A stretch of 64,000 nucleotides of DNA from Escherichia coli phage NG_S8, in sequence record LC788711.1; one strand, given 5' to 3'. Shown here piece by piece: positions 1 through 64,000 of this stretch. A program made the translations under genes and the position numbers. The notes below the pieces were generated by a model. It made no database searches. It was given only the letters and a program-made list of their open reading frames with translations, and was not told the origin of the DNA. Every line of letters starts with the position of its first letter. Within the stretch, counting starts at the first letter, position 1.

Positions 1-1013
1 AGGTTGTAGAAGTTACGGGGGACTACAAAGTCTCTATGGGCTGTCGTTCGTTCCTGGCTGCTGCGGAAGATGGTGAAACTTCTGGTCGTAACAACTTAGG
101 CGTTGTTTCCGTAAACCTTCCTCGAATCGCTATCGAAGCGGAAGGAAATATTGATCTATTCTTCGATCTGCTTGAGCTGCGTGTGGATACCGCGTTAAAA
201 GCATTGGAGTGGAGGGTTGATCGCTTAAAATACATTCAAGCTAAAGCTGCGCCCATCCTCTATATGTCAGGAGCCTTTGGATTACGTCTGGGGCCAGATG
301 AATATGTATTTGATCATTTCTACAAGCGTGCTTCTGTATCTCTAGGGTATATTGGTTGCCACGAAATGTTGCAGCTCATGTTTGGTAAAGATGTAGATAC
401 AATGTCTGAGTCTTGTATCAAGTTCGTTCAACGTGTGCTACAATACATGCGTGATCGTGCTGATCAGAAGAAGGAAGAGACTCAATTAGGGTATAGTCTG
501 TATGCTACACCATCTGAATCTCTATGTGACCGCTTCTGTCGCCTAGACCGTGAGTATTTCCCAGAGCATGAAGATATTCTGGCTAAAGGATATTACACTA
601 ATTCCCATCACCTTGATGTAGAACGTAAGGTTGCTCCAAATGTGAAGTTTGATTATGAGTCTAACTTTACTCCTATTGCTTCTGGTGGGTGCATTTCCTA
701 TGTGGAATTACCGGATATGAAACGATTCCCTGATGCACTGGAATGGGTTATTAACTATGCTGCAAGTAAAGTTCATTACTTCGGTATTAATACTCCAGTA
801 GACTCTTGTGGGGAATGTGGGTTCTTGGGTGAAACTATAGCTTCTGAGGATGGTTTCAAATGCCCAATTTGTGGCAATCATGATCCTGAGACTCTTGAGG
901 TAACTCGTCGAGTTTGTGGATATCTTGGAAATCCAGGTGCTCGTCCGTTTAACCCAGGTAAACAACATGAGGTTATGGGTCGAGTGAAACATCAAGACAT
1001 TCGCGCTAAATAA
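1..1013 (+). CDS. nrdD: anaerobic ribonucleoside-triphosphate reductase (class III), C-terminal part; 5' end lies upstream of window
   Basis: Frame open to window start; C-terminal RVCGYLG glycyl-radical-type motif preceded by Cys cluster CGECG...CPICG. Confidence 0.75.
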   Translation, partial: VVEVTGDYKVSMGCRSFLAAAEDGETSGRNNLGVVSVNLPRIAIEAEGNIDLFFDLLELRVDTALKALEWRVDRLKYIQAKAAPILYMSGAFGLRLGPDEYVFDHFYKRASVSLGYIGCHEMLQLMFGKDVDTMSESCIKFVQRVLQYMRDRADQKKEETQLGYSLYATPSESLCDRFCRLDREYFPEHEDILAKGYYTNSHHLDVERKVAPNVKFDYESNFTPIASGGCISYVELPDMKRFPDALEWVINYAASKVHYFGINTPVDSCGECGFLGETIASEDGFKCPICGNHDPETLEVTRRVCGYLGNPGARPFNPGKQHEVMGRVKHQDIRAK

Positions 1014-1019
1014 TGAATC

Positions 1020-1056
1020 AGCCAGGTTGCTAGTCGACCTGGCTTTTATTTTATTT
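1020..1056 (+). terminator. rho-independent terminator after nrdD
   Basis: Stem AGCCAGGT/ACCTGGCT then TTTTATTTTATTT. Confidence 0.7.
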
Positions 1057-1083
1057 GCTTTCGAGCTAAAACTTATGTATAAT
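1055..1083 (+). promoter_or_regulatory. sigma70-type early promoter (-35 TTGCTT, 17-bp spacer, extended -10 TGTATAAT)
   Basis: Hexamers read directly; same architecture as the P_N25-like promoter. Confidence 0.6.
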
Positions 1084-1111
1084 TGATTTATAAATTTGAG
1101 AGGAGAAAGCT

Positions 1112-1393
1112 ATGAGCGAATTGCTTCCGAAAGTAGATGTTTCCCATCTTGGAGAGCCTAGTGAAGAACGTAAGGCTCTAGATTGGTTGGGCGGATTTGA
1201 TTATCGTCGTGTTGTTGCAACATGGAATGATAAGAAAGTTAAGAAGTTTCGGGTACATTATGTAGGTAAAGACAAGTGGCTCTGGATTGATTATGAAGAA
1301 TCGAAGGGGTCTACTAAGGCTGTGAAAATTTATCGTATGTATGGGTATTATTATGCTCACTGTGATAAGAATGAATTTACAGTACAGAACTAA
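1112..1393 (+). CDS. hypothetical protein (93 aa)
   Basis: ORF with strong RBS GAGAGGAG, directly downstream of an extended -10 promoter. Confidence 0.6.
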   Translation: MSELLPKVDVSHLGEPSEERKALDWLGGFDYRRVVATWNDKKVKKFRVHYVGKDKWLWIDYEESKGSTKAVKIYRMYGYYYAHCDKNEFTVQN

Positions 1394-1402
1394 GGAATAA
1401 GA

Positions 1403-1606
1403 ATGAAAAACGTAAAACATCTTAAATATCGCTTAATTTACAACGGACGTATGGAAACAGAAGATCTAGCTCAGCTAGCGATCAATTCAGATGAAGTTAC
1501 AGTTCGTGCTTTGTCCATCGAGAAGCTGCGTGCTTCTTATGAAAATCGTATTATGGAATTGGAGGAAAAACTTTATGGACTTCTTGAATCAGAATCTAAA
1601 AAGTAA
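1403..1606 (+). CDS. hypothetical protein (67 aa)
   Basis: ORF with RBS AAGGAA; compact spacing. Confidence 0.45.
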   Translation: MKNVKHLKYRLIYNGRMETEDLAQLAINSDEVTVRALSIEKLRASYENRIMELEEKLYGLLESESKK

Positions 1607-1769
1607 TTTAGAAAATATGCTTATGGAGCAGTGGAATGCTGGGTATAATGCTGGAGTAGCTACCTGTATTGCTGGTTTGGATATGCTTATTAAGCAAGAG
1701 AAGGTTCGCCCAGAAGAAGCAATTCTGCTCCAAAATATCATCGAAGGATTCAAGCAAGGAATCATATAA
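1575..1769 (+). CDS. hypothetical protein (64 aa)
   Basis: ATG 1575 preceded by GGAGG (1561-1565); overlaps end of previous ORF; stop overlaps next start. Confidence 0.4.
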   Translation: MDFLNQNLKSNLENMLMEQWNAGYNAGVATCIAGLDMLIKQEKVRPEEAILLQNIIEGFKQGII

Positions 1770-2620
1770 TGCGTAGACTAATCGTTGTTAGTGGTGCAGG
1801 TTTGAGTGTAGATAGTGGTGTTCGTGCTTTCCGTACTGATACTGCTAGTGGGAAATCCTTGTGGGATGAGTACGATCTAGAGGAAGTATGTAGCTTGCCT
1901 AACTTTGAAGCTGGCTTCCGTCGCTTCTGTGGTGAAGATGATCCTAACTACTTCAGTGCTCGTTTCCCTGGCATTGATAAAGATGGTAACGATCTGTATC
2001 TCAAGACTCATGAGTTCTACAACATGCGTCGTCAGGAATTACAGACTGTTGAGCCTAACATTGCCCATCTGCGAATTGCAGAATGGTTCCAGCGTTATGG
2101 TGCGGATAGCGTGAAGAACTTCACTACTAACGTTGATGACCTTCTGGAACGTGCTGGTATCCCTCGTGATGAAATCATTCACGCTCACGGGTACTTGAAA
2201 GAGGTGATCTATCGTCAGGGTCGCAACCAAATCATCGAAGATGTTGGGTATACTGCGATTGCCCCTGAGGATTACGAATGGGTAAAACCAAACGTAACAT
2301 TCTTTGGTGAGACGGCTCCGTGGTATATGGGTCAGATTAACCTGTTTGATACACTTACTAGCAATGATATGGTTATTGTAGTAGGTTGTAGCAACCAAGT
2401 AATCGACTTCAACTGGGAGCTATTTCCTGCTGTATGTCGTGGAACTAAGATGATGGTTGTTAACCCACAAGTTCGTTATGACGAACAGCTTGAGTATGAG
2501 AAACGTGGTGTTACTGTATGGCGTGCTGGAGCTGCCGAAGTTTTTGGTAATAAACACTTTATTGATCAAGTTGAAGCTTTTATGGAGGGAAATATTTATG
2601 TCCCAGAAAAGCATGTGTGA
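1769..2620 (+). CDS. SIR2-family (sirtuin-like) NAD-binding protein, no zinc ribbon
   Basis: Motifs VVSGAGLSVDSGVRAFR, TTNVDDLLERAG, HAHGY, VVGCSNQV in sirtuin order; no CxxC pairs. Confidence 0.7.
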   Translation: MRRLIVVSGAGLSVDSGVRAFRTDTASGKSLWDEYDLEEVCSLPNFEAGFRRFCGEDDPNYFSARFPGIDKDGNDLYLKTHEFYNMRRQELQTVEPNIAHLRIAEWFQRYGADSVKNFTTNVDDLLERAGIPRDEIIHAHGYLKEVIYRQGRNQIIEDVGYTAIAPEDYEWVKPNVTFFGETAPWYMGQINLFDTLTSNDMVIVVGCSNQVIDFNWELFPAVCRGTKMMVVNPQVRYDEQLEYEKRGVTVWRAGAAEVFGNKHFIDQVEAFMEGNIYVPEKHV

Positions 2621-2780
2621 TCTTTTAGTATGGCCAGACGGTAGTTGGTGCTACCGTTTCGAATTTGCTACTGATGACTTCTCATGGAAGAGTGATGATT
2701 TCTGCGTTATCTATGAGGATACAGCAGAATGGAAAGAGTTCCTTATTAAGGAGGGAGAATATGGTGAAGAAGATTTTTAA
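2598..2780 (+). CDS. hypothetical small acidic protein (60 aa)
   Basis: ATG 2598 after GGAGGG; in-frame part of ORF 2457-2780. Confidence 0.45.
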   Translation: MSQKSMCDLLVWPDGSWCYRFEFATDDFSWKSDDFCVIYEDTAEWKEFLIKEGEYGEEDF

Positions 2781-2946
2781 GGGTATCTGGAAAGGTCTAG
2801 TATGGTTTGTCAACCTAATCGGTATGATTACCATTTATTCTCTGTTCCTATCTGTTATGTGGGGTAAAGGTGAATTGAAGGTTCCAGTTCCTTTTACTGA
2901 TGAAGTTAAAGTCTGGACGTGGGATGCTACTGGTGGAAATAAGTAA
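2761..2946 (+). CDS. hypothetical small membrane protein (61 aa)
   Basis: ATG 2761 after AAGGAGGGAG; hydrophobic segment GLVWFVNLIGMITIYSLFLSVMW. Confidence 0.45.
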   Translation: MVKKIFKGIWKGLVWFVNLIGMITIYSLFLSVMWGKGELKVPVPFTDEVKVWTWDATGGNK

Positions 2947-3440
2947 TACTCCTGTGATTTTCCTGGATATTGATGGGGTGCTCAATTCGAGCATCTCTCA
3001 CCATCATGCTCCAGATAGTGAGAAGCTATTCTTTGGGGGTGATTGGGTTTACAAGCCATTACTCCAGGCTTTTCAGAACTTTCTTGAGCCATCCCCAATA
3101 ATGATTGTTGGGGTATCTTCATGGTTTTCTGTACGAAATGAAATGGAGAACGTTCAGATTATGACCGGACTCGGTTTGATCGATCGTTTTCTTGGTACAA
3201 CAGATTTTACTGGAGGTGGTTTATCTCGGGGGTAATTCTGTTTTACGTTTTGTCGAAAAATATAAGCTCAAGCATTGGTGTGTCCTAGATGATGCTGGTG
3301 CTATGATGTATCAATTTCCTACTGTTATTGTAAACGGCAGGACTGGAATAAACCTTCAAGATTTAAACGCTATCAGCTATATGCTGGAGTTTAGTCCAGA
3401 TCTTGAAATGTGTAAGGCTCTTCAGAAACTTAAGGTATAA
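2924..3440 (+). pseudogene. HAD-superfamily 5'-nucleotidase-like gene (NT5C-like), apparently frameshifted at G-run 3226-3230
   Basis: N-terminal VIFLDIDGVLN (HAD motif I) in frame 2900-3235; downstream HWCVLDDAG (DD motif) continues in frame 3192-3440. Confidence 0.4.
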
Positions 3441-3442
3441 GC

Positions 3443-3871
3443 ATGTTCAATAATATTTTCATGAAAGAGGTAAATCCTATGCTTCTCAACTTCTGGCGCT
3501 CTCTCCCTAATGGTATGTATAATGAAACCATCAATCTCCTTAAGATTTGGTGTGAGAATAACGATATCTTCCTGTCTTTTAAAGGCCCGCTAGAGGAAGC
3601 TCCGTGTATTGGAGTTAGTGTGGATTTAGGCGAGGGAGTAGAAGAGATTGTAGACTGGAAAGAACTTGATGAAATGGGTCTGGTTTTTGCCTTGAACCAT
3701 AAGCTGTTTATGCCTGCAAATCACCGTCTTATTGTAAATTATCGCACTGGTGAAGCTCCTGCTTTCCAGGTAAATGAACGTGAGGGCTGGTCATACTCGC
3801 CCGGGGAAGTAAATGAGGGGATTCAGAAACTTCGTCGTTTCGGGTATATGATCCCAGGTTTAACTGCTTAA
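3443..3871 (+). CDS. hypothetical protein (142 aa), paralog of next gene
   Basis: ORF; C-terminal half alignable by eye with 3881-4276 product (DW.EL..MGL..ALN...F.P......TGE.P..QV......Y.....E......GY..PGL). Confidence 0.6.
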   Translation: MFNNIFMKEVNPMLLNFWRSLPNGMYNETINLLKIWCENNDIFLSFKGPLEEAPCIGVSVDLGEGVEEIVDWKELDEMGLVFALNHKLFMPANHRLIVNYRTGEAPAFQVNEREGWSYSPGEVNEGIQKLRRFGYMIPGLTA

Positions 3872-3880
3872 GGAGGCAGA

Positions 3881-4276
3881 ATGGAACAAGTATTTTGGCG
3901 TCAGATAGATCCTAGTTTGGTAGAGCGTGCTGAGGGGCTCCTTGCACGTTGGTTGGGGGTTGACAAGGTTAGTGTAACATTTCCGTTTACTTCTGTAACA
4001 GACCCTAGTGTAGGAGTCTTTGTGGATGAAGATGAAGATGATGGTTGGGAAGCTGACTGGAATGAATTGTCCAGCATGGGCTTGATTGTTGCCCTCAACT
4101 TCTCTATATTCCATCCACGTGGCTTAGCCATTACACGTGACCCCGAAACTGGTGAATCCCCTTATCTTTTGCAAGTAGAAGATGATATTTGGGAGTACAC
4201 CGAAGATATTCTCGAAGAAGCTAAAGGTCACTTAAATCGCATTGGGATCTATGTCCCAGGCCTAAATGATGATTGA
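3881..4276 (+). CDS. hypothetical acidic protein (131 aa), paralog of previous gene
   Basis: RBS AAGGAGG; acidic stretch DEDEDDGWEADWNE; shared C-terminal motif with upstream ORF. Confidence 0.65.
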   Translation: MEQVFWRQIDPSLVERAEGLLARWLGVDKVSVTFPFTSVTDPSVGVFVDEDEDDGWEADWNELSSMGLIVALNFSIFHPRGLAITRDPETGESPYLLQVEDDIWEYTEDILEEAKGHLNRIGIYVPGLNDD

Positions 4277-4367
4277 TTTTCATTAGCCCAATCCTGATTA
4301 CCGAGTCATTTTGGCTCGGTTTTCTCTGTGCTCAAAGACACTGATAGCACCTTCGGAAAAATTTTAC

Positions 4368-4396
4368 TTGCAGGATGCTCAAAATCTTGATATAAT
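4368..4396 (+). promoter_or_regulatory. sigma70-type early promoter (extended -10 TGATATAAT)
   Basis: -10 TATAAT 4391-4396 with upstream TG; -35-like TTGCAG. Confidence 0.5.
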
Positions 4397-4892
4397 ATTT
4401 ATATTGAATTGAGAGACATTAGTAAAAATTGATTTTGCTAATTTTTCTTGTTTACAATCCGCAATACGGAACAGTTAGGCTGCCCCATTAAGGGTTGTTT
4501 TAACTATTACTAGTGTTTATACTGCATTAGTTAATTATCAATTAAGTGATCTGCGTACCCTGAATTCGGAAAGGTAAATCCAAACCGTGCATATTTAGCT
4601 CGTTATATAGGCAGAGCTTTATATGGGGGTGCGAACGAAAAGAGCAGCGAATGGTGACACGTCCAGTAGCCACCTACCAATAGGATAGTGAGGGCAATCA
4701 GAATCGGCTTAGCGGCCAATGACCTAGGTTCTGATCTGGATAAGAGTTAAGAGAGCGCAGCACTGAGGTATGATAACTTATTCATACTGCTTGATGGTGA
4801 TTAATGTTTGTGTAAATGGTAGTAATAGTTGTTCTATTCTTTTGAATAGTCCTAAAGAAAGATATCCGAATAACCAACATAGGAGTATTGTT

Positions 4893-7682
4893 GTGTTCTC
4901 AATCCTACAAGGTCACGCAGGATTTTCCAGAGATAAAGCCACTGGCATCTGGAAAGAGATCAAAGTGGAAGATTACACCTTTGCAAAGCGATTCTCTAAA
5001 GAGCATCCAGAAGGTAAACCAGCTTCCATGCCCTTCAAATTTGATGTACTTGAAGAACTTGACCCGCAAAACCTTGCTGAAATGTTACCTATCATGCGTC
5101 GTCTTACCAAAGACCCGCATATTGTAGCTATTCGGGGTAAGTGTCTAGCTCCAAAAGATAATGTGCGTCGTACCAGAGGAAACTTTAACGTATCCAATCC
5201 TAGTCATATTATTGCTATGGACGTGGATGGTATTGTAGATACTGGTGGCTATGACAAGTTTAATCTTGTTGGCATGGCACGTCATATTATTAAGATGTTG
5301 AATAGTATTAGTGAGGATATGTTTCCTCTTGATGCAGGGTTTATTGCCCATGCATCGTCTTCGGCTGGATTAAAACCAGGTATCCGAATGCACTTAATGC
5401 TAGAATCTAATGTCAAGGTAACGCAGGGACAGTTAAAGTTCTTATTTACATCTATCAATGATAGTAGTAAGCAAAAGTACGGCTTTGATATTGCTGACTT
5501 AGCTTATTATTCTTCTGTTCAGCTTCACTATTTCGCAGATCCCTTATTTGATGATGGTATAGTCGATCCGTTTAAAGCGGAGAATAAACCACGTCTTGTG
5601 TATGTTAAGGGTTCGAAGGTGAATCTACCTAATAACCTAGTTGACTTTGAAACAACTAGAGGTGAGTTTAAAGAAGAATTCTACTCCTTACTTGACCAAA
5701 TTAAAGGCAAGAAGGCTGCATCTGATAAAGTGGAAGAAACCATCAGCGAACTAGAAGAAGCTGAGGATGGGGTGTACCTGCGTATTATTCCAAAACTTTA
5801 CCACAGAGCGTTAGAAGATGGTGTTGACTTTACATGGTTAGAACGTGAGATTAAACCAGCTTTATCTGAATATATTGCAACTAAAGATAATAGTCGTAAT
5901 ATTCAAGATTACTTTAATAACGGTCGTAAGCAGGCTCTCAAAGCCTTTGTAAATAACTCCAAACGTGAGATTCCACCAAACTTAAAAGGTGTACCATTAA
6001 AACGTCTAGACACAGATTCTCCACCAGAAGTTCCATACCTGAAAATTAACATTGTACCACCAAAAGGACATTTAACATTTGTTAAGGCAAGTCTTGGTAC
6101 GGGTAAAACTACAGCAGTAACTAAGTGGCTAGATGCAGGTGTTCTTCCAGGAAACTTTATTGCAATCACAAATACTAGGGCACTTGTATCTTCTAACGCG
6201 AAGAAATTCGGTGCTGGTCAGTATGATAAGTCAGTTGATATGCTGAACTTCAAACGTGGTGCCATTGATCGTATGTCTTCAACTATTCACTCTATCCATA
6301 AGTTCAAGAGCTTTGTGGGTCAGATTGATACGATCTTTATTGATGAATGTGACGCAGTAATGAATGATCTGTTATTCGCTCCGGTTGTTAAAAACCGTCG
6401 TGAATGTATTCAGGTTCTTCGTGATATCCTTATTACTGCTAAAACTGTTATCTTATCCGATGGTGATATCAGTGCAGAAACGATTGAAGCCTATGGTTCT
6501 TTGATTGATTTTGATAAACCAGTCGCATTTTATAATCACCACCGTAAAATGCTGGCGAAAGCTCATGCTTATGAATTCCCTGATGAATCCAGTATTTGGG
6601 TTGCACTTCAAACATCTTTAGAGATGGGGGAGAAATCAATCCTAGTATCTGACTGTGGCCCGGATGAACTGAATGAGAAGGGAATGGCATTACGTCGTAA
6701 TACTGGTGCGTTAGTTAAAGAAATTCACTCAAACTCTACGTCTGATGTAGATATCCGACGTATTCTGGATTATACAACTAATGAGCTAATTGATCAACAG
6801 ATTGATTGTTTATTATGTAGTCCATCTGTAACGAGTGGTGTTGACTTTAACTATTTTGATAACGTATTCGTAATCACTAGAACCTCAAACCAAGCGCCAA
6901 ACATGCGTTTTCAAGCAATCAGGCGCGACCGTGGTGCTCAGAACATTTATTATTTTATTGATAAATCTACGAGTGGATTTTCTGCGGGTTCCGAGCAATA
7001 TAATATTGACGAAGGTTGGATTGAGTTAGCCCAACAACTGTACGCACGTCGTCGTGAGCTGGAATCTAGAAACTATACTAGTACTTTGCGTTATTATCTG
7101 CTTGATCAGGGTGCAACTATCGATATTTTCAGCGAAAGCTGGGGAACTATCGAAGGTGCAGGCAAAGAGTATACAGAAGAGCGAATCAAAGCTATTTTGC
7201 ACTCAACTCCTGAATATTGTGCACCACGTCATGCAGATGCCTATGAAGCCAAGTTACTTCTGGTTCGCTATTATCATCTGGATTCTATTAAAGATGTAAC
7301 AGTGGAACACGTTGAACAGTATATCAAGGATAAACCAAACGATAGAGCTGCATTCTTCCATAAGATGCACGACATGTTCTGGGAAGATATTAAAAAGTGT
7401 TCAAACGTAACAATCAAACCGTTTATCGAAGCTCTTAAGAATAAGAAGAAGGATTTCTTCCTTAAGACAGGTCAGAGCGCTAACCCAAAATATGCTCGTA
7501 TGTATCTTGGCATGATGGGTATCGGTAAAGATCTGGATACGGAAAAGATTGTGGACTGGTACAGAACTTACTGTAAGATCGAATGTATGCCGATTCCAGT
7601 TAAGTTTATGACAGATGAAGAACGTCAGATGCATGAGGAAGCTCTTGCTGAATTGGGGGCTAGAAATGACAGCGAAGAATAA
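4893..7682 (+). CDS. large replication-associated P-loop NTPase / helicase-like protein (putative origin-binding helicase)
   Basis: Walker A GTGKTT, Walker B FIDECD; start taken as GTG 4893 after AGGAG (first ATG at 4770 gives implausible N-terminus). Confidence 0.6.
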   Translation: MFSILQGHAGFSRDKATGIWKEIKVEDYTFAKRFSKEHPEGKPASMPFKFDVLEELDPQNLAEMLPIMRRLTKDPHIVAIRGKCLAPKDNVRRTRGNFNVSNPSHIIAMDVDGIVDTGGYDKFNLVGMARHIIKMLNSISEDMFPLDAGFIAHASSSAGLKPGIRMHLMLESNVKVTQGQLKFLFTSINDSSKQKYGFDIADLAYYSSVQLHYFADPLFDDGIVDPFKAENKPRLVYVKGSKVNLPNNLVDFETTRGEFKEEFYSLLDQIKGKKAASDKVEETISELEEAEDGVYLRIIPKLYHRALEDGVDFTWLEREIKPALSEYIATKDNSRNIQDYFNNGRKQALKAFVNNSKREIPPNLKGVPLKRLDTDSPPEVPYLKINIVPPKGHLTFVKASLGTGKTTAVTKWLDAGVLPGNFIAITNTRALVSSNAKKFGAGQYDKSVDMLNFKRGAIDRMSSTIHSIHKFKSFVGQIDTIFIDECDAVMNDLLFAPVVKNRRECIQVLRDILITAKTVILSDGDISAETIEAYGSLIDFDKPVAFYNHHRKMLAKAHAYEFPDESSIWVALQTSLEMGEKSILVSDCGPDELNEKGMALRRNTGALVKEIHSNSTSDVDIRRILDYTTNELIDQQIDCLLCSPSVTSGVDFNYFDNVFVITRTSNQAPNMRFQAIRRDRGAQNIYYFIDKSTSGFSAGSEQYNIDEGWIELAQQLYARRRELESRNYTSTLRYYLLDQGATIDIFSESWGTIEGAGKEYTEERIKAILHSTPEYCAPRHADAYEAKLLLVRYYHLDSIKDVTVEHVEQYIKDKPNDRAAFFHKMHDMFWEDIKKCSNVTIKPFIEALKNKKKDFFLKTGQSANPKYARMYLGMMGIGKDLDTEKIVDWYRTYCKIECMPIPVKFMTDEERQMHEEALAELGARNDSEE

Positions 7683-7899
7683 AAAGTGGGAAACAAGGAA
7701 GTTTTCCGTAAAAGAACGGAAAACTTCTGTTTACGATACTGCGGAGAAACTATGTAGGGTTGTACCACCTCGTCTCGCTGGCATCCCTAACGTCTCCATA
7801 TGGTTACTTAAACAACGGAAGACTCGTGTGTCTCTTCGCATTGGCTTTGAGTTAGATAAAGTCTATGCTGAACTTGCTTCTTTGCTCAAAGAATCGTAA
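7666..7899 (+). CDS. hypothetical basic protein (77 aa)
   Basis: In-frame ATG within ORF 7615-7899, overlapping stop of upstream gene; weak RBS. Confidence 0.35.
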   Translation: MTAKNKKWETRKFSVKERKTSVYDTAEKLCRVVPPRLAGIPNVSIWLLKQRKTRVSLRIGFELDKVYAELASLLKES

Positions 7900-7907
7900 A
7901 AATTTAT

Positions 7908-7943
7908 TTGCTTTTAGGAAAATTTTTCTGTATAATAGATTCA
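7908..7943 (+). promoter_or_regulatory. P_N25-like strong early promoter
   Basis: -35 TTGCTT 7908-7913, 17-bp spacer, -10 TATAAT 7931-7936, downstream ATAAATTTGAGAGAGGAG; matches remembered T5 P_N25 except two or three positions. Confidence 0.85.
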
Positions 7944-7967
7944 TAAATTTGAGAGAGGAGTTTAAAT

Positions 7968-8672
7968 ATGGCTGGTTCTCGTAGAAAGAAACTTATCCAT
8001 GAAATCCCTGATGAAACCTTTAAAAAGGTTATTGAACATCTGGAGAATGGTGGTACTAAGAAAGCAGCATGTGAAATGCTCGGTGTTTCTTCTAACCCAA
8101 CTATGGAACGAATGATCGAAGAATGGAGAGATCGTCAGGTTCAAGTTGCGGAAATGAAAAAGAAGAAGCGTGGAACACTGATTGAGGGTGTTGAGCTTGC
8201 AAACGTAATTGAACAGTATCTTTCTGGTGATTCTTTTGAAGAAATTGCTGATCGTAACTATCGTTCTGTAGCGATGATTAAATCTGTTCTGGAACGTTAT
8301 GGTGCTCTGCTTCGTTTAAACGATATTGTTGATCCATTGAATCCTCCGTTGATTCCTGATGATGCAATGGCAGAAGAATTTGAAGTTGGTGAACTTGTTT
8401 GGGTTCCTGGCTATCAGTGTATTGGTGAAATCAAGAAAGCAATGACTAACCCAGTTGGCTGCTACCGTGTTTGGTTGTTATCAGAAGGTAAACAACAGAA
8501 CGTTCACTATATGCACTACGAATTAGCTTCTGTTAAACATCTGGAAAAGCTGGGTGTTGATGTTAAGGCTCTGGGCTTTAAGTGGAGTCGTGAAGAAGTT
8601 ATCACGTTGGTTAATGAAGCTGTTAAAGCTGCCCTGAAACTAGATAAAGAGAAAGGAAAACGTCGTGAGTAA
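7968..8672 (+). CDS. hypothetical protein with N-terminal HTH-like region (234 aa), first gene after P_N25-like promoter
   Basis: RBS GAGAGAGGAG; ACEMLGVS helix-turn-helix-like segment. Confidence 0.7.
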   Translation: MAGSRRKKLIHEIPDETFKKVIEHLENGGTKKAACEMLGVSSNPTMERMIEEWRDRQVQVAEMKKKKRGTLIEGVELANVIEQYLSGDSFEEIADRNYRSVAMIKSVLERYGALLRLNDIVDPLNPPLIPDDAMAEEFEVGELVWVPGYQCIGEIKKAMTNPVGCYRVWLLSEGKQQNVHYMHYELASVKHLEKLGVDVKALGFKWSREEVITLVNEAVKAALKLDKEKGKRRE

Positions 8673-8901
8673 ACTAACTGATCTGTTAAAAGCTGGAGAC
8701 GTAAAATATCTCCAGCGAACTAGTTGGGAAAATAATAAAGATTACACAGTAATCCTGAAATTCTTTGTAGATAGCAATACCGTACGCCAGTACGTGTGGA
8801 TGCCTTTTGATACATCATTATTCCCAAGTGATGAAGTGTGTGAACTAACCCTAGAAGAAGCCCTGGCCGACGATTGGGAGATCGTTGAACTAGATGTGTA
8901 G
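8665..8901 (+). CDS. hypothetical protein (78 aa)
   Basis: GTG start overlapping upstream stop; RBS AAAGGAAAA. Confidence 0.45.
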   Translation: MSKLTDLLKAGDVKYLQRTSWENNKDYTVILKFFVDSNTVRQYVWMPFDTSLFPSDEVCELTLEEALADDWEIVELDV

Positions 8902-8921
8902 CAGTTACTGAAAAATTTCAG

Positions 8922-8950
8922 TTGCTTAATCCTGTAATTCTTGATATAAT
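8922..8950 (+). promoter_or_regulatory. sigma70-type early promoter
   Basis: -35 TTGCTT 8922-8927, 17-bp spacer, TGATATAAT. Confidence 0.6.
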
Positions 8951-9008
8951 ATTCTCATAGTTTGAAAGAACTATTCTGTTTAATTCTTAATTAAGGAAAT
9001 CGAAAAAT

Positions 9009-9419
9009 ATGACTACTCCAACTCAGTGGACTGATGAACTGTTCGAAAAAATGTCTTCCGACTACGTTGCTCGTATGGAGCAATTCCCAGAAGATGAGCG
9101 TCCGGGCGTTAGCATGGAAATTGTTAGCGAAATTGCTCAGGAAAATGGTGTAACTCCGAACGGTTTCCGTATGAAGCTGACCAAAGCAGGTCTGTATATC
9201 AAGAAAGCTGCTGGCTCTACTTCTAAATCAAGCGCATCTACTGGAGAAAAAGCTTCTGGTGGTTCTCGTACTTCCAAAGCTCAGGCTCACTCCGATCTTC
9301 GCTCCGCATTCTCTGATGCTGGCTTAGCCCCGGACTTCCTGGACGACGCAATCATCGACAAGCTGACCGGTAAAGCAGCTGCTCATCTGGCAGAAGCTAT
9401 CCGAGCTATCACTAAGTAA
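9009..9419 (+). CDS. hypothetical protein (136 aa), codon usage suggests high expression
   Basis: RBS AAGGAAAT; biased codons (CTG, GCT, CGT). Confidence 0.65.
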   Translation: MTTPTQWTDELFEKMSSDYVARMEQFPEDERPGVSMEIVSEIAQENGVTPNGFRMKLTKAGLYIKKAAGSTSKSSASTGEKASGGSRTSKAQAHSDLRSAFSDAGLAPDFLDDAIIDKLTGKAAAHLAEAIRAITK

Positions 9420-9455
9420 TTCTTAGATAAATCCACCAACACAAGGAATACAGTT

Positions 9456-9752
9456 ATGAATAAAGCTGAAATTATTGCTCAATGCGAAAAATTTGGTGAG
9501 TTTTATCTTCATTACGAAAAACTTCGTCAGAAAGGAACCACGTACCTTCAGGGTACGATGGAATTTGATCCAGCTCAGGATAAATACCTGGCTGAGCGTA
9601 TTAAACGTGAGCGCATCCGTAAGCCGAAAGAAGATGAAATCCTCGTTTTCTCTCGTACTAACGATAGCTTCCGTTTCATTCCTGTTGCGAAAGTTCGCCG
9701 TGTGACGAGCCTCCAGTCAGAGTTAGATCGTGCTTCTCCAGTAGGCCGATAA
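9456..9752 (+). CDS. hypothetical protein (98 aa)
   Basis: RBS AAGGAATA; followed by terminator hairpin. Confidence 0.6.
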   Translation: MNKAEIIAQCEKFGEFYLHYEKLRQKGTTYLQGTMEFDPAQDKYLAERIKRERIRKPKEDEILVFSRTNDSFRFIPVAKVRRVTSLQSELDRASPVGR

Positions 9753-9762
9753 GAAACCAATT

Positions 9763-9788
9763 AGCCCCTATATGGGGCTTTTTGTGTA
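9763..9788 (+). terminator. rho-independent terminator
   Basis: Stem AGCCCC/GGGGCT then TTTTTG. Confidence 0.6.
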
Positions 9789-9802
9789 TTTGGGATATGT
9801 AA

Positions 9803-10111
9803 ATGAGCGATCAGGTAAATCAAAACTATGAAGGACACGTTGACGACCAGTCCATCATGCTTTGGGAGAAGGAGGGGGAACAAGTAAGACTAACCGTATC
9901 TGAATTTCGTGGGAATCTATACATGGGAATTCGTTACTGGCTCCAAGATATTACTGGAGAGTGGTTTCCAACGAAATCCGGCTTCTCTTTTCCTTATACC
10001 CTAGAAACTACATCACAGCTATTCTACGCTTTTACGCAAATCCTCAGTGAATCCGAGGTCTTGCATGAAGTACAGAAACGAGCTGAAGAACTCAAAGCCA
10101 AGAATGCCTAG
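9803..10111 (+). CDS. PC4/p15-like ssDNA-binding fold protein (102 aa), tentative
   Basis: Size and pattern LWEKEGEQVRLTVSEFRGNLYMGIRYW resemble PC4-like domain; by eye only. Confidence 0.45.
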   Translation: MSDQVNQNYEGHVDDQSIMLWEKEGEQVRLTVSEFRGNLYMGIRYWLQDITGEWFPTKSGFSFPYTLETTSQLFYAFTQILSESEVLHEVQKRAEELKAKNA

Positions 10112-10128
10112 TTCTTGGCTTTTTCTTT
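10096..10128 (+). terminator. rho-independent terminator
   Basis: Stem AGCCAAGAA/TTCTTGGCT then TTTTTCTTT. Confidence 0.7.
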
Positions 10129-10138
10129 ATAAATGTAC

Positions 10139-10167
10139 TTGCTTTCGACTCAGTTTTCATATATAAT
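10139..10167 (+). promoter_or_regulatory. sigma70-type early promoter
   Basis: -35 TTGCTT 10139-10144, 17-bp spacer, -10 TATAAT 10162-10167. Confidence 0.6.
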
Positions 10168-10196
10168 ATTTATATAAATTGATGAGAGGATCAATT

Positions 10197-10397
10197 ATGG
10201 CAATGACAATAACACTTCCAAAGATTCAAGCAAAACTTAATTTGCTCTCCATAGCAAGAATCAATTACCAGGATAGTATCGGCACTCCAAACCAGAAAGC
10301 GTACAAAGATGCGTGGTTGAAAGAAGCTGCTGATTTAGCTGGTATGGCTGCTCAGTATAATAAAGAACTCAAAATGGAAATCGCAGACGATGAATAA
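10197..10397 (+). CDS. hypothetical protein (66 aa)
   Basis: ATG 10197 after GAGAGGA; downstream of promoter. Confidence 0.5.
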   Translation: MAMTITLPKIQAKLNLLSIARINYQDSIGTPNQKAYKDAWLKEAADLAGMAAQYNKELKMEIADDE

Positions 10398-11361
10398 TGT
10401 AAAAGACTTTATCAAACGTTGTCAAGAAGCGTACTACCAGGGAATGAGTCTTATTTCCGATGAAGAATATGATCGTCTGATTAAAAGATTCCCACTAGAG
10501 GAAGAAATCGGACCGAAAGGTGATATCCCTCATTTGTATCGTATGTATTCTTTACAGAAAGTCTATTACGATCGTGGTGATAAAGCTCCATTTAACCCAT
10601 TAGGTCAGGTTGAAACTGATAAGTTAGATGGTTGTGCGATTTCTCTATTATATATTAATGGTGAATTTGTTCAAGCGTTAACTCGTGGTAACGGTATTCT
10701 AGGGAATGATGTAACGCATAATGTTAAAATGCTGAACATTCCCAAAACTATTTCCCAAAAAGTACCAACTCAAATCACTGGTGAAGTTCTCATTACTAAA
10801 GAAGTAGAGAACAAACGTAACTACGCTTCGGGTGCTATTAACCTGAAAGATAGTGATGATTTCATGCAACGTATTGGTGAAGGTGGTTTAATCTTCGTTG
10901 CATATGGTATCCAGTGTTCAGCGGAAACAGTCGGTATTACAGAAGCCTATTTAAAAGATATGCTTTGGCTAGAGAATGAGAACTTCTTGACAGTTATTAA
11001 TGTTCGTTCCTTCTTTAAATGGATTCCGACAGATGGTAAAGTTGTTCGCATTAACGACAACAATAAATTCTTCCGTGAAGGTTGGACTAATAAATTTCCT
11101 CGTGGTGCATTTGCTATTAAAGAGGATGAAGAAGGCGAAATTACCACACTTGTTAAAGTTGAATGGCAAGTAGGGGCTTCTGGTAAAGTAACTCCAGTTG
11201 GTTATTTCGAACCGGTGATTATTGATGATGCCACAATCGTTAAAGCAACTCTTAATAACGTTGATTATATTAACGCTCTCGATTTAGAGATCGGTTGCCA
11301 GATTCGAGTGATTCGTGCTGGTGGTGTAATCCCTTGTATAGTAGAGCGAGTATACGACTAA
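10390..11361 (+). CDS. NAD-dependent DNA ligase, N-terminal adenylation part (323 aa)
   Basis: KxDG adenylation motif (KLDGCAISLLY) and OB-fold region; ends at stop 11359-11361. Confidence 0.8.
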   Translation: MNNVKDFIKRCQEAYYQGMSLISDEEYDRLIKRFPLEEEIGPKGDIPHLYRMYSLQKVYYDRGDKAPFNPLGQVETDKLDGCAISLLYINGEFVQALTRGNGILGNDVTHNVKMLNIPKTISQKVPTQITGEVLITKEVENKRNYASGAINLKDSDDFMQRIGEGGLIFVAYGIQCSAETVGITEAYLKDMLWLENENFLTVINVRSFFKWIPTDGKVVRINDNNKFFREGWTNKFPRGAFAIKEDEEGEITTLVKVEWQVGASGKVTPVGYFEPVIIDDATIVKATLNNVDYINALDLEIGCQIRVIRAGGVIPCIVERVYD

Positions 11362-11411
11362 TTCGTAACCCTTTGCTACCCGTTTACCATGTCGGAATTA
11401 TAAAGTGGTTA

Positions 11412-11440
11412 TTGACATTTTCGCCGCTTAGGTATATACT
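11412..11440 (+). promoter_or_regulatory. consensus-like promoter inside the gap between the two ligase ORFs
   Basis: -35 TTGACA 11412-11417, 17-bp spacer, -10 TATACT 11435-11440. Confidence 0.5.
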
Positions 11441-11504
11441 ATTATCATTCAGTTGAGGGATAGAAAGTTATGGCGAGGGTAAGCAAAGTTAGTTAAAATT
11501 GTAG

Positions 11505-11533
11505 TTGCTAAATGCTTAAATACTTGCTATAAT
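11505..11533 (+). promoter_or_regulatory. sigma70-type early promoter upstream of ligase C-terminal ORF
   Basis: -35 TTGCTA, 17-bp spacer, TGCTATAAT, downstream ATTTATATAAATTGAT shared with other early promoters. Confidence 0.6.
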
Positions 11534-11563
11534 ATTTATATAAATTGATAAGGAAGAAATTTG

Positions 11564-12343
11564 ATGAAAATCGAAATTCCAACACAATGTCCCTCTTGTG
11601 GTTCTAAGCTAGATCTTGTCAACGGGCAATTATTCTGTAGGAATAAGTCCAACTGTCCAGCGCAATCAAGTAAGTTAATCGAGAACTTCTGCACAAAAAT
11701 GAAGTTAAAGGGCTTTGGCCCGAAAACTATTGAGAAGCTGGAGCTGACTAAGATCTCAGAACTGTTTTACCTGACCGAAGAAGATTTGGTCGGAGCTGTG
11801 GGTAGCAAGGTTGCCGCTAAATTGATTAGCGAGTTAAATACTAAGGTTCGCGGAGACATTAACTTTGGTTCAGTTCTCGGTTCTTTAGGAATTCCTCTTA
11901 TTGGAGAGGTTGCAGCAAAGAAACTGTCCCAAAATTGCACTAGCTTCCACGATGTGAAGGCTGACGGCAAGGCTGGAGAAAATTACAAAACCTGGCTAAA
12001 TTCCCCACAAGGCAAGGATGTTATTGAATTACCGTGGAAATTCTCAACGGGTATTCGAGGTGCTAAAGCGGATATCATCATTACAGATGATTTAGTTGCC
12101 CAGCCAAATGGAATCACGGTCTGTATTACCGGATCTTTGCAAGATTTTGCAAATCGAACGGATGCAACAAACTATTTAGAAAGTCTAGGATATACGGTTA
12201 AGAAGTCCGTTACCAAAGACGTCAAATACCTAATCTGTGAGGATGAATCAAAACGTTCTTCCTCATCTTATAAGAAAGCCGAAACGAATGGGATAGAAAT
12301 CCTGTCGATTAAAGAACTATTGGAGAAAAATAATAATGTCTAA
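11564..12343 (+). CDS. NAD-dependent DNA ligase, C-terminal part (Zn finger, HhH, BRCT-like)
   Basis: Four-Cys zinc finger CPSCGSKLDLVNGQLFCRNKSNCPAQ; separate RBS AAGGAAG and ATG. Confidence 0.75.
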   Translation: MKIEIPTQCPSCGSKLDLVNGQLFCRNKSNCPAQSSKLIENFCTKMKLKGFGPKTIEKLELTKISELFYLTEEDLVGAVGSKVAAKLISELNTKVRGDINFGSVLGSLGIPLIGEVAAKKLSQNCTSFHDVKADGKAGENYKTWLNSPQGKDVIELPWKFSTGIRGAKADIIITDDLVAQPNGITVCITGSLQDFANRTDATNYLESLGYTVKKSVTKDVKYLICEDESKRSSSSYKKAETNGIEILSIKELLEKNNNV

Positions 12344-13103
12344 ACTGAACTGGAACGTAGAAGGTGTAACCGAGTCTCTGAAAGCAAAAGCCACTGCTCT
12401 GGGTGTTGCTGTAATCTCTCAAGAACAAGTAGCTGCTATCGCTGCTGAACTGGCTACCGAGACTGGTAAAGACGTTACCGCTCGCTCTGTTGGCTCTAAG
12501 CTGCGTAAAGAAGGTTTCGAAGTACAGAAAGCAAACGAAGTACAGAAATCCCCGTGGACTCCTGAGCAGGAAGCTGAACTGGTTGATTTCCTGAACGCTC
12601 ATGCTGGTCAGTATACTTACGCTGAAATCGCTGCTGCTGTAGCTGGTGGTCAGTTCGGTGCTAAGCAGGTACAAGGTAAGATCCTGAGTCTGGAAATGAC
12701 TGCTTCTGTTAAGCCAACCGAAAAAGCTGCTGCTGTTCGTTCCTTTACTCCTGACGAAGAAACTGATTTCGTTAATCAGGTTGTTGCTGGTGCTACTATT
12801 GAAGCTATCGCTGCTCACTTCGGTCGCAATATTAAGCAGATCCGTGGTAAAGCTCTGAGTCTGCTTCGTGAAGGTCGTATCGCTGCTATGCCGGTACAGG
12901 AAACTTCAAGTGCTAAAACTCGTGAAGATCTGTTAGAAGGTCTGGATCTGGCTAACATGACTGTTGCTGAGATCGCTGAGAAAACTGGTAAGTCTGAGCG
13001 CGGTGTTAAATCTATGCTGTCTCGTCGTGGTCTGGTTGCTAAGGACTATGATGGTGCCGCTAAGCGTGCTAAACTGGATGCAAAAGCTGCGGCTGCTGAA
13101 TAA
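12336..13103 (+). CDS. putative DNA-binding protein with four internal HTH-like repeats (D5-like by position and size)
   Basis: Four ~55-aa repeats (e.g. EQVAAIAAELATETGKDVTARSVGSKLRKEG); strong codon bias; terminator follows. Confidence 0.75.
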   Translation: MSKLNWNVEGVTESLKAKATALGVAVISQEQVAAIAAELATETGKDVTARSVGSKLRKEGFEVQKANEVQKSPWTPEQEAELVDFLNAHAGQYTYAEIAAAVAGGQFGAKQVQGKILSLEMTASVKPTEKAAAVRSFTPDEETDFVNQVVAGATIEAIAAHFGRNIKQIRGKALSLLREGRIAAMPVQETSSAKTREDLLEGLDLANMTVAEIAEKTGKSERGVKSMLSRRGLVAKDYDGAAKRAKLDAKAAAAE

Positions 13104-13120
13104 TCTGGTAAATTAAACCT

Positions 13121-13156
13121 AAGGGGAGGGGGCTATGCTCCTTCCCCTTTTTGCAT
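13121..13156 (+). terminator. rho-independent terminator after D5-like gene
   Basis: GC-rich stem AAGGGGA/TCCCCTT then TTTTT. Confidence 0.7.
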
Positions 13157-13185
13157 TTAGAAGGCACGAAAGCGTGCAAAGGAGA

Positions 13186-14658
13186 ATGACCTTGTTTAAC
13201 GTGCAAGCTGTAGTGTTGAAGATGCTTCTCGCTTCTGGACAGAAGCAAATAGCATTGGAAACATTCTCAAAACTGCATAAAGATCATTTTAATGACGCTT
13301 TCTCCTCAATTTACCAAGCCGTCCAGAATTATTATAAGAAATATAACGCAATGCCGTCCATTGACGCACTGATGCTTGAGGCCAATAGGAACGCCCGCCT
13401 TTCTCAAGCTCTTGTCGTCTTAGCTAACACTCAAATTCCAGAAGTGAGCATGGAACAGGCGCTTGAAGTCCTAGAAGCCGAATATACACAGGATCTATTC
13501 CTGAAACTTCTAGAAACAGACGTGCTTCAAGATTTAACAATGCTGGATCAGGGAGAAATTCTCAACCGAGTTGCCTCCCTTCACTTAAAATTAGAAGAGA
13601 AAGTAACGAATACTGGAAAGGTATTCAACGCAGACACAATGCGTATTTTCCAGAGAGAAGAAGATACCAAACTGAACTTGATCGCTCTTGGTATTTGTAA
13701 TGAGTTCGACGCTCAAATTGGTTTAGCTCGCACAGAAACGTTACTGCTTGGTGGTTGGCGTGGTACTGGTAAATCCATTATCTGTTCAAACATACAGGTT
13801 CAGCAATATTTGAATGGAGACATTGCTCCATATTTCTCAATTGAGATGAAAGAGCACGAAGTGTTTAGACGTAATCTGGCTATGTTAGCTGGAGTATCTG
13901 CATTAGCAATGCGTAACAACACTCTTGAAGGTGCTGCTCTGTTGAGATTAGCCAGAACTAGGGCTAGGATGTTTAATGGTGGTGAAGAGCTTTTCGATAA
14001 CTTCGTTAAGCAATACACTATGGCTAAAATGAGTGACTTCTATGATATGGAAAGTAAACTCCTTGAAGGCTATGAGCTTCACACTCCTATGATCATCGTT
14101 TACGATCCTGAACTGTCTATTACGACGGTTGACGTAGAATTAAATAAACTAGTTGCTAAGTATGGTGATAAGGTTACTGTAGCTCTTCTAGACTATATTA
14201 ACCAAACAAGACTTCCAGATTCAAAGACCATTGATATGTATGACTGGAAAGAACAGATGGTTGTTAGTTCATCTTTCAAATCTATCTGCCAGAAACATAA
14301 CGTGGCTGGTGTTGCCCCTTACCAGATTGACCAAGATGGTAGAACGCGTATGTCTAAAGGGATTCTTGATTCCGCAGATATGGCTGCTAATCTTAATGCT
14401 GCAAAAGCTGATAACGGTCAAGGTGCTATTATGTTTGACTTCGTTAAGACTCGTTCCTCTGATAGTGTGAAGTTTATGCCTAAGATGAACTGGGAAACTC
14501 TACGAATGGATAACACTACCAACCTAGCAATGGAAGATATTGCGCAAATGGAAGCTGAGTTCGTTATTCCTATTGAAAAGGATAAACCAGCTCAACCTAA
14601 ACGTGCTAAGAAAGACAAAGCTGAAAATTCAACAGGTGAACAGGCCAGCGATATATGA
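13186..14658 (+). CDS. replicative DNA helicase, RecA-fold/DnaB-like
   Basis: Walker A GGWRGTGKS; start moved to ATG 13186 because first ATG lies inside upstream terminator hairpin. Confidence 0.7.
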   Translation: MTLFNVQAVVLKMLLASGQKQIALETFSKLHKDHFNDAFSSIYQAVQNYYKKYNAMPSIDALMLEANRNARLSQALVVLANTQIPEVSMEQALEVLEAEYTQDLFLKLLETDVLQDLTMLDQGEILNRVASLHLKLEEKVTNTGKVFNADTMRIFQREEDTKLNLIALGICNEFDAQIGLARTETLLLGGWRGTGKSIICSNIQVQQYLNGDIAPYFSIEMKEHEVFRRNLAMLAGVSALAMRNNTLEGAALLRLARTRARMFNGGEELFDNFVKQYTMAKMSDFYDMESKLLEGYELHTPMIIVYDPELSITTVDVELNKLVAKYGDKVTVALLDYINQTRLPDSKTIDMYDWKEQMVVSSSFKSICQKHNVAGVAPYQIDQDGRTRMSKGILDSADMAANLNAAKADNGQGAIMFDFVKTRSSDSVKFMPKMNWETLRMDNTTNLAMEDIAQMEAEFVIPIEKDKPAQPKRAKKDKAENSTGEQASDI

Positions 14659-15545
14659 GTAGAATAACAGAACTACTTGATCTGAAAGGCATTGAATACA
14701 AAGACACAGGTGGGGACATCCTCATCTGTTGTCTCAATCCAGATCATGATGATAAACACCCAAGCTTGCGTATTGACCCTGAATCAGGTATTATGCATTG
14801 CTTGAGCTGTGGCTTCGGTAGAGGAATACCGAGCATTTACCATTATTTTAATGAGACTCAGTACAGACAGTCACCAAGATTGTCACAAGTACGTAAAAAG
14901 ATTTCAGAGATTAGGAATGGATCTACGAATCTTGCAATTCCTGAATCTGCTTACCTTTTCGAAGGTGATTTCCGAGGTATCAGTTCTAAGACCTTGAAGA
15001 AATATTTTGCTTTCCAACATCAAGCAGACTGGGAAGGCAGAATTGTATTCCCAATAACAGATGCTGTTGGACGCAATATCCTATTTCTGGGACGTTCTAT
15101 AAACAGTTCTGCCCCTCCTAAATACTTAGTAAAACCAAAACAAGTTTCACCACCGATTTTCCCTGTACGATATAATACACCAGTTCTTGTTCTAGTTGAA
15201 GGTATCTTTGATATGTTAAATCTAGAAGATAACGGTGTGGATTATGCTTCTTGCTGCTTTGGTACACATCAGTTTACATCTGATAACATTGCTGATAAGT
15301 TCAGTCCTTACATTATTGCTGGGGTAAGAGTAGTAGTTATCCTATTAGATAATGATGCCTCTGGTAATAAAGCTGCTCAAGCACTAGCGAAGCTAATTCG
15401 TACAAAAACACGTTTAACACCTGTAGTTGGTAACTTCCTTCTTCCAGAAGGCAAAGACCCAGGTGATTTAAATAAAGAAGAGATCGATATGTTGGCTCAA
15501 CGTATTGAAATTTTAGTTGCCGAATCGCTCAAAGATTTGGTATAA
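14655..15545 (+). CDS. DNA primase (zinc-binding plus TOPRIM-like)
   Basis: CCLNPDHDDKHPS...HCLSCG zinc motif; VLVEGIFD and LLDNDASG TOPRIM-like acidic motifs. Confidence 0.75.
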   Translation: MSRITELLDLKGIEYKDTGGDILICCLNPDHDDKHPSLRIDPESGIMHCLSCGFGRGIPSIYHYFNETQYRQSPRLSQVRKKISEIRNGSTNLAIPESAYLFEGDFRGISSKTLKKYFAFQHQADWEGRIVFPITDAVGRNILFLGRSINSSAPPKYLVKPKQVSPPIFPVRYNTPVLVLVEGIFDMLNLEDNGVDYASCCFGTHQFTSDNIADKFSPYIIAGVRVVVILLDNDASGNKAAQALAKLIRTKTRLTPVVGNFLLPEGKDPGDLNKEEIDMLAQRIEILVAESLKDLV

Positions 15546-15607
15546 TATATTGGTAAGTTAGAGAAGAAACACTGAAGTTATACTTACTTACCAAAAGGAG
15601 ACTAAAT

Positions 15608-18175
15608 TTGAAAATTGCAGTAGTTGATAAAGCTCTAAATAACACTCGTTATGATAAACACTTCCAGCTTTACGGTGAGGAAGTTGATGTATTCCATATG
15701 TGTAACGAGAAGTTATCTGGCCGTTTGCTGAAAAAGCATATTACAATCGGAACTCCAGATAACCCGTTCGATCCGAACGATTACGATTTTGTTGTACTAG
15801 TTGGTGCTGAACCTTTCCTGTATTTCGCAGGTAAGAAAGGTATCGGTGATTATACTGGTAAACGTGTAGAGCATGGCGGCTATGCCAATTGGATTGCAAG
15901 TATTAGTCCAGCTCAGTTACACTTTAAACCTGAAATGAAACCAGTTTTCGATGCAACTGTAGAAAGTATTCACGATATTATTAATGGTCGTGAGAAGATT
16001 GCAAAAGCTGGTGATTATCGTCCTATTACTGATCCAGATGAAGCTGAAGAATACATCAAGATGGTGTATAACATGGTTATCGGTCCTATCGCATTCGACT
16101 CCGAAACCTCAGCTTTGTACGCTCGTGATGGTTATCTGCTTGGTGTTTCTATATCTCACCAAGAGTACCAGGGTGTTTATATTGACTCTGACAGCATAAC
16201 CGAAGTAGCTGTACATTATCTCCAGAAAATTCTGGATAGCAAGAATCATCAGATCGTTTTTCATAACTTGAAGTTCGATATGCACTTTTATTCCTATCAC
16301 TTAGGACTTTCCTTTGAGAAAGCACATAAAGAGCGTAGACTTCATGATACCATGTTACAACACTATGTTCTCGATGAACGTCGTGGTACTCACGGCTTGA
16401 AATCTCTGGCTATGAAGTATACTGACATGGGCGATTACGACTTTGAACTGGATAAGTTCAAGGATGATTATTGCAAAGCACATAAAATCAAGAAAGAAGA
16501 TTTCAGCTATGATCTGATTCCATTTGATATTATGTGGCCTTATGCTGCAAAAGATACCGATGCTACTCTGCGTCTGCATAACTTCTTCTTACCGAAAATT
16601 GAGAAGAATGAAAAACTTTGCAGTCTATACTATGATGTTCTGATGCCTGGTTGCGTATTCCTGCAACGTGTTGAAGATCGTGGTGTACCAATTTCTGTTG
16701 ATCGCTTGAAAGAAGCTCAGTATCAGTTAACTCACAACCTGAGCAAGGCTCGTGAAAAGCTGTATACTTATCCAGAAGTCGTTCAGCTAGAGAAAGATCA
16801 GAACGAAGCGTTTAACCCGAACTCTGTTAAGCAACTTCGTGTTCTTCTGTTTGATTATGTTGGTCTGACTCCAACGGGTAAATTGACGGATACAGGTGCA
16901 GATTCTACAAACGCAGAAGCTCTGAATGAATTGGCTACTCAGCACCCGATTGCGAAAACTCTGCTAGAGATTCGTAAGCTGACTAAGCTGATCTCTACTT
17001 ATGTTGAGAAGATTCTTCTGAGCATCGATGCAGATGGTTACATTCGTACTGGTTTCCACGAACACATGACTACTTCTGGTCGTCTGAGTTCTTCTGGTAA
17101 GCTAAACCTGCAACAGTTACCGCGTGATGAATCTATTATCAAGGGTTGTGTAGTAGCTCCCCCTGGATATCGTGTAATCGCATGGGACTTAACAACTGCG
17201 GAAGTTTATTACGCTGCTGTACTGTCTGGTGACAGAAACATGCAACAAGTATTTATCAACATGAAGAATGAGCCTGATAAATACCCTGACTTCCACTCAA
17301 ACATCGCACACATGGTATTTAAACTGACCTGTGAACCACGTGATGTTAAGAAGCTGTTCCCAGCTCTGCGTCAGGCTGCTAAGGCAATTACCTTCGGTAT
17401 TCTGTATGGTTCTGGCCCAGCTAAAGTAGCTCATTCTGTTAACGAAGCTCTTCTGGAACAGGCTGCTAAGACAGGCGAACCGTTTGTTGAATGTACCGTT
17501 GCAGATGCGAAGGACTATATCGAAACTTACTTCGGTCAGTTCCCTCAGCTTAAGCGTTGGATTGATAAGTGCCACGATCAGATCAAGAACTTTGGATTCA
17601 TCTATAGTCACTTTGGTCGTAAGCGTCGTCTGCACAACATCCATTCCGAAGATCGTGGTGTTCAGGGTGAAGAAATCCGTTCTGGATTTAACGCAATCAT
17701 TCAGTCTGCATCTTCTGATAGCCTGCTGTTAGGTGCTATTGATGCTGATGAAGAAATCCTATCCCTGGGTCTAGGAAAAGAGATGAAGATCGTCATGTTG
17801 GTTCACGACTCCGTGGTTGCTATTGTACGTGAAGATCTGATTGATCAATATAACGAGATTCTGATTCGTAACATCCAGAAGGATCGTGGTATTAGTATCC
17901 CTGGCTGCCCAATCGGTATTGATTCTGATTCTGAGAAAGGTGGTTCTCGTGACTACTCTTGTGGTAAGATGAAGAAACAGCACCCATCAATCGCTTGTAT
18001 TGATGATGATGAGTATACTCGTTATGTTAAGGGTGTATTACTCGATGCAGATTTCGAGTATAAGAAGTTAGCTGCAATGGATAAAGAGCATCCAGACCAC
18101 AGCAAGTACAAGGATGATAAGTTTATTGCTGTATGTAAAGATCTGGATAATGTGAAAAGGATTTTAGGTGCTTGA
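15608..18175 (+). CDS. DNA polymerase, family A, with 3'-5' exonuclease domain (855 aa)
   Basis: TTG start after AAGGAG; exonuclease motif FDSETSAL; length matches T5 polymerase. Confidence 0.9.
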   Translation: MKIAVVDKALNNTRYDKHFQLYGEEVDVFHMCNEKLSGRLLKKHITIGTPDNPFDPNDYDFVVLVGAEPFLYFAGKKGIGDYTGKRVEHGGYANWIASISPAQLHFKPEMKPVFDATVESIHDIINGREKIAKAGDYRPITDPDEAEEYIKMVYNMVIGPIAFDSETSALYARDGYLLGVSISHQEYQGVYIDSDSITEVAVHYLQKILDSKNHQIVFHNLKFDMHFYSYHLGLSFEKAHKERRLHDTMLQHYVLDERRGTHGLKSLAMKYTDMGDYDFELDKFKDDYCKAHKIKKEDFSYDLIPFDIMWPYAAKDTDATLRLHNFFLPKIEKNEKLCSLYYDVLMPGCVFLQRVEDRGVPISVDRLKEAQYQLTHNLSKAREKLYTYPEVVQLEKDQNEAFNPNSVKQLRVLLFDYVGLTPTGKLTDTGADSTNAEALNELATQHPIAKTLLEIRKLTKLISTYVEKILLSIDADGYIRTGFHEHMTTSGRLSSSGKLNLQQLPRDESIIKGCVVAPPGYRVIAWDLTTAEVYYAAVLSGDRNMQQVFINMKNEPDKYPDFHSNIAHMVFKLTCEPRDVKKLFPALRQAAKAITFGILYGSGPAKVAHSVNEALLEQAAKTGEPFVECTVADAKDYIETYFGQFPQLKRWIDKCHDQIKNFGFIYSHFGRKRRLHNIHSEDRGVQGEEIRSGFNAIIQSASSDSLLLGAIDADEEILSLGLGKEMKIVMLVHDSVVAIVREDLIDQYNEILIRNIQKDRGISIPGCPIGIDSDSEKGGSRDYSCGKMKKQHPSIACIDDDEYTRYVKGVLLDADFEYKKLAAMDKEHPDHSKYKDDKFIAVCKDLDNVKRILGA

Positions 18176-18665
18176 TTTCAAATTGCCCGTATATGCTTTA
18201 CGGGCGTTTGTATCAATTGAGCAGGAAGGTGATTATTCCGTAATTACAACAAGATATAATAAATATGTGCTAGATAACAGGGAGTTGCCTGGCACATTCT
18301 CTCAACGTAGGTTAGCCTTATTTGAGAAGCGGAAAGAATTACCTTATAAGCTCTATCCTATTCGTGGTAGAATATCAATGTTGTCCCAATTAGTTGGGTC
18401 AAAGCGTAGCCAGTTCATAGATTCTGATGGAAATCTCATTAACTGGAAGAAAACTACGTTCTATGATGTTATCACGTCTAAAGTTCTGCATTCTGCAAGA
18501 ATTTATAATGGAAAGTATCAATGCTATGTGGCTAAAGTCCCGTATCCATTCGTGCTATCCTATGTTCCAGCTTATATAAGCTATATTCTGGTAAATAATA
18601 GCCCTGTTATTTATCAAGTCCATCAAGAGGAGCCTGAAATTCCTAGACTTAGAATAAAATTATGA
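18168..18665 (+). CDS. hypothetical protein (165 aa)
   Basis: GTG start overlapping polymerase stop. Confidence 0.5.
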   Translation: MLDFKLPVYALRAFVSIEQEGDYSVITTRYNKYVLDNRELPGTFSQRRLALFEKRKELPYKLYPIRGRISMLSQLVGSKRSQFIDSDGNLINWKKTTFYDVITSKVLHSARIYNGKYQCYVAKVPYPFVLSYVPAYISYILVNNSPVIYQVHQEEPEIPRLRIKL

Positions 18666-20014
18666 AGGTTGTTATATCTAATAAAGCCTATTTCAAGCCC
18701 GATGATGAACTCTGGGATTATTGTAGTAAGCAAACCACTTATCACATCGAGACAATGACTAGTAAATACCCTATTATGTATAAGAATAGTGGTGTTGTTG
18801 CTAAAGAGATTAAGTGGATTCCCATTACGCGCCTGGATTTACTAGATGCTAAGGGAGTAAAATACGAATTAGTTGATAAACGCACATTAGCTCCGGTAGA
18901 AATACCAGAACCTCAGTTCAAGCTACGTGAAGAAGATCAGCTTCCTATATATGAAGAGTGCGATGATACCTGTATTATTAATGGTAAGCCTGGATTTGGT
19001 AAAACTATCCTAGCTCTAGCTCTTGCATATAAGTTTGGCCAGAAAACTCTGGTAATCTGCACTAACACATCCATTCGTGAAATGTGGGCTGCAGAAGTTC
19101 GTAAATGGTTTGGATTCGAGCCGGGTATTATAGGTTCTGGAAAGTATAACATTGATCCACCAATCGTGGTCAGTAATATACAAACAGTGAACAAACATGC
19201 GAATAATCTTTCTAAGGTATTCGGTACTGTTATAGTTGATGAAGTTCACCACTGTGTAGCTACAACTTTCACTAATTTCCTAGAGATCTCATGTGCTCGC
19301 TACAAGATCGGTCTATCAGGTACATTAAAACGTAAAGATGGGCTACAAGTTATGTTCAAAGATTTCTTTGGATATAAGATCTTTAGTCCCCCTGTTAATA
19401 ACACTGTTCCACCCACAATCCATAGGTACTCCGTACCTGTCGAGTTATCAGGAAACCAGAACGTACCATGGGCACTACGTGCTAATGATGTATATAATCA
19501 TCCTGAATATCGGGAAACTATTATAAACCTAGCACATTTATATGTGTCTATGGGGCATAAGGTTCTCTTTGTAAGTGATAGGACGGAACTAATCCAAACA
19601 ATATTAGAAGCTCTCGCACAACGTGGTGTTACAACCTATGAGATTATAGGTGCAACTCCTTTGGATGACCGATTGAGAATCCAGAAAGATGTAGCGGAGG
19701 GCGGACCCTGTGTGCTTGCAGCAGCTCAGAGTATCTTCTCAGAAGGTATTTCTCTTAACGAGCTGTCTTGTTTAATAATGGGAAGTCTCATTAATAATGA
19801 ATCTCTCATAGAACAGTTAGCAGGCCGCGTTCAACGTATTGTTGACGGAAAGCTAGATCCGATTGTTGTAGATTTAATTATGAAAGGAGGTACTGGTTTA
19901 AGACAGGCTTCTGGACGTATGGCCGTGTATCGCAATAATGCATGGAAAACTATTACTATGACTCCGGAGAAAGCAGTACAATTAGCTAAAATTGCATTTG
20001 GCAACTACTCATAA
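18662..20014 (+). CDS. SF2 DNA helicase (D10-like)
   Basis: Walker A GKPGFGKT, Walker B VIVDEVHH. Confidence 0.8.
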   Translation: MKVVISNKAYFKPDDELWDYCSKQTTYHIETMTSKYPIMYKNSGVVAKEIKWIPITRLDLLDAKGVKYELVDKRTLAPVEIPEPQFKLREEDQLPIYEECDDTCIINGKPGFGKTILALALAYKFGQKTLVICTNTSIREMWAAEVRKWFGFEPGIIGSGKYNIDPPIVVSNIQTVNKHANNLSKVFGTVIVDEVHHCVATTFTNFLEISCARYKIGLSGTLKRKDGLQVMFKDFFGYKIFSPPVNNTVPPTIHRYSVPVELSGNQNVPWALRANDVYNHPEYRETIINLAHLYVSMGHKVLFVSDRTELIQTILEALAQRGVTTYEIIGATPLDDRLRIQKDVAEGGPCVLAAAQSIFSEGISLNELSCLIMGSLINNESLIEQLAGRVQRIVDGKLDPIVVDLIMKGGTGLRQASGRMAVYRNNAWKTITMTPEKAVQLAKIAFGNYS

Positions 20015-20097
20015 TTATTGTATAATATATACATAAATTTGAGAGAGAAAGTTTCGGATTGATAAGAAAGTCCGAAGCAGAAAAATAAAAATTGTAC

Positions 20098-20127
20098 TTG
20101 TCAAATCCTCCCGATTTAATGTATAAT
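20098..20127 (+). promoter_or_regulatory. sigma70-type early promoter
   Basis: -35 TTGTCA, 18-bp spacer, TGTATAAT; a second TGTATAAT lies at 20009-20016. Confidence 0.55.
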
Positions 20128-20154
20128 ATATACATAAATTGATGAGAGACAAAA

Positions 20155-20517
20155 ATGAAATTCTTTGATTACGAGAGAATTTACCTCTTAGCTAGAGGAA
20201 ACTCCGACCTGATTGTCAAGCTATTTAATAGAATGCTTGCAGAGCCTGATGCTTACCAACTACTGGTCGGTTCTTCATTCATCTTGAATGAATCAACTAT
20301 TGTTGATAACCCTTACAAATTGTCTAATAGACAACTGGCAGAATATCTAGGAATTCTAAGTCTACGAAATTATGCCGAATATAAGTTTACAAACGATCCG
20401 AGTTTGGACATGCAATATGTCCCCATATGGATACCACGTTCTGTAATCGACACTAACCCACTAATTGCAATCAATAAATCGAAGATAATCTTTAAAGAGG
20501 AAATAAAATATGGCTAA
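20155..20517 (+). CDS. hypothetical protein (120 aa)
   Basis: ORF after promoter; RBS GAGAGACA. Confidence 0.55.
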   Translation: MKFFDYERIYLLARGNSDLIVKLFNRMLAEPDAYQLLVGSSFILNESTIVDNPYKLSNRQLAEYLGILSLRNYAEYKFTNDPSLDMQYVPIWIPRSVIDTNPLIAINKSKIIFKEEIKYG

Positions 20518-21283
20518 GTCTTGGGGCGAAACTACTGGCGGTTCTAACGATAAAATCGACTTCCTGAAATTCAACAACGGTGTAACTCGTGTTCGTATCG
20601 TTTCTGGTGTTCTTCCACGTTATGTATACTGGCTGACTAACAAAGATGGTAATGCAGCTCCGTTTGAGTGCCTGCGTTTCAACCGTACTAAAGAGAGCTT
20701 CGTTCGCGGTAAAGCTGACCCGATTCACGAAATGGGTTTCTTCGAGAAAGAGCTGGACAAAGATGGTAATCGTGTTCCGCTGAAACCGAAGAAAAACTAC
20801 ATCGCTTTCGTTATCGACCGTTCTGATAACAAACTGAAAGTTATGGAAGTTAAAGCTACGATCCTGAAAGGCATCCAGTCTATCATGAAGCAGCTTGAAC
20901 TGGCAGATCCATTCGATATCGATATTTCTATCGAGAAGAAAGGTAAAGGCTTCGATACTGAGTACGATGTACAGCAGATCGCAGCAATGCAGTTCCAGAT
21001 GAAACTGAAAGATCCTACCAGTGCTGAGTCTAAACTGCACGCCGCTGATGTTGATATCCTCGGTGAAGCTATGTGTGATGATACTGGTGAGTTCATCAAG
21101 TTCGAAAAAGTTCCTTCTCTGGAAGAAACCTACCCGGTTCCGTCCTATGAAGAGCAGAAAGAAGCTATTCTCGCCTTCATGGAAGGTCGTGAGAAGCAAG
21201 AAGGCGGTGACGCTAAGTCTGGTGGAGATGCTGGTTCTCAGAAAGGCATCGACGCTGAAGCTGCTAGCGATCTGGACGACTAA
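20510..21283 (+). CDS. putative ssDNA-binding protein (257 aa) with acidic C-terminal tail
   Basis: Strong RBS AAAGAGGAAA; high-expression codons; C-terminus ...EAASDLDD typical of SSB tails; terminator follows. Confidence 0.55.
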   Translation: MAKSWGETTGGSNDKIDFLKFNNGVTRVRIVSGVLPRYVYWLTNKDGNAAPFECLRFNRTKESFVRGKADPIHEMGFFEKELDKDGNRVPLKPKKNYIAFVIDRSDNKLKVMEVKATILKGIQSIMKQLELADPFDIDISIEKKGKGFDTEYDVQQIAAMQFQMKLKDPTSAESKLHAADVDILGEAMCDDTGEFIKFEKVPSLEETYPVPSYEEQKEAILAFMEGREKQEGGDAKSGGDAGSQKGIDAEAASDLDD

Positions 21284-21289
21284 TAAACC

Positions 21290-21318
21290 AAGGGGAGCTA
21301 CGGCTCCCTTTCTTTTTA
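21290..21318 (+). terminator. rho-independent terminator after SSB-like gene
   Basis: Stem AGGGGAGC/GCTCCCT then TTTCTTTTT. Confidence 0.7.
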
Positions 21319-21322
21319 ACTT

Positions 21323-22300
21323 ATGAGAATACTATTTAGTGCTGATCATCATATCAAATTAGGACAAGATAAAGTTCCAAAGGAATGGCAGAAGCGTCGC
21401 TTCCTGATGCTAGGAGAACGGTTAAATGACGTATTCCATAATCATAACTGTGATCTGCATATTGCTGGTGGTGATATTCTTGATGTTGCCGACCCATCGT
21501 CGGAAGAAATAGAACTTCTTGAACAGTTCATGTCAAGACTTGACCATCCAGGCAAGATCTTCACAGGGAACCATGAAATGTTAACTAAAACTATTTCATG
21601 TCTGTATCACTATGCAGGAGTTATTAATAAAGTAACAAACGGAAATTGGGAAGTCATTACTAAACCATATCGTTCTCCTGAATTTGATATTGTCCCTTAT
21701 GATGAGATCCACAAACCAAAGTGGAAACCATCTGAGTCAAAACTATGTTTCACGCATGTTCGTGGTGAAATCCCTCCACATGTAAAACCAGAGATTGATC
21801 TAACGAGGTATAACTGTTATGACACTGTAATTGCTGGCGATTTACATTCTTATACTAATAGTCAAACTGTTGGTTCTACTAGACTTCTTTATCCAGGATC
21901 TCCATTAACTACATCGTTCCACAGAGAACGCACAAAAGGTACAAATGGTTGTTTTATCATTGATACCGACACATTAAAAGTAGAATGGATTGAACTCGGT
22001 GACTTACCACAGCTGATTCGTAAAACAATCGGAGTTGGTGAGGAAATGGAGCCTAGTGACTATGACCGTGTAATTTATGAAGTCACTGGTGACGTCGTTC
22101 AGTTAAAGTCTATTAAAGATTCCGATCTCTTAGATAAAAAGATTAACCATCGAGTTACTAAAGATGCTAAGTTAAATCTTGTTGATCTTGATATGTTAGG
22201 CGAACTTGAACTTTACTTCCGTGAAGTTGAAAAGCTGTCTCAAGACGACATTGATAGAATCTTAGCTAGAGCTGCTAAATATGTCAAAGATTATAATTAA
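21323..22300 (+). CDS. Mre11/SbcD-like metallophosphoesterase nuclease
   Basis: N-terminal LFSADHH (motif I), GGDILD, GNHE phosphoesterase motifs. Confidence 0.8.
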   Translation: MRILFSADHHIKLGQDKVPKEWQKRRFLMLGERLNDVFHNHNCDLHIAGGDILDVADPSSEEIELLEQFMSRLDHPGKIFTGNHEMLTKTISCLYHYAGVINKVTNGNWEVITKPYRSPEFDIVPYDEIHKPKWKPSESKLCFTHVRGEIPPHVKPEIDLTRYNCYDTVIAGDLHSYTNSQTVGSTRLLYPGSPLTTSFHRERTKGTNGCFIIDTDTLKVEWIELGDLPQLIRKTIGVGEEMEPSDYDRVIYEVTGDVVQLKSIKDSDLLDKKINHRVTKDAKLNLVDLDMLGELELYFREVEKLSQDDIDRILARAAKYVKDYN

Positions 22301-24119
22301 GACACTAAAATTCAGCAACGTTATGTCTTACGGTAAGGATATTGTAATTCATTTCGATAAGAATCCAGTTACTCAGTTAATCGGAGGAAACGGTCTAGGG
22401 AAGTCCACTATTGCTACTGTTATTGAGGAATTGTTTTATAACAAGAACTCACGTGGTATCAAGAAGGACGCCCTATTCTCTTGGGGTTCTCCGAAGAAAG
22501 AGTACGATATGCACGCTTACTTCTCGAAAGATGAAGATGAGTATGAGTTGCATAAAGTAGTTAAATCAACTGCTAAGGTTACACTGATTAAGAATGGAGA
22601 AGATATCAGTGGACACACAGCAACTCAAACGTATAAGATGATTGAAGAGATTATGGGTGGTGACTTCCAAACATTCACTAAACTGATCTATCAATCTGTA
22701 GGTTCCAACCTAGACTTCCTCAAAGCAACTGATGCGACACGTAAAGCTTTTCTTGTTAATCTGTTCAATCAGGAACAGTATAAAGAGATGTCAGAAACTA
22801 TTAAGGCTGATCGTAAAGAAGTGGCAAGTACGTTAAGTAACTTGCAAGGCCAGATGGCCGTAATTACGAAGATCCTCAATGGAAAAGGTAATCTCGGAAG
22901 TTTACAAGAGCCAGTTGAAGTTCCAGAGTTTGATGAAGAACCGTTAGCACAAGAACTTACTGAGTCGAAAATTAAGGCGGCATTAGCCAAATCACAAGAG
23001 GCTAATATTACTAAACTCCGTAATTTGGACAAAGCTGTACAAGTTGCCGAACAATCTTTCGAGCCTTTCAAAAATTTCCCTGCGCCCACTGACCAATCTG
23101 AAGAGATCTCAAGTGTTACGCGTGACCTAACGATTGTTACCTCACGTGCGGGAGAAGTCAAGAAACGTTATCAGAAGTTCAAGCAAGAGGCTTCAAATAC
23201 TGAATGTCCTACTTGTGGCACTCATCTTGATACAACTGCTGCTCAAAAAGCAATGGATATGGCTAGAACAGAGTATGATCCTCTATTTAAAGAGAAGCAA
23301 TCTCTTGAAGCTACGCTAGAGCAGTTGAAGAAAGAACAAGTCGAGTACACTGCGTATACTAGAGCTAAGGATGCTTTGGATAAGGCAATAGCAGCTAGGG
23401 ACGAGTTCAAAAATTCAATGAGTGATGCTTCTTTTGAAGAACTCAATGTGCAAATCCTACAGGTGCAAATCCGACAATTAGAACAGGAAATCGCAGATGG
23501 ACGTTCTAAAGTTGCAATTGCCAAAGAGCATAATGCAAATGTCGAGTTAGCCAATGCAAAGTATAAAGCGAAACTAGAACAGATTGAGAAAGCTGAGGCA
23601 GAAATGTCTGAGATAACGTCCAAACTGGATGGAGTATCAGAAGCTGTCGCTGATCTTGATATTCTGATAGCTGCATTGAAAAATCTGGTAGGATATAAAC
23701 TAGAGCATAGTGTGAAAGTATTTGAGGAATTGATTAATAAATATCTTTCTATTATGACTGGTGGTAAGTTCGCACTTGGATTTGAGCTTGATGAAACTAA
23801 ATTACAAGTAGTAATCTTCAATGATGGAAACCGTACCAGTATGGAGAACTGCTCTACTGGTCAGCAGAGTAGAATTAACCTAGCAACTCTGTTGGCAATT
23901 CGAATGCTGTTAACATCTATCAGCAAAGTTAATATTAATCTTCTATTCCTTGACGAAGTTATTAGCTTTATTGATACGAAAGGACTTGATACTCTTGTTG
24001 AACTATTAAATGAGGAAGATAGTCTGAACTCTATCATTGTTTCTCATGGGCATACGCATCCATTAGCCCATAAGATTACTGTCAAAAAAGATGCAGAAGG
24101 ATTTTCCTACTTAGAATAA
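22281..24119 (+). CDS. Rad50/SbcC-like ATPase
   Basis: Walker A GGNGLGKST, central coiled coil with CPTCG zinc hook, C-terminal LLFLDEV Walker B. Confidence 0.8.
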   Translation: MSKIIIKTLKFSNVMSYGKDIVIHFDKNPVTQLIGGNGLGKSTIATVIEELFYNKNSRGIKKDALFSWGSPKKEYDMHAYFSKDEDEYELHKVVKSTAKVTLIKNGEDISGHTATQTYKMIEEIMGGDFQTFTKLIYQSVGSNLDFLKATDATRKAFLVNLFNQEQYKEMSETIKADRKEVASTLSNLQGQMAVITKILNGKGNLGSLQEPVEVPEFDEEPLAQELTESKIKAALAKSQEANITKLRNLDKAVQVAEQSFEPFKNFPAPTDQSEEISSVTRDLTIVTSRAGEVKKRYQKFKQEASNTECPTCGTHLDTTAAQKAMDMARTEYDPLFKEKQSLEATLEQLKKEQVEYTAYTRAKDALDKAIAARDEFKNSMSDASFEELNVQILQVQIRQLEQEIADGRSKVAIAKEHNANVELANAKYKAKLEQIEKAEAEMSEITSKLDGVSEAVADLDILIAALKNLVGYKLEHSVKVFEELINKYLSIMTGGKFALGFELDETKLQVVIFNDGNRTSMENCSTGQQSRINLATLLAIRMLLTSISKVNINLLFLDEVISFIDTKGLDTLVELLNEEDSLNSIIVSHGHTHPLAHKITVKKDAEGFSYLE

Positions 24120-24122
24120 AAC

Positions 24123-24605
24123 ATGGCCGTAGATAGTAGAGAGAAAGGTAAACGTGGTGAATATCAGGTAAGAGATATACTGCGTGAACGTACAGGTCTT
24201 GAGTGGGAACGTGTTCCAGGCTCTGGTGCTTTTGGCCAGAGCCATGGACTGAAGGGTGACATCTACCTTCCACCACAAAGCGGACACATTAGTAAATACT
24301 GCTTCGAAGTTAAGTGGTATAAAGATGATAACATATCAAGTAATTTATTTAACGTTGGTGAATCCACTCTAGAGAAGTGGTGGCAGCAGTGTTCCCGTGA
24401 AGGTGAACAGATGAACTCCAAACCAGCCTTAATATTCAAGAAAGACAGAGGACAGTGGTTAATTGCTTTGGATAGCTCAGACCCGATGGTTGACAACTTA
24501 ATGAGTCGCACCCATATGGTATTAAATAAGAAAGACATGGAAATCGTAATCGGGTTATTCGAACCGTGGTTACATCACGCATCTGTTGAGGACTTAATTA
24601 AATAA
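24123..24605 (+). CDS. hypothetical protein (160 aa), possible PD-(D/E)xK nuclease/resolvase-like
   Basis: GKRGEYQVRDILRERTG ... GDIY ... FEVKW pattern; by eye only. Confidence 0.4.
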   Translation: MAVDSREKGKRGEYQVRDILRERTGLEWERVPGSGAFGQSHGLKGDIYLPPQSGHISKYCFEVKWYKDDNISSNLFNVGESTLEKWWQQCSREGEQMNSKPALIFKKDRGQWLIALDSSDPMVDNLMSRTHMVLNKKDMEIVIGLFEPWLHHASVEDLIK

Positions 24606-25480
24606 TGAGTAAATCCTGGGGAAAATTTATTGAAGAGGAAGAAGCTGAGCTGGCTTCTCGTCGCAACCTAATGATTGTTGATGGAACTAACTTGGGCTTC
24701 CGCTTCAAACATAATAATAGTAAGAAACCTTTTGCTTCTAGTTATGTATCAACGATTCAATCTTTGGCGAAATCTTATTCTGCTAGAACTACAATTGTTC
24801 TTGGCGATAAAGGAAAGTCTGTATTCCGTTTAGAGCATCTTCCTGATTATAAGGGCAACCGTGATGAAAAGTATGCTCAACGTACAGAAGAAGAGAAAGC
24901 ACTAGATGAACAGTTCTTTGAATACCTTCGTGATGCTTTCGAGTTGTGTGAAACCACATTCCCAACCTTCACTATTCGTGGCGTAGAAGCAGATGATATG
25001 GCAGCTTATATTGTTAAGCTCATTGGTCATTTATATGATCACGTTTGGCTGATCTCTACTGATGGTGACTGGGATACTCTATTAACTGATCGAGTTTCTC
25101 GCTTCTCCTTCACCACACGTCGTGAGTACCATCTTCGTGATATGTATGAACATCATAACGTTGACGATGTAGATCAGTTTATCTCTTTGAAAGCAATTAT
25201 GGGAGATCTCGGTGATAACATCCGTGGTGTTGAAGGCATCGGTGCAAAACGTGGTTATAATATTATCCGTGAATTTGGTAATGTTCTGGATATTATTGAT
25301 CAACTCCCTCTGCCTGGGAAACAGAAATATATACAGAATCTGAACGCATCGGAGGAGTTGCTTTTCCGAAACTTGATTCTAGTTGATTTACCGACCTATT
25401 GTGTAGATGCTATTGCTGCTGTGGGTCAAGACGTATTAGATAAGTTTACGAAAGATATTTTGGAGATCGCAGGACAATGA
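24605..25480 (+). CDS. flap endonuclease / 5'-3' exonuclease (291 aa)
   Basis: N-terminal LMIVDGTNLGFR, GDKGKSVFR, LISTDGDWDTL motifs; length equals T5 D15 exonuclease. Confidence 0.85.
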   Translation: MSKSWGKFIEEEEAELASRRNLMIVDGTNLGFRFKHNNSKKPFASSYVSTIQSLAKSYSARTTIVLGDKGKSVFRLEHLPDYKGNRDEKYAQRTEEEKALDEQFFEYLRDAFELCETTFPTFTIRGVEADDMAAYIVKLIGHLYDHVWLISTDGDWDTLLTDRVSRFSFTTRREYHLRDMYEHHNVDDVDQFISLKAIMGDLGDNIRGVEGIGAKRGYNIIREFGNVLDIIDQLPLPGKQKYIQNLNASEELLFRNLILVDLPTYCVDAIAAVGQDVLDKFTKDILEIAGQ

Positions 25481-25923
25481 TTAAAATTAAACTAACTCAT
25501 CCAGATTGCATGCCGAAAATTGGTTCTGATGATGCCGCAGGTATGGATCTGCGTGCATTCTTTGGTACTAACCTTGCGGCAGATTTACGTGCTATTGCAC
25601 CAGGCAAATCCCTTATGATCGACACCGGTGTCGCGGTGGAAATTCCGCGAGGTTGGTTTGGTTTGGTAGTTCCTCGCAGCTCTTTAGGTAAGCGTAAACT
25701 GATGATCGCAAACACCGCAGGAGTGATCGACTCAGACTACCGTGGTACTATTAAGATGAACCTGTTTAACTACGGTTCTGAAATGCAAACTCTGGAGAAT
25801 TTCGAGAGACTTTGTCAGCTAGTGGTACTACCACACTACTCAACCCATCATTTTGAAATCGTTGACGAACTAGAGGAGACTGATCGTGGAGAAGGCGGCT
25901 TTGGAAGCTCAGGAAGTAAGTAA
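25477..25923 (+). CDS. dut: dUTP diphosphatase
   Basis: dUTPase motifs AAGMDLRA, RSSLG, AGVIDSDYRGT. Confidence 0.9.
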   Translation: MIKIKLTHPDCMPKIGSDDAAGMDLRAFFGTNLAADLRAIAPGKSLMIDTGVAVEIPRGWFGLVVPRSSLGKRKLMIANTAGVIDSDYRGTIKMNLFNYGSEMQTLENFERLCQLVVLPHYSTHHFEIVDELEETDRGEGGFGSSGSK

Positions 25924-26152
25924 TTTTGCTGATCCTAATATGGTAGGGGTAGATGTAGACCAACCTAATTTTTGCAAGATTGATATTAAATACGTTGAAC
26001 CTGAGAAAATAGTATTGAGGGTTGATGTATCTGGTGTAGTAGAACAGTGGGATGAAGAAGGATTTATCGCACTTTGCACTGAATCTCAAGATCATATGCT
26101 TAAAGCCATGCTAGCAGTATATAACTTAGGTAGTATTGCAGGTAGTAGATAA
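25886..26152 (+). CDS. hypothetical protein (88 aa)
   Basis: ORF overlapping dut end; followed by bidirectional terminator. Confidence 0.4.
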   Translation: MEKAALEAQEVSNFADPNMVGVDVDQPNFCKIDIKYVEPEKIVLRVDVSGVVEQWDEEGFIALCTESQDHMLKAMLAVYNLGSIAGSR

Positions 26153-26156
26153 TAAT

Positions 26157-26192
26157 AAACCCCAGTGGACAATCCACTGGGGTTTTCTCTTA
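26157..26192. terminator. bidirectional terminator at early/late convergence point
   Basis: Stem AAACCCCAGTGGA/TCCACTGGGGTTT flanked by A-run upstream and T-run downstream. Confidence 0.75.
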
Positions 26193-26235
26193 TTTAGTAA
26201 GGAGTTGTTTTACTAATTCCTTTATTTTATTAATC

Positions 26236-26303
26236 TTTTTTTTTTTTTTTTGAGAGGATGCAAAACGAACCTCTTGCATTTTGCATTTTGCATTTTGCGT
26301 TTT
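26236..26303. repeat. T16 homopolymer followed by four tandem GCATTTT/GCGTTTT heptamers
   Basis: Read directly: T-run 26236-26251; heptamers 26276-26303. Confidence 0.8.
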
Positions 26304-26439
26304 CATATTGTACATAAGAACAGCCTAAGAATCAGCGAACTGTTAACATAGCAGAACACGCGTTGCGTTGCTAGGATAATCAATGTTCAGGCTTGTTTCG
26401 CAGCAATATTTTTCAGTGACAGATTGCACTCCACTTATA

Positions 26440-29391
26440 TTACGGTAGTTCTGTAATTGTTGGAGCATTTCCGTTAAGCATTGATTTTACAAGATTTTTC
26501 AGTTCATATAACTCATTGCGTAATACGTTAATTTCCTCCTGTTGATTATCAATCTTTGCTTTTTGCTCTTTGAATGCGTTAACAAGAAGTGCGACAACAC
26601 CATTATAGTTAATGCCTTTGATTGCCTCGCCTTTTGGGTCTAGCTGACCATCGTTATTCAAAGAATGAACCGCTTCCGGCAAAACCCTTTCAACATCTTG
26701 TGCGATCAATCCAGCCTCAATACTATAAACGCTGTTTTCATCTTCAATTAGATTGTTGCGCTTGTAGTAAGTATAACCAGTTAGATAATCAATTTTGTCG
26801 GATGCCGTTTCGATCTCTTTTAGATGTGCTTTTAATCTAATGTCAGACCTGCTAACCCAATTTGATGCGCTACCATTTCCAGCACTATCAAAAATAAATT
26901 CAGCGCCCTTAACATAAAGATGTGTTTCAGCGCCGCCAGAAGTCCACGGAACAACATCCATGCCAGCTATCCAATCTTTCCCCCAATAAACAGATTTAAA
27001 TATGGCAACCGCAGAATCAAATCCAATGTGCTCAACAAGCAATCCAGACGCACGACTACGCCAGTCGGCAAATGAACCACCCTCAACTTGACCAGCAATA
27101 AGAGCGTTTGGATCACCGCGCCTAACTCCATTTACATACATACCCCTTGCGTTATCATCAACATAAGATGATATGACCCTGTAAGTGTTTATTCCTGATG
27201 GAGTCCATGCAAATATTCTCGCTGAATCAGCAAACGCGCTTATGTGACCATCACGATCCCATTTAAGACCTGAATCATAATCCCCAATTGCTATAGAGTA
27301 ATCACCAAGAGCCGATTGAGCATCCGGACTTAATAACATCAATTGCCTATCAGATCTTGCTATCCTGTACCATCCACCCCAAGAGCCAGCACTGCAAATG
27401 ATACCCCATTTATTACCGTTCATTGTGGTTGCAACAATATTTCCATACTCAACATGACCGTTTGCATTTTTACCGTGAACATGCAATTCATACATCCACC
27501 AACCAGAGGCTTCAGGTGGTTGATATGTAACAAGTTCTCCACTTGAGTAATAACCGCTTTCTGCGTATGTTGACATAAACCCAAGAATGTTTGAATTATC
27601 AGGAATAATAATTGCTTGACCACCAACAGGAGTATTTAAGTTCTTTCTTGCTCCAACTTCAGTATTAGATCCAGTGCCGCCAGCATCAATTGAAAGAGGA
27701 ATCCATCTTCCAGTTTCATCAGTCCAAACACCCCACGCCGCATCAGGTCTAATTGTGATTCGATAAGGTGAGTTACTCCCTGGTGCATACATCATAGTTT
27801 CTGTTTCTGTTTGCTTTAAACGATCAATGCCAAAGTTTATTTTTGCGCCCTCAACGTTTTCAGCACCAGTACCGCCAGCACCAATAGAAAGCGCAGATGT
27901 GCTGTTATTGTCATTACGCGCAACGCGCCATTCCCCATTGTTAGCGATCCGTAATTCATAAGTCCATGCAGGATTACGAAAAGAATTATAAGCGCCAGCA
28001 TATTGATCTTTTACAGAATTAACAGCCTCAACTTTTAGCGCCTCCCTTGCAAGGTCTTTGTTTGCAAGATCATTAAGGTTCTGATCCTTCTTTAACGACG
28101 CTTGCATAACCTGTTCTGCTGATGCAGCCGCTGTCTCCGCTCTATCTGCTGCACTGGTGGCATTAGTAGCTTTCTCTCCTGCTATTGTAGCGCTACCAGC
28201 GGCCTCCAGGGCCTTGTCTGTTGCTGTCGTTGCAGCAGTAGTGGCGGTATTTTTAAATACCTCTGCTTCGTCTCTGTAGCCTTTGGTTGTGGTCATCGCT
28301 TGCGTAGCTGTATTCGCACTACCTGATGCACTTTGCTGAGCTAGCTTAGCAGCGTCTTCACTAGCTTTTGAGTTAATTTCACTAGTCTTTGTATTAGTTT
28401 CTGAGTTTTTTGCTGCTAATGCTGATGTGGAGGCTTGTGCAGCGAATGCTTCTGCTTCATCCCTGAATCCTTTGGAGTCAGAAGCAGAGGCAGCGGAATC
28501 AGCAGCATTAGTCTCACTAGTTTTTGTTGCTGCTGCATATGCTGCTGCATTAGTCTCACTAGTTTTTGCATTAGTCTCACTAGTTTTTGCATTAATCTCA
28601 CTAGTTTTTGCTGCAGCTGATGATTCTATAGCAGTAGTTTCACTAATTTTTGCTGCAGCTGATGATTCTGCAGCTTTAGTAGCGGATGCAGCAGATTGAG
28701 AAGCAGAAATAGCAGACTGAGAAGCAGAAGCTTCAGAAGCTTCAGCAGAAATAGCAGATTCATTCTCAGAATTCTTAGCATTAAGTTCTGAAGTCTTAGC
28801 AGCTATCTCGGAGTCTTTTGCAGTAGTAGCGTATTCTCCCGCCTCTGTAGCAGAACCAGCAGCAGCAATAGCCTGATTGGTAGACTCAGTAGCAGATGTA
28901 GCAGCATTTTGTTCAGAAGTAGCAGCAGCAGTCTTAGCAGCCTCAGCGTCCTTCTTAGCTTGTTCAGCTAATAGACGACTCTGTTCAGCATTTTGTGCAG
29001 CAAGTTCAGCAGAATCACGGAATCCTTTGGATTCCTCAGCTGACGTAGCAGAGGCATCAGCACTATCTTTAGATAAACCAGCTTGTCTCTCCGCTTCAGT
29101 AGCAGAAGCAGCAGATTGAGTTGCAGAAGTTTCTGAAGAGTTAGCGTAAATTGCAGCTAGGTTCTCCGAGTCCTTAGCATTTGTTTCAGATTCTTTTGCT
29201 GCAATTTCAGAATCTTTTGCTGCCGCAGCAGAAGCAGCAGAGGCCTCAACAGCCCCTGTTAGTTCACTAGCAGTAATAGAACTAATAGAAGTACCTAAAA
29301 CTACCGTATACTTAGGATATTTACTAGCAGTAGTTGTAGTGTCATCTATGTTCAGAATCTGCTGTACAATAATTTTAGTTTTAAGTGCCAT
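26440..29391 (-). CDS. L-shaped tail fibre protein with C-terminal intramolecular chaperone domain (pb1-like, 983 aa)
   Basis: Ala/Ser/Thr/Glu-rich repetitive fibrous region; C-terminal SRSDIRLKAHLKEIE...GINYNGVVALL resembles S74 autoproteolytic chaperone domain. Confidence 0.8.
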   Translation of the reverse strand: MALKTKIIVQQILNIDDTTTTASKYPKYTVVLGTSISSITASELTGAVEASAASAAAAKDSEIAAKESETNAKDSENLAAIYANSSETSATQSAASATEAERQAGLSKDSADASATSAEESKGFRDSAELAAQNAEQSRLLAEQAKKDAEAAKTAAATSEQNAATSATESTNQAIAAAGSATEAGEYATTAKDSEIAAKTSELNAKNSENESAISAEASEASASQSAISASQSAASATKAAESSAAAKISETTAIESSAAAKTSEINAKTSETNAKTSETNAAAYAAATKTSETNAADSAASASDSKGFRDEAEAFAAQASTSALAAKNSETNTKTSEINSKASEDAAKLAQQSASGSANTATQAMTTTKGYRDEAEVFKNTATTAATTATDKALEAAGSATIAGEKATNATSAADRAETAAASAEQVMQASLKKDQNLNDLANKDLAREALKVEAVNSVKDQYAGAYNSFRNPAWTYELRIANNGEWRVARNDNNSTSALSIGAGGTGAENVEGAKINFGIDRLKQTETETMMYAPGSNSPYRITIRPDAAWGVWTDETGRWIPLSIDAGGTGSNTEVGARKNLNTPVGGQAIIIPDNSNILGFMSTYAESGYYSSGELVTYQPPEASGWWMYELHVHGKNANGHVEYGNIVATTMNGNKWGIICSAGSWGGWYRIARSDRQLMLLSPDAQSALGDYSIAIGDYDSGLKWDRDGHISAFADSARIFAWTPSGINTYRVISSYVDDNARGMYVNGVRRGDPNALIAGQVEGGSFADWRSRASGLLVEHIGFDSAVAIFKSVYWGKDWIAGMDVVPWTSGGAETHLYVKGAEFIFDSAGNGSASNWVSRSDIRLKAHLKEIETASDKIDYLTGYTYYKRNNLIEDENSVYSIEAGLIAQDVERVLPEAVHSLNNDGQLDPKGEAIKGINYNGVVALLVNAFKEQKAKIDNQQEEINVLRNELYELKNLVKSMLNGNAPTITELP

Positions 29392-29813
29392 TATTGAGTT
29401 ACTCCATCGCTGATGTATACTTTACCTTCCATAATACGGAAAGAATTGACTTCAGAGCCAATTACATCACGAGTCATTAGGATATCATAATAACCAGCAA
29501 AACGTTGTCTTGGGTTATACTTATCACGTTCTTTAGATGCTTTTTCACCAATATTAGTAGTGTCTGCAATGGAAAGACTAATTGCAGCAGCACCTTGAGC
29601 AGCATCAATAACATGAGTTTTAAAATTAGCTAGAACCTCGGCGTTCTCATCTAAACTAGATTTAATAGTTCCTCTGAGTGAATACCCTGTCAAGTTAACA
29701 GGAAATTCTGTTGGCGGATATACGCTATCATCAACATCCATAAATTGCATGATAAGACTATAAGGCACTTTCTCATCAACAACAATATCAATAACTCGGT
29801 TTTCTGTACTCAT
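29391..29813 (-). CDS. collar / tail-fibre attachment protein (p132-like, 140 aa)
   Basis: Size and position between tail fibre and baseplate genes; start coupled to fibre gene. Confidence 0.55.
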
Positions 29814-29818
29814 TATAA

Positions 29819-31876
29819 TTACCTTATATGGATATACCCACTATTTAGGTCTATCTTCATCTTGTAGTATGCTTCAGGGTTTCCTGATAACGCAGCATTT
29901 CTATCATAGATTATATTAACACCTATTTGTGATAAGAAGGCATTTCCTGCCACAATCTTATCAGCAGTTACAGTTCCATTAACAATCATGTTGCCATGAA
30001 GAACCATTGCAGGGTTAATCCATCCAGCCCCGTTCCATTGACGGGTAAATGCTGTTTGTGGAGCATTACTGTTAAATTGTGTTAGAACATCGTATTTAAC
30101 CGGAGGTTTTCCAAAGTTATTTTGAAAGAATGCGTTAGCTTGTCCATCATCCCAACCGCCTAATCCAGGAATACCCATGGAGTACATCCCAGGACCACGC
30201 TGTCCATCATGTCCTATAGTACCTTCAGTACCACTCCATTGAACCACATCAGACCAGCTAGTACCTTCAAGAAGTTTGTTAGTAACTGGATCAAGTGTAC
30301 CTGTAGTCGCATAGATATTTTGTGTCATATCTGTACGATTAGGTGGAGTTTTTGACCAACCAGGAGGTGGATAATCTTGTTCTAACGGTTTGGCCGGTAA
30401 AGATGTTGCTAACTTATAAACAAATACTGTTTGCTTACCTTGTAAACCAGTTCCAATATCTACGTCACCATTTGGTGTTCCAATTACTACACCACTAGAA
30501 ATACGCAGAGTAGTACCATCATAACGTATCCATTGTGTAGCATTACCAATGTCTAACTTAGCTTTGGCAGAGGTATTATCCATACCCATCCAAATACCAG
30601 AGTTATTATCTCCCCAAGATTTACCTTGAGTATAAATTGCTGGATTATCTTTACCAGATAAGTTAGTCATGATAAAGTTCGCAGCATTAATATCTCTAGT
30701 AATTACTTTACCATCGACGTTAACAACACGATTTATAGGGTCGAAAGAAATAGGTGCTTTTCCTTCTTCATCTAGCAGACCAATGTTAATAGCACCAGTA
30801 GCTGCATCAATTAAGAATGTCTGTCTCCAGATTTCTCCATCTTTCATACTACCCTTAATAAAGGCATAGTTAACATCAATACCAGTCTCATTGACAAAAC
30901 TATTATCTAGAGGAGTATCTTCATTCAATATAAATGTTACAGGAGCTGATTCTGTTATATCTTGCTTATTTGGTCCCCAGGCAATTGATGAAACCTTAAA
31001 GGTATGTTCAACTTTCCATGGGAATGATATAATCGTTGCAGCTCTAGCAGCACCCACGTTTATCTTTTGAGCTTTAGCCCATCCGGTTTTAGCGTATTCC
31101 TCGGAGTTTATATAAGTAACCAAGAACTCACGAACGTTAGCACCAGCACCACGTTCCCATTCCCACTCAATTCTAACATCATATCGTTCTTTACCATCAG
31201 CAATTCGTGCAGCTTTAAAAACAATATCGATAGGTGCAGTAGGTGGAACAAAGTTATAAGCTACAGTTAGAATATTAGGAAACTCGTAGTATCCTGAAGA
31301 ATCAACTGTAACACCATCAGGCATAGTTACTTGACCAGATATTCTGATCTTATAGTCTCCGATAGGAACTCCACCAAATTTAATAGTAGAACCTAAAGCC
31401 CCAATATAATATTTAGTCCAAGGACTGTCTTCAGTGGCTGTACTTTTTAACTCAATAGTACAGTAACTTGCTTCACCAGTTGTTTCCACAACAACTATCG
31501 GTGCGCCCACCCCAACATCCACAGGTTCTGACTCAGATCTTGCTGCGACAATTATTGGCTTCTCTTTTGTTTTAAAGTTAGTTTCATTAGAGAGGTTAAT
31601 ACCAATTTTTGCATTTAAAAGTTCTGAGTCAATAATCGAGTCATAAAAAGCTCCCTGAACCTGATAGGTAGTTGAGGGAGTTAAATTATTGATCATAACA
31701 AAGAAAGTGTCGATTCCAGTGAAATCTCTTCTATCCACTTCTTCGCCAAGTTTAAGCCAGAATGATCTACCGATAACATCGTAGTCGGTATAGATAGAAT
31801 GCTGGATATACGCCATCGTATACCCAGTCATAATACTATTTAAGACCATCTTGGCTGGTGCATTATTCGAAATCAT
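29819..31876 (-). CDS. baseplate tube protein (pb4-like, 685 aa)
   Basis: Position and size in T5-like tail module. Confidence 0.6.
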
Positions 31877-34726
31877 TTAAATAGATGCCCAATCCACAGA
31901 TTGCTCGCCATTATCACCTTCTGCTCTTATACGGAAGCGTAACTTCCTATTAATACCTAGAGCATCCTCGTTATGAAGAGCATAGTCTGCCTTATTGTAT
32001 ATCAGTAGATAATCGTAGACATACTGATCTTCAATTCGTACACTTCTTAATAAACGATCTAGGTTATCGTAGATTTCGAGAGTGTAGAAGATTCCATCAA
32101 TGATATCTTCTTCTGGAATTCTATCCCAGGCCAACTTAACGTCTGGTCCTACAAACTCCGATGCATCTCCTGAAGCTGTGTTAGTAACCCTGAAATTACT
32201 AACGACGCTTAAGTTTTTAGCAGAGTTAAGTTCTACTGATAGTGTTACAGGAGAACTTCGTCTACCATTAATATCTACAGCTCTAATCTCAAAGACTGCT
32301 AAACCAGCAGGTTCTCCAATAATTTCTTGGATCATTCGTAGATTTGGATTAGTTTCTAGTTGCTGTACTATATAAGGATCAGCATGCCCAGAGTGAACGA
32401 TGGAGTAATAAACAACGTTATTAGTTAAGCTAGGAAGCCAAGATAGCTCACCATTCTTACCAATAGATCCTACTTGTCCACCCGGTGTTGGTGTATACAT
32501 AAAGTCTCTAGGAGGCAGTACGTTATTACTAACATCAGGGATATCGTTACCACTATTATCAACCTGCTCGGAGTTAATGAATACATCCTCACCGTACTCT
32601 TGCAGTGTAATATTAATCTTACCTTCTCTAGAGTTTTCAACTTCATCAACTAGGAAGTACTTCTTATCCCAACCATAACGACCATATGTAAAAGCAATTG
32701 GATCGTTAGGCTCAATGCCTATGAAATGATATGGTAATGAGAATGTGAGAGTTCGTGAGTAACGAGACTTTTTCAGTTCTCTATCTGCAAAGCTACGCGC
32801 AGTATAGTAGTTAGTGATGTTTGCAAAAGAAAGCTGAAGTTTTTTATCTAACCCTTTATCTTGTTCTTTAAATACAGAATTAAAGAATGTGATAGAGTTA
32901 GTTTTCCAACTTAATGCAGGATCTAATATAGAGGCTTGTACTGAGTTGAATTTATTTCTGCCAGTAGTATCTGACAATTCCAGATCACCATAGGTATCTA
33001 AGAAGTCAATCTCCAGTGGAGTATTCGAGAACTTCTCAACAGTTATTCTATACTGACCAGATAAGTTGTTGATAGCACCCCCATAAGACTCTATTAATCC
33101 CTGCACGTTTTTAAATACTGACTCAGAGGTATCGAGAATAGTGTTCATTTGAACTATTTGTCTATTCTCTCCTACAGCATCAGTCCATCCAACGTATCTC
33201 CAGTAGGGTTGCCAAGAAACCTGATAGGATTCATCAATTATATCCAGAATAGCTGCTTCTTGAATAAGTTGCTGGAGAGGGAACTGATCAATAGTGATAT
33301 TAGCACCATAGCGATTAGAGGTTAGGTAGTCCAGAGTTTGCCAGATACCATTTAAGCTAGTCTTATCAGCAGTTACTTTACCATCTGAATGATAGATCTT
33401 AATCTTCTTACCTTGAACTTCAGCGCTAACTTCTGGAATTTCTGTTCTGTTTTCATTAATAGTAAAGCGAACAATAGCGTAAGCAGTATCTAACAGTTTA
33501 TAACGAGAGTCCCAGTATTCTGGTCCATTCTCATTCATGTTCTGTAGATAGAAACCTTTCTCTTTTGCAATGTTAACTAGAACATCAGCAGCAGATTGAT
33601 CAGCCTTACCATGATAAGTCCAGATACGGATATCGCCATTACCATCATTATACTTATATTCCTGTCCATGAACAGAAGGTTCAGAGCTTGGTTGACCAGA
33701 AGCAATACGTTGCATGGTATCACCAGCTACTTTCTTAGTACCAAAGCAAGTACGAGACTTACTATCATTAGGATCAATACAGATCATTGGTACATCACCA
33801 AAGTAAAAATCTAGGAACCCATCAATCTCACCCTCACAGAAAGCGTATACTACATATACGATATTAGGATTATGCAGTTCAGTATCTGCAAATACTGGGA
33901 TTCCAGGAATTTTCTGAACTCCATATACTACTGGCAGGAATTTAGCAGCTAAGTTAAAATCAAGATCTACTTCCTTAGTTACAGTCTCATAATATTTCTT
34001 TAGACTATAGCTTCTAGAAAGACCAAATAATTTTTTCTTAGATTGTAACTTATAACGTTCTTCCTGAACCTGATACTTAGCAAGAATAGAGATACTCTTG
34101 TTAGCGTGGAAGAACCCGTAGTCTTCTTGATATTCAGGTCGCTTAGCACCATTAGACGGAACTAATTGGCCGGCAACAATCTCAAGCCCTCTATGGTCAG
34201 CATCATCTGTGAAACGTCCATTTACTCTATCAAAGTCATAGAATTGGTTTGAACAGTTCCATGTAATAACGGATGTACTAACTCCAGAAGTACCAATGTT
34301 ATCCTTAATACCACCACCAGTAATTTTACCACGGAAGTAAAGTAAAGGACCATTAGTGTCTGGATCTACAGGAAGAATATTACCTTCTTCATCAATAACC
34401 GCTTGATGGATTGAAATAGATCTATCTAGGAAGGATACACCATTTTGGACTAGTTTTAATACTTCATCCTCAGCAGTACCTGTGATAGTAAAAGAAAGGC
34501 TACCAATGGAAAGTTTTCTATTTTGTTTATGTGTTGTTATAGACTTAACTTTACCGGATGTGTAAAGAATACCATTATAAATTACATCCCTAAAATAGTC
34601 TGTAAGATAAATGTACGCAGAACTTGATCCGGTAGAGCTTGGCAATTCAAGAGTAATAAGGCATGCAGTTTTTATTTTATTATTGGTTCTTAAATACTCT
34701 CTTGCACTGTCAAGAATTTTCTTCAT
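31877..34726 (-). CDS. baseplate hub protein (pb3-like, 949 aa)
   Basis: Position and size (T5 pb3 is 949 aa). Confidence 0.65.
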   Translation of the reverse strand: MKKILDSAREYLRTNNKIKTACLITLELPSSTGSSSAYIYLTDYFRDVIYNGILYTSGKVKSITTHKQNRKLSIGSLSFTITGTAEDEVLKLVQNGVSFLDRSISIHQAVIDEEGNILPVDPDTNGPLLYFRGKITGGGIKDNIGTSGVSTSVITWNCSNQFYDFDRVNGRFTDDADHRGLEIVAGQLVPSNGAKRPEYQEDYGFFHANKSISILAKYQVQEERYKLQSKKKLFGLSRSYSLKKYYETVTKEVDLDFNLAAKFLPVVYGVQKIPGIPVFADTELHNPNIVYVVYAFCEGEIDGFLDFYFGDVPMICIDPNDSKSRTCFGTKKVAGDTMQRIASGQPSSEPSVHGQEYKYNDGNGDIRIWTYHGKADQSAADVLVNIAKEKGFYLQNMNENGPEYWDSRYKLLDTAYAIVRFTINENRTEIPEVSAEVQGKKIKIYHSDGKVTADKTSLNGIWQTLDYLTSNRYGANITIDQFPLQQLIQEAAILDIIDESYQVSWQPYWRYVGWTDAVGENRQIVQMNTILDTSESVFKNVQGLIESYGGAINNLSGQYRITVEKFSNTPLEIDFLDTYGDLELSDTTGRNKFNSVQASILDPALSWKTNSITFFNSVFKEQDKGLDKKLQLSFANITNYYTARSFADRELKKSRYSRTLTFSLPYHFIGIEPNDPIAFTYGRYGWDKKYFLVDEVENSREGKINITLQEYGEDVFINSEQVDNSGNDIPDVSNNVLPPRDFMYTPTPGGQVGSIGKNGELSWLPSLTNNVVYYSIVHSGHADPYIVQQLETNPNLRMIQEIIGEPAGLAVFEIRAVDINGRRSSPVTLSVELNSAKNLSVVSNFRVTNTASGDASEFVGPDVKLAWDRIPEEDIIDGIFYTLEIYDNLDRLLRSVRIEDQYVYDYLLIYNKADYALHNEDALGINRKLRFRIRAEGDNGEQSVDWASI

Positions 34727-35337
34727 AGACTTTCCCTCAAGGAAAGTGAAATACCAGTATATGTACCATTACTATTTAACGTAGAGCCAAAACTGTCTCC
34801 GTTCATTAATTTAGTTCTAAACAGAATACCATTAAATACCGGTTTCTCACTACCCGTAGTAGTAATGAATAGATCAGGATAAACACTTATATTCCAAGTA
34901 TTTCCTACTGTGTTGATAGAAGTGATTTTATACACTTTTGGATGATTGGACAACTTAAATAAATCGCCTGGTTTAGGCAGTCCACGAAGTGTACCTTTAG
35001 TGTCCATAATAACTGTTGAACCTTTTTGTCCAGCAGGAATATTTACAGCACTAGTATCACCACGAACTCGGAAGGCTTCATATTGTGGTAATAACACATC
35101 AATATAGCTACCTGTTCTTTTATAATCTAGAATGAATGAGTCTAATTTAGCAAATTCATCTGGGAACAATTCTGGATAAGAGATATTAATACCCCAATAT
35201 TGAGCAGACACCTTAACCTCCCTAACTTTACCATTAGGTAATTCATCACGAATCATAGGGTCATTGTCTACTAAGTTAACGCTTTCAAAACCTAACCCTG
35301 ATAGCTCTGGGTTCGTGTATGGGTCTGGTAGTCTCAT
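34723..35337 (-). CDS. distal tail protein (pb9/p140-like, 204 aa)
   Basis: Size and position downstream of tape measure gene. Confidence 0.6.
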   Translation of the reverse strand: MRLPDPYTNPELSGLGFESVNLVDNDPMIRDELPNGKVREVKVSAQYWGINISYPELFPDEFAKLDSFILDYKRTGSYIDVLLPQYEAFRVRGDTSAVNIPAGQKGSTVIMDTKGTLRGLPKPGDLFKLSNHPKVYKITSINTVGNTWNISVYPDLFITTTGSEKPVFNGILFRTKLMNGDSFGSTLNSNGTYTGISLSLRESL

Positions 35338-35363
35338 AGTTAATTTCTCCTCTTAATAACAAT

Positions 35364-35392
35364 ATTATAATAGGATTGGAAAATTTTATCAA
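35364..35392 (-). promoter_or_regulatory. consensus-like promoter (minus strand) between tape measure and distal tail protein genes
   Basis: Minus strand reads TTGATA, 17 bp, TATAAT. Confidence 0.45.
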
Positions 35393-35407
35393 GAAATTTT
35401 TATTTTT

Positions 35408-35438
35408 CCATAAAGAAAAGGAGGACATAAAGTCCTCC
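35408..35438 (-). terminator. rho-independent terminator after tape measure gene (minus strand)
   Basis: Stem GGAGGAC/GTCCTCC; U-rich tract on minus strand. Confidence 0.6.
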
Positions 35439-35445
35439 TCCAGTA

Positions 35446-38400
35446 TTAAGAATTACCAAGTGATTTCAGGGTGGTTCCATTCTCATTAAGAGCCTGTTCC
35501 ACGGCATCCCTGAAAGCAGCACTGTTGCTCGAAGCAAAGTCTCGGAAGCTAGCCGCATCCATCGTACTGATGTTCAGCACAATAGGTCTACCCGATGTAC
35601 CCTTTGAAGATCCTTTGAGTTCATCAGTAGGAGTAGCCTTCATCGGAACCATAGGAGTGATTACTTCGGTACCATGCTCACCCATCTGGTAACTAACTCC
35701 AGGATACATATTACCACCTTCTGCACGAGGTACGAAAGAGTTAGCATTACCAATCCCTTGATCCCCTCGAATATAAGAAAGTTCTCCTGCGTTAGCCGAC
35801 ATAGAAACGTCTACGTTCTTCTGGCGCTCTCCAAGAGTTAAGTAACCAGCTGTCTCAGCACCAGAGTCCCCAATAGAAGACATACCAGATGCAGAGGATG
35901 CTTGAGCAAGAGCCATAGCACCTGCTAAACCAGCCGCAACCATCAGAGGAATAGAAAATGGGTATGGAACAGCTGTTGCTGCTTGCATCACCGCTACTGC
36001 CGTCTGGATAATGATTTGCTTCTTAGCTGCATCTTGCTGGATCTTGAGCTTTTCAGCCTCTAACTTCTTGATCTTAGCTTTGGATTGCTCAGATTTACCA
36101 TCACGTTTCTGTTCTGCTGCAATAGCTGCATCAATAGCACTTACCTGTTGACCAACACTATACTGAATCATTGAAGACACAGTTTGCATACCAGCAGCAA
36201 CTAAAGATGTAGTATCCAGAGATCCCTGAGAGAACTGAATCATAGCATTAGTTAGGTTACCCATACTTTGTGCCACTGCAGTTGCTTCAGAGTTCAGCTC
36301 GGATAGTTTAGAGATAGCCTGGTCATAGGATGCCATTCTATTCTGCATATCCGCGAAAGCTTTGTCATCTCCAGATAGTCCAGTTGTAGGTGTATATGTA
36401 GCTCCTACAGATGAACCTACTTGTTGTTGCATTTGAGCATTTCTTTGGGCTGCTAATGCGGACATTTGTGCTTGAGTTTTTGATATCTCAGAATTCCATC
36501 GCATCTGTTCATCCGCATTACCTTTAGTAAACTCTTTCATTTGTTTATAGAATTCTAACTGCATTTCCATCTTTTGCATTTCCCCTGCTAGAGGGTACAT
36601 GCCAGTTAATGTATTCTCAAATGCTTCCTGTCTTTTTGCTGCAACTCTGGATATATTATCTAACCTAGCTTTCCAGATTTCACGCTCAATCTGTGCCTGA
36701 GCACGTCTTGATTGTTCAGCTTCCTTCTGCTTATCAATCTGCTTGGAGTACCACACATACTTCTCTTTCTCGATAGTCAGTTCAAGGTTCAACTGAGCTA
36801 AACGATATTGAGTATCTGTCATAGTACGGTTATTCAGGAGAGCTATTTCACGATCAACACCAAGAATCTTATCCGTATAGTCCTTAACTTTCTTCTGAGC
36901 TTCCATGTCCTGGTTAGTAATTTTTATACGTTCTAACTGAACCTTAGCTATTTCATTCTCAATTGCCTTGTTACCCTTGTTAGTTTCTAGGACACGCTTA
37001 AGAGCTGCTTCCTGTTCTTCTAACTGTTGGATTTCTAGACGTCTACCCGCTTCCTGTGCTTTCTCTTTATCCTTGGTCTGGTTGTACACTTCGGCAATCT
37101 TCTGCTGAACTTCTAACTGATTCTTAGTCTCATTACCAGTTAATTTTACGTAACCAGCAAGAGCTTGTGAAGCAGTCTTCATCTCACTAAGAGTATTATA
37201 CCCTAAGTTCAGGCTCTTAACATACTCATCAGCATTTTTACCAGTACCCGCAGAAAGAGACTCAATAGTCTTAATCGTATCTGATAGGGATGCACTAGTT
37301 TTAGCCGCAGTATTAGTATTCTGAGCGATGTTCTGGATATCGTTAGCTAAGTCACTGGCAGTTTTCTTAGCTTGGTCATACGCTTTCTGCTGTTCTGTCA
37401 ATCCTTTCAGAGTTGCAGAGTTAAAGTCATAAACCGCATCCGGGTCATTTGCATCTTTCTGTAGGTTAATTTGCTTCTGGAATGCTGTATTAGATTTGGC
37501 TGCGGCAGCACCAGCAGCTTGGTATGCCGATTTCCATGCATTAAGATTGCCAGTTGAATCCTCTACTTCCTTATCAAGACGCTCTACCTGGAGAGCTAAT
37601 GCAGCAGTATCTGCAATGAATTTCTGGTTTTCTTCAGAAGATCCTATGCGAACTCCTCCTACTTCAAAACCTCCTGCAGCTAACCCTACCGGTGCACCTT
37701 GAGCAACTAAACGAATAGCCCCTGCTGTAGATGCATCTGCTTGCTGCATACGCTTGTCTAGATCAGCTTTTAACTTATTACGCTTTTCTAGAGATTCTTT
37801 GTACATATCAAGAGCTTTATTATATCCTTCCTCAGAAGCGGAAAGACTTAAAGCTACAGCACCAACGTTAGCTGGGTCAATCTGGCGGTTAGTTTCTTCC
37901 TGTGCTCTAGCAGCAGAGGCCGAGATAGATGCTTGAGAAGTATAGAACACTGCGTTGATAGAATCAATTACTGGCCCTAAATACTTAGCAGCAGCCTGTT
38001 GAACCTTTCTCAGTGCAGCATCAGCATTAGCAGCAAACTGTTCCCAGGGGGTTGCACGAAGTACATCATCAAGATAGCCGAAACGTTTAGTAGATTCAGC
38101 GATAACTGCGTTAGCATATGCTTGTTGCTTCTGGAAAGTAGAGAGACTATTAACGTTATATGTAATACCTGTGTTAGCAGCATTTAACTGTTTAACGTAG
38201 TCTGCGTAAGCATCGTTAAGACGAATAGTAACACCAAGTTCGTCCAGAAGTTCGATTTCTTGTTTAGATACACCCTTGATTACACGGTTAAGTGCATCAG
38301 TCATATCAACACCAAGAACAGCAGCAGCACGACGAGCTACTAGACCAAATTTATTAAGTTGTTCAGCATCGAATCCATATGCAGAAGCAGAGGATGCCTG

Positions 38401-39156
38401 TCTCATTGCTTCTTCGAAGGAGATTGCATAACCAGCAGCCTCTTGTAGAGATCTAGCTAGAGTTTGTACAGGAGTACCTGTTTGAGTACCAACAATAGTA
38501 CCAAACTTCTCAAGACGGTTTAACTGGTCACCCATCTTAAGTTGTTCGAATGCAGATTGTAGAACGAACACGTTAGACGCGATAGCAGCATACATAAGAG
38601 GTAAACTACCACCCACTTTAGCCATTGCTGCGAAGTCACGAGTAGCACCACGTGCTGAACCAGAAGTATTACCAATTGCACGACTAGCACGTCCTGCGGA
38701 GGTAGTTGTATCGTTAAAGCCTCTAGCAGTATTGCCTAGTGCTCGGTTAGTATCATATAATCTATCTTGAACTTTTTCGGTTGCAGCAGCTACATCGTTA
38801 CCCATAGCCTTAACAGATTTACCCACATGTGTAAATCCAGACTCTAGCTTCTCAGATACTTCGATCATAGCAAGGGCAAGATCATCTAGCTTATCACCAA
38901 TACCTTCAATGGATTTAGTGATACCAGCCATACCTCTACTAGCCTGCATTTTAGTTAGACTTTTAGCTGCTCTATCCGCCGCCCTCTCAATGGAGTAAAG
39001 AGTTTTGGGCATTTTTCCTAACTGCTCATTAGTCAGTTCGGAAGCGGCAGCAGCATTTTCTAACGCATCGGAAACGTTCTCGATAGATTTTGCAGTACGG
39101 GTTGCCCCTTTCTGCTTTACATCTATAAGTAGTTCTCGTATTAGCTTATCAGTCAT
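35446..39156 (-). CDS. tail tape measure protein (pb2-like, 1236 aa)
   Basis: Long alpha-helical, Ala/Gln-rich coiled-coil protein with hydrophobic segment near C-terminus; upstream of baseplate genes. Confidence 0.85.
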   Translation of the reverse strand: MTDKLIRELLIDVKQKGATRTAKSIENVSDALENAAAASELTNEQLGKMPKTLYSIERAADRAAKSLTKMQASRGMAGITKSIEGIGDKLDDLALAMIEVSEKLESGFTHVGKSVKAMGNDVAAATEKVQDRLYDTNRALGNTARGFNDTTTSAGRASRAIGNTSGSARGATRDFAAMAKVGGSLPLMYAAIASNVFVLQSAFEQLKMGDQLNRLEKFGTIVGTQTGTPVQTLARSLQEAAGYAISFEEAMRQASSASAYGFDAEQLNKFGLVARRAAAVLGVDMTDALNRVIKGVSKQEIELLDELGVTIRLNDAYADYVKQLNAANTGITYNVNSLSTFQKQQAYANAVIAESTKRFGYLDDVLRATPWEQFAANADAALRKVQQAAAKYLGPVIDSINAVFYTSQASISASAARAQEETNRQIDPANVGAVALSLSASEEGYNKALDMYKESLEKRNKLKADLDKRMQQADASTAGAIRLVAQGAPVGLAAGGFEVGGVRIGSSEENQKFIADTAALALQVERLDKEVEDSTGNLNAWKSAYQAAGAAAAKSNTAFQKQINLQKDANDPDAVYDFNSATLKGLTEQQKAYDQAKKTASDLANDIQNIAQNTNTAAKTSASLSDTIKTIESLSAGTGKNADEYVKSLNLGYNTLSEMKTASQALAGYVKLTGNETKNQLEVQQKIAEVYNQTKDKEKAQEAGRRLEIQQLEEQEAALKRVLETNKGNKAIENEIAKVQLERIKITNQDMEAQKKVKDYTDKILGVDREIALLNNRTMTDTQYRLAQLNLELTIEKEKYVWYSKQIDKQKEAEQSRRAQAQIEREIWKARLDNISRVAAKRQEAFENTLTGMYPLAGEMQKMEMQLEFYKQMKEFTKGNADEQMRWNSEISKTQAQMSALAAQRNAQMQQQVGSSVGATYTPTTGLSGDDKAFADMQNRMASYDQAISKLSELNSEATAVAQSMGNLTNAMIQFSQGSLDTTSLVAAGMQTVSSMIQYSVGQQVSAIDAAIAAEQKRDGKSEQSKAKIKKLEAEKLKIQQDAAKKQIIIQTAVAVMQAATAVPYPFSIPLMVAAGLAGAMALAQASSASGMSSIGDSGAETAGYLTLGERQKNVDVSMSANAGELSYIRGDQGIGNANSFVPRAEGGNMYPGVSYQMGEHGTEVITPMVPMKATPTDELKGSSKGTSGRPIVLNISTMDAASFRDFASSNSAAFRDAVEQALNENGTTLKSLGNS

Positions 39157-39236
39157 TTATTTTTCCCAATAAAAAAGGCTCTGGGCAAATCACCCAGAGC
39201 CAAGCCTCATCGTGGAACGCCCATTGGAGGAAACTT

Positions 39237-39605
39237 TTACTGAGCTCGAGATCTAGCATGCGGTTTAATGTTCGGAGTACGACCATTAGGTTTACTATGC
39301 TTCTCGGCTCTCTTACGAGCTGCATCTACAGCTTTCGAATCAAATATATTGATGATGTGTAGAACAAACTCTTTCTCTATAGGATCAGTAATCCCATAGA
39401 TATCAAATAAAACACCTAGTGCACTTTTGTCTTTTCCTATAAAGATAGGAAAGTCACCTGGTATGAAACAGTCAATAAGACTGTTATAAATATTCATACT
39501 AGTAGATACAATAGGTGGAAAATCTTCGAGTTCAACAGGCATTGCCTTAGGATCAGGTTCAATACCTAGTGACTCACAAAGCATTAAATATTGTTGTTTT
39601 GTCAT
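39237..39605 (-). CDS. hypothetical tail-assembly-associated protein (122 aa)
   Basis: ORF between chaperone-like gene and tape measure gene; weak RBS. Confidence 0.45.
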   Translation of the reverse strand: MTKQQYLMLCESLGIEPDPKAMPVELEDFPPIVSTSMNIYNSLIDCFIPGDFPIFIGKDKSALGVLFDIYGITDPIEKEFVLHIINIFDSKAVDAARKRAEKHSKPNGRTPNIKPHARSRAQ

Positions 39606-39666
39606 TTTAGATGCTGAGGATTTAATGCATTTATCTGCAAAATCGGCAACAGCATCTAGTAACTGC

Positions 39667-40071
39667 TTACGCTTTTGAGCTACGAAAAGTGTCTAAGTGG
39701 AACACTGTCTGGTTGATCCAAGAATCAAACGCAGCAGAGTTCTGCATAAGCATGATAGCATTATCGCGGCTAAATGGAACTTCAGTAGTAGGATCAGCTT
39801 CAGTTTCGATAAGCATCAGCTTCTCAACATCTCCAATCGTCAAGCCAGTCCAGCCAGCAATTGCAGTATCAACGAAAGCTTCAATAAACTTATCATCATC
39901 CTGAACCTGAATCATAGTACCGTTAACCCACTCATCACGCTTAGCGGAAGAGATAACACGCTTAGATGCAGCACGAGACATGTAGTTCAGTTGCAGCTTG
40001 AAGTTAGGCATACCTGGATAAGCCAGCTCAATAGTACGAGTTTCAAGGGTAATATCTTTTAAATTGATCAT
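39667..40071 (-). CDS. putative tail assembly chaperone (134 aa)
   Basis: Small acidic protein immediately upstream of tape measure region; assignment by position. Confidence 0.5.
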   Translation of the reverse strand: MINLKDITLETRTIELAYPGMPNFKLQLNYMSRAASKRVISSAKRDEWVNGTMIQVQDDDKFIEAFVDTAIAGWTGLTIGDVEKLMLIETEADPTTEVPFSRDNAIMLMQNSAAFDSWINQTVFHLDTFRSSKA

Positions 40072-40967
40072 TTCTTTATTTCTCCAAAGAAGTCGATTCT
40101 TACCGGATCAGAGTCTGCAGTAGGGATTACATCCCATTCAACTCTGTATACATCCGAGAATTGTAGGCGTTTTGTTATACGTGCTGAAGGAAAGTCAATC
40201 GAAATATGTTCATTTCGGATGGTTAATGGTATGTCAGTTTCGGGTTCAATATTATAAAACATATCACCAGCAAATCGCTTAGTGTAGTAAAATGCAATTG
40301 TTGCCGAAGCATTCATCTCATTAACATAAGCTCTCTTATTATTATATATTTTGTTTATGTCAAATACGCTTTTATCTTCTCTCCAAGAACATTGTTGCTG
40401 GAATGACATAGAAGCGGATAAAAGAGCCGGTAAAACGTTACTGTTAGTAGATACTCTAGGAGGACTATATGACATAACTTCACCCTGAACAATAGAACCA
40501 GCAGGAGTAAAAGTAGACACCTCAGAGAACTTACCAGATTCAATTCCTACGTTTAGAATAGGAACGCTTTTATCTAGAGAAAAGTCTACAGTAGATACAT
40601 AGCAATTCTCAAAATACACACAGTTATTATCTTTATTAACTATGTATATATTAAACATTGTTGGCTCAATATTTGTACTATAAAGTGGTAGTAGGAATGT
40701 GTTACCCTCTCGGTCAAAGCCCATCCATTCAAAGAAGTTAGCTTCAGTAAGGGTATTACTAAAATTTATAGCCAGCGATATTGAAGATGGAGTTTGTGCA
40801 TTAATAATAGAGTCAGCATAGTTGGTTCTACGATGGATAGTCCTACGAAGAGTTTTAAATTCCTCATAGGACGTATTGATATCGTAATTTGACAGGGCAT
40901 CAAAATGATAAGCCCTGCCATCATACTCAACTATAACTTTTGACTCCCTCATTAGAGAGTAGTACAT
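40068..40967 (-). CDS. hypothetical tail protein (299 aa)
   Basis: ORF between tail tube gene and chaperone; start coupled. Confidence 0.55.
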   Translation of the reverse strand: MYYSLMRESKVIVEYDGRAYHFDALSNYDINTSYEEFKTLRRTIHRRTNYADSIINAQTPSSISLAINFSNTLTEANFFEWMGFDREGNTFLLPLYSTNIEPTMFNIYIVNKDNNCVYFENCYVSTVDFSLDKSVPILNVGIESGKFSEVSTFTPAGSIVQGEVMSYSPPRVSTNSNVLPALLSASMSFQQQCSWREDKSVFDINKIYNNKRAYVNEMNASATIAFYYTKRFAGDMFYNIEPETDIPLTIRNEHISIDFPSARITKRLQFSDVYRVEWDVIPTADSDPVRIDFFGEIKK

Positions 40968-40971
40968 TTAA

Positions 40972-42381
40972 TTAGCCACCAGAAGCAGTAACTGTAATGC
41001 TCTTAGTACCTTCTACACCAGAACCATCTTTAGCTACAGCTTTCACAGTAACTGCACCAGTCTTAGAAGCATCAGCGGTCAGTAAACCAGAAGTTGCATC
41101 AATAGTAGCAGCAGTACCAGAGGAAATAGACCAAGTTACTTCCTTATTAGTAGCTTCAGCAGGTAAAACGTCTACAGTCATCTGAAGAGTTGCGCTATTC
41201 TCAACGGAAGTTGCATCGCCCGCAGATTTAACAGTAATACCTGTTACCTTAACCGGAGCTGCTTTACCACCGTCACCAGTTGCAATCAGATTTGCAATAG
41301 TAGTTTTGGTGTACTTATTAGAGAAACCAAGATAACCTTCATCACCAGTATCCAGATCAGTAGGAATTGCTTTGAACTCTACAGAAGTACCAAGTACATC
41401 GTCAGTCTCAATAGTTGGGATGTTAACGTGAGCTTGCTTAGCAACTAGAACAGCGGCTGGGCGCTCATCGTCATATTCACCGCCAAGTACTAGAGCGATT
41501 TCGAAACGGTTAACTACCTTCAGGGTCTTAATCAGATCTTTATACAGATCCATAGAACCTAGAGCTTTATCGTTAAGATAAGCGGTCAGAGAACCAGTTA
41601 ATTCGAATGCACCAGTAAATGAACCGATTGGGATGTTAACACGGGACATGACGTTAGGAGTCAGATAGGTGATGTTGTTGTTAATTGTAAAGCTACCACC
41701 AGTGATCGGAATGTCATATGCCTTACCAGTATCCATATCCTTAATTTTGAGGATAGTCAGTTTGTTCTTGATGTAAGAACCCTGGATAGTCATGTAAGTT
41801 TCATCATCAATACCCACAGTATCAGGATCAAAGGGAGCAGCGTCCAGAGGGATCAGCTGGTTACCATTACCCGACCAAGTTACACGACCGATATCTTCGA
41901 TATCAACGTTTACTTCAGCCTGGTTGATCTGACAGGAATCGATGTAGCTCCATGCTTTATCAGTAAGGATGTAAATATGTAGCATTGCCAGCTCGTGGTA
42001 TGCGTTATCCTTAAAGTTAACCATGAAGTTAGTTTCGTTAGTGTGAGCACCTGTATCACCATCTAGGTTGATAGGCTTACCACTAGAAAGAGCATGCCAC
42101 AGCATGTAGTCCGGAACGATCTGCTTACTAGTAGTCTTATCTAAGTAAGGCAGGATGTAAGTAGAGAAACTCCACTCAGCTGCGTTCAGGGAGTCGTTGA
42201 AACGTTTTGAACCACGAGTTGGACGCGGACCAGCTTCGTTAACAGTAATATCGGTTGAGTTACTGTCCTGACCCCAAGAAATATCATCTTGAACTAGAAT
42301 CTCTTGCGTGTTGGTCTTATCGTGACCAGTCTTAACCGTAGACACGAAGATTCGAGTATTACGTAATAGTTGTAAAGACAT
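40972..42381 (-). CDS. tail tube protein with C-terminal Ig-like domain (pb6-like, 469 aa)
   Basis: Size close to T5 pb6; C-terminal Big_2-like segment VKVTGITVKSAGDATSVENSATLQMTVDVLPAEATNKEVTWSISSG. Confidence 0.75.
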   Translation of the reverse strand: MSLQLLRNTRIFVSTVKTGHDKTNTQEILVQDDISWGQDSNSTDITVNEAGPRPTRGSKRFNDSLNAAEWSFSTYILPYLDKTTSKQIVPDYMLWHALSSGKPINLDGDTGAHTNETNFMVNFKDNAYHELAMLHIYILTDKAWSYIDSCQINQAEVNVDIEDIGRVTWSGNGNQLIPLDAAPFDPDTVGIDDETYMTIQGSYIKNKLTILKIKDMDTGKAYDIPITGGSFTINNNITYLTPNVMSRVNIPIGSFTGAFELTGSLTAYLNDKALGSMDLYKDLIKTLKVVNRFEIALVLGGEYDDERPAAVLVAKQAHVNIPTIETDDVLGTSVEFKAIPTDLDTGDEGYLGFSNKYTKTTIANLIATGDGGKAAPVKVTGITVKSAGDATSVENSATLQMTVDVLPAEATNKEVTWSISSGTAATIDATSGLLTADASKTGAVTVKAVAKDGSGVEGTKSITVTASGG

Positions 42382-42407
42382 TTATTTATATTCTCCTAAT
42401 CTGTAAC

Positions 42408-42893
42408 TTATCTGCGAAGTGCCCTACGAGGTGGCTGATACCTCACTGTTACATTTATTTCCGCTAAACCATATGGGGCCAGTAGACCCTCATCTGTAGC
42501 TACTGAGGTGATGCTCATATCAGTTGCCTCACATGGGAAGGTCGATCCATTAGGTTTACTAACAGTATATTCTAAATTTCCACCTGTGTCAATGACGGTT
42601 TTTATGTCAGCTACGAGTTTTTCAAGTTGCTCTTGAATATCTGTTTTCTCTTTGTCATACACGAAGATTGGAAGTTCTAAAAACATCCACTGTTGGCCTG
42701 AAGGAAGATACTGCCCAGTTTCAGTTCCGATATGAACTGCCACGAAAGGAAATTCTCGGATTTCCTCGAATTTATAAGTTTGACGAGAAACGTTTCCATA
42801 AAGGTTATTGAAATACTCGTCAGGTTGTGAACCATCCATTTGTGTGGCGATTCGGTCAACCACTGCTTGTGCAATACTTGTTCTGTGATCCAT
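42408..42893 (-). CDS. tail terminator protein (p142-like, 161 aa)
   Basis: Size and position immediately upstream of tail tube gene. Confidence 0.5.
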   Translation of the reverse strand: MDHRTSIAQAVVDRIATQMDGSQPDEYFNNLYGNVSRQTYKFEEIREFPFVAVHIGTETGQYLPSGQQWMFLELPIFVYDKEKTDIQEQLEKLVADIKTVIDTGGNLEYTVSKPNGSTFPCEATDMSITSVATDEGLLAPYGLAEINVTVRYQPPRRALRR

Positions 42894-42896
42894 TTA

Positions 42897-43664
42897 TTAG
42901 GTTCCTTGATTAACCTTGATTTTATATCTAGAGTGAATCAGGTCTCTTGCAGCTTTTGCGATTGCCTCCCCAATAAGTTTTTGAGGGTTTCGAGCGCCAG
43001 GGTAAGGTCGTAGAGAAAGTCTTCGATATGTAGAAACTGCGGGGTTGAACACAGAGTAAGGACGAACCATATAGTTATACGTCACATTCAGCTCTGGAGC
43101 ACCTTTACTAGTTTCTGCATCACGTAGCATAACGTCTTTAATCTTTAAGGAGTTAGCAAAGCGACCAGTTCTGAACTTCAATGGTGCCCCTGCTTTTTTC
43201 ATATCCTTGATTAAATATTCCTTAGCAACTATCTCAAGAATAGCACGCATGTTACTGTTCGATACGAAACGACCGGAAGCACCTGTTACTGCACCAGAAT
43301 AGCCATCTTCAGTATCTCTAGGATCTCCAAAGTTTACCTGAACTCTACCGGTAGAACGTTTTTTACCAGCAGCAGAACGTTTACCTGCTGTTGCTTGAAT
43401 TAAATTCTCTAGAGCGCCTAAATCACCAGAAAGATCTAAATTAGAAGAAACAGCCTTCAGTATAGATGCTGTCCTAACATTTAATAAGTCTTGAGATACT
43501 GGTTTTGAGAATTTGAAAGATACCTGTGCAACTGTACCATCTCTTGTAGGATCTTTCAAACCTGTCTCAACTGTATACACAACAGTATTCTTATTATTCT
43601 CAGATCGTCCTGCAGTATCTAGCTGCTCTTTAATAATTTGTCTAGCTAGATCAGAAAGAGCCAT
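42897..43664 (-). CDS. head-tail joining / tail completion protein (255 aa)
   Basis: Position between capsid and tail modules. Confidence 0.45.
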   Translation of the reverse strand: MALSDLARQIIKEQLDTAGRSENNKNTVVYTVETGLKDPTRDGTVAQVSFKFSKPVSQDLLNVRTASILKAVSSNLDLSGDLGALENLIQATAGKRSAAGKKRSTGRVQVNFGDPRDTEDGYSGAVTGASGRFVSNSNMRAILEIVAKEYLIKDMKKAGAPLKFRTGRFANSLKIKDVMLRDAETSKGAPELNVTYNYMVRPYSVFNPAVSTYRRLSLRPYPGARNPQKLIGEAIAKAARDLIHSRYKIKVNQGT

Positions 43665-44176
43665 TATACTCTCCTGTAGACTTCGATGATTGTACGAATA
43701 TGCTCTGGAATACCAGACTTAGTATTGTTAAACGTAACTGTCTCACCACCAATAGTCTTGGCTTGACGATAATCTTGCTTATGCCAGTGGTCTACTAACA
43801 GACATGCTGCCAGTTTAAGATCTTCAGGCATTGGATTGAAACCACCTTGAGTATACTCTACATCCATATACCCTTCAGGAGGATTAAACTTAAGAAGAAT
43901 AACACCATCAGGATACAGTTTAAACTGTTCCGGGTCTATTTCATTCTCGTTAATAGTCATCTTTGTAATAGATGTGGCTGAGGGAGAACTCAGGAAATAT
44001 TTCCTACGGCTAGGTTTAGTAGTGATTAATTGATCTACCGCATCCGCGTCGTCCATACCTAAAAGGCTAGTAATCAGCGTATTGGCAGATTTAATCATCA
44101 TATCTACTTGAGTTTCAATTTCAGGACGTTTTGCGTTAGCATATAGTCTGTAATCTTCAACAGTGATGATTTGCAT
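43664..44176 (-). CDS. head completion protein (170 aa)
   Basis: Position directly downstream of major capsid gene. Confidence 0.45.
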   Translation of the reverse strand: MQIITVEDYRLYANAKRPEIETQVDMMIKSANTLITSLLGMDDADAVDQLITTKPSRRKYFLSSPSATSITKMTINENEIDPEQFKLYPDGVILLKFNPPEGYMDVEYTQGGFNPMPEDLKLAACLLVDHWHKQDYRQAKTIGGETVTFNNTKSGIPEHIRTIIEVYRRV

Positions 44177-44236
44177 TTATTTTTTCCCAATAAAAAAGGA
44201 GAGCCGAAGCTCTCCTTATCGGCTGAAAAGCCTGTA

Positions 44237-45613
44237 TTAAGCGGCAGCGTAAGCACCAGATACAACGCCGTTTTCGAAGTAACGTTGCAGGTTAACACGC
44301 TGGGTAACGTAGTATGCGTCACGCTGTTTGCCAGCTTGGCGCTCACGTTCAACAGTAACGGCACGCTGACGCGGCATTACAAAGTTATCTTTATAAACAA
44401 TAACTGCGAATTCAGCGGAAGCAGCTTTAGCTGGGAAGTACTCAGAAACTACAACCGGCAGACCGTAAATACGACCAACCTGACCCTGCAGTTTAACAGC
44501 ATCGTTACCAACCTGGGCAACATCCTGCCATTCTTCATCTTCCAGCAGATCGTAGTAAGCATCCATAGATACGATCAGTACCAGTTTGCTCAGTTTCAGA
44601 CCGTGACGGCCCAGTTTACGACGCAGCTTGGAGATAGTCTTAGCAGTTACCAGAACAGAACCGTCAGCTTTAGCTTCGGTAACAACCTTAGCACCATCAT
44701 CAGCAGCCAGTTTCAGCAGACCCTTAGGCTGACCAGTACCATTACCGGACATGAAAGCTTCTTCGATAGAAACAGCGTGTGCTTCGATCAGACGCTTACG
44801 CAGCAGAGGCAGCAGGGAGAAGATTGCATCTTCTTCAGTTTCATCAGTGATGAAGGACTTAGCAGCCAGCTTGTAAGTTTTGAAGCTGATTTCAGTCAGT
44901 TGACCTTTAACTTCGTCACCAACAGTTTCGTCAGTACCGAATTTGGAAGCATCTACCCAAGTAGCACGACCAGCTTCTGGTTCAACGAGCATAGTAAGGA
45001 TTTTGCTGGACATTGGCAGTTCATCGAACAGTGCACCAACTACCAGTTCCTTCTGCAGGTCACGGATAATACGGGTAGAGAAGATAGTTTCGTATGCTTC
45101 GCTAGACATGGAAACGGAAGAAGAACCGTTAACAGCTTTAACGTGAGCCTTACCATGTTCAGTTTCGAATACGTCTTTCTCCATCATATAAGACAGAAGA
45201 ACCAGTTTCTCAACTTCATCTTCGAAAGCATCCTGAGTGCCATAAAGAGCTTTAGCTACGCTATCACCAACGAAGGAACGACCTTCACGAGCTGCCAACA
45301 GAGACTTGATTTCGTCCTGAAGACCAACGATGGTTTCCTGCTGCTTTTCTACAGTCTGTGCAAACAGTTCTGCGCTCTTCTTAGACTTCTCGTCCAGGTT
45401 CTTAACCAGATCCAGAGCCTCTTCCAGACGCTTACGGTCTTCACCAACAGCTTTAGATACTAGGTCATTCATACGAGACAGTTCTTTTTCTTCCTGCTCT
45501 TCACGCAGACGCTTAGCTTCCGCAGCTTTCTGAGCAGCAGTCAGACCTTCCAGAGATTTAGCCAGATCACCCAGACCAAGTTCTTCCTTCAGCTTATTAA
45601 TATCAATAGTCAT
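44237..45613 (-). CDS. major capsid protein (pb8-like, 458 aa)
   Basis: Strong codon bias; N-terminal coiled-coil scaffolding-like delta domain then HK97-fold-sized body; length equals T5 pb8. Confidence 0.85.
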   Translation of the reverse strand: MTIDINKLKEELGLGDLAKSLEGLTAAQKAAEAKRLREEQEEKELSRMNDLVSKAVGEDRKRLEEALDLVKNLDEKSKKSAELFAQTVEKQQETIVGLQDEIKSLLAAREGRSFVGDSVAKALYGTQDAFEDEVEKLVLLSYMMEKDVFETEHGKAHVKAVNGSSSVSMSSEAYETIFSTRIIRDLQKELVVGALFDELPMSSKILTMLVEPEAGRATWVDASKFGTDETVGDEVKGQLTEISFKTYKLAAKSFITDETEEDAIFSLLPLLRKRLIEAHAVSIEEAFMSGNGTGQPKGLLKLAADDGAKVVTEAKADGSVLVTAKTISKLRRKLGRHGLKLSKLVLIVSMDAYYDLLEDEEWQDVAQVGNDAVKLQGQVGRIYGLPVVVSEYFPAKAASAEFAVIVYKDNFVMPRQRAVTVERERQAGKQRDAYYVTQRVNLQRYFENGVVSGAYAAA

Positions 45614-45630
45614 TTTTAAATAATTCTCCG

Positions 45631-46263
45631 TTATTCTTTAACGTAGCCTAAAGCTATCGCAAGTTTTTCTAGTTCAGAAAGATTACGTTCTTGAGCTGGG
45701 ACAGCCTTAGAACTTGTTGCAGTAAAAGATTTGCGCCATTCAGTGTAATCATGGCCATTCATACTCTTAGCGAGGTTGAACGTTGAGTCCTGATTACAGG
45801 GTACAGAAACTACCGAAACTTCGTATAGTTCTAAATCTTTAATAATAAATATGTCAGTAGCTTCATCCCATTCTGCGTCTAGGCAGCGGAATCCGATACT
45901 GAAGGTTTTCAGTACACCGTTTTTAATTAGTGAAAAGATAGCTGGATCAGAACTTTCATAAATCTCGCATTCAATTTCGAGACCCATTTCAGTAGGGTTA
46001 AGATCAATACACTTGCCGATTGGACGACGATGGTCGTGGCCGAAAAGAATAATCGGGTTTTTCATGTAGTTAGCAAGTGCATTAGACGTTTTCCATGCCG
46101 AAGCAGGAATTACGTCACCAGCGCGATCTTTACTAATTGTATTAGCGAATCCACGGATTTTTACAACACCCTCTTTGGATTCGCTATCAATAGACTTAAT
46201 GTAAGCGTCTAAATGAACCGGTGCTGATTTTAACTTGTTATAGTCAATAGCAGCATTTGTCAT
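45631..46263 (-). CDS. prohead protease (pb11-like, 210 aa)
   Basis: Size and position between decoration/portal and capsid genes. Confidence 0.6.
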   Translation of the reverse strand: MTNAAIDYNKLKSAPVHLDAYIKSIDSESKEGVVKIRGFANTISKDRAGDVIPASAWKTSNALANYMKNPIILFGHDHRRPIGKCIDLNPTEMGLEIECEIYESSDPAIFSLIKNGVLKTFSIGFRCLDAEWDEATDIFIIKDLELYEVSVVSVPCNQDSTFNLAKSMNGHDYTEWRKSFTATSSKAVPAQERNLSELEKLAIALGYVKE

Positions 46264-46266
46264 TTA

Positions 46267-46749
46267 TTAAACCTCCGGCGCAGGGTTGATAGTTGTTACA
46301 CACTCATTAGAAGTAATGGAAGTAGATTTACTATCCGTTACAACAACTTTGTAAGTACCAGAGTCTTCTGCAGCAGCTGTAGCTTTGTTGAAATTAGGGC
46401 CAGTAACACCACTTAGTGGAGAACCGTCTTTAGTCCAAGCATAAGTATATGGTGCAGTACCACCAGTAACTGTTACGCCCAGATTAATTGCTGCACCAGT
46501 ATCAACAGCTAGAGTTTTAGCCAGATTCTTCGTGAAAGCTAGAGCCGGAACAACCGGAACAGTAACTTCGTATGCTTCTTTGAACTTATTCCAAACCTTG
46601 CGGTTGGTATGTGCAGTGGTCATTCCAAACTCTTTACGTAGAGTAGCGTAGTTTGGAACGAACTTGTGTGCTGCAACCGTAGCAAAGAAGATATGAGATT
46701 CTGGCAGCTTTTCACCAAAAATGGCCTTTAGACCATCATAATCAATCAT
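46267..46749 (-). CDS. capsid decoration protein with Ig-like domain (pb10-like, 160 aa)
   Basis: C-terminal Ig-like segment GVTVTGGTAPYTYAWTKDGSPL...GTYKVVVTD. Confidence 0.6.
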   Translation of the reverse strand: MIDYDGLKAIFGEKLPESHIFFATVAAHKFVPNYATLRKEFGMTTAHTNRKVWNKFKEAYEVTVPVVPALAFTKNLAKTLAVDTGAAINLGVTVTGGTAPYTYAWTKDGSPLSGVTGPNFNKATAAAEDSGTYKVVVTDSKSTSITSNECVTTINPAPEV

Positions 46750-47963
46750 TCTTTATCCCCATCGGCAGTGCCTTGCGGTCTACCACCTTCTTGACCAGAT
46801 ACACCTGTTGCAGAACCAGCAACGTTAGCAGGAATACGAATCTTATTCATCTGCTCATCATCTAAAGGTTCAAGGTTAAGCTCTTCACGAGCCTCGTTAC
46901 CAGTCATGATACCGTTATTAACCAAAGAGGTTAAATGTTTAGCCTCAGCTTCTTTATCTGGCGTCAGTGCAGCTACTTCCTTAGTATTAGGAGTAACCTT
47001 GTAGCCAAAGAAGAAAGTAAGAGAACTAGTCAGCTTGTTCAGCATAGGAATGATAGTCATGTAATAGAACAATTCGATGTTTGGTCGAATGTTAGCATTA
47101 TTACCACCATCAAGTAACACTTGCGGAACACCAAAGGCAAGACAGATGGATTTATTAAATCCTTCGATATCTTCCTTGAAGTCTAGATCTTTAAAAGAGG
47201 ATATTTGGGAGTACGGTTTTGCTTTCATACCACCATCTAGAATCAGGACAGTAGACTGACCAGTACTAGGATTATAATCGAGTTGTAATTCTTCTTGTTT
47301 ACGCTCACGCAATTTCTTGTTCAGGATTTCATCCGTCTCAAGAATAAGACCAATCACAGTGCCGTTATCGAGGAACTTCTCTTTAAAGTTAAGCATTTTA
47401 GAACGCTTCTCAAGAGAGTCAATAACTGTAGCAACACGAGATTGTCCAGAAATTTGGGAGTTTGTGCCACACACGTAACTGTTATCCTTTATAAAGATAA
47501 TCTCATCTACGCGATAGTCTATCTGGTTATTAAATATGAATTTTTTGATAAACTTATTGGCATCTGCCTCTACTTGCATTAGTGCAGCAGGGACATGGTA
47601 AAGTGCTGTGCCATCCCAATAGATGTATGCACAACCCTCAAAAAGTAGGTCAGTGACTACAAGTCTACGGAATGTGCTTATATCCATGAATGGATTAGGT
47701 CGTACATTTAAGAGAGTGTCTAGAGTCTTTGCCTTGACGCCATTAGCGTACGTGACAATATTATATTTATCTCCGACAGTATAAGAACACTCCGCCGCAC
47801 TATCGATAACCATGTTAGCAGTTCGGTTGAGAATCTCAATCTTACTGTAGGCTTGTCCAGTGGTAAATGGCTTACGGTTAGTGCGATGACTAACTGGTTC
47901 CATGTCTCTTATAATACGTTGACCCGGATTTAGCTTTTCAGTAATCCAGCTTTTTAAACCCAT
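46746..47963 (-). CDS. portal protein (pb7-like, 405 aa)
   Basis: Size and position downstream of terminase; start overlaps upstream gene. Confidence 0.75.
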   Translation of the reverse strand: MGLKSWITEKLNPGQRIIRDMEPVSHRTNRKPFTTGQAYSKIEILNRTANMVIDSAAECSYTVGDKYNIVTYANGVKAKTLDTLLNVRPNPFMDISTFRRLVVTDLLFEGCAYIYWDGTALYHVPAALMQVEADANKFIKKFIFNNQIDYRVDEIIFIKDNSYVCGTNSQISGQSRVATVIDSLEKRSKMLNFKEKFLDNGTVIGLILETDEILNKKLRERKQEELQLDYNPSTGQSTVLILDGGMKAKPYSQISSFKDLDFKEDIEGFNKSICLAFGVPQVLLDGGNNANIRPNIELFYYMTIIPMLNKLTSSLTFFFGYKVTPNTKEVAALTPDKEAEAKHLTSLVNNGIMTGNEAREELNLEPLDDEQMNKIRIPANVAGSATGVSGQEGGRPQGTADGDKE

Positions 47964-48487
47964 TATAAGAACCTTGCGAATCCTGATTTAGTTTCAGTCT
48001 TGACTTGTGTCTTTTCTTGAGGATTCTGTAGCTTTTCCTTTTGTTTAAGAACCCATGCCTTCTGCTTATTAGCAGAAAAAAGGGGAGGTTCCTTAGTGTA
48101 CACCTTATGTAATAGTTGGTGATGGTGGACACAAAGGGTAACAGTGTCATCTACTAGCTCATGCCTATATCTTTCATAGAATGCCGTCCTATTTGAGAGG
48201 ACTGTTTCTTCGTCAGTGAAATCCAATTGGAGTTCTTTAGCAAATTTTTTAACTAGTAGAGACACTGTATGGTAATGATGAAGCTCTAATTCTTCACCAC
48301 AACCACAGATTTCGCAGCGATCGGCTTTTTTATATTGACTTTTTATACCGTCTCGCATGAGTGATATAGCATCACGTTTATATTTTACATTTCCTGCCAC
48401 AGTATTCTCCTCAACTGTATGAATATAGTATACATAATCATGTCGAATTTGTAAAGGGGATTTTAAAATGCAGGAATGGGATACCAA
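47963..48487 (-). CDS. HNH-type endonuclease-like protein (start uncertain; TTG 48487 or internal start)
   Basis: Zinc-finger HNH pattern CEICGCGEELELHHYH ... LCVHHHQLLH; between terminase large subunit and portal. Confidence 0.6.
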   Translation of the reverse strand: MVSHSCILKSPLQIRHDYVYYIHTVEENTVAGNVKYKRDAISLMRDGIKSQYKKADRCEICGCGEELELHHYHTVSLLVKKFAKELQLDFTDEETVLSNRTAFYERYRHELVDDTVTLCVHHHQLLHKVYTKEPPLFSANKQKAWVLKQKEKLQNPQEKTQVKTETKSGFARFL

Positions 48488-48514
48488 CTGAGTAGTATCC
48501 CATCCTATACTTAT

Positions 48515-49831
48515 TTATTTCCCACGGGAAATTGAGTAAATTCCATAACGCAGTGCGTCACAAAGGTGAGAGTTTGCATCATGACGTGGTTTTTCACGTG
48601 ATAATTTCTCTTCGCCTTCCTGGAAGTCCCACTTGTAGTTCGCTAGGGCGTGGATCAATGAGGTACATGAAGCATCTACGATAATCTTACCTTGCTGGAA
48701 CAGTGCTTGTAGGCATGCCAGACCATCTAGGACAGATTTCTTAGCAGGAGCAGAAGCGATTTCATGTTCATATGCTAAGTCCTGACGGAACTGAGCAGCA
48801 GCGGAGTCTACAAATATACGATCAACATTATAACGATCTATGCAGTGTTGGATATAAGCAGCGTGTTGAGCTGTAGTCTTTTCAGCTTGCTGATATTCTT
48901 CCAGTACGTAATAAACATCAGTATCATAGTGATACTTGATAGTAAGAACTGCTGTAGGGTCACGATAACCAACGTCGATACCAAGTAATGTTTCGAAAGC
49001 CTCATCATCTTTAAAGAAGTGGCGCATACCTTTGAGGTCTTTAACATGTTCGATAGCATTGAAGGTGTCAAAGATCTGACCTTCGAATACAGAGAAGTCA
49101 GCCTCATATTCTTGACGGAAGTAGTTTTTACTAACAGTACGACGCGCTTCTTCGATATCGTTCAGATCAGCACGTGGGTTATCACGATATGTACCATGAA
49201 TAGATACCCAGTTAGGTAGAGTTTCGTTAAATCCTTTCTCATAGAACTCTTTAAACCAGTTACCACCACGAGGTGTGGAAATAAACAGAGCTTTAGAGTT
49301 TGGCTTATCTAGAGTAGGACGTAACTGAATATCGAAAGCTGCACCACCAACGTCGGAAATCGCTGCTTCGTCAAAAATGATGAAGTCATATGAACGACCA
49401 ACCGCGGAGTCAGCCTGCGCCGCAGAAGCCAGCTTAAAGAGAGAACCATTCGCTAGTTCAATCTCTTTATCTTTTGCGTTCTCACGTTCAGTCTGTAATC
49501 CATACTTCTTAATAAGACCACGAATCTGTGACCAACCTATGTTAGCCAGTGAGTAGTTAGGTGCAACTACCAGCACCTTCACATTGGGTTCCAGAAGTTT
49601 TAGGAACCCAAGTGTATATGCGATGAATGACTTACCTACACGACGTGATACACATGCAGTCACGAAGCGGTGTCTTGGGTCTCCCAGCGCATTAATGATT
49701 GCAATCTGAGGGGCATTAGGTGTAATTCCCTCTTGAGCTAGAATGCTAGAGACTGGCAGACGGAAGAATCGTTTGTCAATACCAAAGTCAATAACATCTG
49801 TGGTGTTAATATAGTCTCTAGAGACTTTCAT
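48515..49831 (-). CDS. terminase large subunit (438 aa)
   Basis: Walker A-like segment VSRRVGKSF; C-terminal nuclease-like acidic residues; length equals T5 TerL. Confidence 0.85.
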   Translation of the reverse strand: MKVSRDYINTTDVIDFGIDKRFFRLPVSSILAQEGITPNAPQIAIINALGDPRHRFVTACVSRRVGKSFIAYTLGFLKLLEPNVKVLVVAPNYSLANIGWSQIRGLIKKYGLQTERENAKDKEIELANGSLFKLASAAQADSAVGRSYDFIIFDEAAISDVGGAAFDIQLRPTLDKPNSKALFISTPRGGNWFKEFYEKGFNETLPNWVSIHGTYRDNPRADLNDIEEARRTVSKNYFRQEYEADFSVFEGQIFDTFNAIEHVKDLKGMRHFFKDDEAFETLLGIDVGYRDPTAVLTIKYHYDTDVYYVLEEYQQAEKTTAQHAAYIQHCIDRYNVDRIFVDSAAAQFRQDLAYEHEIASAPAKKSVLDGLACLQALFQQGKIIVDASCTSLIHALANYKWDFQEGEEKLSREKPRHDANSHLCDALRYGIYSISRGK

Positions 49832-50313
49832 TATCTCTTACCTCCTCCTGCTAGAGCGGTAATAAGATTCATATAGTTTTCGTCACCACTTCCAGCAATA
49901 ATATTATTCTGAATATTAGTCTGGTTAGCCGGAGTACGGGCTGCTGCCTTCACTTTCTCCAGTTCTACCATCATTTTCATTTCTTCCATCTTCATCTTGT
50001 GCGCCTTCCAGAGAATATCCATGATATCCTGGTCAGAACCCATGCCAGTTTCTTCGAGTTCTTCCAACTTGCGCTTGATAACTTCATCAAGAACTCCGAA
50101 TAAGCGGTCACGATTACGGAAGCCGCTTTCCATAAAGATATCGTTAAGATAGTTTTTAACTTCCCCACGATTCATTATATCACGGAATGCAATCTCGGAC
50201 ATTCCAAGACTACGAGCGGCGGCAGGAACATCACTACCGCACTGTAAATAGGCTTCAATAACATCCATGCCTTCGGGAGACATGAGATCGGGAACTAATA
50301 CATCATTTGCCAT
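49831..50313 (-). CDS. terminase small subunit (160 aa)
   Basis: N-terminal HTH-like DNA-binding region; immediately upstream of and coupled to TerL. Confidence 0.65.
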
Positions 50314-50323
50314 ATATCCTCCT

Positions 50324-52105
50324 TTAGGTTAGGCGTTGAACTGTTACACGTAGTCTTGGCAAGAAAACAGCTGCCGCTTCTGCAGCGTGAATGATAACAC
50401 CCAACTCAACGTTGCCATTACCAAGGTTTTTAATAGTATAAATATATCCGTTCCTACGGAAAGCAAACTCATCAGGCCTACTAGCCCAAGTTTGTGTATA
50501 ACTATAGGAAGTTGTACTGTGATAAGGTACTAGATATCCAGGTGGCAGAGTAAGAATCTGGTGGAATACACCATCACCAGCTGTATAACTTTGTTGACGT
50601 CTACCCTGTACCTGCCAAGCGCTACCGCCGTAAGTACGCACAGGCATTCCAGCAGTATTAAGATTACCCATAATAACTTCAGTAGTTAATATAACAGTAG
50701 AGTGAGCATTTGGTAATCCCAACCAAACTGTGGCCAAAGGTGTGTAGAAGTCACCAGCACCAGGGTAGGATGGAGTTATATCGTCCCCTACATAAGTACT
50801 TGCAACGTTGCCTGGGAATAACCTGAGGGGTACAGTACTAGGACTCCACACAGGTCCATGTTCATTACCAATGGAGTTGGTATTAGTATCTACATACCAT
50901 TGTTTACCTACACCAAATTTATATAAGCTAATTTGAGAAGCTGCACCACCATAGTTAACAGGAGACCACAACCCGCCATTACTAGAGCCGATAAATTCAC
51001 ATCGTGCAGTATTATCACCAAAAACTCCGGTATACGCAGCGTTATTACCAACATACTCCATATCAGGGCGATAGCCTAAGTTTCCGAAAGCATTCTGGTT
51101 AATGAATTTATATCCTGTATTTGGTAAACTAACACCTTTAATAGTAAAGTTAGATGGAGATATTAGGATATCTGAACCGGTAAATGGATTACCAGAAACT
51201 CCCATACTACCATTAGAATAGCGCAGATTTAGCACATACCAAATAACCTTAGTTGGCGTAACGTTATACCAGTCCTGTACATATACCTTTCTAGCAGACT
51301 GAGCAGCCATATTAGAAGTAGAACCTCTACAAACATATATTTTTTCTGGGTATGCAGGAGATTGGTAAAGAACGTTTACGTTATCTGGTAGTACGCCTTT
51401 TTTACCTGCGAAGCCACGAATATTAGAACTACAAACATAAAACCAATCATGGCCTCTACCAGCAGAACCAATAGGCGCCTGCCAGTTAGGTTCCCAATAA
51501 TCTGCGTTACCACCATCTAAAGGAACAGTAGAGACACCAGTTGGAAAACCCATAAGACTCCAGGCTCTGGAAATAGCTTCACCTGCGGAAACACCACCAG
51601 GTCTAAAGATCTGGAAACCGGAAGATTGTAGCAAAGTACCGCCAGTTCCTTGTCTAGCAATAGATTCCTCATGACCTAGGCTACCATTATAAATATAGGT
51701 ACCATGAGCTAAACTATCACCGATTGCAAAGGCAGATGTTATTGCCAATTCAGCACCAGCACGTGGTTGGTCTTCAAAGAATGTTAAAAACTGGCCAACC
51801 TGAGATTGTGTACCATTAAGGAAACCCCTATGAGTACCGTTTATCTCAATAGCAGTTAGTATAACTCTACCAGGATCATTGGATTTAATATTTATAATAT
51901 CCCAAGGCATTTGACATACAAAATACCCATTGCCTGCATCACCTAGAGCGGCCTCGTAAGTCCCATCAACTAGGACAAATGGCATATCTGAGTGGAAGAT
52001 ACTATTAGTATTTGGAGAGTAGTGCTGATTTATATCACCACCATTAGCAGCGTTTAGAGATAATACAGTTTTACCATCACTAAATTTTCCTGCGAAAAAA
52101 CTCAT
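50324..52105 (-). CDS. receptor-binding tail protein (pb5-like, 593 aa)
   Basis: Position beside divergent lipoprotein gene as in T5 oad/llp; Gly/Asn/Tyr-rich beta-type composition; RBS AAGGAG. Confidence 0.65.
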
Positions 52106-52130
52106 ACAATCTCCTTCTTTAAAAATGTAT

Positions 52131-52159
52131 TTGCTTAGATCCCTCTATTTTGCTATAAT
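52131..52159 (+). promoter_or_regulatory. promoter of lipoprotein (llp-like) gene
   Basis: -35 TTGCTT 52131-52136, 17-bp spacer, -10 TATAAT 52154-52159. Confidence 0.6.
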
Positions 52160-52188
52160 ATATTTATAAATTAAACAGAGGAACGATT

Positions 52189-52455
52189 ATGAAAAAGTTA
52201 CTAGCCATCGTAGTTGCAGCAGTAGTGTTGACGGGTTGTGTGCCAGCTCCCGAGCCATTTTGTAAGGCATATGTGAAGTCTTATGGTCATGTTGGTGAAG
52301 AACACTATGCTTTAGATATTCGAGAAGCACGTACTGTGGGCTACCGATTCCCTAAAACTCAGTTACGCACTAAGTTTGGGTGGTGGGATTTGTCACAGTT
52401 TGATCTCAAATATGGCGATTGCAAATTTAAACTAGAACGATCTGGTCACTTGTAA
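52189..52455 (+). CDS. llp: lipoprotein, Llp-like receptor-blocking candidate (88 aa)
   Basis: Signal peptide MKKLLAIVVAAVVLTGC with lipobox LTGC; own extended -10 promoter; divergent from receptor-binding gene. Confidence 0.75.
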   Translation: MKKLLAIVVAAVVLTGCVPAPEPFCKAYVKSYGHVGEEHYALDIREARTVGYRFPKTQLRTKFGWWDLSQFDLKYGDCKFKLERSGHL

Positions 52456-52784
52456 TTAGTATAAAGTAAAAAGATCTCGAAGTAAACAAAAATTTTTATT
52501 TCTGGGATGAGGTACAGGTAGCAAACACAATGCAAGATGAAGAAAAGTCCTTTCAGGAACCTGTTAACTTTGATATAAATCCCAGGAATAAAAAGCAATA
52601 CATGATGCAATTGATGAAATCATTCAAGACGTCATAGAAGATACAATAGAAGACGTGATGGGAACATCCTTCTTACTAGAAGAATCCGGCTTCGATGAAG
52701 TAATGGATCTTATCGGGACAGTCATAATGGTTCGTGCAATTGCTAGGATATTCCAAATACCAGGACTACAGGAGAAGCAAAGAG

Positions 52785-52919
52785 ATGTCAGACGACAACA
52801 GAAGAAAGAACAGGCGCGGGGAAGTGTACGAAAGTTGGATAAATAGTTTCGGATTCGGGACTGTATTATTCTTTATCTTTGTACTCTTTTGGTTAGCGGC
52901 TATGGCGGGGTGGTTATAA
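52785..52919 (+). CDS. small membrane protein (44 aa), C-terminal TM
   Basis: ATG after AGGAG; hydrophobic C-terminus FGFGTVLFFIFVLFWLAAMAGWL. Confidence 0.4.
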   Translation: MSDDNRRKNRRGEVYESWINSFGFGTVLFFIFVLFWLAAMAGWL

Positions 52920-53024
52920 TGGAAGTAGTAATTATTGCTTTACTAGTTGTGGTAATTATCGGGCAGTGCATCTTAGACAACCACTTAGCTCGTATCGAAC
53001 GTAAGCTGCGGGGAGACAAATAAT
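52920..53024 (+). CDS. small membrane protein (34 aa), N-terminal TM
   Basis: TAATG coupling to previous ORF; EVVIIALLVVVIIG hydrophobic segment. Confidence 0.4.
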
Positions 53025-53217
53025 GGATTGGTTAGGACTTATTACACTTGTAGTATGGCTTGTCTGGATTGTTGGATATATGACTTCACATCGTAACCGT
53101 ATACAGCGGCTAGAGGATAAAGTCACCCAGCTTAATATTAATATGGATAAGTTACTGGACTCCCAACGTAATGATCGGGCACGTATTCACCAACTTGAGA
53201 GGGAATTAGATGTTTAG
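53023..53217 (+). CDS. small membrane protein (64 aa), N-terminal TM plus charged helical tail
   Basis: TAATG coupling; LGLITLVVWLVWIVGY hydrophobic segment then heptad-like charged region. Confidence 0.5.
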   Translation: MDWLGLITLVVWLVWIVGYMTSHRNRIQRLEDKVTQLNINMDKLLDSQRNDRARIHQLERELDV

Positions 53218-53455
53218 CTTTGTAGCTATCTTCATTATCGGGGTGCTTGCGGGAATCTTCGGAACACTCGGGGCTATTAACAAGCATCGTGAATACGTTG
53301 CGGGAGTATCGCGGGAGCTTTCGGAAAGGGAGCGGAAGTTTGCGGAGAAACGTGCGGAGTTTGAGCGAGAGTGGTCGGATGGATCTCGGGCGTCGCAGAG
53401 GAGGTTTCGTATGTCAGAATCAGGAGACAAGCCAGTAGACCGGTGTTCTTCCTAA
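53210..53455 (+). CDS. small membrane protein (81 aa), N-terminal TM plus Arg/Glu-rich tail
   Basis: Overlapping start; FSFVAIFIIGVLAGIFGTLGAI hydrophobic segment. Confidence 0.5.
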   Translation: MFSFVAIFIIGVLAGIFGTLGAINKHREYVAGVSRELSERERKFAEKRAEFEREWSDGSRASQRRFRMSESGDKPVDRCSS

Positions 53456-53567
53456 GTTAGCGCTAATTACCAATTCTCGAAATTTCATAAGATTACACAT
53501 GAAGGTGTGCCCAGAGGTTCCCTAGATGAGAATGAGTCTCATTACCGCCCCGGTACTTAGCAAGCTA

Positions 53568-53614
53568 ATAGTCACACTATGTTATCATCACATAGTGTGA
53601 CTATTTTATTTTTA
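53568..53614 (+). terminator. rho-independent terminator closing the llp / small-membrane-protein unit
   Basis: Perfect 14-bp stem ATAGTCACACTATG/CATAGTGTGACTAT then TTTTATTTTTAA. Confidence 0.7.
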
Positions 53615-53618
53615 ATTG

Positions 53619-54353
53619 TTATGCAACTTTTAATTTATCAATGAATTGTTGCGGGCTGCAACTATATTCCGCGCGTTCTTCCTCGGTCATACCTTCCCAA
53701 CACATTTTTAAACGTTCGGCTAGGAATTGATAATCGTTATCATCATCAAGCGATTCATCAATAAAGGTTTCACCGATCAATGTTACGCCGATTGATAGGA
53801 TATCGTTAACGGCTTGAGCGTCCAGCGTTTTAAATCCAGCACTTGCCGCCGCTGATAATACACCTTTATGATCATCAATCATCATAAAATCAGCGTTAGG
53901 ATATAGCTGTTTAAACAGTTCAAAGTAATAAGACTTATATACAGCGTCTTTGCTGTGATATATTTCGCTAACCTTATCCGCTTCAAAGTATTTGTGCAGT
54001 GTATCGCGGGAAAATACGCGGATATTACTATTTCCGCGCCCTCGCAGCCCTTGTTTGCGTAAATAAAAGTAATCGCTTTTAGACATAAGGCGAGCGGTAC
54101 AAATAATGTTTAAAGTATTTGCATCATTCATACACTGGCGCATATATTCAACCAACGGCAATAAAGAATCCTGCATAATTAAATCATGTTTACAGGCTCC
54201 GCGTGAATACTTATTTAAATTTAAATTCCCGTTATCATCAAAGCAAGGCGCTACACGGTGGAAAGAATTAATGATAGTTCCGTCTAAGTCCCAAATCATA
54301 ACGCGGGAAATATGCGGGAAAGCGCGGGCAATATTCAAGGTTACTTGATTCAT
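53619..54353 (-). CDS. HAD-superfamily phosphatase (dmp-like 5'-deoxyribonucleotidase candidate, 244 aa)
   Basis: N-terminal MIWDLDGTIINSF (HAD motif I DxDGT); size matches T5 dmp. Confidence 0.6.
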   Translation of the reverse strand: MNQVTLNIARAFPHISRVMIWDLDGTIINSFHRVAPCFDDNGNLNLNKYSRGACKHDLIMQDSLLPLVEYMRQCMNDANTLNIICTARLMSKSDYFYLRKQGLRGRGNSNIRVFSRDTLHKYFEADKVSEIYHSKDAVYKSYYFELFKQLYPNADFMMIDDHKGVLSAAASAGFKTLDAQAVNDILSIGVTLIGETFIDESLDDDNDYQFLAERLKMCWEGMTEEERAEYSCSPQQFIDKLKVA

Positions 54354-54440
54354 TTGTTACATTCTCCATTTAAGGGATTTAGGTTAATTCAATCTTGCCA
54401 GCTAATTATATTGGATTAGCTGGCAATGTTCAATTAACTA

Positions 54441-54833
54441 TTAGTTAGTGAGGCCATACGCTAGCGCGTCACCGATAAAGCTAAGATCTTCACCATGTAC
54501 GCTAGAACGAATTCCCGCGCAAGTGTAAACCATTGCGCTAGCTTCTGGATTGCAGACCGGACACGGCTTAACAACTGCAAACGCTAGACCGGATTTAAGC
54601 GCATCAATAATAATTGTTTGCACTGTCAAAGTATCAGCGTAAACGCCTTTTGCTTTTGTATGGCTTGCCACTTTGCCGGTATCATAAGCAAAGGTAGTAA
54701 CCTGCAAAGCGTCGTTATAATTCAGCAAATCGAAATTAACTTGCCCCGCCTCGACGTGATAACGTTCGCCATTAGAATAAACTAGAACGATGGAAGAAGT
54801 AGCGCGGTCAAAAGGAATGTTTTGGTTTTTCAT
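54441..54833 (-). CDS. hypothetical protein (130 aa)
   Basis: ORF in pre-early-like block. Confidence 0.5.
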   Translation of the reverse strand: MKNQNIPFDRATSSIVLVYSNGERYHVEAGQVNFDLLNYNDALQVTTFAYDTGKVASHTKAKGVYADTLTVQTIIIDALKSGLAFAVVKPCPVCNPEASAMVYTCAGIRSSVHGEDLSFIGDALAYGLTN

Positions 54834-54865
54834 GTTTATGACTCCAGATTATTTAATTACGGGAT

Positions 54866-55144
54866 TTATTGAAAAAATACATTTAAAGATAAATCAGTTT
54901 TACGAAAATATGTTTCGTCGCCGTCTTTCCTTTCTTGATTAAGGTAATCGCCTGTCATTACCTGAATAGAATCTTTTCCGAAAAAGATCATATTTTCGCC
55001 AATATTACTATCCCATACGGCGTACATTCCCGCGTACATTCCACGGGTAACTAAATAAACGCAACTATCAAAAGACATTTCCGACCATGCAATATCTTCT
55101 AAACAATTGCTATCAGGGATAGATATATTAATTTTACTAGCCAT
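54866..55144 (-). CDS. hypothetical protein (92 aa)
   Basis: ORF in pre-early-like block. Confidence 0.45.
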   Translation of the reverse strand: MASKINISIPDSNCLEDIAWSEMSFDSCVYLVTRGMYAGMYAVWDSNIGENMIFFGKDSIQVMTGDYLNQERKDGDETYFRKTDLSLNVFFQ

Positions 55145-55196
55145 TTAATAAACCTTTTATTAATGGCGGTATATTTCAACCGCCGATTAAGTTTAA

Positions 55197-56864
55197 TTAT
55201 GCAAAGAATTTACCGTTTTTGAAATCAATCAAAGTACGTTGCCCGTTTGCATAGGTAATTAAATGCGTTTGCGTCCAGCTACTAGCGCCAACGTTGTAGC
55301 CCATATCAAGCGACCCCGCCACGCCAGCGGTATAAACGCCGCCGTATATGCTAGCCGTGTGAGTATGGCCAGTGTTGAGGCGTCCCAACTTTTTAAACTG
55401 CTTAGGATTGCCCCGACTGCCATTAATGCCATTGTGACCATGTACGCCGCATTCAATGCCAGCGATTTTAAACGACTGGTCAGTAGTCAGGAAAATAGCG
55501 TTAAATTCGCAACCTGCGACACTACGCAAGGCGTAATCTAGCACGTTAAAGGTATCATCCTTTTCAGCAATAGCGGCGTATATAGCAGCGTTTAGACGGT
55601 GATACAATTCCGCGTTTGCGGGATCGTCTTTAATGTTAGCGTTACGATCATCTAACCAGCGGGATAAAGCTAAATCATGGTTAGATTCAACAATGATTGT
55701 TTGAGAGAAATCACGTTCCATAGATTCTAATACGCGTCCAGTATCGATAAGATCATCAATAACTTTATCACGTCCGGCGGCGTATTGTTTCGCAAGGAAT
55801 ACACCACTAGCGCGGTTATGATGGTTACGCGATGTAAAATCATGCACGTCATGAATAAATTGATATTTCGGTTTAAGAATATCAAGCAAGCTGTTTTCAC
55901 TAGCCCATGATGCAACGGCGCATTCATCATCTAATTTTTCGGCGTGAATATCGCCATATTGCAAGCCTAGAACATGATCGGACGTTTCAAAACATCCGGT
56001 AGGCATAGCGCAAACATTCAAATCATAGAACATTCCGCTTTCATCCATTGTTTCAAGCTGGCGGCAATAAAATTCCCCGTCGTCGTCAAATTCTACCAGC
56101 AAAGCGCCGAAATTATGCAGAGCCTCAGCTTTTTGACCTGCTTTCTGCTGAATGTAGTTTTTAAGCGTAGCCGTTCCGGTTGAATACATACGGCGCACTA
56201 CTTCACCTTTTAACGCTGGTACACTTTCAGCGGTAATTTTTGCCGCACCAATTGCCAGACCTTCAATATTTAAAGCCGTGGCGGTTTCTGCGAATCCTGT
56301 AAGCGGATAATCTGCCGTTGGTAATACGTTAATTTCAGACATGAAAGCAAAGCGGCGATTATTCAGGAAAACATTTTTATCACAGATATATTTATCAAAT
56401 GCGGGATCGTATTTAATTTTTTCTTTGCTGCCGTCGCCGTTCTGGAATCCATTTTTATTGTAAATGAATTTACTAACCAGCAATTCACCGCCGATATATT
56501 CAGCGAATTTTTCCAGACTTGCTAAAAAGTTTTTATGCGGGAAAGTATTATTTTGAATCGACGTTAGAATAAAACGGCGACCGGATTTAACTTCCCATTG
56601 TTCAATGGTACTAGAAACAATTCCCGCCGCTTCTGGGCGATCATCATTTTTAATCGCCTTTTCAGCTTTTGCCGCTTTCGGTTTAGCTGGCTTATTTGCT
56701 TCCAACCAGTCGCAAATTGCGGTTGAATGTTTCGTTGTATCGTAAACAGCTTTTGATATATCGTCGCAAACTTCCAGCTTAGTAGCGCGTAAACGTTTAC
56801 CGTAGAAATTAAAATCAGCGGCAAGTTTAACGATCTGGGCTTGTTTTTCTGCGGAAATATTCAT
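55197..56864 (-). CDS. A1-like pre-early protein, calcineurin-like metallophosphoesterase/nuclease (555 aa)
   Basis: Motifs GDIHAE, GHNG, GHTHT; size about that of T5 A1 (556 aa); upstream neighbour is A2-sized ORF. Confidence 0.65.
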   Translation of the reverse strand: MNISAEKQAQIVKLAADFNFYGKRLRATKLEVCDDISKAVYDTTKHSTAICDWLEANKPAKPKAAKAEKAIKNDDRPEAAGIVSSTIEQWEVKSGRRFILTSIQNNTFPHKNFLASLEKFAEYIGGELLVSKFIYNKNGFQNGDGSKEKIKYDPAFDKYICDKNVFLNNRRFAFMSEINVLPTADYPLTGFAETATALNIEGLAIGAAKITAESVPALKGEVVRRMYSTGTATLKNYIQQKAGQKAEALHNFGALLVEFDDDGEFYCRQLETMDESGMFYDLNVCAMPTGCFETSDHVLGLQYGDIHAEKLDDECAVASWASENSLLDILKPKYQFIHDVHDFTSRNHHNRASGVFLAKQYAAGRDKVIDDLIDTGRVLESMERDFSQTIIVESNHDLALSRWLDDRNANIKDDPANAELYHRLNAAIYAAIAEKDDTFNVLDYALRSVAGCEFNAIFLTTDQSFKIAGIECGVHGHNGINGSRGNPKQFKKLGRLNTGHTHTASIYGGVYTAGVAGSLDMGYNVGASSWTQTHLITYANGQRTLIDFKNGKFFA

Positions 56865-56973
56865 AACTAATTCAACTCCTATAAAGGGATAAATATTAAT
56901 ACTGGCAATATTGCCAAATATAACGCCTTGCCTGAAGTGAGGACAATTTAAAAGGCGTTATAATTTGCAACAT

Positions 56974-57198
56974 TTAATTAAGCGGCATTAAACTAGAACA
57001 AAAGCCAAATACAATGCCAATTGTAAGAAAGATAATTGACAGATATTTTTGAATGTTCGCGTTTTTGCGGAAATTATTTGCGGCGTAAACGTTATTAATT
57101 CCAATTATTGCCAGAATTGACCTCGTATAATTCAGAATAAAAGCGGCGGCAATAATAAATAAACCTAAAATAAACGCTTCGTTAGGATAAAAGATCAA
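56974..57198 (-). CDS. small two-TM membrane protein (74 aa)
   Basis: TTG start after AAAGGAG; two hydrophobic segments. Confidence 0.45.
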   Translation of the reverse strand: MIFYPNEAFILGLFIIAAAFILNYTRSILAIIGINNVYAANNFRKNANIQKYLSIIFLTIGIVFGFCSSLMPLN

Positions 57199-57248
57199 GA
57201 TTATTCTCCTTTAAGGGTTAGCGGGGAATATTCCCCGCTAGTTAAAAT

Positions 57249-57665
57249 TTATTCACCTGCGGCCTGTTTTACTTCCTCCGCTACGCCTAACAATTGCGCT
57301 ACAGCTTCCAGCGTTTCAAGTTTTGCACTTTCCAGACTTGCCAGATCGTCGGCGTCTTTAATAACGCCAGCGTCAATGGCATGTTTAGCCATAACGCGCA
57401 CATAGTGAGCTTTACGGACACTAGACCCGCCGCCAACTTTACGCGGTTTATCGCTTTTCTGGTATGCTTTTGCGCTTGTCAGTTTAGAACGTACAGAAAC
57501 AGGACTTGCAGCGCCAACGGCGGCGGCAATTTCTTTCAGGCCGTCACTGTTAGCAAATTCAATTCCGCTTTTAGCGACCATTTCAGAATACATAGAAACA
57601 GCTTTTTCGGTGTTTTCTTCGTTCCAAGAGAATTTTGCGGTTTTTTCGGTTTTAACGTTAGACAT
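57249..57665 (-). CDS. A2-like pre-early DNA-binding protein candidate (138 aa)
   Basis: Size and position upstream of A1-like gene; RBS GGAG. Confidence 0.5.
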   Translation of the reverse strand: MSNVKTEKTAKFSWNEENTEKAVSMYSEMVAKSGIEFANSDGLKEIAAAVGAASPVSVRSKLTSAKAYQKSDKPRKVGGGSSVRKAHYVRVMAKHAIDAGVIKDADDLASLESAKLETLEAVAQLLGVAEEVKQAAGE

Positions 57666-57951
57666 AATTTAATACTCCATTCAATTATTAATTAAGGGAT
57701 TATGATTAACTAAATGTTAATCGCTATATATTCTATTAGCTAGAATATATAACGGAAACATTTTATTTTTATTTCCAGTTTCAAGCGGTTTATTAATTCC
57801 CGAATATATTTATATTCTCACCTTATCCGGCTTGCCAGAGAATTAATAAGGCAACATTGTATTTATACGCTGTTTATTATTCCGTTCACGCTAGGAATAT
57901 TTCGAGTTATCTTTATTGCCTAACTAAGCATGATATGTAAGGCGCATTAAT

Positions 57952-58203
57952 TTATGCGATAGCTTGCCATTTATCATCTTTCTGAATGATTTTTACAACG
58001 TCGCCAGATTTAACACGGACGTTATAAATAGGCTTGCCGTGGTTACTGCGTTCCGTTTCCGCATAGACCGCTTCAATCTTATCAAAGGGATCAAGCGCCG
58101 CACCTTTAATACGTTCGGCTTTTCCGGTTAATTCATCCGTTTTAGTTACAAAAGGAATGAATACAGATTGACCTACTTTCGGCGCGGTAATAACGTTTTG
58201 CAT
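57952..58203 (-). CDS. hypothetical protein (83 aa)
   Basis: ORF in pre-early-like block. Confidence 0.5.
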   Translation of the reverse strand: MQNVITAPKVGQSVFIPFVTKTDELTGKAERIKGAALDPFDKIEAVYAETERSNHGKPIYNVRVKSGDVVKIIQKDDKWQAIA

Positions 58204-58334
58204 TTTTAATACTCCGGTTTATTGGGGATTATTCCACAATAGCGCCTCGATACTTTGAAACGCTATTAGATTATAATCCGCTAGGAGTTAGCCTAAACAT
58301 TACCGTTACCCAAATTTTTAAAGAGCAGTTACTA

Positions 58335-58360
58335 CAGGGAACATCTTAAAACCTATCGGC
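58335..58360. repeat. left copy of 26-bp inverted repeat (CAGGGAACATCTTAAAACCTATCGGC)
   Basis: Reverse complement matches 58620-58646 at 24/26 positions. Confidence 0.8.
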
Positions 58361-58367
58361 TAGCGTG

Positions 58368-58586
58368 TTAAGCGTTTTTTAAACTTTTTTCGATTTGATG
58401 GGAGTTATATAAATCAATCATTATATTACGCCACACCATTTCCAGACCTTGCTGCTTGCCTTTCTTGTATTGCTTGAATCGGTATTTTACCGATCGTTGC
58501 GCTACTGTCAACAAATTTTTTGTTCTGCTATCTAATGCACTAGCAGGTTTCGCACTAATCACTAAAGCGTTTTTTGATTTGATCAT
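58368..58586 (-). CDS. small basic protein (72 aa), flanked by 26-bp inverted repeats
   Basis: ORF rich in K/R/Q; TATAAT-like element within 20 bp upstream on minus strand. Confidence 0.5.
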   Translation of the reverse strand: MIKSKNALVISAKPASALDSRTKNLLTVAQRSVKYRFKQYKKGKQQGLEMVWRNIMIDLYNSHQIEKSLKNA

Positions 58587-58619
58587 TATCGTCGATTCCT
58601 TATATTATATAAGTTTACC

Positions 58620-58646
58620 GCCGATAGGCTTTAAGATGTTCCCTAG
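58620..58646. repeat. right copy of 26-bp inverted repeat (GCCGATAGGCTTTAAGATGTTCCCTAG)
   Basis: Partner of 58335-58360; adjacent 12-bp direct repeat TTTTTAAAGAGC also at 58315-58326. Confidence 0.8.
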
Positions 58647-59318
58647 TTTTTAAAGAGCGCGGCGGTAAACTTCCCCGCCGTGTAGTTCGTCATTGCCGCC
58701 CTACGTGATAAATAATAGGAGAATACCGAGAAGGGCGCAACCTTATTTTTGTAAAGAAACGTAAAGACAAACGCCACTGCACCACGTCCAGCGGCGCACT
58801 AAATTTAATGAAACGGGCGCGCGAATAACACCAAAACAACCATTTTAGCAAGTAATTTTTTCATTTATATTTGCTTTGCCCTACTTGACAAAATCTAAAA
58901 TCCTCGTGGTGAGGTTTTCTCGGTGTACCCCTTATGATTGCCTATCTTTTCCTTTGAGGCGCTTAGAATGCGTTACAGAGCGTTTTAGACCCTGTTAATA
59001 ACTTATACAAAAAGCAAAAATGAAATTTAATGAGTTATCCACTTGATTTTTCAAAAAAGTATTTTCTGCTATTATTTTTCATTGACAAATAAGTTTAGAC
59101 GTGCATTGATTGGTTAGCAGACTAACAATCGCTAGGATGATAATCACGCTGGTGGATTGTAACAGCTGAAACAGTTAGCAGACTATTAATACTCTAAAAA
59201 CCTATTAGCCAACTAACTATTTCATATTATATAATATACTTATAAATTAAAGAGAAATAATAACTATAAGAAACTATCGGCTAAGTGAGAACCACTATCA
59301 TTTAGGTTATTCACAAAG

Positions 59319-59376
59319 TTATCCACAGCACAAAATAACTTGACGCAATAGGCGACGTTTTGGCGACTTATCCACA
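59319..59376. promoter_or_regulatory. pair of perfect DnaA boxes (TTATCCACA at 59319-59327 and 59368-59376) plus near-matches
   Basis: Exact 9-mers; near-matches TTATTCACA 59308-59316 and TTATCCACT 59033-59041. Confidence 0.6.
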
Positions 59377-59396
59377 GACTTATATACAGGTTATCC

Positions 59397-59416
59397 TACT
59401 GTATAAATATACAGGG
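59397..59416. promoter_or_regulatory. LexA (SOS) box-like palindrome TACTGTATAAATATACAGGG
   Basis: CTGT-N8-ACAG with AT-rich spacer, close to E. coli consensus TACTGTATATATATACAGTA. Confidence 0.55.
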
Positions 59417-59663
59417 TAAATAGGTAGCAGTAACAACCGCAATCAAATTTAAGCGGCCTAGAACGCATTCTAAGCGATTTTCTCACTGCTACCCTTATTA
59501 TAATAAAGCCTTGTGTACGCTTACAGAGAGCTAGAAATAGAAAACGCGCGGTTATCATAAAAACAGGCAGTAAGCAAGAAATAAAAAACCTTTTCTTTTT
59601 TCTTGCCCCTAGCGAACAATTATCTATATCATTCACTCACCGATTAACGAGGGAGACAAAGAA

Positions 59664-60683
59664 ATGTCTACTGTAAGAATTGCAGTACCAGCAAACGCCA
59701 CTATTATTAAGGGTAGTTTGCGCAACCTGCTAGATGGTAGTAGTGCGGCAAGCGTACAACATACCGCTACTATTGTAGAAAAGATTCACGATGAAATTTT
59801 AGACAATAATGATACTCATTATTCAGTTGATGATTTCACGCTATTACTAGACCAGACAAGGGCGCTAGTAATTTTCAACCGTGATTATCACATTTTCCGT
59901 AATAGTCGGGGAACTGATATTGATTTTATCATTGTTGGTTATAGTGAGTCTCATAGTGGTTACATTGCGCGATTATATAACGTGCAAGAAAAAGAGCAGG
60001 TAACAGCAACAAAAGTAAATAATATCAGACTGGATAGTGTCGGATCGTTATTAAATAGTATCTGGCGTGAATTATCATCCAGTTATAAAGGTGCTGATAG
60101 TGACGCAATCGAAACAACTGGCGTATTGTGTTTTGAACGCGGTAGCGGTAACATGTTGATTCCTAACGATTATTTAGAGTATGGGAATGAATCAAACGTT
60201 GCAAACGCTGGATTTACACTTTTCCCGCTTGACAATGTAACAAAACAGGCTGTAAACTCTCAAACTTCAAGCGCAATTGCGCAAACTACTGAAAATAAAG
60301 GAAATAACACTATGTCTAAAGTAACCGCTATCGTTGCCGCTAATAAATCCGCCGCCGCTACCGCTGCAAAACTGGAAGCGGGTAAAGTAGCACTAACTCA
60401 GCTTACAAAAGTAGCGGCTAAAGCCCTGCCTTCTGGTATGGCTGGCATGTTCGCTAAACAGTATTTAGATACTCCGGTCGGGCGCGTTGTTGTTGCCAAC
60501 TTGTTAAATCTGGCAATCGAACAATACGCACCGAATAACCAGAAAGCGCGAATTGTTGCTAAAGCCGCAATGGATGCCGCAATGCTGGAAGTGGTACAGA
60601 GTTTCAATATTTCTGAAATGATCGACAAGGCAATCGAGGGAATCAACATTGATGCTTTGACTGCTAATATTTCAGAAGAGTAA
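59664..60683 (+). CDS. hypothetical protein (339 aa) with Ala-rich helical C-terminal half
   Basis: RBS GAGGGAG; first gene of plus-strand block after 1-kb non-coding region. Confidence 0.65.
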   Translation: MSTVRIAVPANATIIKGSLRNLLDGSSAASVQHTATIVEKIHDEILDNNDTHYSVDDFTLLLDQTRALVIFNRDYHIFRNSRGTDIDFIIVGYSESHSGYIARLYNVQEKEQVTATKVNNIRLDSVGSLLNSIWRELSSSYKGADSDAIETTGVLCFERGSGNMLIPNDYLEYGNESNVANAGFTLFPLDNVTKQAVNSQTSSAIAQTTENKGNNTMSKVTAIVAANKSAAATAAKLEAGKVALTQLTKVAAKALPSGMAGMFAKQYLDTPVGRVVVANLLNLAIEQYAPNNQKARIVAKAAMDAAMLEVVQSFNISEMIDKAIEGINIDALTANISEE

Positions 60684-60741
60684 TAATAACAAGCGGGAAT
60701 TAATTTTCCCGTTTTCTTCCCTTTTAGTTAGGAGACTAATT

Positions 60742-61233
60742 ATGTTTGGTAGCAGAAATTATGGCAACCCTATTGAAGCACGATCCCTTAATCATGACGC
60801 AATTGTATTCACTCATGCGTCTACCGGTTATTGTGGATCAGATGGGAATGATTATCATTTCGTTCCCGCTGGTGACGATATTGATGATCTATGTAATGAG
60901 GCAGGTTATGAAAATGCTTGCTCTTATGGTCTAGAAGTTATTGAAGTAGACGACGGCGAATATGAGGATAATGATAATATTGAATGCTCCGCTTATCATT
61001 ATCAGTTAAGTGAATCAGGTTGTTATATTGGCGGCGGCGATCCTATTAATTCCATCACTGAAATAATTATTGAAAATGGTGGCGTTTCGCTGAATGGTAA
61101 CAAGGCGTTACTATATGCAAACCGATTAAAGCAACTTGTATATATTCCTGATGGGAAAGAATGGGAAGAATACAACGTTCTAATTGCAGAATTGAAAAGC
61201 TGTTTCGGCGTGGAAGTGGTAGAAATAGCCTAA
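60742..61233 (+). CDS. strongly acidic protein (163 aa), candidate DNA mimic
   Basis: RBS TAGGAGACT; about 32 Asp+Glu against about 7 Lys+Arg. Confidence 0.65.
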   Translation: MFGSRNYGNPIEARSLNHDAIVFTHASTGYCGSDGNDYHFVPAGDDIDDLCNEAGYENACSYGLEVIEVDDGEYEDNDNIECSAYHYQLSESGCYIGGGDPINSITEIIIENGGVSLNGNKALLYANRLKQLVYIPDGKEWEEYNVLIAELKSCFGVEVVEIA

Positions 61234-61341
61234 TGTAAAGTTTTGTAAAGGTCGCCTATTATGGCGGCCTTTTTTGTTATAATGCCTTTACACCGAAACG
61301 GTGGATTGAAAATTTTCCCTGATTTCTAGGAGGCGTTAAAA

Positions 61342-61572
61342 ATGGTTGCTTTCTCTTCTTCTGACTCTCTTTTCACTGGTAAAGGTTGGGTATCTAATCG
61401 CTGGATTATTGATCAGATGGTTTCTGAATTTGGGATTGGTAAAACTTATGTTACCATTCAGGCGCTTTATGATAATGATCAGATTGATCAGCAAACCGCC
61501 GGATTTTTGCTGGACACGTTGAAAGCAGAACATTGCACTAAAAAGCAAGCGGCAAAAATCGTTTTAATGTAA
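61342..61572 (+). CDS. hypothetical protein (76 aa)
   Basis: RBS CTAGGAGG. Confidence 0.55.
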   Translation: MVAFSSSDSLFTGKGWVSNRWIIDQMVSEFGIGKTYVTIQALYDNDQIDQQTAGFLLDTLKAEHCTKKQAAKIVLM

Positions 61573-61619
61573 TTATTAAAAGGGGGTATATTATCCCCTA
61601 AGTTCTAGGAGCTAATAAA

Positions 61620-61769
61620 ATGGTTATTTTTCGATCTATTCTGGCTAGTATCTTGGGCGCTATTTTATCGCTGTTTGTAATAGCTTTCGGCGTTCACGTG
61701 GTTATTATTGGAGCAGGTATCGCGGGGTTTTCTTACTTGTTAGGCTGTATGACTGGTAAAGGGGAATAA
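61620..61769 (+). CDS. small two-TM membrane protein (49 aa)
   Basis: RBS CTAGGAGC; hydrophobic segments ILASILGAILSLFVIAF and VVIIGAGIAGFSYLL. Confidence 0.5.
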   Translation: MVIFRSILASILGAILSLFVIAFGVHVVIIGAGIAGFSYLLGCMTGKGE

Positions 61770-61771
61770 AA

Positions 61772-61984
61772 ATGTTAAAGAATGTTTCCCTTGCCCGTTC
61801 CAAAGGTTTTAAGCTGGTGGATGTTAACACGTTCGAGCGTCCAGATTGTAAAATCGAATATGTAGCACGCAACAAAAACGCTTTCCGTGTTACAGAAAAG
61901 AAATTTGACAAGCGGGGCAATTTGGTAGCCGAAACGATTAAACACTTTGCCACCTTTTACGCTGCATTTCGTGGGGTATTATGA
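61772..61984 (+). CDS. hypothetical protein (70 aa)
   Basis: RBS AAAGGGGAA. Confidence 0.5.
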   Translation: MLKNVSLARSKGFKLVDVNTFERPDCKIEYVARNKNAFRVTEKKFDKRGNLVAETIKHFATFYAAFRGVL

Positions 61985-62082
61985 GATCCTTATATATTGC
62001 TCTAGCGTTTGCTACCGTTGGCGTTATTTGCTCATTCGCTGCATTTGTTTTAAAAATGTACCTGATATTTTCCCAGCTTTAG
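61981..62082 (+). CDS. small hydrophobic protein (33 aa)
   Basis: ATGA overlap with upstream stop; single TM-like segment. Confidence 0.3.
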   Translation: MRSLYIALAFATVGVICSFAAFVLKMYLIFSQL

Positions 62083-62093
62083 GAGCTTGACAA

Positions 62094-62438
62094 ATGGTAA
62101 TTTATGAGGGCAATCGCTTTATTACTAATTGCCGTCCGGCATTATTAGCAAACTATTTAAATCAGCTTTCACCAGTTTATAAAGGCGTAGTTAATATCTA
62201 TGAGGGCAAAGCACATTATAAAATTTCTGCCGTTGTCGCCCGTGAACTAGCGTTTCAATTTTTAACTTTTGGGTCTTGTGACGTTCAGGTTATGGGGGAA
62301 GCGTTAATAGCGGAAAATGAAAATGAATTTATTGACATTTTCCGCAAAGTATGTACGGAGCGCCTGATTATGAAAGGCGCATATATTCAATCAACCGCTG
62401 AAAGTATTGAAACAGCGTTTCGAAAGGTGGCGCAATGA
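62094..62438 (+). CDS. hypothetical protein (114 aa)
   Basis: RBS TTAGGAGC. Confidence 0.55.
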   Translation: MVIYEGNRFITNCRPALLANYLNQLSPVYKGVVNIYEGKAHYKISAVVARELAFQFLTFGSCDVQVMGEALIAENENEFIDIFRKVCTERLIMKGAYIQSTAESIETAFRKVAQ

Positions 62439-62635
62439 CTAAAGATGAAGCACTAGAAAAAATGAAACAAGGTTTCAAAGTTAGTAATCAATATTTTACT
62501 AGCGATGAATTTTTGTACATGAAAGAAAACGGCGTGATCATGTCAGAAGATGGTTACAATTTTAATGATTGGTTTTTCAATATTCGCAAGGGGGAGGAAT
62601 GGAAGCTAGACGGTTGGAGCGTTTACCGTGAATAG
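62435..62635 (+). CDS. hypothetical protein (66 aa)
   Basis: ATGA overlap with upstream gene. Confidence 0.5.
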   Translation: MTKDEALEKMKQGFKVSNQYFTSDEFLYMKENGVIMSEDGYNFNDWFFNIRKGEEWKLDGWSVYRE

Positions 62636-62761
62636 CTGGTGGCGAAAAACACAAAGCCATAAATCTAATAATACCGCTGGGAAACATTCCCAGCGTTTAC
62701 GATTTGGTAATGGCTTTACAATGATATTGATAATCATTCTCATTCTAGGAGCGATGGCGTT

Positions 62762-62956
62762 ATGAGTGATAAAATTGTTGTAACTAAAACTACTGTTACC
62801 GTTGATACTTTCTTTGTGCCTGATACGCTGGAAAATCGGCAAGCGGTGGAGCGTGGCGATTATGATAAAGTGATTTATGATAACGATGGTTACTACCAAC
62901 ATTTGGTAGACTCCTACGGCGAAAGCGAAAAGATCACACATCGACTACCAGACTAA
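62762..62956 (+). CDS. hypothetical acidic protein (64 aa)
   Basis: RBS CTAGGAGC; followed by hairpin plus T-run. Confidence 0.5.
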   Translation: MSDKIVVTKTTVTVDTFFVPDTLENRQAVERGDYDKVIYDNDGYYQHLVDSYGESEKITHRLPD

Positions 62957-62962
62957 TAATAA

Positions 62963-62990
62963 CGGGGCCGATAGTTGCGCCCCGCCTTTT
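62963..62990 (+). terminator. terminator-like hairpin after last gene of plus-strand pre-early block
   Basis: Stem CGGGGC/GCCCCG then CCTTTT. Confidence 0.45.
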
Positions 62991-63102
62991 CTGCCTGCAA
63001 ACAAATTTCCCCTTATTAAAGTACCTCCTCCAAAAATAAACGCGTTAGGATGCGTTACAGAGCGTTTTAGAGCTATATTAGAGTTATTCACTACGTAGGA
63101 AT

Positions 63103-63122
63103 ACTGTATAAATATACAGTAG
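63103..63122. promoter_or_regulatory. LexA (SOS) box-like palindrome TACTGTATAAATATACAGTA
   Basis: Matches consensus at 18 of 20 positions, both CTGT/ACAG half-sites perfect. Confidence 0.6.
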
Positions 63123-63202
63123 AATAACCTGTTGATAAGTCTGTTGAAAACGCCTCAAAACCGCTAGGATTTTGTCAAATCAAATCGTGCTGTTAATAAA
63201 CC

Positions 63203-63211
63203 TGTGGATAA
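63203..63211. promoter_or_regulatory. DnaA box (TGTGGATAA, reverse orientation)
   Basis: Exact reverse complement of TTATCCACA. Confidence 0.5.
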
Positions 63212-63232
63212 CTTAAATAACAGTGTTTCTCA

Positions 63233-63388
63233 CTTCGCTTTCTAAATGCGACTCATTCTCATTATGCGACTCATTCGTACTCAACTCTGTAAAGGATAAC
63301 CATTCTCATTCCGCTTTCTAAATGTGAATCATTATCATTCGCATTCAACTTCTCAAATGCGAATCAATCTCATTATCATTCGCATTTC
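63233..63388. repeat. three degenerate ~36-40-bp direct repeats with internal palindrome AAATGCGAAT...ATTCGCATTT
   Basis: Units starting near 63233, 63311 and 63349. Confidence 0.7.
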
Positions 63389-63424
63389 GGCAGGCAGGGC
63401 ATTTTCATTTTGCCCTGCGCTTTT

Positions 63425-63992
63425 GTGCAAATCCGACATTTGCCCCCACGGATTACGTGCCAGCGTGCATGTGCGAATCCGACAATTTTTGGTAGTGTGC
63501 AAATCCGATGGGAAATATTTTTTATATGTGCGAATCCGACAATGAATTTTCCTAAAAACTCCAGCAATCAGCAACTGCGATGCAATCCAGCTGGATTTAC
63601 TAGAGTATGTGCAAATCCGACATGAGTTTATTTGTGCAAAACCGACAAGATTTTTGTGACTTCGATGAGAGGGTGTGTGATTGTGTGGGTTTGGGGAGAA
63701 GTGCGAATCCGACGAGGTTTTTGGGAGGAACTATGGAGGGTGCAGCTGTAGTGGTGCTTCAGCACCGGTTTGCTGCGTTTTTGGGGATAATGTGGGATGT
63801 TTTGGCTAGAATTGAGATTAGTGGAGATAAAGCGAAATTTTATTAGCAAAATGGGGCAAAATCGCTTGACAAGTGAAAATTCCTGTGGATCTAAAAAACT
63901 CAGGCAAATATGGGCCTTCGGCCCGAAATAATGCTGCTATTTTCAGTGTTCCTAAAAACTTTGGAGACTCCTATCAATGTGCAAATCCGACC
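63425..63992. repeat. array of eight direct 14-bp repeats, consensus GTGCRAATCCGACA, irregular spacing
   Basis: Copies at 63425, 63471, 63497, 63528, 63609, 63634, 63701, 63979, all same orientation. Confidence 0.85.
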
Positions 63993-64000
63993 ATAAATTT

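Follow-up and report, generated by a model that had tools for sequence, protein, structure and literature searches.

The sirtuin locus

The window analysed here, the whole 64,000-nucleotide stretch of Escherichia coli phage NG_S8 (LC788711.1), is 99.8% identical to Salmonella phage SH9 (Demerecviridae, Epseptimavirus) and belongs to a T5-like phage. An ATG-initiated SIR2-family gene on the plus strand (1769..2620, stop codon included) encodes a 283-aa protein. It lies in the early region, between nrdD and the replication genes, and the phage origin and early placement given to it in a first-pass annotation of the sequence are thus correct. The gene is already known, and is annotated as "Sir2-like / NAD-dependent deacetylase" in many T5-like phage records. 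Its product is a canonical-fold sirtuin of a phage clade without ribbon cysteines.

The gene is tightly flanked on both sides. Its ATG shares one base with the stop codon of a small plus-strand ORF (TAATG, 1767-1771). This upstream gene (1575..1769, start approximate, within the ORF 1491..1769) matches PHROG 5827 over residues 32-91 (E=3.9e-32) and has no CDS annotation in the SH9 RefSeq record. Downstream, a 60-aa plus-strand ORF (2598..2780; PHROG 5116, E=4.4e-29), annotated as a hypothetical protein in SH9, overlaps the 3' end of the SIR2 gene by 23 nt.

Beyond it, at 2924..3439 on the same strand, is a gene for a HAD_SAK_2 phosphatase (PF18143), the 'Swiss Army Knife' RNA-repair HAD. The intact SH9 copy matches this family with E=4.7e-18. 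In the window the gene carries a +1 frameshift in a run of five G residues near 3227-3231 (CTCGGGGGTAA compared with CTCGAGGTAA in SH9; the nearest relative has four G residues), and it is consequently split into ORFs 2900..3235 and 3192..3440. The RefSeq annotation presents 2924..3439 as a second Sir2; this is the HAD_SAK_2 phosphatase, mislabelled via PHROG 18062, and not a sirtuin.

Two paralogous DUF7415 genes follow on the plus strand (3443..3871 and 3881..4276; PF24187, E=9.1e-37 and 3.4e-28), and they probably share one transcription unit with the SIR2 and HAD_SAK_2 genes. The unit is bounded upstream by a plus-strand terminator-like hairpin after nrdD (1020..1044; 10-bp stem with 6 GC pairs, T-rich tail) and downstream by another after the second DUF7415 gene (4300..4320; 9-bp stem with 5 GC pairs, T-rich tail), both predicted by consensus scan only.

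Catalytic residues and acyl pocket

The Pfam SIR2 profile (PF02146) matches the protein with E=1.3e-21 and 77.7 bits against a cut-off of 24, and PHROG 2162 'Sir2' matches it over its full length (E=2.5e-107). A profile search of this kind had been proposed as the check on the first-pass assignment to the SIR2 family, which stands, as does the intact NAD pocket. No other Pfam family and no PADLOC defence profile matches the protein at E<=1. By sequence, the closest relatives in the PDB are E. coli CobB (1S5P/6RXJ), Sir2Af and SIRT5. The protein is not a CobB orthologue by the NCBIfam models, all seven of which score far below their cut-offs (the best, NF001753, at 87.7 bits against 243).

The four sirtuin motifs quoted in the first-pass annotation occur in the order given there (aa 9-22, 119-130, 138-142 and 204-211), which is far beyond chance. 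The NAD-binding loop GAGLSVDSGVRAFR (aa 9-22, 1793..1834, plus strand, as are all features of the protein below) pairs with CobB GAGISAESGIRTFR in a phmmer alignment, and its G9, A10, G11, S13, S16, G17, F21 and R22 are invariant in an alignment of 58 clade sequences. In the same alignment T120, N121, V122 and D123 are invariant within TTNVDDLLERAG (aa 119-130, 2123..2158), which contains the ribose-binding N121 and D123 and aligns to CobB TQNIDNLHERAG. HAHGY (aa 138-142, 2180..2194) aligns to CobB IHMHG and supplies the catalytic His140; H140 and G141 are invariant across the clade, and every full-length member of the nearest 150 cluster representatives has His in that column. The fourth motif, VVGCSNQV (aa 204-211), runs into GCSNQVIDFNW (aa 206-216, 2384..2416), where the GxS NAD motif is joined to a clade-specific one: G206, S208, V211, I212 and F214 are invariant, and N213, N215 and W216 nearly so. 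N232 is likewise invariant. Altogether, 51 columns are invariant over the 58 clade members (56-86% identical to the window protein), and they include every catalytic and NAD-binding residue.

The acyl pocket is of the class III type. The 'YxxR' motif Y84-N-M-R87-R88 (2018..2032) aligns to CobB FYNARRR; Y84, R87 and R88 are invariant in the clade alignment, and the motif is retained as Y-R-R in most of the nearest 150 cluster representatives. Cys41 (1889..1891), also clade-invariant, aligns by phmmer with the A of CobB 'EDVATPEGF'. This is CobB A76, which PDB titles list among the substitutions of acyl-selectivity variants and which we take to be equivalent to SIRT5 Ala86. The assignment to class III thus combines YxxR with a small residue, C41, at the SIRT5 Ala86/CobB A76 position, the equivalence coming from the CobB alignment. 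Five pocket residues can be paired with CobB (C41/A76, Y84/Y92, R87/R95, V122/I131 and V176/V187), where the pairing is that of the phmmer alignment and the CobB pocket residues are those in the variant names of PDB titles. The substrate-tunnel 'FGE' loop, KPNVTFFGE (aa 173-181, 2285..2311), aligns to CobB RPHVVWFGE and has invariant K173, P174, F178, F179 and E181.

Two features set the protein apart from CobB. An insert of 26 residues in the small subdomain of helices (aa 51-76, 1919..1996) is found in the window-type allele only; it is missing from the T5-type allele, as a BLASTP gap, and from CobB, and is modelled at pLDDT about 86-94. The 'VxP' turn that follows the GxS motif is also absent: where CobB has GTSGHVYPAA, the window protein reads GCSNQVIDFN, and the clade has VINFNW as its consensus. 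To our knowledge, the proline of this turn is near-universal among deacylases, in which it touches the backbone of the substrate peptide.

A ribbon without zinc ligands

The zinc-ribbon module (aa 141-176, 2189..2296) is retained in the AlphaFold2 (AF2) model, has a conserved D(V/I)GY hairpin, and contains no cysteines. The four cysteines of the protein (C41, C54, C207 and C223) all lie elsewhere. At least four ribbon cysteines occur in 91 of the 150 nearest cluster representatives, and among those 91, Cys makes up 99-100% of each of four columns; in the window protein these columns hold Y148, G151, a gap and P166. The Zn-binding Cys pairs are therefore missing, as the first-pass annotation had stated, and the protein lacks the four-Cys structural zinc site of canonical sirtuins. 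Ribbon cysteines are absent from 43 of the 150 representatives, some of which have the canonical VYPAA turn. Because close relatives within the family keep CxxC...CxxC, the loss appears to be a late and local change. The module has kept its fold and lost its four zinc ligands.

The zinc module has been reported as necessary for deacetylase activity in canonical sirtuins (PMC12700824). Neither the Sir2La preprint nor a review of bacterial sirtuins yielded a citable precedent for a zinc-less deacylase.

Fold and the question of a defence-type NADase

From the missing zinc ligands, the first-pass annotation had proposed the architecture of NAD-depleting SIR2 defence effectors. In those proteins (Pfam SIR2_2: ThsA, DSR, SIR2-HerA, SPARSA, Avs5), the whole zinc-binding beta module is absent and the sheet is seven-stranded (PMC12700824). 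The AF2 model of the window protein (pLDDT 89.6) instead has a six-stranded Rossmann sheet (3-8, 115-119, 136-138, 200-205, 227-231 and 249-251) and a helical/ribbon small subdomain, the canonical two-subdomain fold of sirtuins, with the ribbon present as three strands (141-150, 153-158 and 172-176) at pLDDT about 93-96. The best 50 Foldseek matches are all canonical deacylases. CobB, Sir2Af1 and SIRT5 are the nearest structures, and defence SIR2 structures rank well below the deacylases. Structure prediction, the other check that had been proposed, thus places the protein on the deacylase side and not among NADases. No sensor or partner (SLOG, HerA, pAgo/APAZ, STAND, TIR) is fused to this single-domain 283-aa protein or encoded in its operon; its neighbours in the window are small ORFs, HAD_SAK_2 and DUF7415. 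The idea of a zinc-less, defence-like NADase does not survive the HMM, fold and alignment tests.

Distribution, gene context and NAD supply

The protein belongs to the phage-associated sirtuin clade described by Iyer et al. (2022). Among the 120 homologues listed (53-99% identity, on contigs of ~110-150 kb), all named sources are phage or phage-like, except two labelled Salmonella or E. coli. We found 59 further viral SIR2 loci, and none of the 62 loci analysed has an interrupted SIR2 ORF. Phage sirtuins are widespread, occurring in T5-like, rV5-like, Phapecoctavirus-like and jumbo phages. The clade is acidic (median pI 5.05, net charge about -13). A scan for fusions in ten longer relatives (297-528 aa) showed SIR2, one tandem SIR2 and one WG_beta_rep only.

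Phage backbones that are about 90% identical in the genes flanking SIR2 can be only 51% identical in SIR2 itself. HAD-type and ligase-type backbones exchange SIR2 alleles. A Phapecoctavirus-type locus (L002) gave no significant Pfam match for ten flanking proteins; Metallophos and Acb2/Tad1-hairpin proteins are encoded there some kb from SIR2.

Several genes connect these phages to NAD+. The window encodes an NAD-dependent DNA ligase, and the near-identical SH9 has NadR-like and PnuC-like genes, an NAD+ supply pair. Experiments on Bas30, another T5-like phage, showed that such a pair rebuilds NAD+ (PMC13464706). In one locus (L064) a gene for NAMPT, which acts in nicotinamide salvage, adjoins the sirtuin, and NAMPT occurs within 8 kb in 10 non-T5 loci. 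An enzyme that depletes NAD fits badly in a phage with an NAD-dependent ligase and, as in SH9, an NAD+ supply pair.

Possible functions

So, what does the sirtuin do? The SIR2 fold is intact, the NAD+-binding and catalytic residues are complete, and an anion-binding acyl pocket of the class III type is conserved. From these sequence features we tentatively regard the gene product as a catalytically competent, canonical-fold class III (CobB/SIRT5/Sir2Af1) sirtuin of an enterobacterial-phage clade. The best reading, put forward with some reserve, is an enzyme that is active, depends on NAD+ and strips lysine of an anionic acyl group. Early in infection, such an enzyme would bind NAD+ together with a substrate whose acyl group is negatively charged; homology points to succinyl-, malonyl- or acetyl-lysine in proteins of the host or the phage. 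The leaving-group oxygen would attack C1' of the nicotinamide ribose with release of nicotinamide, His140 would then activate the ribose 2'-OH, and the acyl group would depart as O-acyl-ADP-ribose, freeing the lysine. The NAD+ cost could be met by the phage's own supply (the NadR-like and PnuC-like genes in SH9). The cysteine-less ribbon, and a VIN/D-F-N-W turn where CobB has VYP, hint at a macromolecular target that is narrower than, or different from, that of host CobB. Against deacylation stand the distance from CobB orthologues (87.7 against 243 bits), the replaced proline of the VxP turn (VYP in CobB, VID in the window, VIN in the clade consensus) and the loss of the zinc ligands from a module that is reported as needed for deacetylation by canonical sirtuins (PMC12700824). 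Moreover, gene context in three phage architectures indicates RNA-end processing rather than protein modification. Literature searches turned up genome announcements, a modelling paper and a comparative-genomics prediction, and no enzymology or other experimental work on a sirtuin from a T5-like phage.

That prediction is the source of the main alternative, which is possible, if on balance unlikely. Iyer, Burroughs, Anantharaman and Aravind (2022) predicted an RNA-repair sirtuin acting like Tpt1/KptA, and they did so for exactly this configuration, a sirtuin with a 'Swiss-army-knife' HAD in the T5-like Escherichia phage SP15 (PMC9503650). Here the 2'-phosphate of cleaved or re-ligated RNA (e.g., a tRNA cut by host anticodon nucleases) would attack NAD+, nicotinamide would be released, and the phosphate would depart as ADP-ribose 1''-2'' cyclic phosphate, with the neighbouring HAD_SAK_2 phosphatase either readying the RNA end or acting on the ADP-ribose product. 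The neighbourhood fits RNA-end processing in many places. HAD_SAK_2 lies 300 nt downstream of SIR2 in the same terminator-bounded unit and recurs in 29 of 32 T5-backbone loci. Erwinia phage KEY has it on the opposite side of SIR2, and one locus (L063), in which SIR2 is only 38% identical, has it 2.4 kb away. In rV5-like phages SIR2 directly follows an AAA_33 kinase gene and lies near cREC_REC, a T4-type RNA ligase (RNA_lig_T4_1), Metallophos, DNA ligase and MazG, and a jumbo-phage relative (L066) has Thg1 3 kb from SIR2. The exchange of SIR2 alleles between HAD-type and ligase-type backbones agrees with a biochemical role common to both, T5-like phages have about 23 tRNA genes, and the invariant Y84, R87 and R88 could hold a phosphate as well as a carboxylate. 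However, the support comes from gene context alone, and the link is not universal across loci: no HAD gene lies within 8 kb of SIR2 in three T5-backbone loci, RNA-repair neighbours are absent from Phapecoctavirus-type loci, and the HAD partner is frameshifted in the window itself. The residues of the acyl-lysine tunnel are still present, and the acidity of the whole clade speaks weakly against RNA binding by a free-standing protein. The annotation of the SH9 genome lists neither an RNA ligase nor a polynucleotide kinase, so an RNA-repair pathway would be incomplete in T5-like phages. The broader proposition that the clade as a whole consists not of protein deacylases but of Tpt1/KptA functional analogues, which strip 2'- or other terminal phosphates from RNA, appears more doubtful still.

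Deacetylation and ADP-ribosyl transfer had both been offered as options in the first-pass annotation, and a role in deacylation or in ADP-ribosyl transfer is reasonable. A mono-ADP-ribosyltransferase that acts on protein or nucleic acid to hijack or inactivate a host target, like SirTM and T4 Alt/Mod, is nevertheless improbable. SirTM enzymes have an adjacent or fused Macro domain; neither the window locus nor the scanned neighbours include a Macro-domain partner, and Iyer et al. likewise note none for the clade (PMC9503650). The structure is also nearer to deacylases than to SirTM, and the catalytic His and class III pocket residues are all retained. Far less credible is the remaining first-pass idea, an NAD+ glycohydrolase or NAD-centred counter-defence enzyme whose substrate would be NAD+ or an immune signal derived from it. 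In its favour are the intact NAD pocket and the missing zinc ligands; defence NADases also retain the Asn and His, and an Acb2/Tad1-hairpin protein is encoded ~4 kb upstream of SIR2 in one Phapecoctavirus locus. Yet the ribbon and six-stranded sheet differ from SIR2_2 proteins, PF02146 is the sole Pfam match and PADLOC gives none, the defence structures score poorly next to deacylases, the protein stands alone with no sensor or partner domain, and the phage itself needs NAD+ for its ligase and, in near-identical SH9, encodes the pair that rebuilds it. Least credible of all is a decaying or inactive remnant with no enzymatic role. The lost zinc ligands and the frameshift in the neighbouring HAD gene would suit decay; the invariance of 51 columns, catalytic and NAD-binding residues included, the ORF kept open at every locus analysed and the confident model speak against it.

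Host NAD+ is at the centre of the conflict between bacteria and phages, and T5-like phages invest in its restoration. Whether their own NAD+-consuming enzyme resets host acylation, repairs tRNA or does something else is a question whose answer would fill a real gap. If the activity were Tpt1-like, these sirtuins would supply the last step, so far missing, of the tRNA-repair pathways with which phages oppose host anticodon nucleases. A re-purposed class III Tyr/Arg pocket would hold the phosphate, with the cysteine-less ribbon and VINFNW turn re-shaped for nucleic acid, and the swapping of SIR2 alleles between unrelated backbones would reflect an arms race or the exchange of modular repair cassettes. 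As the gene has long been annotated and has already been analysed in silico, the value of the present finding is corrective.

Comparison with known systems

Defence SIR2 effectors (ThsA, DSR1/2, SIR2-HerA, SIR2-APAZ and Avs5) resemble the window protein in their Rossmann-type NAD core, catalytic Asn and His and lack of zinc. SIRT5 (human and zebrafish; a desuccinylase/demalonylase) and archaeal Sir2Af1 are 19-28% identical to it and, unlike it, both have a zinc site. CobB of E. coli and Salmonella (1S5P, 6RXJ) is the best match by sequence and by Foldseek. The two proteins are stand-alone and similar in size, and they have in common the NAD loop GAG.S..SG.R.FR, H.HG, the FGE loop and YxxRR, with TNVD in the window protein corresponding to QNID in CobB. 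However, they are only about 26-27% identical. In the window protein the four zinc cysteines are replaced or deleted, VYP has become VID/VIN-F-N-W, the helical subdomain has gained the 26-residue insert, and an invariant Cys occupies the A76 position.

Among phage systems, configuration 3 of Iyer et al. (2022), typified by Escherichia phage SP15, has the same arrangement of sirtuin and HAD_SAK in a T5-like phage. Its function is a context-based prediction (PMC9503650), and in the window the HAD partner is frameshifted. The text of that paper, as consulted, mentions neither the loss of zinc cysteines nor the allele mosaicism (PMC9503650). A comparable ribbon is reported for the CobB-like sirtuins of Vibrio phages KVP40, phiSt2 and phiGrn1, which Skliros et al. 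(2016) described by homology modelling and transcript profiling as having no zinc ligand while keeping a finger-like module; the same authors list T5 too as encoding Sir2/CobB (PMC5107563). The 'INP' proline turn is kept in the Vibrio phage sirtuins (PMC5107563) and has been lost in the T5-like clade.

A phage-encoded SIR2-family protein without zinc ligands

The ATG-initiated open reading frame (ORF) at 1769..2620 on the plus strand encodes a 283-amino acid protein that the first-pass annotation described as a SIR2-family protein lacking the zinc-binding cysteines, and the feature is real. The four NAD-pocket motifs that it quoted lie at residues 9-22, 119-130, 138-142 and 204-211. The protein has four cysteines in total (C41, C54, C207 and C223), none of them within residues 141-176, the ribbon where sirtuins bind zinc. 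The predicted SIR2-family membership is not a chance resemblance, since the Pfam SIR2 profile (PF02146) reaches 77.7 bits (cut-off 24) and PHROG 2162, ‘Sir2 (NAD-dependent deacetylase)’, covers the protein from end to end (E = 2.5e-107).

The protein was aligned with its 150 nearest representatives of 50%-identity clusters. Four cysteines occupy four aligned columns (CxxC...CxxC) in 91 of these, and 43 have no cysteine in the ribbon columns; the corresponding positions of the window protein are Y148, G151, a gap and P166. A D(I/V)GY hairpin and a KPNV motif are common to the four-cysteine and cysteine-less groups, and all four cysteines are retained in the most distant pair of viral relatives, L065 and L066 (contigs of 608 kb and 279 kb). 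The zinc ligands have therefore been lost locally, as a derived feature within a family of canonical type, and their absence does not speak for a defence architecture.

Genomic context

Over its first 6 kb, the window shares 99.8% identity with Salmonella phage SH9 (Demerecviridae, Epseptimavirus). This 6 kb has matches in 554 phage records, and in 209 of these the match extends over most of the 6 kb. A terminator-like hairpin lies at each end (1020-1044 and 4300-4320) of a same-strand gene run consisting, in order, of orf93, orf67, a small ORF, SIR2, orf60, a HAD gene and two DUF7415 paralogues. The small ORF (about 1575..1769, plus strand) matches PHROG 5827 (E = 3.9e-32) and is without annotation in the SH9 RefSeq record. 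Its stop codon and the SIR2 start codon overlap by one base (TAATG, 1767-1771), which suggests that the two genes may be translationally coupled, and the 60-amino acid orf60 overlaps the 3′ end of SIR2.

The HAD gene (2924..3439, plus strand) matches Pfam HAD_SAK_2, ‘HAD domain in Swiss Army Knife RNA repair proteins’ (E = 4.7e-18 for the intact SH9 copy). A frameshift near 3227-3231, where a G-run has one extra G (GGGGG in the window, GGGG in the closest relative, L008, and GAGG in SH9), breaks the window copy into two ORFs (2900..3235 and 3192..3440); either the sequencing erred at this homopolymer or the gene is a true pseudogene. RefSeq/PHROG-style records list the same gene (5924..6439 in the viral locus L001) as a second ‘Sir2 (NAD-dependent deacetylase)’. 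We rejected it as a sirtuin given its HAD_SAK_2 match. The name came via PHROG 18062, whose 92 amino acids correspond to the C-terminal half of the HAD protein; many T5-like records have thus inherited a wrong label. The tandem DUF7415 paralogues (3443..3871 and 3881..4276), which share the terminator-bounded unit with SIR2 and the HAD gene, are 64-75% identical between T5-like subgroups and are more diverged than most of their neighbours.

We surveyed 59 further viral loci and three contigs, clustering all flanking ORFs. Of the 32 T5-backbone loci, 29 have the HAD gene. In Erwinia phage KEY it flanks SIR2 on the other side, and in locus L063 it lies 2.4 kb from a SIR2 that is just 38% identical. 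At rV5-like loci, an AAA_33 kinase directly precedes SIR2, and within a few kb are genes for a cREC_REC domain protein, a T4-type RNA ligase, a Metallophos phosphoesterase, an ATP-dependent DNA ligase and MazG-like proteins. The jumbo-phage relative L066 encodes a Thg1 (tRNA-His guanylyltransferase family) protein 3 kb from its four-cysteine SIR2; a nucleoside 2-deoxyribosyltransferase-like gene immediately follows that SIR2 (L066, 8713..9198 and 11857..12642). An Acb2/Tad1-hairpin domain protein, of an anti-CBASS/anti-Thoeris sponge family, is encoded about 4 kb upstream of SIR2 in Escherichia phage ECO340P2, a Phapecoctavirus-type genome (L002, 2940..3215).

Nicotinamide phosphoribosyltransferase (NAMPT) is encoded directly upstream of SIR2 in a distant phage contig (L064, 6057..7493), and NAMPT genes (cluster 61) are found within 8 kb of SIR2 in 10 non-T5 loci, which may tie nicotinamide recycling to the sirtuin reaction. 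SH9 has about 23 tRNA genes and, outside the window, adjacent genes for a NadR-like nicotinamide-nucleotide adenylyltransferase and a PnuC-like transporter (81121..82855 in the SH9 record; 16522..18256 in the SH9 locus L007). The NadR/PnuC pair is ‘NARP3’ in phage Bas30 and was shown to rebuild NAD+ (PMC13464706). The NAD-dependent DNA ligase, a second NAD+-consuming function for the phage, is divided in the window between two separate, neighbouring ORFs (10390..11361 and 11561..12343), each of which carries that annotation in SH9.

SIR2 divergence at a fixed genomic position

The SIR2 of the window (SH9-type) is just 51-52% identical to that of T5-type phages (L027-L060), whose flanking proteins are mostly 85-97% identical to those of the window (NrdD up to 97%, orf67 85-96%, HAD about 90%, origin-binding protein 90-95%). 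Such a contrast at a fixed genomic position suggests that alleles have been replaced through horizontal exchange, or that the gene has diverged fast under strong diversifying pressure. A neighbour-joining SIR2 tree, which carries no bootstrap support, does not follow the phage backbone: T5-backbone loci turn up in at least five places on it, among rV5-like and Phapecoctavirus-like loci. By implication, one sirtuin type works in the HAD context as well as in the ligase/kinase context.

Possible functions of the phage sirtuin

The SIR2 gene has long been annotated, and both its zinc-less nature and its RNA-repair context are already in the literature. A Vibrio phage Sir2/CobB protein was modelled as having lost the zinc ligand and kept the finger module, and T5 was named among phages with such a gene (Skliros et al. 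2016, PMC5107563). A survey of viral NAD/ADP-ribose systems placed most viral sirtuins in one distinct clade, for which an RNA-repair role analogous to KptA/Tpt1 was predicted; one of its three contexts, exemplified by T5-like phage SP15, pairs the sirtuin with a ‘Swiss-army-knife’ HAD phosphatase (Iyer et al. 2022, PMC9503650). Our literature search found no enzymology on any clade member.

Across 58 clade sequences (56-86% identical to the window protein), the NAD loop (G9, A10, G11, S13, S16, G17, F21 and R22) is invariant, as are N121, D123, H140, G141, F178, F179, E181, G206, S208 and N232. From this conservation, the protein is almost certainly an enzyme active on NAD+, and we consider an inactive remnant scarcely credible. 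Aligning E. coli CobB, whose positions engineered for altered acyl selectivity (A76, Y92, I131 and V187) were taken from PDB titles, equates these residues with C41, Y84 and V122, all invariant, and the nearly invariant V176; CobB R95 corresponds to invariant R87. A small residue together with Tyr and Arg is the class III signature by which SIRT5 and CobB accept succinyl- and malonyl-lysine, and because it is present here the pocket looks built for an anionic group. Cys41 itself (1889..1891) might be a redox-sensitive residue, a catalytic residue or merely a small pocket residue.

Fold, pocket and tunnel residues form the basis for reading the protein, by homology, as an NAD+-dependent deacylase preferring anionic acyl-lysines, an assignment we hold tentatively and at somewhat less than even odds. 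Its genomic context points instead to a Tpt1-like remover of RNA 2′-phosphates, which we regard as possible, if rather doubtful. Such a role is chemically plausible, would account for the altered peptide-binding turn, and rests on at least three gene arrangements that associate SIR2 with RNA-end enzymes. However, the association fails at Phapecoctavirus-type loci, which have no comparable RNA-end neighbours, at the three T5-backbone loci where the HAD gene is missing, and in SH9, where no RNA ligase gene is annotated; the whole sirtuin clade is also acidic (median pI 5.05). The NAMPT link and the SH9 NadR/PnuC genes do not discriminate between deacylation and RNA repair because both reactions release nicotinamide. 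These two readings survive. Some other ADP-ribosyl transfer is improbable.

The first-pass annotation had taken the zinc-less architecture to be that of defence NADases, a proposal opposed by profiles, sequence neighbours, model, Foldseek and alignment alike; a NADase or counter-defence enzyme now seems very unlikely. Canonical SIR2 is the only Pfam family matched at E ≤ 1, and the PADLOC defence library gave zero matches at E ≤ 1. The protein's closest sequence relatives of known structure are E. coli CobB, Sir2Af1/Af2, SIRT5 and Sir2Tm. An AlphaFold2 model built on the alignment of 58 clade members is confident (pLDDT 89.6, pTM 0.87), with six Rossmann strands and a three-stranded module at residues 141-176 (pLDDT there about 93-96). 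Its best 50 Foldseek hits in the PDB are all canonical deacylases, with CobB-peptide complexes on top. Canonical deacylases gave 20.7 (Sir2Af1), 18.4 (PfSir2A), 18.0 (SIRT4), 17.3 (SIRT2), 17.1 (SIRT1) and 17.0 (Hst2); the ADP-ribosylating SirTM gave 14.3; defence and SIR2_2-type proteins gave 13.6 (PsSIR2), 11.8 and 11.2 (Sir2-HerA), 11.5 (ThsA), 10.2 and 9.3 (Avs5) and 9.8 (FAM118B).

The protein nevertheless departs from CobB. It falls far below every NCBIfam CobB cut-off (for example, 87.7 versus 243 bits), the ‘VYP’ turn after GxS is replaced in the phage clade by a strongly conserved V-I-(N/D)-F-N-W, and the window-type allele features a 26-residue insert in the helical subdomain, differences that count against simple CobB-like behaviour. 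In SIR2_2 proteins the zinc-binding beta module is missing altogether and the sheet has seven strands (PMC12700824), whereas the window protein, as modelled, keeps the module and has lost just its ligands.

Follow-up and report, generated by a model that had tools for sequence, protein, structure and literature searches.

Inner-membrane superinfection-exclusion proteins are known from other phages, namely Imm of T4, which has two transmembrane (TM) segments, SieA of P22, and gp15 of HK97. In bacteria, small membrane proteins such as MgrB and AcrZ act by inserting beside inner-membrane proteins, which they inhibit or hijack. In T5-like phages, the lipoprotein Llp has an established receptor-blocking role and solved structures (PMC9586334). 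The llp gene is followed by four small genes, T5.159–T5.162 in T5 (NC_005859) and Orf1–4 in BF23 (DQ097178), which have been carried in annotation as single-TM hypothetical proteins since 2005–2006, the T5 entries for T5.159-T5.162 reading 'contains single transmembrane domain'. Full-text literature searches with T5.159-162, T5p155-158, or the PHROG identifiers retrieved no publication, and HIDEN-SEQ holds no essentiality data for T5-like phages.

The window, i.e., the whole 64,000-nucleotide stretch of Escherichia coli phage NG_S8 (LC788711.1) that was analyzed, belongs to a T5-like Epseptimavirus, with 99.4–99.9% identity to Salmonella phages 1-29 and BSP22A. A sequence-only reading of it had pointed to a coupled cluster of at least four small open reading frames (ORFs), of 44, 34, 64, and 81 aa, downstream of llp, and their sizes and positions are as it claimed. 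These ORFs, hereafter o44, o34, o64, and o81, are orthologues of T5.159–T5.162 and BF23 Orf1–4, and belong to this cassette of the Markadamsvirinae. The cassette is an ordinary feature, already known as the annotated T5.159–T5.162 genes, an identity that the sequence-only reading had missed, and because these have been annotated in T5 since 2005, current understanding is unchanged. The features of the locus are as follows.

52131..52159, + strand: llp promoter, read from the sequence (-35 TTGCTT at 52131-52136, 17-nt spacer, TG-extended -10 TGcTATAAT at 52151-52159)
52189..52455, + strand: llp, with which the unit begins, encoding the receptor-blocking lipoprotein (Cor-type, 88 aa)
52456..52529, + strand: llp-cassette spacer, conserved together with BtuB-type llp
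52530..52846, + strand: accessory gene of 104 aa (PHROG 16810), frame-shifted and apparently decaying, in two fragments (a, 52530-52637; b, 52655/52658-52846)
52785..52919, + strand: o44, T5.159 orthologue, 44 aa, PHROG 8596 (E = 2e-28)
52919..53023, + strand: o34, T5.160 orthologue, 34 aa, PHROG 6369 (E = 1e-23)
53023..53217, + strand: o64, T5.161 orthologue, 64 aa, PHROG 5851 (E = 6e-36)
53210..53455, + strand: o81, T5.162 orthologue, 81 aa, PHROG 6447 'membrane protein' (E = 1e-46)
53474..53508, strand not given: conserved motif adjoining, on its left side, the boundary of the right terminal repeat (repeat from about 53509)
53567..53615, + strand: intrinsic terminator of the llp-cassette transcript (16-bp perfect stem, 7-nt loop, U-tract; hairpin 53567-53605)
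53619..54353, - strand: dmp (deoxynucleoside-5'-monophosphatase), oriented towards the cassette and the first of the terminal-repeat genes

The cassette ORFs are genuine genes under purifying selection. The PHROG matches of all four proteins span their full length, and tblastn also matches T5 and BF23. Median dN/dS values range from 0.12 to 0.33 over the cassette (o44 0.12, o34 0.12, o64 0.33, and o81 0.29), in comparisons where pS is 0.36-0.53, and a third-codon-position excess is found for o44, o34, o64, and o81 (p = 0.002, 0.01, 0.08, and 0.001, respectively). Chance would not produce such a pattern. Both other sense frames carry stops in every orthologue, while the ORFs are open in 21-24 of the 24 loci compared. 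A Shine–Dalgarno (SD)-like motif precedes each of the four ORFs; for o44, this is AGGAG, 10 nt upstream. The sequence-only reading had named a lack of conservation, of ribosome-binding sites, and of synonymous bias as grounds for giving up its genes; the ORFs are conserved, preceded by SD-like motifs, and evolve at a dN/dS of 0.12-0.33. Several GenBank and RefSeq records leave o44 and/or o34 unannotated, and such omissions, or mislabelled neighboring genes, are found in many records.

Chaining by TAATG/ATGA overlaps had also been proposed. TAATG is found at the first two junctions of the window, but ATGA is absent here, the third junction (o64/o81) being an 8-nt overlap, ATGTTTAG. ATGA occurs at the o34/o64 junction of BF23-type relatives. 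Over 29 loci, stop/start overlaps of 1, 4, 8, or 13 nt are present at 82 of 82 junctions and are kept even after gene loss or gain, which bears out translational coupling of the ORFs. Some of the conservation at the C-termini of o44, o34, and o64 may stem from the SD and start of the next gene embedded there, rather than from protein function.

All four proteins share a simple architecture, with one strongly hydrophobic 19-residue segment each (Kyte-Doolittle (KD) maximum 1.9-2.8) and a K/R-rich flank, in keeping with the single-pass, charged-tail description given earlier. In o44, a basic N-terminal region of 21 aa precedes a C-terminal TM helix (KD 2.33 at residues 22-40), so that the protein would be tail-anchored, with a predicted N-in orientation. 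The other three begin with the TM helix, which is followed by basic helices of 15 (o34), 42 (o64), and about 48 residues (o81), with a heptad pattern that is clear in o34 and o64 and weak in o81. For o34 (KD 2.83, 15-aa basic heptad tail), the predicted orientation is N-out/C-in. The TM helix of o64 is continuous with its 42-aa heptad helix of the coiled-coil type, with 82% hydrophobic residues at the a/d positions versus 13% elsewhere, and AlphaFold models the protein as a single helix from residue 3 to 63 (pLDDT 92). That of o81 runs into a long charged helix (AlphaFold helix 2-71, pLDDT 72), the last ~14 aa being variable and disordered. As the o64 and o81 models are single helices, fold matches to them are meaningless. 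Topology was assigned by the positive-inside rule alone, which predicts a cytoplasmic location for the o34, o64, and o81 helices and for the basic N-terminus of o44.

In the sequences compared, the cassette is nearly universal in Tequintavirus and Epseptimavirus, and absent elsewhere. The o81 gene is found in 439 phage records, versus 443 that carry a closely related dmp (at least 80% identity). An exhaustive HMM search with the o81 profile against 1.84 billion representatives gave 5 hits, all from the same family, and word-indexed homology searches with o64, o81, and o44 returned no relatives beyond this lineage. The IMG/VR search with o64 yielded two T5-like contigs only, so the relatives used here are drawn from the annotated phage collection. 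Gene order is kept in the window and in annotated relatives, with the cassette lying between llp and the right terminal repeat/dmp. Only o44 is universal (29/29 loci); o64 is precisely deleted in 6/29 loci, one locus lacks o34, and SP3 and SelmaRatti have internal truncations of o81, which makes an obligate four-part complex unlikely. An additional 51-aa gene in HK6 and IME178 is an o34 paralogue (hhalign probability 95.7%); paralogy between o34 and o64 is merely suggestive (49%), and profile comparison among the cassette proteins relates neither o44 nor o81 to other members. Whether a phage is of the FhuA or the BtuB type makes no difference to the cassette, which does not co-vary with receptor or Llp type and is, therefore, not a receptor-specific partner of Llp.

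The two ORF fragments upstream of o44 had been placed in three different frames. The fragments are real, but they occupy two frames, o44 sharing that of fragment a. The suspected frame break at an A5 run near 52592 lies exactly at 52590-52594, where alignment with relatives, which have A3, reveals a +2 nt expansion from A3 to A5. The corresponding 104-aa ORF is intact in Bas26, EscoHU1, and RN29, its intact alleles have a pN/pS of 0.20, and its 3' end overlaps o44 by 62 nt. The idea of a decayed larger gene holds up well: judging from the alignments, the fragments are what is left of a 104-aa gene, now decaying, that a +2 insertion in an A-run has interrupted. T5-type and BF23-type phages have lost the gene independently of each other, through different deletions, with remnants still present in T5 and BF23, and its loss is, thus, tolerated.

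Frameshifting had been offered as the alternative to decay. Programmed -1 frameshifting on T_AAA_AAG (52589-52595) would make the fragments one gene with a 105-aa product. Indeed, AAA AAG, the slippery lysine pair known from dnaX, arises through the +2 insertion, which also puts fragment b exactly in the -1 frame. The A5 allele is also common, with 88 records versus 103 for the intact allele, and both halves are otherwise intact in the window and in phages 1-29, BSP22A, 1-23, beppo, and bux. Nevertheless, while the A-site pair is ideal, the first base of the P-site is mismatched relative to X_XXY_YYZ, the 70 nt downstream fold no better than shuffles (z = -0.19), and no SD-like element is found 10-14 nt upstream, AGGA being only 2 nt upstream. 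In IrmaTschudi and saus132, the A5 insertion is accompanied by a second lesion, a 1-nt deletion about 80 nt downstream, which would break the shifted frame, and the independent losses in T5-type and BF23-type phages also argue against a frameshifted product. Since some A5 carriers have a second frame-breaking lesion, and no stimulatory structure accompanies the site, frameshifting is rejected as the main reading and considered highly improbable.

The first gene of the unit, llp, is identified by a PHROG 1119 match (E = 1e-23) and a lipoprotein signal; its product is 67% identical to BF23 Llp, and its dN/dS, used as the control for the cassette values, is 0.14. Its promoter agrees in position with the -35 and -10 signals given for this gene in the BF23 record (DQ097178) and with the T5 promoter upstream of llp; it falls below the promoter-scan threshold, because the -35 box matches only 3/6. 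Scanning the sequence between llp and the cassette predicted no + strand promoter and no credible terminator, and in the T5 RefSeq and BF23 records, promoters are annotated upstream of llp only. The scan also returned a weak terminator-like site within o44 (52843-52864) and, in the llp-cassette spacer, a promoter-like site on the minus strand; both were dismissed as chance, as scan sites are no more numerous than in shuffles.

At the other end, the strong terminator that the sequence-only reading had placed at 53568-53614 is a real hairpin, with a dG of -21.5 kcal/mol, a z-score of -5.7 versus shuffles, and 6/11 stem pairs that covary among relatives. The right terminal repeat begins about 58 nt before it, and the cassette and dmp converge on it from either side; in T5, the corresponding position is occupied by a hairpin whose sequence differs. 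The repeat boundary was mapped from the annotations of EscoHU1, T5, BF23, and DT571/2, and the motif at 53474..53508 is conserved across genera and in Klebsiella phage vB_Kpn_3. An Rfam search of 52100-53700 gave no significant match.

Published transcript data are available for the related phage Bas33, in which orthology was assigned from gene sizes and order. At 20 min, RNA-seq values were 219/127 TPM for llp, 162/137 for the o34 paralogue, 462/408 for o64, and 22/13 for o81 (PMC13250531 Dataset S1; reads under ENA PRJEB101990). The llp and cassette genes are, thus, at similar transcript levels at this time, with o81 about 20-fold below o64. All of these transcripts were about 0 when daunorubicin blocked infection early (PMC13250531 Dataset S1). 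Transcription of the cassette follows the second step of DNA transfer. The claim that the cassette shares the llp promoter stands indirectly, through the lack of predicted intervening promoters and terminators, the position of the T5 promoters, and the Bas33 levels, from which we infer that this part of the T5-like genome makes up the promoter-distal end of the llp transcription unit. In the CRISPRi-ART knock-down screen, T5.159-162 and llp are all 'Not Fit', and the T5 endolysin likewise (PMC11879866 supplement). The cassette is, therefore, dispensable for T5 on laboratory E. coli, and given the endolysin result, this screen cannot exclude lysis roles.

Considering these data together, the four products are very probably real, co-expressed small inner-membrane proteins. 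Searches against Pfam, PHROG families with a function, NCBIfam, and PADLOC, together with the o81 HMM search, matched none of them to a known exclusion, holin, lysis, defense, or anti-defense family; among the genes of the unit, llp alone matches Cor (PHROG 1119). Sub-threshold matches of the Pfam/NCBIfam/PADLOC type (PspB, CcmD, LapA, MotB_plug, and DUF7365) were set aside as reflecting composition, not homology. We lean slightly towards the cassette proteins working together as an accessory envelope-acting complex. Strict stop/start coupling would deliver the four proteins together, and their TM and heptad helices, judging from the coupling and the helix pattern, could assemble them into a small hetero-oligomeric inner-membrane complex, acting alongside Llp as an accessory envelope-modifying factor. 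Its preferred role would be that of an inner-membrane arm of lytic conversion, which might hinder the entry of DNA or colicins into the infected cell, or stabilize the membrane after injection. The exclusion mechanism itself is rather doubtful, and among the functions suggested by the sequence-only reading (superinfection exclusion, lysis inhibition, and membrane depolarization), the data give preference to none. The boldest version, in which the four proteins are the missing inner-membrane arm of T5 lytic conversion, forming a new lineage-restricted exclusion or membrane-resealing device on the cytoplasmic face, independent of the outer-membrane receptor, is quite unlikely; if true, such a device might act by shutting the injection channel or by keeping out the DNA of competing phages or colicins.

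Other explanations place the cassette outside such a complex. It is possible, albeit on the unlikely side, that the proteins are host-takeover or anti-defense modulators, each separately inhibiting or hijacking a protein of the host inner membrane; examples would be ExbBD/TolQR as stator-type motors, FtsH, the Psp system, and abortive-infection effectors anchored in the membrane. Members are gained, lost, and duplicated independently, as would be expected of separate modules more than of an obligate complex, and T5 can do without the cassette on a defense-poor laboratory strain. Weak similarities point the same way, between o64 and PspB (16.7 bits versus a cutoff of 25.6; NCBIfam 15.8) and between o44 and the MotB N-terminal region (13.7 versus 24), but all these profile matches are below curated thresholds and typical of TM plus coiled-coil composition. 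PADLOC gives no hit, and the strict translational coupling seen at every junction also speaks against this reading.

A set of lysis-timing factors, i.e., holin, antiholin, or spanin-like proteins for envelope disruption or lysis inhibition, is very unlikely. Small single-TM proteins with charged tails do resemble holins and antiholins, a TM helix with a coiled coil beside an outer-membrane lipoprotein superficially recalls an i-spanin/o-spanin pair, and the 'Not Fit' score of the endolysin leaves room for such a role. Nevertheless, the T5 holin T5.041 and endolysin T5.040 are located at 19.9-21.0 kb, in a separate cassette about 90 kb away, and the Young lab reported that the T5-type lysis cassette already includes spanins for both the inner and the outer membrane (PMC4342426); on these grounds, the spanin reading was rejected. 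Moreover, Llp is an established receptor blocker (PMC9586334), the soluble parts (15-58 residues, predicted cytoplasmic) are too short for an i-spanin, and PHROG and Pfam give no holin or spanin family match for the four proteins. As for chance or non-functional frames in a non-coding stretch before the terminal repeat, the points in favor are the very small size of the ORFs (34-81 aa), the omission of o44 and/or o34 from several records, and the lack of a phenotype on knock-down. This reading is, however, already refuted by the comparative data, namely the dN/dS of 0.12-0.33, the third-position excess, the conserved SD motifs and overlaps, and the closed alternative frames; with transcripts detected and a nearly universal presence in about 440 genomes, its probability is practically negligible. 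The favored reading remains that of accessory proteins working together at the inner membrane, co-expressed with Llp.

Few orphan genes of the T5-like phages, which are widely used in Salmonella and E. coli biocontrol, are as conserved as those of the cassette (~440 sequenced genomes, purifying selection). The role of coupled membrane proteins of 34-81 aa beside a receptor-blocking gene could show how these phages alter the inner membrane of the cells that they infect, and functional knowledge of the cassette would also improve the annotation of T5-like records.

Compared with known systems, the cassette proteins are similar to Imm, SieA, and gp15 in being small, non-essential phage inner-membrane proteins, encoded beside or expressed with other exclusion functions, but they show no sequence or profile similarity to them, differ in TM number and topology, and are encoded by four coupled genes, not one. 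PspB (PF06667/PRK09458) resembles o64 in size (about 70 aa) and in its N-terminal TM segment followed by a cytoplasmic heptad helix, and o64 aligns over nearly the whole profile. However, it scores 16.7 and 15.8 bits against cut-offs of 25.6 and 90, no PspC-like partner is present, and the similarity is compatible with composition alone. As in two-component spanins of the lambda Rz/Rz1 type, an outer-membrane lipoprotein gene adjoins a gene for an N-terminal TM segment with a coiled coil, but here, the lipoprotein is a receptor blocker (PMC9586334), the coiled coil is just 42 aa long and predicted to be cytoplasmic, and the T5-type spanins sit in the lysis cassette (PMC4342426). The closest counterparts are the T5 and BF23 loci themselves. 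Amino-acid identity of the T5 proteins to those of the window is 78% (o44), 77% (o34), 41% (o64), and 62% (o81). In the window, llp and o44 are separated by the frame-shifted 104-aa gene, of which T5 and BF23 have remnants only; the o81 C-terminal tail is the MSESGDKPVDRCSS variant in the window and EFRPKYGVDDHSMR in T5, and the o34/o64 junction is TAATG in the window and ATGA in BF23. The three loci are otherwise alike in their four genes, their order, their location from llp to the right terminal repeat, their overlapping junctions, and their single-TM architecture.

The four small ORFs downstream of llp, the receptor-blocking lipoprotein gene, are named here by their length in amino acids (o44, o34, o64 and o81) and are together called the cassette. 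Over 52100-53700, the window shares 99.4% identity with Salmonella phage 1-29, and over 52456-53520 its identity to BSP22A (Epseptimavirus, Markadamsvirinae, Demerecviridae) is 99.9%; 382-447 phage records match the llp-cassette region. The features are arranged as follows:

50324-52105, minus strand, receptor-binding protein gene, followed by a divergent promoter
52131-52159, plus strand, llp promoter (TTGCTT, 17 nt, TGcTATAAT; TG-extended -10), upstream of llp
52189-52455, plus strand, llp, followed by a 74-nt spacer
52530-52637 and 52655-52846, plus strand, two ORF fragments between the spacer and o44
52785-52919, plus strand, o44
52919-53023, plus strand, o34
53023-53217, plus strand, o64
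53210-53455, plus strand, o81
53567-53605, plus strand, hairpin terminator 3' of o81
53619-54353, minus strand, dmp (deoxynucleoside-5'-monophosphatase gene), convergent with the cassette

The right terminal repeat begins at about 53509, as mapped from the repeat annotations of EscoHU1, T5, BF23 and DT571/2. Within the unique region, therefore, the cassette is the final coding DNA; its terminator is in the repeat, about 58 nt from the start. Directly left of the repeat start, Tequintavirus and Epseptimavirus both keep a ~35-nt motif, CTCGAAATTTCATAAGATTACACATGAAGGTGTG (window 53474-53520; T5 locus L004 3998-4045); Klebsiella phage vB_Kpn_3 matches 47 nt at this place at 100% identity and leaves the rest of the query unmatched. 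The motif may act as a signal for end formation or for the terminase.

All four ORFs are present at the lengths given by the sequence-only reading, each with one strongly hydrophobic segment (the Kyte-Doolittle maxima over 19 residues are 2.33, 2.83, 1.94 and 2.48) and K/R-rich sequence beside it. Of the TAATG and ATGA junctions that it described, TAATG is found at two (o44/o34 and o34/o64), whereas ATGA is seen in BF23-type relatives and not in the window, where o64 and o81 share an 8-nt overlap, ATGTTTAG. SD-like motifs lie 6-10 nt 5' of every start (AGGAG, GGGGTGG, GGGGAG and GAGAGGGA). Across 24-29 loci of both genera, with nucleotide identity down to ~72%, median pairwise NG86 dN/dS is 0.12 for o44, 0.12 for o34, 0.33 for o64 and 0.29 for o81 (pooled pS 0.36-0.53), compared with 0.14 for the characterised gene llp. 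Third codon positions are enriched among variable columns (p = 0.002, 0.01, 0.08 and 0.001, in the same order), both other sense frames hold stops in every orthologue, and stop and start overlap by 1, 4, 8 or 13 nt at 82 of 82 junctions (29 loci). The overlap persists where o64 (six loci) or o34 (one locus) has been lost, or where a 51-aa o34 paralogue has been gained. The o64 deletion, in 6/29 loci (L012, L013, L021, L025, L026, L028), is precise and leaves a clean TAATG joining o34 to o81; in L015 it is o34, not o64, that is missing. The 51-aa gene, found between o44 and o34 in HK6 and IME178 (L018 1178-1333; L022 1106-1261) and, judged by gene size, in Bas33, is paralogous to o34 (hhalign probability 95.7%), from which an inserted heptad segment sets it apart. 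Unconserved ORFs devoid of coding signal had been named as grounds for rejection; conservation, SD-like motifs and dN/dS of 0.12-0.33 were found, and the pattern is well beyond chance. Together with the Bas33 transcripts described below, the dN/dS values, third-position bias, closed alternative frames and 82/82 junctions refute a chance-ORF reading.

The llp promoter coincides in position with the signals annotated for BF23 llp and with a promoter annotated in T5. Because it precedes llp, the stretch from llp to o81 has no predicted plus-strand promoter and no convincing predicted terminator, and a hairpin follows o81, the cassette is likely co-transcribed with llp. The strong terminator proposed for the end of the unit is borne out by a 16-bp hairpin with a U-tract (dG -21.5 kcal/mol, z = -5.7), whose structure is kept in two differing sequence types with compensatory changes at 6/11 pairs. 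These types, AATAGTCAC... and AACTGTTTCAC..., are unrelated in sequence (window 53567-53605 and the aligned site, 15 loci), and their distribution differs from the division into genera, a pattern that suggests recombination where the terminal repeat begins. Just after the llp stop, ~55 nt (52456-52510) are conserved in Epseptimavirus and BtuB-type Tequintavirus, and FhuA-type phages (T5, EC104, HK6) have a different sequence here; the spacer thus travels with the llp/receptor-binding-protein module.

In public RNA-seq of Bas33 (Tequintavirus) at 20 min post-infection, TPM in two untreated replicates was 219/127 for llp, 162/137 for the o34 paralogue, 462/408 for the o64 orthologue and 22/13 for the o81 orthologue, with orthologues assigned by gene size and order; llp and cassette TPM was ~0 when daunorubicin stopped infection early (PMC13250531 Dataset S1). 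The near-zero counts of the 129-nt and 108-nt Bas33 genes are technical, since other genes that do not reach the 150-nt read length, cydX among them, are also at ~0. Throughout this table, genes below ~130 nt are almost without reads (bas33_0189, 0191, 0009 and E. coli cydX; the Bas33 genes considered here are bas33_0187-0192), a deficit that resembles an artefact of read mapping. The o81 orthologue stands ~20-fold below both its upstream and downstream neighbours (PMC13250531 Dataset S1). In T5, transcriptome-wide CRISPRi-ART knock-down scored T5.159-T5.162 and llp all as 'Not Fit' (PMC11879866 supplementary data). Its authors caution that sensitivity is lower outside the pre-early region, and the T5 endolysin is likewise 'Not Fit' (PMC11879866), so that the screen shows only dispensability of these genes on a laboratory strain.

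The two fragments upstream of o44 had been attributed either to a decayed larger gene or to frameshifting, and it is decay that the relatives support. In Bas26, EscoHU1, RN29 and others, both fragments form one 104-aa ORF (PHROG 16810), with pN/pS of 0.20 outside its 62-nt overlap with o44. The window reads GGAATAAAAAGC in place of GGACT--AAAGC, that is, A3 to A5 at 52590-52594 plus a C-to-A change, and the frame breaks at this A-run. The A5 allele occurs in 88 records, against 103 with the intact allele, and as these come from many laboratories, sequencing error is ruled out. A dnaX-type frameshift was tested because the insertion yields AAA AAG and places the downstream fragment in the -1 frame; the allele is also common. 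Nevertheless, the 70 nt 3' of the slip site fold no better than shuffles (z = -0.19), no SD-like element lies near it at stimulatory distance, and IrmaTschudi and saus132 combine the same insertion with a 1-nt deletion ~80 nt downstream that would disrupt the shifted frame. Of this gene, T5-type and BF23-type phages have just remnants, left by different deletions, and HK6 has a 92-aa version. Even low-level frameshifting in the window allele is thus very improbable. Beppo shows an intermediate state, ACT AAA AAG. The 104-aa gene is best read as a dispensable accessory gene under progressive, repeated decay. Its remnant in T5 contains a promoter-like match (L004 3263-3291; TG-extended -10), 35-60 nt before T5.159, that is possibly an internal promoter; no equivalent is predicted in the window.

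In o34, o64 and o81, the TM helix stands at the start, preceded by 0-4 residues without positive charge (residue 2 is often acidic) and followed by K/R-rich sequence, for which the positive-inside rule predicts an N-out/C-in topology. With its basic 21-residue N-terminus and C-terminal TM helix, o44 is predicted to be tail-anchored and N-in. AlphaFold models o64 as a single helix (3-63, pLDDT 92) and o81 as a single helix (2-71, pLDDT 72) followed by a disordered tail. Heptads repeat cleanly through the soluble part of o64, where 82% of a/d positions are hydrophobic versus 13% elsewhere; the pattern is short-scale in o34 and weaker in o81. The invariant C-termini (AAMAGW-L/I, RKLRGDK, ERELDV) partly coincide with the following gene's SD and start codon, so nucleotide-level constraint may account for that share of the invariance.

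The findings fit a set of small inner-membrane proteins that are made together and turn basic helices towards the cytoplasm, with a clear heptad pattern on those of o34 and o64. They may form a small hetero-oligomer that works beside Llp as an accessory envelope factor, a reading that we favour and hold slightly more probable than not. Inner-membrane-level exclusion or post-injection membrane stabilisation as its specific role is, at best, a tentative suggestion. That the proteins act separately, each against a membrane protein or defence system of the host, is rather unlikely, although the independent gain and loss of cassette members gives this alternative real weight. A lysis role is more doubtful still: the T5 holin and endolysin lie ~90 kb from the cassette, and spanins are already encoded in the lysis cassette of T5-type phages (PMC4342426).

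By tblastn, o81 is found in 439 phage records and dmp in 908, 443 of them at least 80% identical to the window copy. Klebsiella phages, which belong to the more distant carriers of dmp, have it in 81 records and o81 in only 3, and among the matches listed, Vibrio, Proteus and Aeromonas phages appear for dmp and not for o81. Word-indexed searches of 5.8 billion proteins returned no relatives beyond the T5-like lineage, and an exhaustive HMM search of 1.84 billion representatives with the o81 profile gave 5 hits, all in its own family. By these searches, the cassette genes are lineage-restricted orphans, nearly universal in Tequintavirus and Epseptimavirus. No Pfam, NCBIfam or PADLOC family scores above threshold; weak profile hits (PspB 16.7 bits, CcmD-like 19.5, MotB_plug 13.7, LapA) were dismissed as the typical output of a TM helix plus coiled coil. 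In many relatives, HNH homing-endonuclease genes of two types lie directly 3' of o81 and overlap its stop (L010 1600-2097, L011 1580-2077, L023 1551-2048, L008 1758-2255; L013 1610-2083, L019 1639-2112, and L026 1697-2050, which ends with the locus). One type swaps the final ~14 aa of o81 for ...IDGKS, and in SP3 and SelmaRatti this type comes with internal o81 deletions; the window has no such insertion.

Public annotation of the cassette is uneven (L001 NC_048811, L007 KY787212, L024, L027): o44 is unannotated in NC_048811, beppo and bux, both o44 and o34 in BSP22A, and neighbouring ORFs are called 'tail fiber', 'tail assembly protein' or 'lysozyme' in some records. The proteins fall in PHROGs 8596, 6369, 5851 and 6447; PHROG 6447 bears the label 'membrane protein'. 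The structural part of the sequence-only reading stands, and its functional part is a hypothesis. The cassette is already annotated in the type phage: T5 RefSeq has T5.159 (42 aa), T5.160 (35 aa), T5.161 (64 aa) and T5.162 (81 aa) at the equivalent place, each noted as 'contains single transmembrane domain', and the BF23 counterparts are Orf1-Orf4. It is, thus, an ordinary set of hypothetical genes and not a new feature; the interest lies in what near-universal orphan membrane proteins of T5-like phages do. Between T5 (FhuA-type) and BF23 (BtuB-type), the Llp proteins are unrelated (24% identity in global alignment), whereas o44 is 100%, o34 97%, o64 83% and o81 88% identical; judged by these identities, the cassette follows the phage backbone and not the receptor module.

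Follow-up and report, generated by a model that had tools for sequence, protein, structure and literature searches.

Organization of the non-coding block and its inverted partner

The window, by which we mean the whole 64,000-nucleotide stretch of phage NG_S8 DNA (LC788711.1) analysed here, comes from a T5-like Epseptimavirus and is 99.7% identical to Salmonella phage 3-29. A block of non-coding DNA separates two divergent pre-early operons, a leftward one (DUF7416 gene, A2, A1) and a rightward cassette, which encodes a DUF7566 protein of 339 aa, a T5.015-like protein of 70 aa and proteins of 163, 76, 114, 66 and 64 aa (Table 1). The original prediction was that 58700-59660 holds no convincing ORF, and indeed no ORF is supported there; hidden protein genes were considered and rejected, as the small ORFs in this interval lack codon-periodic conservation. 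Thus, the non-coding status stands, but the extent does not: the true block starts at 58587, because the 72-aa ORF at 58368-58586 on the minus strand belongs to a real Pfam family (DUF7416, 1e-38), and it ends at 59663.

Table 1. Features of the non-coding block, the rightward cassette and the inverted partner module, in window coordinates
Feature	Position	Strand	Basis or remark
Non-coding block separating leftward pre-early operon from rightward cassette	58587..59663	.	ORF list, Pfam/PHROG matches of neighbours
IRA' arm	58620..58644	+	partner 58336-58360; 25 nt, 96% complementary; T5 inverted repeat A/A' annotation
Very highly conserved, relatively GC-rich non-coding block	58645..58830	.	conservation profile, 27 relatives
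IRB, iteron-like, about three 10-mers (TTnTAGAGCG)	58960..58989	+	repeat search, family-wide alignment
AT-rich tract, GC about 0.25	59150..59290	.	directly upstream of DnaA-box array; sequence poorly conserved
IRC pair of DnaA boxes, TTATTCACA-aag-TTATCCACA	59307..59327	+	co-oriented, 3-bp gap
Spacer with conserved TTGAC(G/A) at 59340-59345	59328..59367	+	
IRD array, TTATCCACA-gac-TTATATACA-gg-TTATCCTAC	59368..59399	+	
Proximal LexA-operator-grade palindrome (predicted), TACTGTATAAATATACAGGG	59397..59416	.	17/20 to consensus, 21.1 bits; nearly invariant in relatives
IRB', inverted copy of iteron-like motif	59451..59476	-	repeat search, family-wide alignment
Promoter-like TTGCCC-18-TATCAT	59603..59632	+	upstream of 339-aa gene; T5P4 annotation position
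Rightward pre-early cassette	59664..62956	+	ORF list, Pfam, PHROG; bracketed by both inverted modules
Distal iteron-like (IRB-type) motif	63045..63085	+	96% to 58963-58989
Distal LexA-operator-grade palindrome (predicted), TACTGTATAAATATACAGTA	63102..63121	.	19/20 to consensus, 25.6 bits
Distal DnaA-box arrays (IRD'-spacer-IRC')	63130..63211	-	TTATCAACA 63130, TTTTCAACA 63142, TTATTAACA 63191, perfect TTATCCACA 63203
Injection-stop-region repeats	63227..63994	+	4 x 37-nt, then 7 x GTGCGAATCCGACA-type; correspond to T5 DRC, DRD

Judged by its sequence organization, the block is the non-coding Repeat Region 1+2 of the T5 terminal repeat (IRA', IRB, IRC-spacer-IRD, IRB'); we find the same gene order, the IRA/IRA' and IRB/IRB' pairs, an inverted partner of IRC-IRD and paired DnaA boxes. 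The T5 record (AY587007) annotates IRA', IRB, IRC, IRD, IRB' and palindrome D at corresponding positions, and the homologous stretch in phage Stitch occupies 4622-6137 of its 9982-bp repeat. The position, the order of the repeats, the 3-bp spacing of the paired boxes and the inverted partner at the stop region are shared with Repeat Regions 1-3 of T5 (Wang 2005 annotation, AY587007; Davison 2020), whereas the HNH insertion of T5 is absent from the window, in which Regions 1 and 2 are contiguous. The block had been tied to the injection-stop region, but it is an internal repeat region between the two operons; it is the inverted partner arm (63045-63238) that adjoins the injection-stop repeats, where the DNA transferred in the first step ends. 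The block itself thereby belongs to the DNA that enters first.

At the left end of the block, the IRA/IRA' pair brackets the DUF7416 gene together with the leftward promoters. The highly conserved DNA that follows has no 3-nt periodicity in the conservation profile of 27 relatives. A reading of 58630-58940 as an sRNA or leader was dropped, since RNAalifold on 23 relatives found one-sided G-U changes only and no compensatory pairs on either strand; over 57600-64000 there was no Rfam match at E≤1 and no tRNA or tmRNA.

The core of the block, 59280-59476, is one arm of an inverted repeat of ~195 bp, and the partner arm is a second, stronger copy of the whole module that the original prediction had missed. 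Over 148 nt (59280-59427 and 63091-63238, inverted), the two arms are 72% identical, and in an alignment of the four arms of the window and T5 the mean column identity is 78%. Each module, read inward from its outer end, consists of two co-oriented DnaA boxes, a spacer of ~40-50 bp, three tandem DnaA-type boxes at 11-12-bp pitch, a LexA-grade palindrome that overlaps the last box, and an iteron triplet (TTnTAGAGCG x 3). The 14-bp inverted repeat proposed earlier (GCTTAGAATGCGTT at 58961-58974, with its reverse complement at 59462-59475) is part of this arrangement and extends to 26 nt. On the 3' side of IRB, at 58991-59011, there is also a decayed LexA-like unit (CTGT-N11-ACAA); half-intact versions of the IRB/LexA-like unit occur in phiR201 and My1.

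LexA-operator-grade palindromes and clustered DnaA boxes

The near-consensus LexA box suggested at 59397-59416 is borne out, with CTGTATAAATATACAG at 59399-59414 inside the 20-mer. Compared to the published consensus (TACTGTATATATATACAGTA), the best match in shuffled DNA was 16/20, both in 200 shuffles of the window and in 2000 local shuffles. With a matrix built from ten operators verified in E. coli K-12, the third-best site in the window scores 14.1 bits, and the maximum score in 300 shuffles averages 12.9 bits, with a top value of 21.3. On the same matrix, umuDC scores 25.5 and recA 23.7 bits, and the ten verified operators span 17.1-25.5 bits, or 11.8-24.5 bits under leave-one-out scoring. 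Both palindromes are therefore predicted LexA-operator-grade sites that score like umuDC and recA. They share with Gammaproteobacterial LexA operators (umuDC, recA, sulA) the CTGT-N8-ACAG pattern, the AT-rich core and the TA flanks, and they score at least as high as the strongest operators verified in E. coli. They differ from these operators in that they do not lie over a known promoter, occur twice in inverted modules, abut a DnaA array and are found in a strictly lytic phage.

The two perfect DnaA boxes of the original prediction (TTATCCACA, at 59319-59327 and 59368-59376) are present, and the near-matches it mentioned are found as TTATTCACA at 59307, TTATATACA at 59380 and TTATCCTAC at 59391; the last of these, the degenerate third IRD box, overlaps the TAC of the LexA 20-mer. 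Perfect boxes number three in the 64 kb against 0.63 expected, and all three lie inside the two ~150-bp modules. Relaxed boxes (TTWTNCACA) show no overall enrichment (6 versus 7.7 expected), but four of the six fall inside the modules, and the Poisson probability of three relaxed boxes within 70 bp is ~1e-7 per span and ~9e-5 across the window. Each module has four boxes with at most two mismatches (59307/59319 and 59368/59380; 63130/63142 and 63191/63203). Thus, measured against chance, as had been suggested as a check, both the LexA palindrome and the clustering of the DnaA boxes are statistically exceptional.

Much of this inventory is not new: the boxes for DnaA, the inverted repeats and, considered simply as sequence, the palindrome (‘palindrome D’, IRD) have already been annotated or published. 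The T5 boxes were described as paired, ~3 bp apart and roughly eight per first-step region (Davison 2020, bioRxiv 10.1101/866236). The distal palindrome is T5 palindrome D base for base, and the proximal one is the copy of palindrome D in IRD. The T5 publications treat palindrome D as a palindrome or a possible cleavage site, with no reference to LexA or SOS; the original prediction was likewise unaware of LexA sites in such phages, and in the literature searched, which did not cover the older T5 sequence papers, we found none described. Hence, the likeness to LexA operators appears to be the new element, one that we could not find described in T5-like phages, while the DnaA cluster had been.

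Conservation across the family

Conservation in relatives, another check proposed at the outset, holds for both the DnaA boxes and the LexA-grade palindrome. All ten sampled Demerecviridae have, in the pre-early region, at least two LexA-grade sites beside perfect DnaA boxes and a conserved iteron-like motif. The distant phages with at least two sites infect Klebsiella, Pantoea, Proteus, Vibrio (two phages), Aeromonas, Pectobacterium and Yersinia, and DnaA boxes and iterons accompany the sites in every sampled genus, although A1 protein identity among phages sharing them falls to 32%. The sampled hosts are all Gammaproteobacteria with the same LexA motif and offer no natural contrast for covariation with host specificity. 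In those phages of Alphaproteobacteria or Bacteroidota that carry A1, it is located in replication modules.

Both sites are kept in 36 of 37 close loci (distal 22.7-25.6 bits, proximal 15.5-21.1 bits); the exception, L006, aligns only to the first 440 bases of the block. Among 21 sites compared, C3 T4 G5 T6 and C16 A17 G18 are invariant, positions 10-12 vary freely, and the variants found in single arms (CTGTAC, CCAG, CTGG) are known from real LexA operators too. Invariant arms, a free core and operator-like variants fit sequence-specific recognition by a dimer and do not fit a hairpin. The proximal site has decayed in some relatives, to CCTTGTAT in L017-L019 and L024 and by a 1-bp deletion in Stitch, which suggests that the proximal copy may be dispensable.

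A possible architectural role for the modules

We propose that the two inverted modules are composite landing sites, predicted to be bound by DnaA and LexA, that would organise or pause the injected DNA architecturally, a reading to which we give an even chance of being correct. Host DnaA and LexA would already be present in every cell, with equal specificity across the Gammaproteobacteria, and would occupy the module as the DNA enters, ahead of any phage protein synthesis; a phage factor, possibly the helix-turn-helix protein A2, would bind the iterons later. The nucleoprotein complexes would bracket the rightward pre-early cassette and could anchor, insulate or pause the injected DNA within the two-step injection programme, acting as architecture and not as an ordinary SOS on/off switch. 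From the sequences we infer that LexA and DnaA would bind at the modules, with competition or cooperation between them where box and palindrome overlap, and that the modules would serve an architectural role. The first-step stop of T5 does not require protein synthesis, as would be expected if host factors already in the cell were used. To our knowledge, there is no established architectural role for LexA, and proteins bound in the cytoplasm would not obviously act as a stop for DNA that is still in the tail. According to the literature, the injection-stop signal is still experimentally uncharacterised.

The palindrome might instead be a genuine SOS operator of an unmapped promoter inside the module, its -10 falling in the box and its -35 in the DnaA-type box alongside, which we consider unlikely. 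LexA, modulated by DnaA, would then silence a transcript until the host is damaged; starting at the proximal copy, this transcript would enter the cassette rightward, whereas a start at the distal copy would make it antisense. Repression via operators of such quality is the only established role of LexA; T5-type phages grow on recA cloning strains, so cleavage of LexA would be at least non-essential, and growth of T5 on recA hosts speaks against an SOS switch. There would also be little time for an SOS signal, because within minutes the host's genome is broken down and its transcription has ceased.

The placement of the sites bears on the same question. TTGACA or TTGACT lies 4 bp from one site in the Proteus and Vibrio phages, and a minus-strand sequence resembling a promoter (63138..63111, TTATCA-16-TATATT) overlaps the distal palindrome. 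However, this match is weak (9/12), none was reported for the proximal palindrome in the promoter scan, and the three experimentally characterised T5 pre-early promoters all lie away from the palindromes, one of them upstream of gene 011 at the position of the promoter-like site at 59603..59632. The promoter element proposed at 58885-58890 is present as TTGACA but has no -10 at 16-18 bp. The proximal palindrome is 187 bp from the nearest promoter-like site, which disfavours simple SOS control of pre-early expression. The distal palindrome, the best conserved copy, lies 3' of the cassette and, in genomes with an annotated repeat, 0.2-1.05 kb inside its inner boundary, a placement that likewise speaks against a classical operator. 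A precedent for the composite exists at the uvrB p3 promoter of E. coli, which is under overlapping DnaA and LexA boxes at which the two proteins compete (PMC6015884); uvrB p3 is, however, a defined promoter with a weak LexA box, while the phage has a consensus-grade LexA site and a five-box co-oriented DnaA array. Because the site is far from the nearest promoter, we consider an architectural landing pad for host factors more likely than a classical SOS operator.

We attach a similarly low probability to the idea that the palindrome is the target of phage A2, or of an A1-A2 complex, its likeness to LexA operators being coincidence or deliberate mimicry; in one version, it would be the site at which, as Davison postulated, cleavage restarts injection, and palindrome D is among the candidate cleavage palindromes listed there. 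A2 binds DNA and is needed for second-step transfer according to the literature, and its predicted helix-turn-helix has an SVRSKL helix that is invariant across genera. With a recognition helix that does not vary in the family, the upkeep of a conserved palindrome by a phage protein is conceivable. The single-sequence AlphaFold model of A2 has a pLDDT of 59 overall and ~80 for the N-terminal three-helix domain, and a profile search with A2 found no PDB relative. Against this idea, all 21 sites match the host LexA consensus at every informative position and the variants tolerated are those of real operators; the ten pre-early proteins have no LexA-type domain (no LexA or S24 family match in Pfam and PHROGs), and the family-specific iterons would be a more natural target for A2. 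Even if a phage protein bound the site, an operator of this quality should remain a target of host LexA.

Iteron-type plasmid origins and oriC combine iterons, DnaA-box arrays at helical pitch and a nearby AT-rich tract. The phage modules share these features, their DnaA boxes forming a co-oriented cluster with 2-3-bp spacing as in DnaA-dependent origins, and it is conceivable, though quite improbable, that the module is an origin-like element that opens DNA for a secondary replication start, or for helicase loading that aids second-step transfer, with LexA gating it by host state. Co-oriented boxes at 11-12-bp pitch, iterons and the AT-rich tract agree with such a role, and in non-T5 viral contigs a LexA-plus-DnaA composite lies beside tracts of GC 0.08-0.2. 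On the other hand, oriC-like features were rejected for the block: GATC occurs 0 times in its 1077 bp against 4.1 expected, no 13-mer with fewer than two mismatches is present (two matches with two mismatches, at 58943 and 59587), and the AT-rich tract is poorly conserved. The phage modules thus differ from plasmid origins and oriC in lacking GATC clustering and 13-mers and in being two inverted copies. Moreover, mapping placed the origins of T5 elsewhere, close to the centre of the genome, and at the first-step stage the cell has yet to receive the replication genes (Davison 2020, bioRxiv 10.1101/866236).

It is highly improbable that the arms are recombination substrates, kept alike by gene conversion and inverting or exchanging the cassette, with an incidental resemblance to protein sites: the cassette is reversed in Klebsiella IME260 and Pectobacterium My1 (it differs between genera and is constant among the close relatives that could be compared) and between close relatives the AA/TT at the centre of the palindrome changes orientation with respect to its flanks, but gene conversion explains only the similarity of arms within a genome, the same 12 informative bases are retained in phages without alignable DNA, and no recombinase family was found among the ten pre-early proteins scanned (Pfam, PHROGs).

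A stronger form of the landing-pad reading would be that pre-existing LexA and DnaA are a structural part of the injection-stop or anchoring mechanism, giving LexA a non-transcriptional role in a strictly virulent phage, and that the same composite may be a general cis-module in other lytic phages; going by sequence features, we regard this as possible but doubtful. High-affinity sites for host LexA are known from other phages, such as CTXphi and GIL01 (on GIL01, see PMC6182141). GIL01 and CTXphi are temperate or chronic, with LexA at promoters that serve the lysis-lysogeny decision, whereas the window phage is virulent and its site is not at a mapped promoter.

How T5 halts transfer with 8% of its genome inside, and how it resumes, is a decades-old question, and papers from 2023 and 2026 still call the role of the repeat and DnaA-box region untested. 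If the palindrome, the best conserved in that region, is a consensus-grade LexA operator, it would add a second candidate host player with excellent genetics (lexA(Def) and lexA(Ind-) alleles, purified protein, reagents for ChIP) and two small, defined targets for mutagenesis of the phage. Even if LexA is irrelevant, a multi-part cis-element of iterons, palindrome and DnaA arrays is kept in all ten sampled members of the family. The pairing of LexA and DnaA would offer a testable handle on how DNA injection is organised or paused, and, if the landing-pad reading is true, the use of LexA by mobile elements would extend from lysogeny switches to the entry phase of virulent phages.

Setting and composition of the non-coding block

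T5-like phages are already known to conserve this cis-acting element, the DnaA part of which has been published. Salmonella phage 3-29 shares 99.7% identity with the stretch 58200-59700, and matches to this stretch were found in 529 phage records, the majority from T5-like phages of Salmonella, Escherichia and Klebsiella; the homologue in phage Stitch (4622-6137) is within the 9982-bp terminal repeat. Based on the gene layout on both sides, the interval flagged in the original prediction (58700-59660) lies within a central non-coding block, between the leftward DUF7416 gene and the rightward cassette of pre-early genes, and is non-coding as proposed. This block has no GATC, compared to 4.1 expected from the window-wide rate.

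Coordinates of the pre-early genes, the non-coding block, the iteron-like motifs and the composite-bearing viral contigs
Feature	Coordinates	Strand	Remarks
A1	55197-56864		leftward pre-early gene
A2	57249-57665		leftward pre-early gene
DUF7177 gene	57952-58203		leftward pre-early gene
DUF7416 gene	58368-58586	-	72 aa, between IRA and IRA'; Pfam DUF7416 1e-38; real conserved gene
Central non-coding block	58587-59663		1077 bp, first-step-transfer DNA, between divergent operons
Iteron-like motif	58960-58989		followed by decayed palindrome 58991-59011
Iteron-like motif	59451-59476		inverted
Rightward cassette of small pre-early genes	59664-62956	+	from ORF list and protein family matches
Iteron-like motif	63045-63085
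Composite-bearing viral contigs	L088 10560-10840; L130, L133, L110, L107; L082/L121; L091		labels of fetched loci

At the homologous places, the GenBank record of T5 carries annotations for inverted repeats A', B, C, D and B' and for putative promoters, as well as for a ‘palindrome D’ that overlaps inverted repeat D' and is followed by C', near the inner end of the repeat. A preprint (Davison 2020, bioRxiv 10.1101/866236) names the blocks Repeat Regions 1, 2 and 3, with Regions 1 and 2 contiguous in phages without the HNH insertion of T5, places eight DnaA boxes, in pairs 3 bp apart, in IRC, IRD, IRD' and IRC', and suggests that DnaA bound to the membrane retains the DNA at the injection-stop signal. 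Thus, the non-coding block had been described before, together with its inverted repeats and DnaA boxes. DnaA boxes near the T5 injection stop are indeed published, as had been claimed, but the copy flagged here is distinct from the stop region, being the internal counterpart of the module located there.

The individual motifs were found where predicted: perfect DnaA boxes at 59319 and 59368, near-matches at 59307, 59380 and 59391, a LexA-box-like palindrome (CTGT-N8-ACAG at 59399-59414), TTGACA at 58885, and a 14-bp inverted repeat, which is longer than claimed and extends to 26 nt. Two further elements had been missed, a second copy of the palindrome at 63102-63119 (18 identical bases, TACTGTATAAATATACAG) and a third perfect DnaA box at 63203 on the opposite strand. 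A repeat search identified 59280-59427 and 63091-63238 as the arms of a 148-nt inverted repeat (∼195 bp when the adjacent IRB-type motif is included), which bracket the 3.6-kb rightward cassette. T5 has CTGTATAAATATACAG at both homologous places.

By aligning the flanks of 22 palindrome sites that face away from the DnaA boxes, we found a third, family-wide element beside the palindrome, consisting of about three tandem 10-mers, TTnTAGAGCG (T5 ‘IRB’), preceded by an A-tract. This iteron-like triplet is present in every genus sampled, in two classes of spacing to the palindrome (3-5 bp or ∼33 bp), and the decayed palindrome that follows one copy has a counterpart still half-intact in phages phiR201 and My1. 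To our knowledge, no host factor is known for the triplet. The DnaA side of the palindrome carries three DnaA-type boxes with an 11-12-bp pitch, the last of which shares TAC with the LexA 20-mer. Thus, the module comprises iterons, a LexA-grade palindrome, three DnaA boxes, a spacer and two DnaA boxes; it occurs as an inverted pair whose iteron and LexA sides point toward the cassette.

Several other features were observed around the modules. A strong promoter-like sequence, TTGACA-16-TAAAAT (11/12), lies inside the DUF7416 gene on the same strand, in agreement with the T5 promoters reported to overlap gene hdi. A relatively GC-rich non-coding segment of ∼185 bp (58645-58830) is almost invariant among Markadamsvirinae, and has neither codon periodicity, nor an Rfam match, nor covariation support for RNA structure. 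Four 37-nt repeats (63227-63400) and seven dispersed copies of GTGCGAATCCGACA (63423-63994) are the counterparts of direct repeats C and D of T5, which surround the first nick and the repeat boundary. A 66-aa pre-early protein (62435-62635, +) resembles the Thoeris anti-defence Tad2-like domain of Pfam, but only weakly and below the threshold (E=0.005; 17.8 bits versus a cut-off of 25).

Match of the palindromes to LexA operators and their conservation

Three perfect DnaA boxes occur in the 64 kb compared to 0.63 expected, and all three are within the two modules. Relaxed boxes are not enriched window-wide (6 versus 7.7 expected), with 4 of the 6 inside the modules; the window-wide Poisson probability of the DnaA-box clustering is ∼1e-4. 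Relative to the published LexA 20-mer consensus (PMC8072944), the proximal site (59397-59416) matches at 17 of 20 positions and the distal site (63102-63121) at 19, while neither 200 shuffles of the window nor 2000 of the local AT-rich block ever exceeded 16. On a LexA matrix built from ten operators, each confirmed in E. coli K-12 promoter regions (recA, lexA, umuD, sulA, recN, dinI, uvrB), the two sites score 21.1 and 25.6 bits, respectively, above the next best in the window (14.1) and in the range of umuDC (25.5) and recA (23.7).

Conservation in relatives, on which the original prediction also depended, extends to all sampled members of the family. Both sites are present in 36 of 37 close loci, fetched through A1 (89-97% protein identity), with scores of 22.7-25.6 bits for the distal and 15.5-21.1 bits for the proximal site; the exception (L006) aligns only to the first 440 bases of the block. 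In a 27-sequence non-coding alignment, the best-conserved parts include the IRC-spacer-IRD core and the palindrome but not the AT-rich DNA on the left. We also sampled eight distant Demerecviridae (Klebsiella IME260, Pantoea AAS21, Proteus Stubb, Vibrio 70E35-1, Vibrio pVp-1, Aeromonas TS3, Pectobacterium My1 and Yersinia phiR201), in which A1 identity falls from 93% (phiR201) to 32% and the non-coding DNA is mostly no longer alignable by BLAST. Each has at least two LexA-like sites in the pre-early region (15-25.6 bits, nearly all >19), with perfect TTATCCACA boxes nearby, such that sites are kept in all ten sampled family members. In phages with an annotated terminal repeat, the distal site is always 0.2-1.05 kb inside the inner boundary.

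Among 21 sites from ten phages, CTGT and CAG are invariant and the AT(A) flanks almost so, while the centre varies freely, including G and C. Arm variants (CTGTAC, CCAG, CTGG) disrupt the palindrome with no compensating change, and also occur in genuine operators. Judged from these sequences, the variation is as predicted for LexA-type dimer recognition, and not for a hairpin or cruciform. The proximal site is partly decayed in some relatives (L001 5835-5854, L017-L019, L024), by a 1-bp deletion in Stitch and as CCTTGTAT in others; the distal site is near consensus in all of these.

The central AA/TT (59406-59407, 63111-63112) are the sole non-palindromic bases. Among close relatives (loci L003-L039), their orientation with respect to the DnaA-side flank switches, frequently at the distal site and seldom at the proximal one, and thus core orientation seems neutral.

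In the original prediction, no LexA site was known to be described in a strictly lytic T5-like phage, and our literature search found no mention of one either. ‘LexA’ and ‘SOS’ are absent from the Davison 2020 preprint, two 2026 T5 papers and the 2023 BF23 paper; the last of these and one 2026 T5 paper still call the region functionally untested. Full-text searches for LexA and T5, in a literature that did not include Davison 2015, Heusterspreute 1987 and Wang 2005, yielded nothing relevant, and the 16-mer appeared in no paper. The sequence-based reading of palindrome D and IRD as a consensus-grade host LexA operator, kept in 10 of 10 sampled family phages, appears to be new.

Possible functions of the module

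We have high confidence that LexA binds the palindromes, and modest confidence in the specific role proposed here for the module. From established knowledge, LexA would be expected to occupy operators of such quality whenever a cell is uninduced, and DnaA to nucleate on arrays with a perfect R-type box. The host already contains both proteins, whose specificity is the same in all hosts of this family, which would suit a process that has to run before any phage gene expression; the first-step stop of T5 is not known to require protein synthesis. We favor an architectural role, in which the injected DNA would be anchored, insulated, looped or paused, because 187 bp separate the proximal site from the nearest promoter-like element and the best-kept copy is downstream of the cassette. 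The overlap of LexA and DnaA boxes suggests an interplay of the two proteins, similar to that at E. coli uvrB p3 (PMC6015884). The iterons are a likely target of phage protein A2, whose predicted helix-turn-helix has a recognition helix (SVRSKL) that is invariant across genera.

Other readings are less probable. A LexA-controlled promoter hidden within the module is unlikely, even though the distal box overlaps a 9/12 promoter-like match with its -35 in a DnaA-type box. It is similarly doubtful that the palindrome belongs to a phage protein, although Davison suggested cleavage at the palindromes. The combination of iterons, DnaA boxes and an AT-rich tract resembles an origin, but the block lacks GATC and 13-mers, its AT-rich tract is poorly conserved and origins were mapped elsewhere (Davison 2020), making this reading more improbable still. 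Least probable is that the arms are simply recombination substrates, which leaves unexplained why the same informative bases are kept in phages without alignable DNA. The cassette is reversed in IME260 and My1 (L040 5513-7038, L046 8251-9896), where homologues of the DUF7566 and 163-aa genes share the A1 strand, whereas these genes are opposite A1 in the window, T5, phiR201 and AAS21; this suggests inversion through arm-to-arm recombination on an evolutionary scale.

An IMG/VR scan for TTATCCACA within 30 bp of CTGTAT-N4-ATACAG yielded 82 stretches, the majority in T5-like genomes. Several contig groups, whose fetched DNA showed no A1, have the composite in large divergent intergenic regions, and in one group of ∼45-kb contigs it adjoins a repeat tract of >200 bp with a GC of 0.08-0.2. 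Thus, pairing of DnaA and LexA boxes may be a more general phage device. For the T5-like phages, reading palindrome D/IRD as a LexA operator makes the injection-stop question more directly testable.
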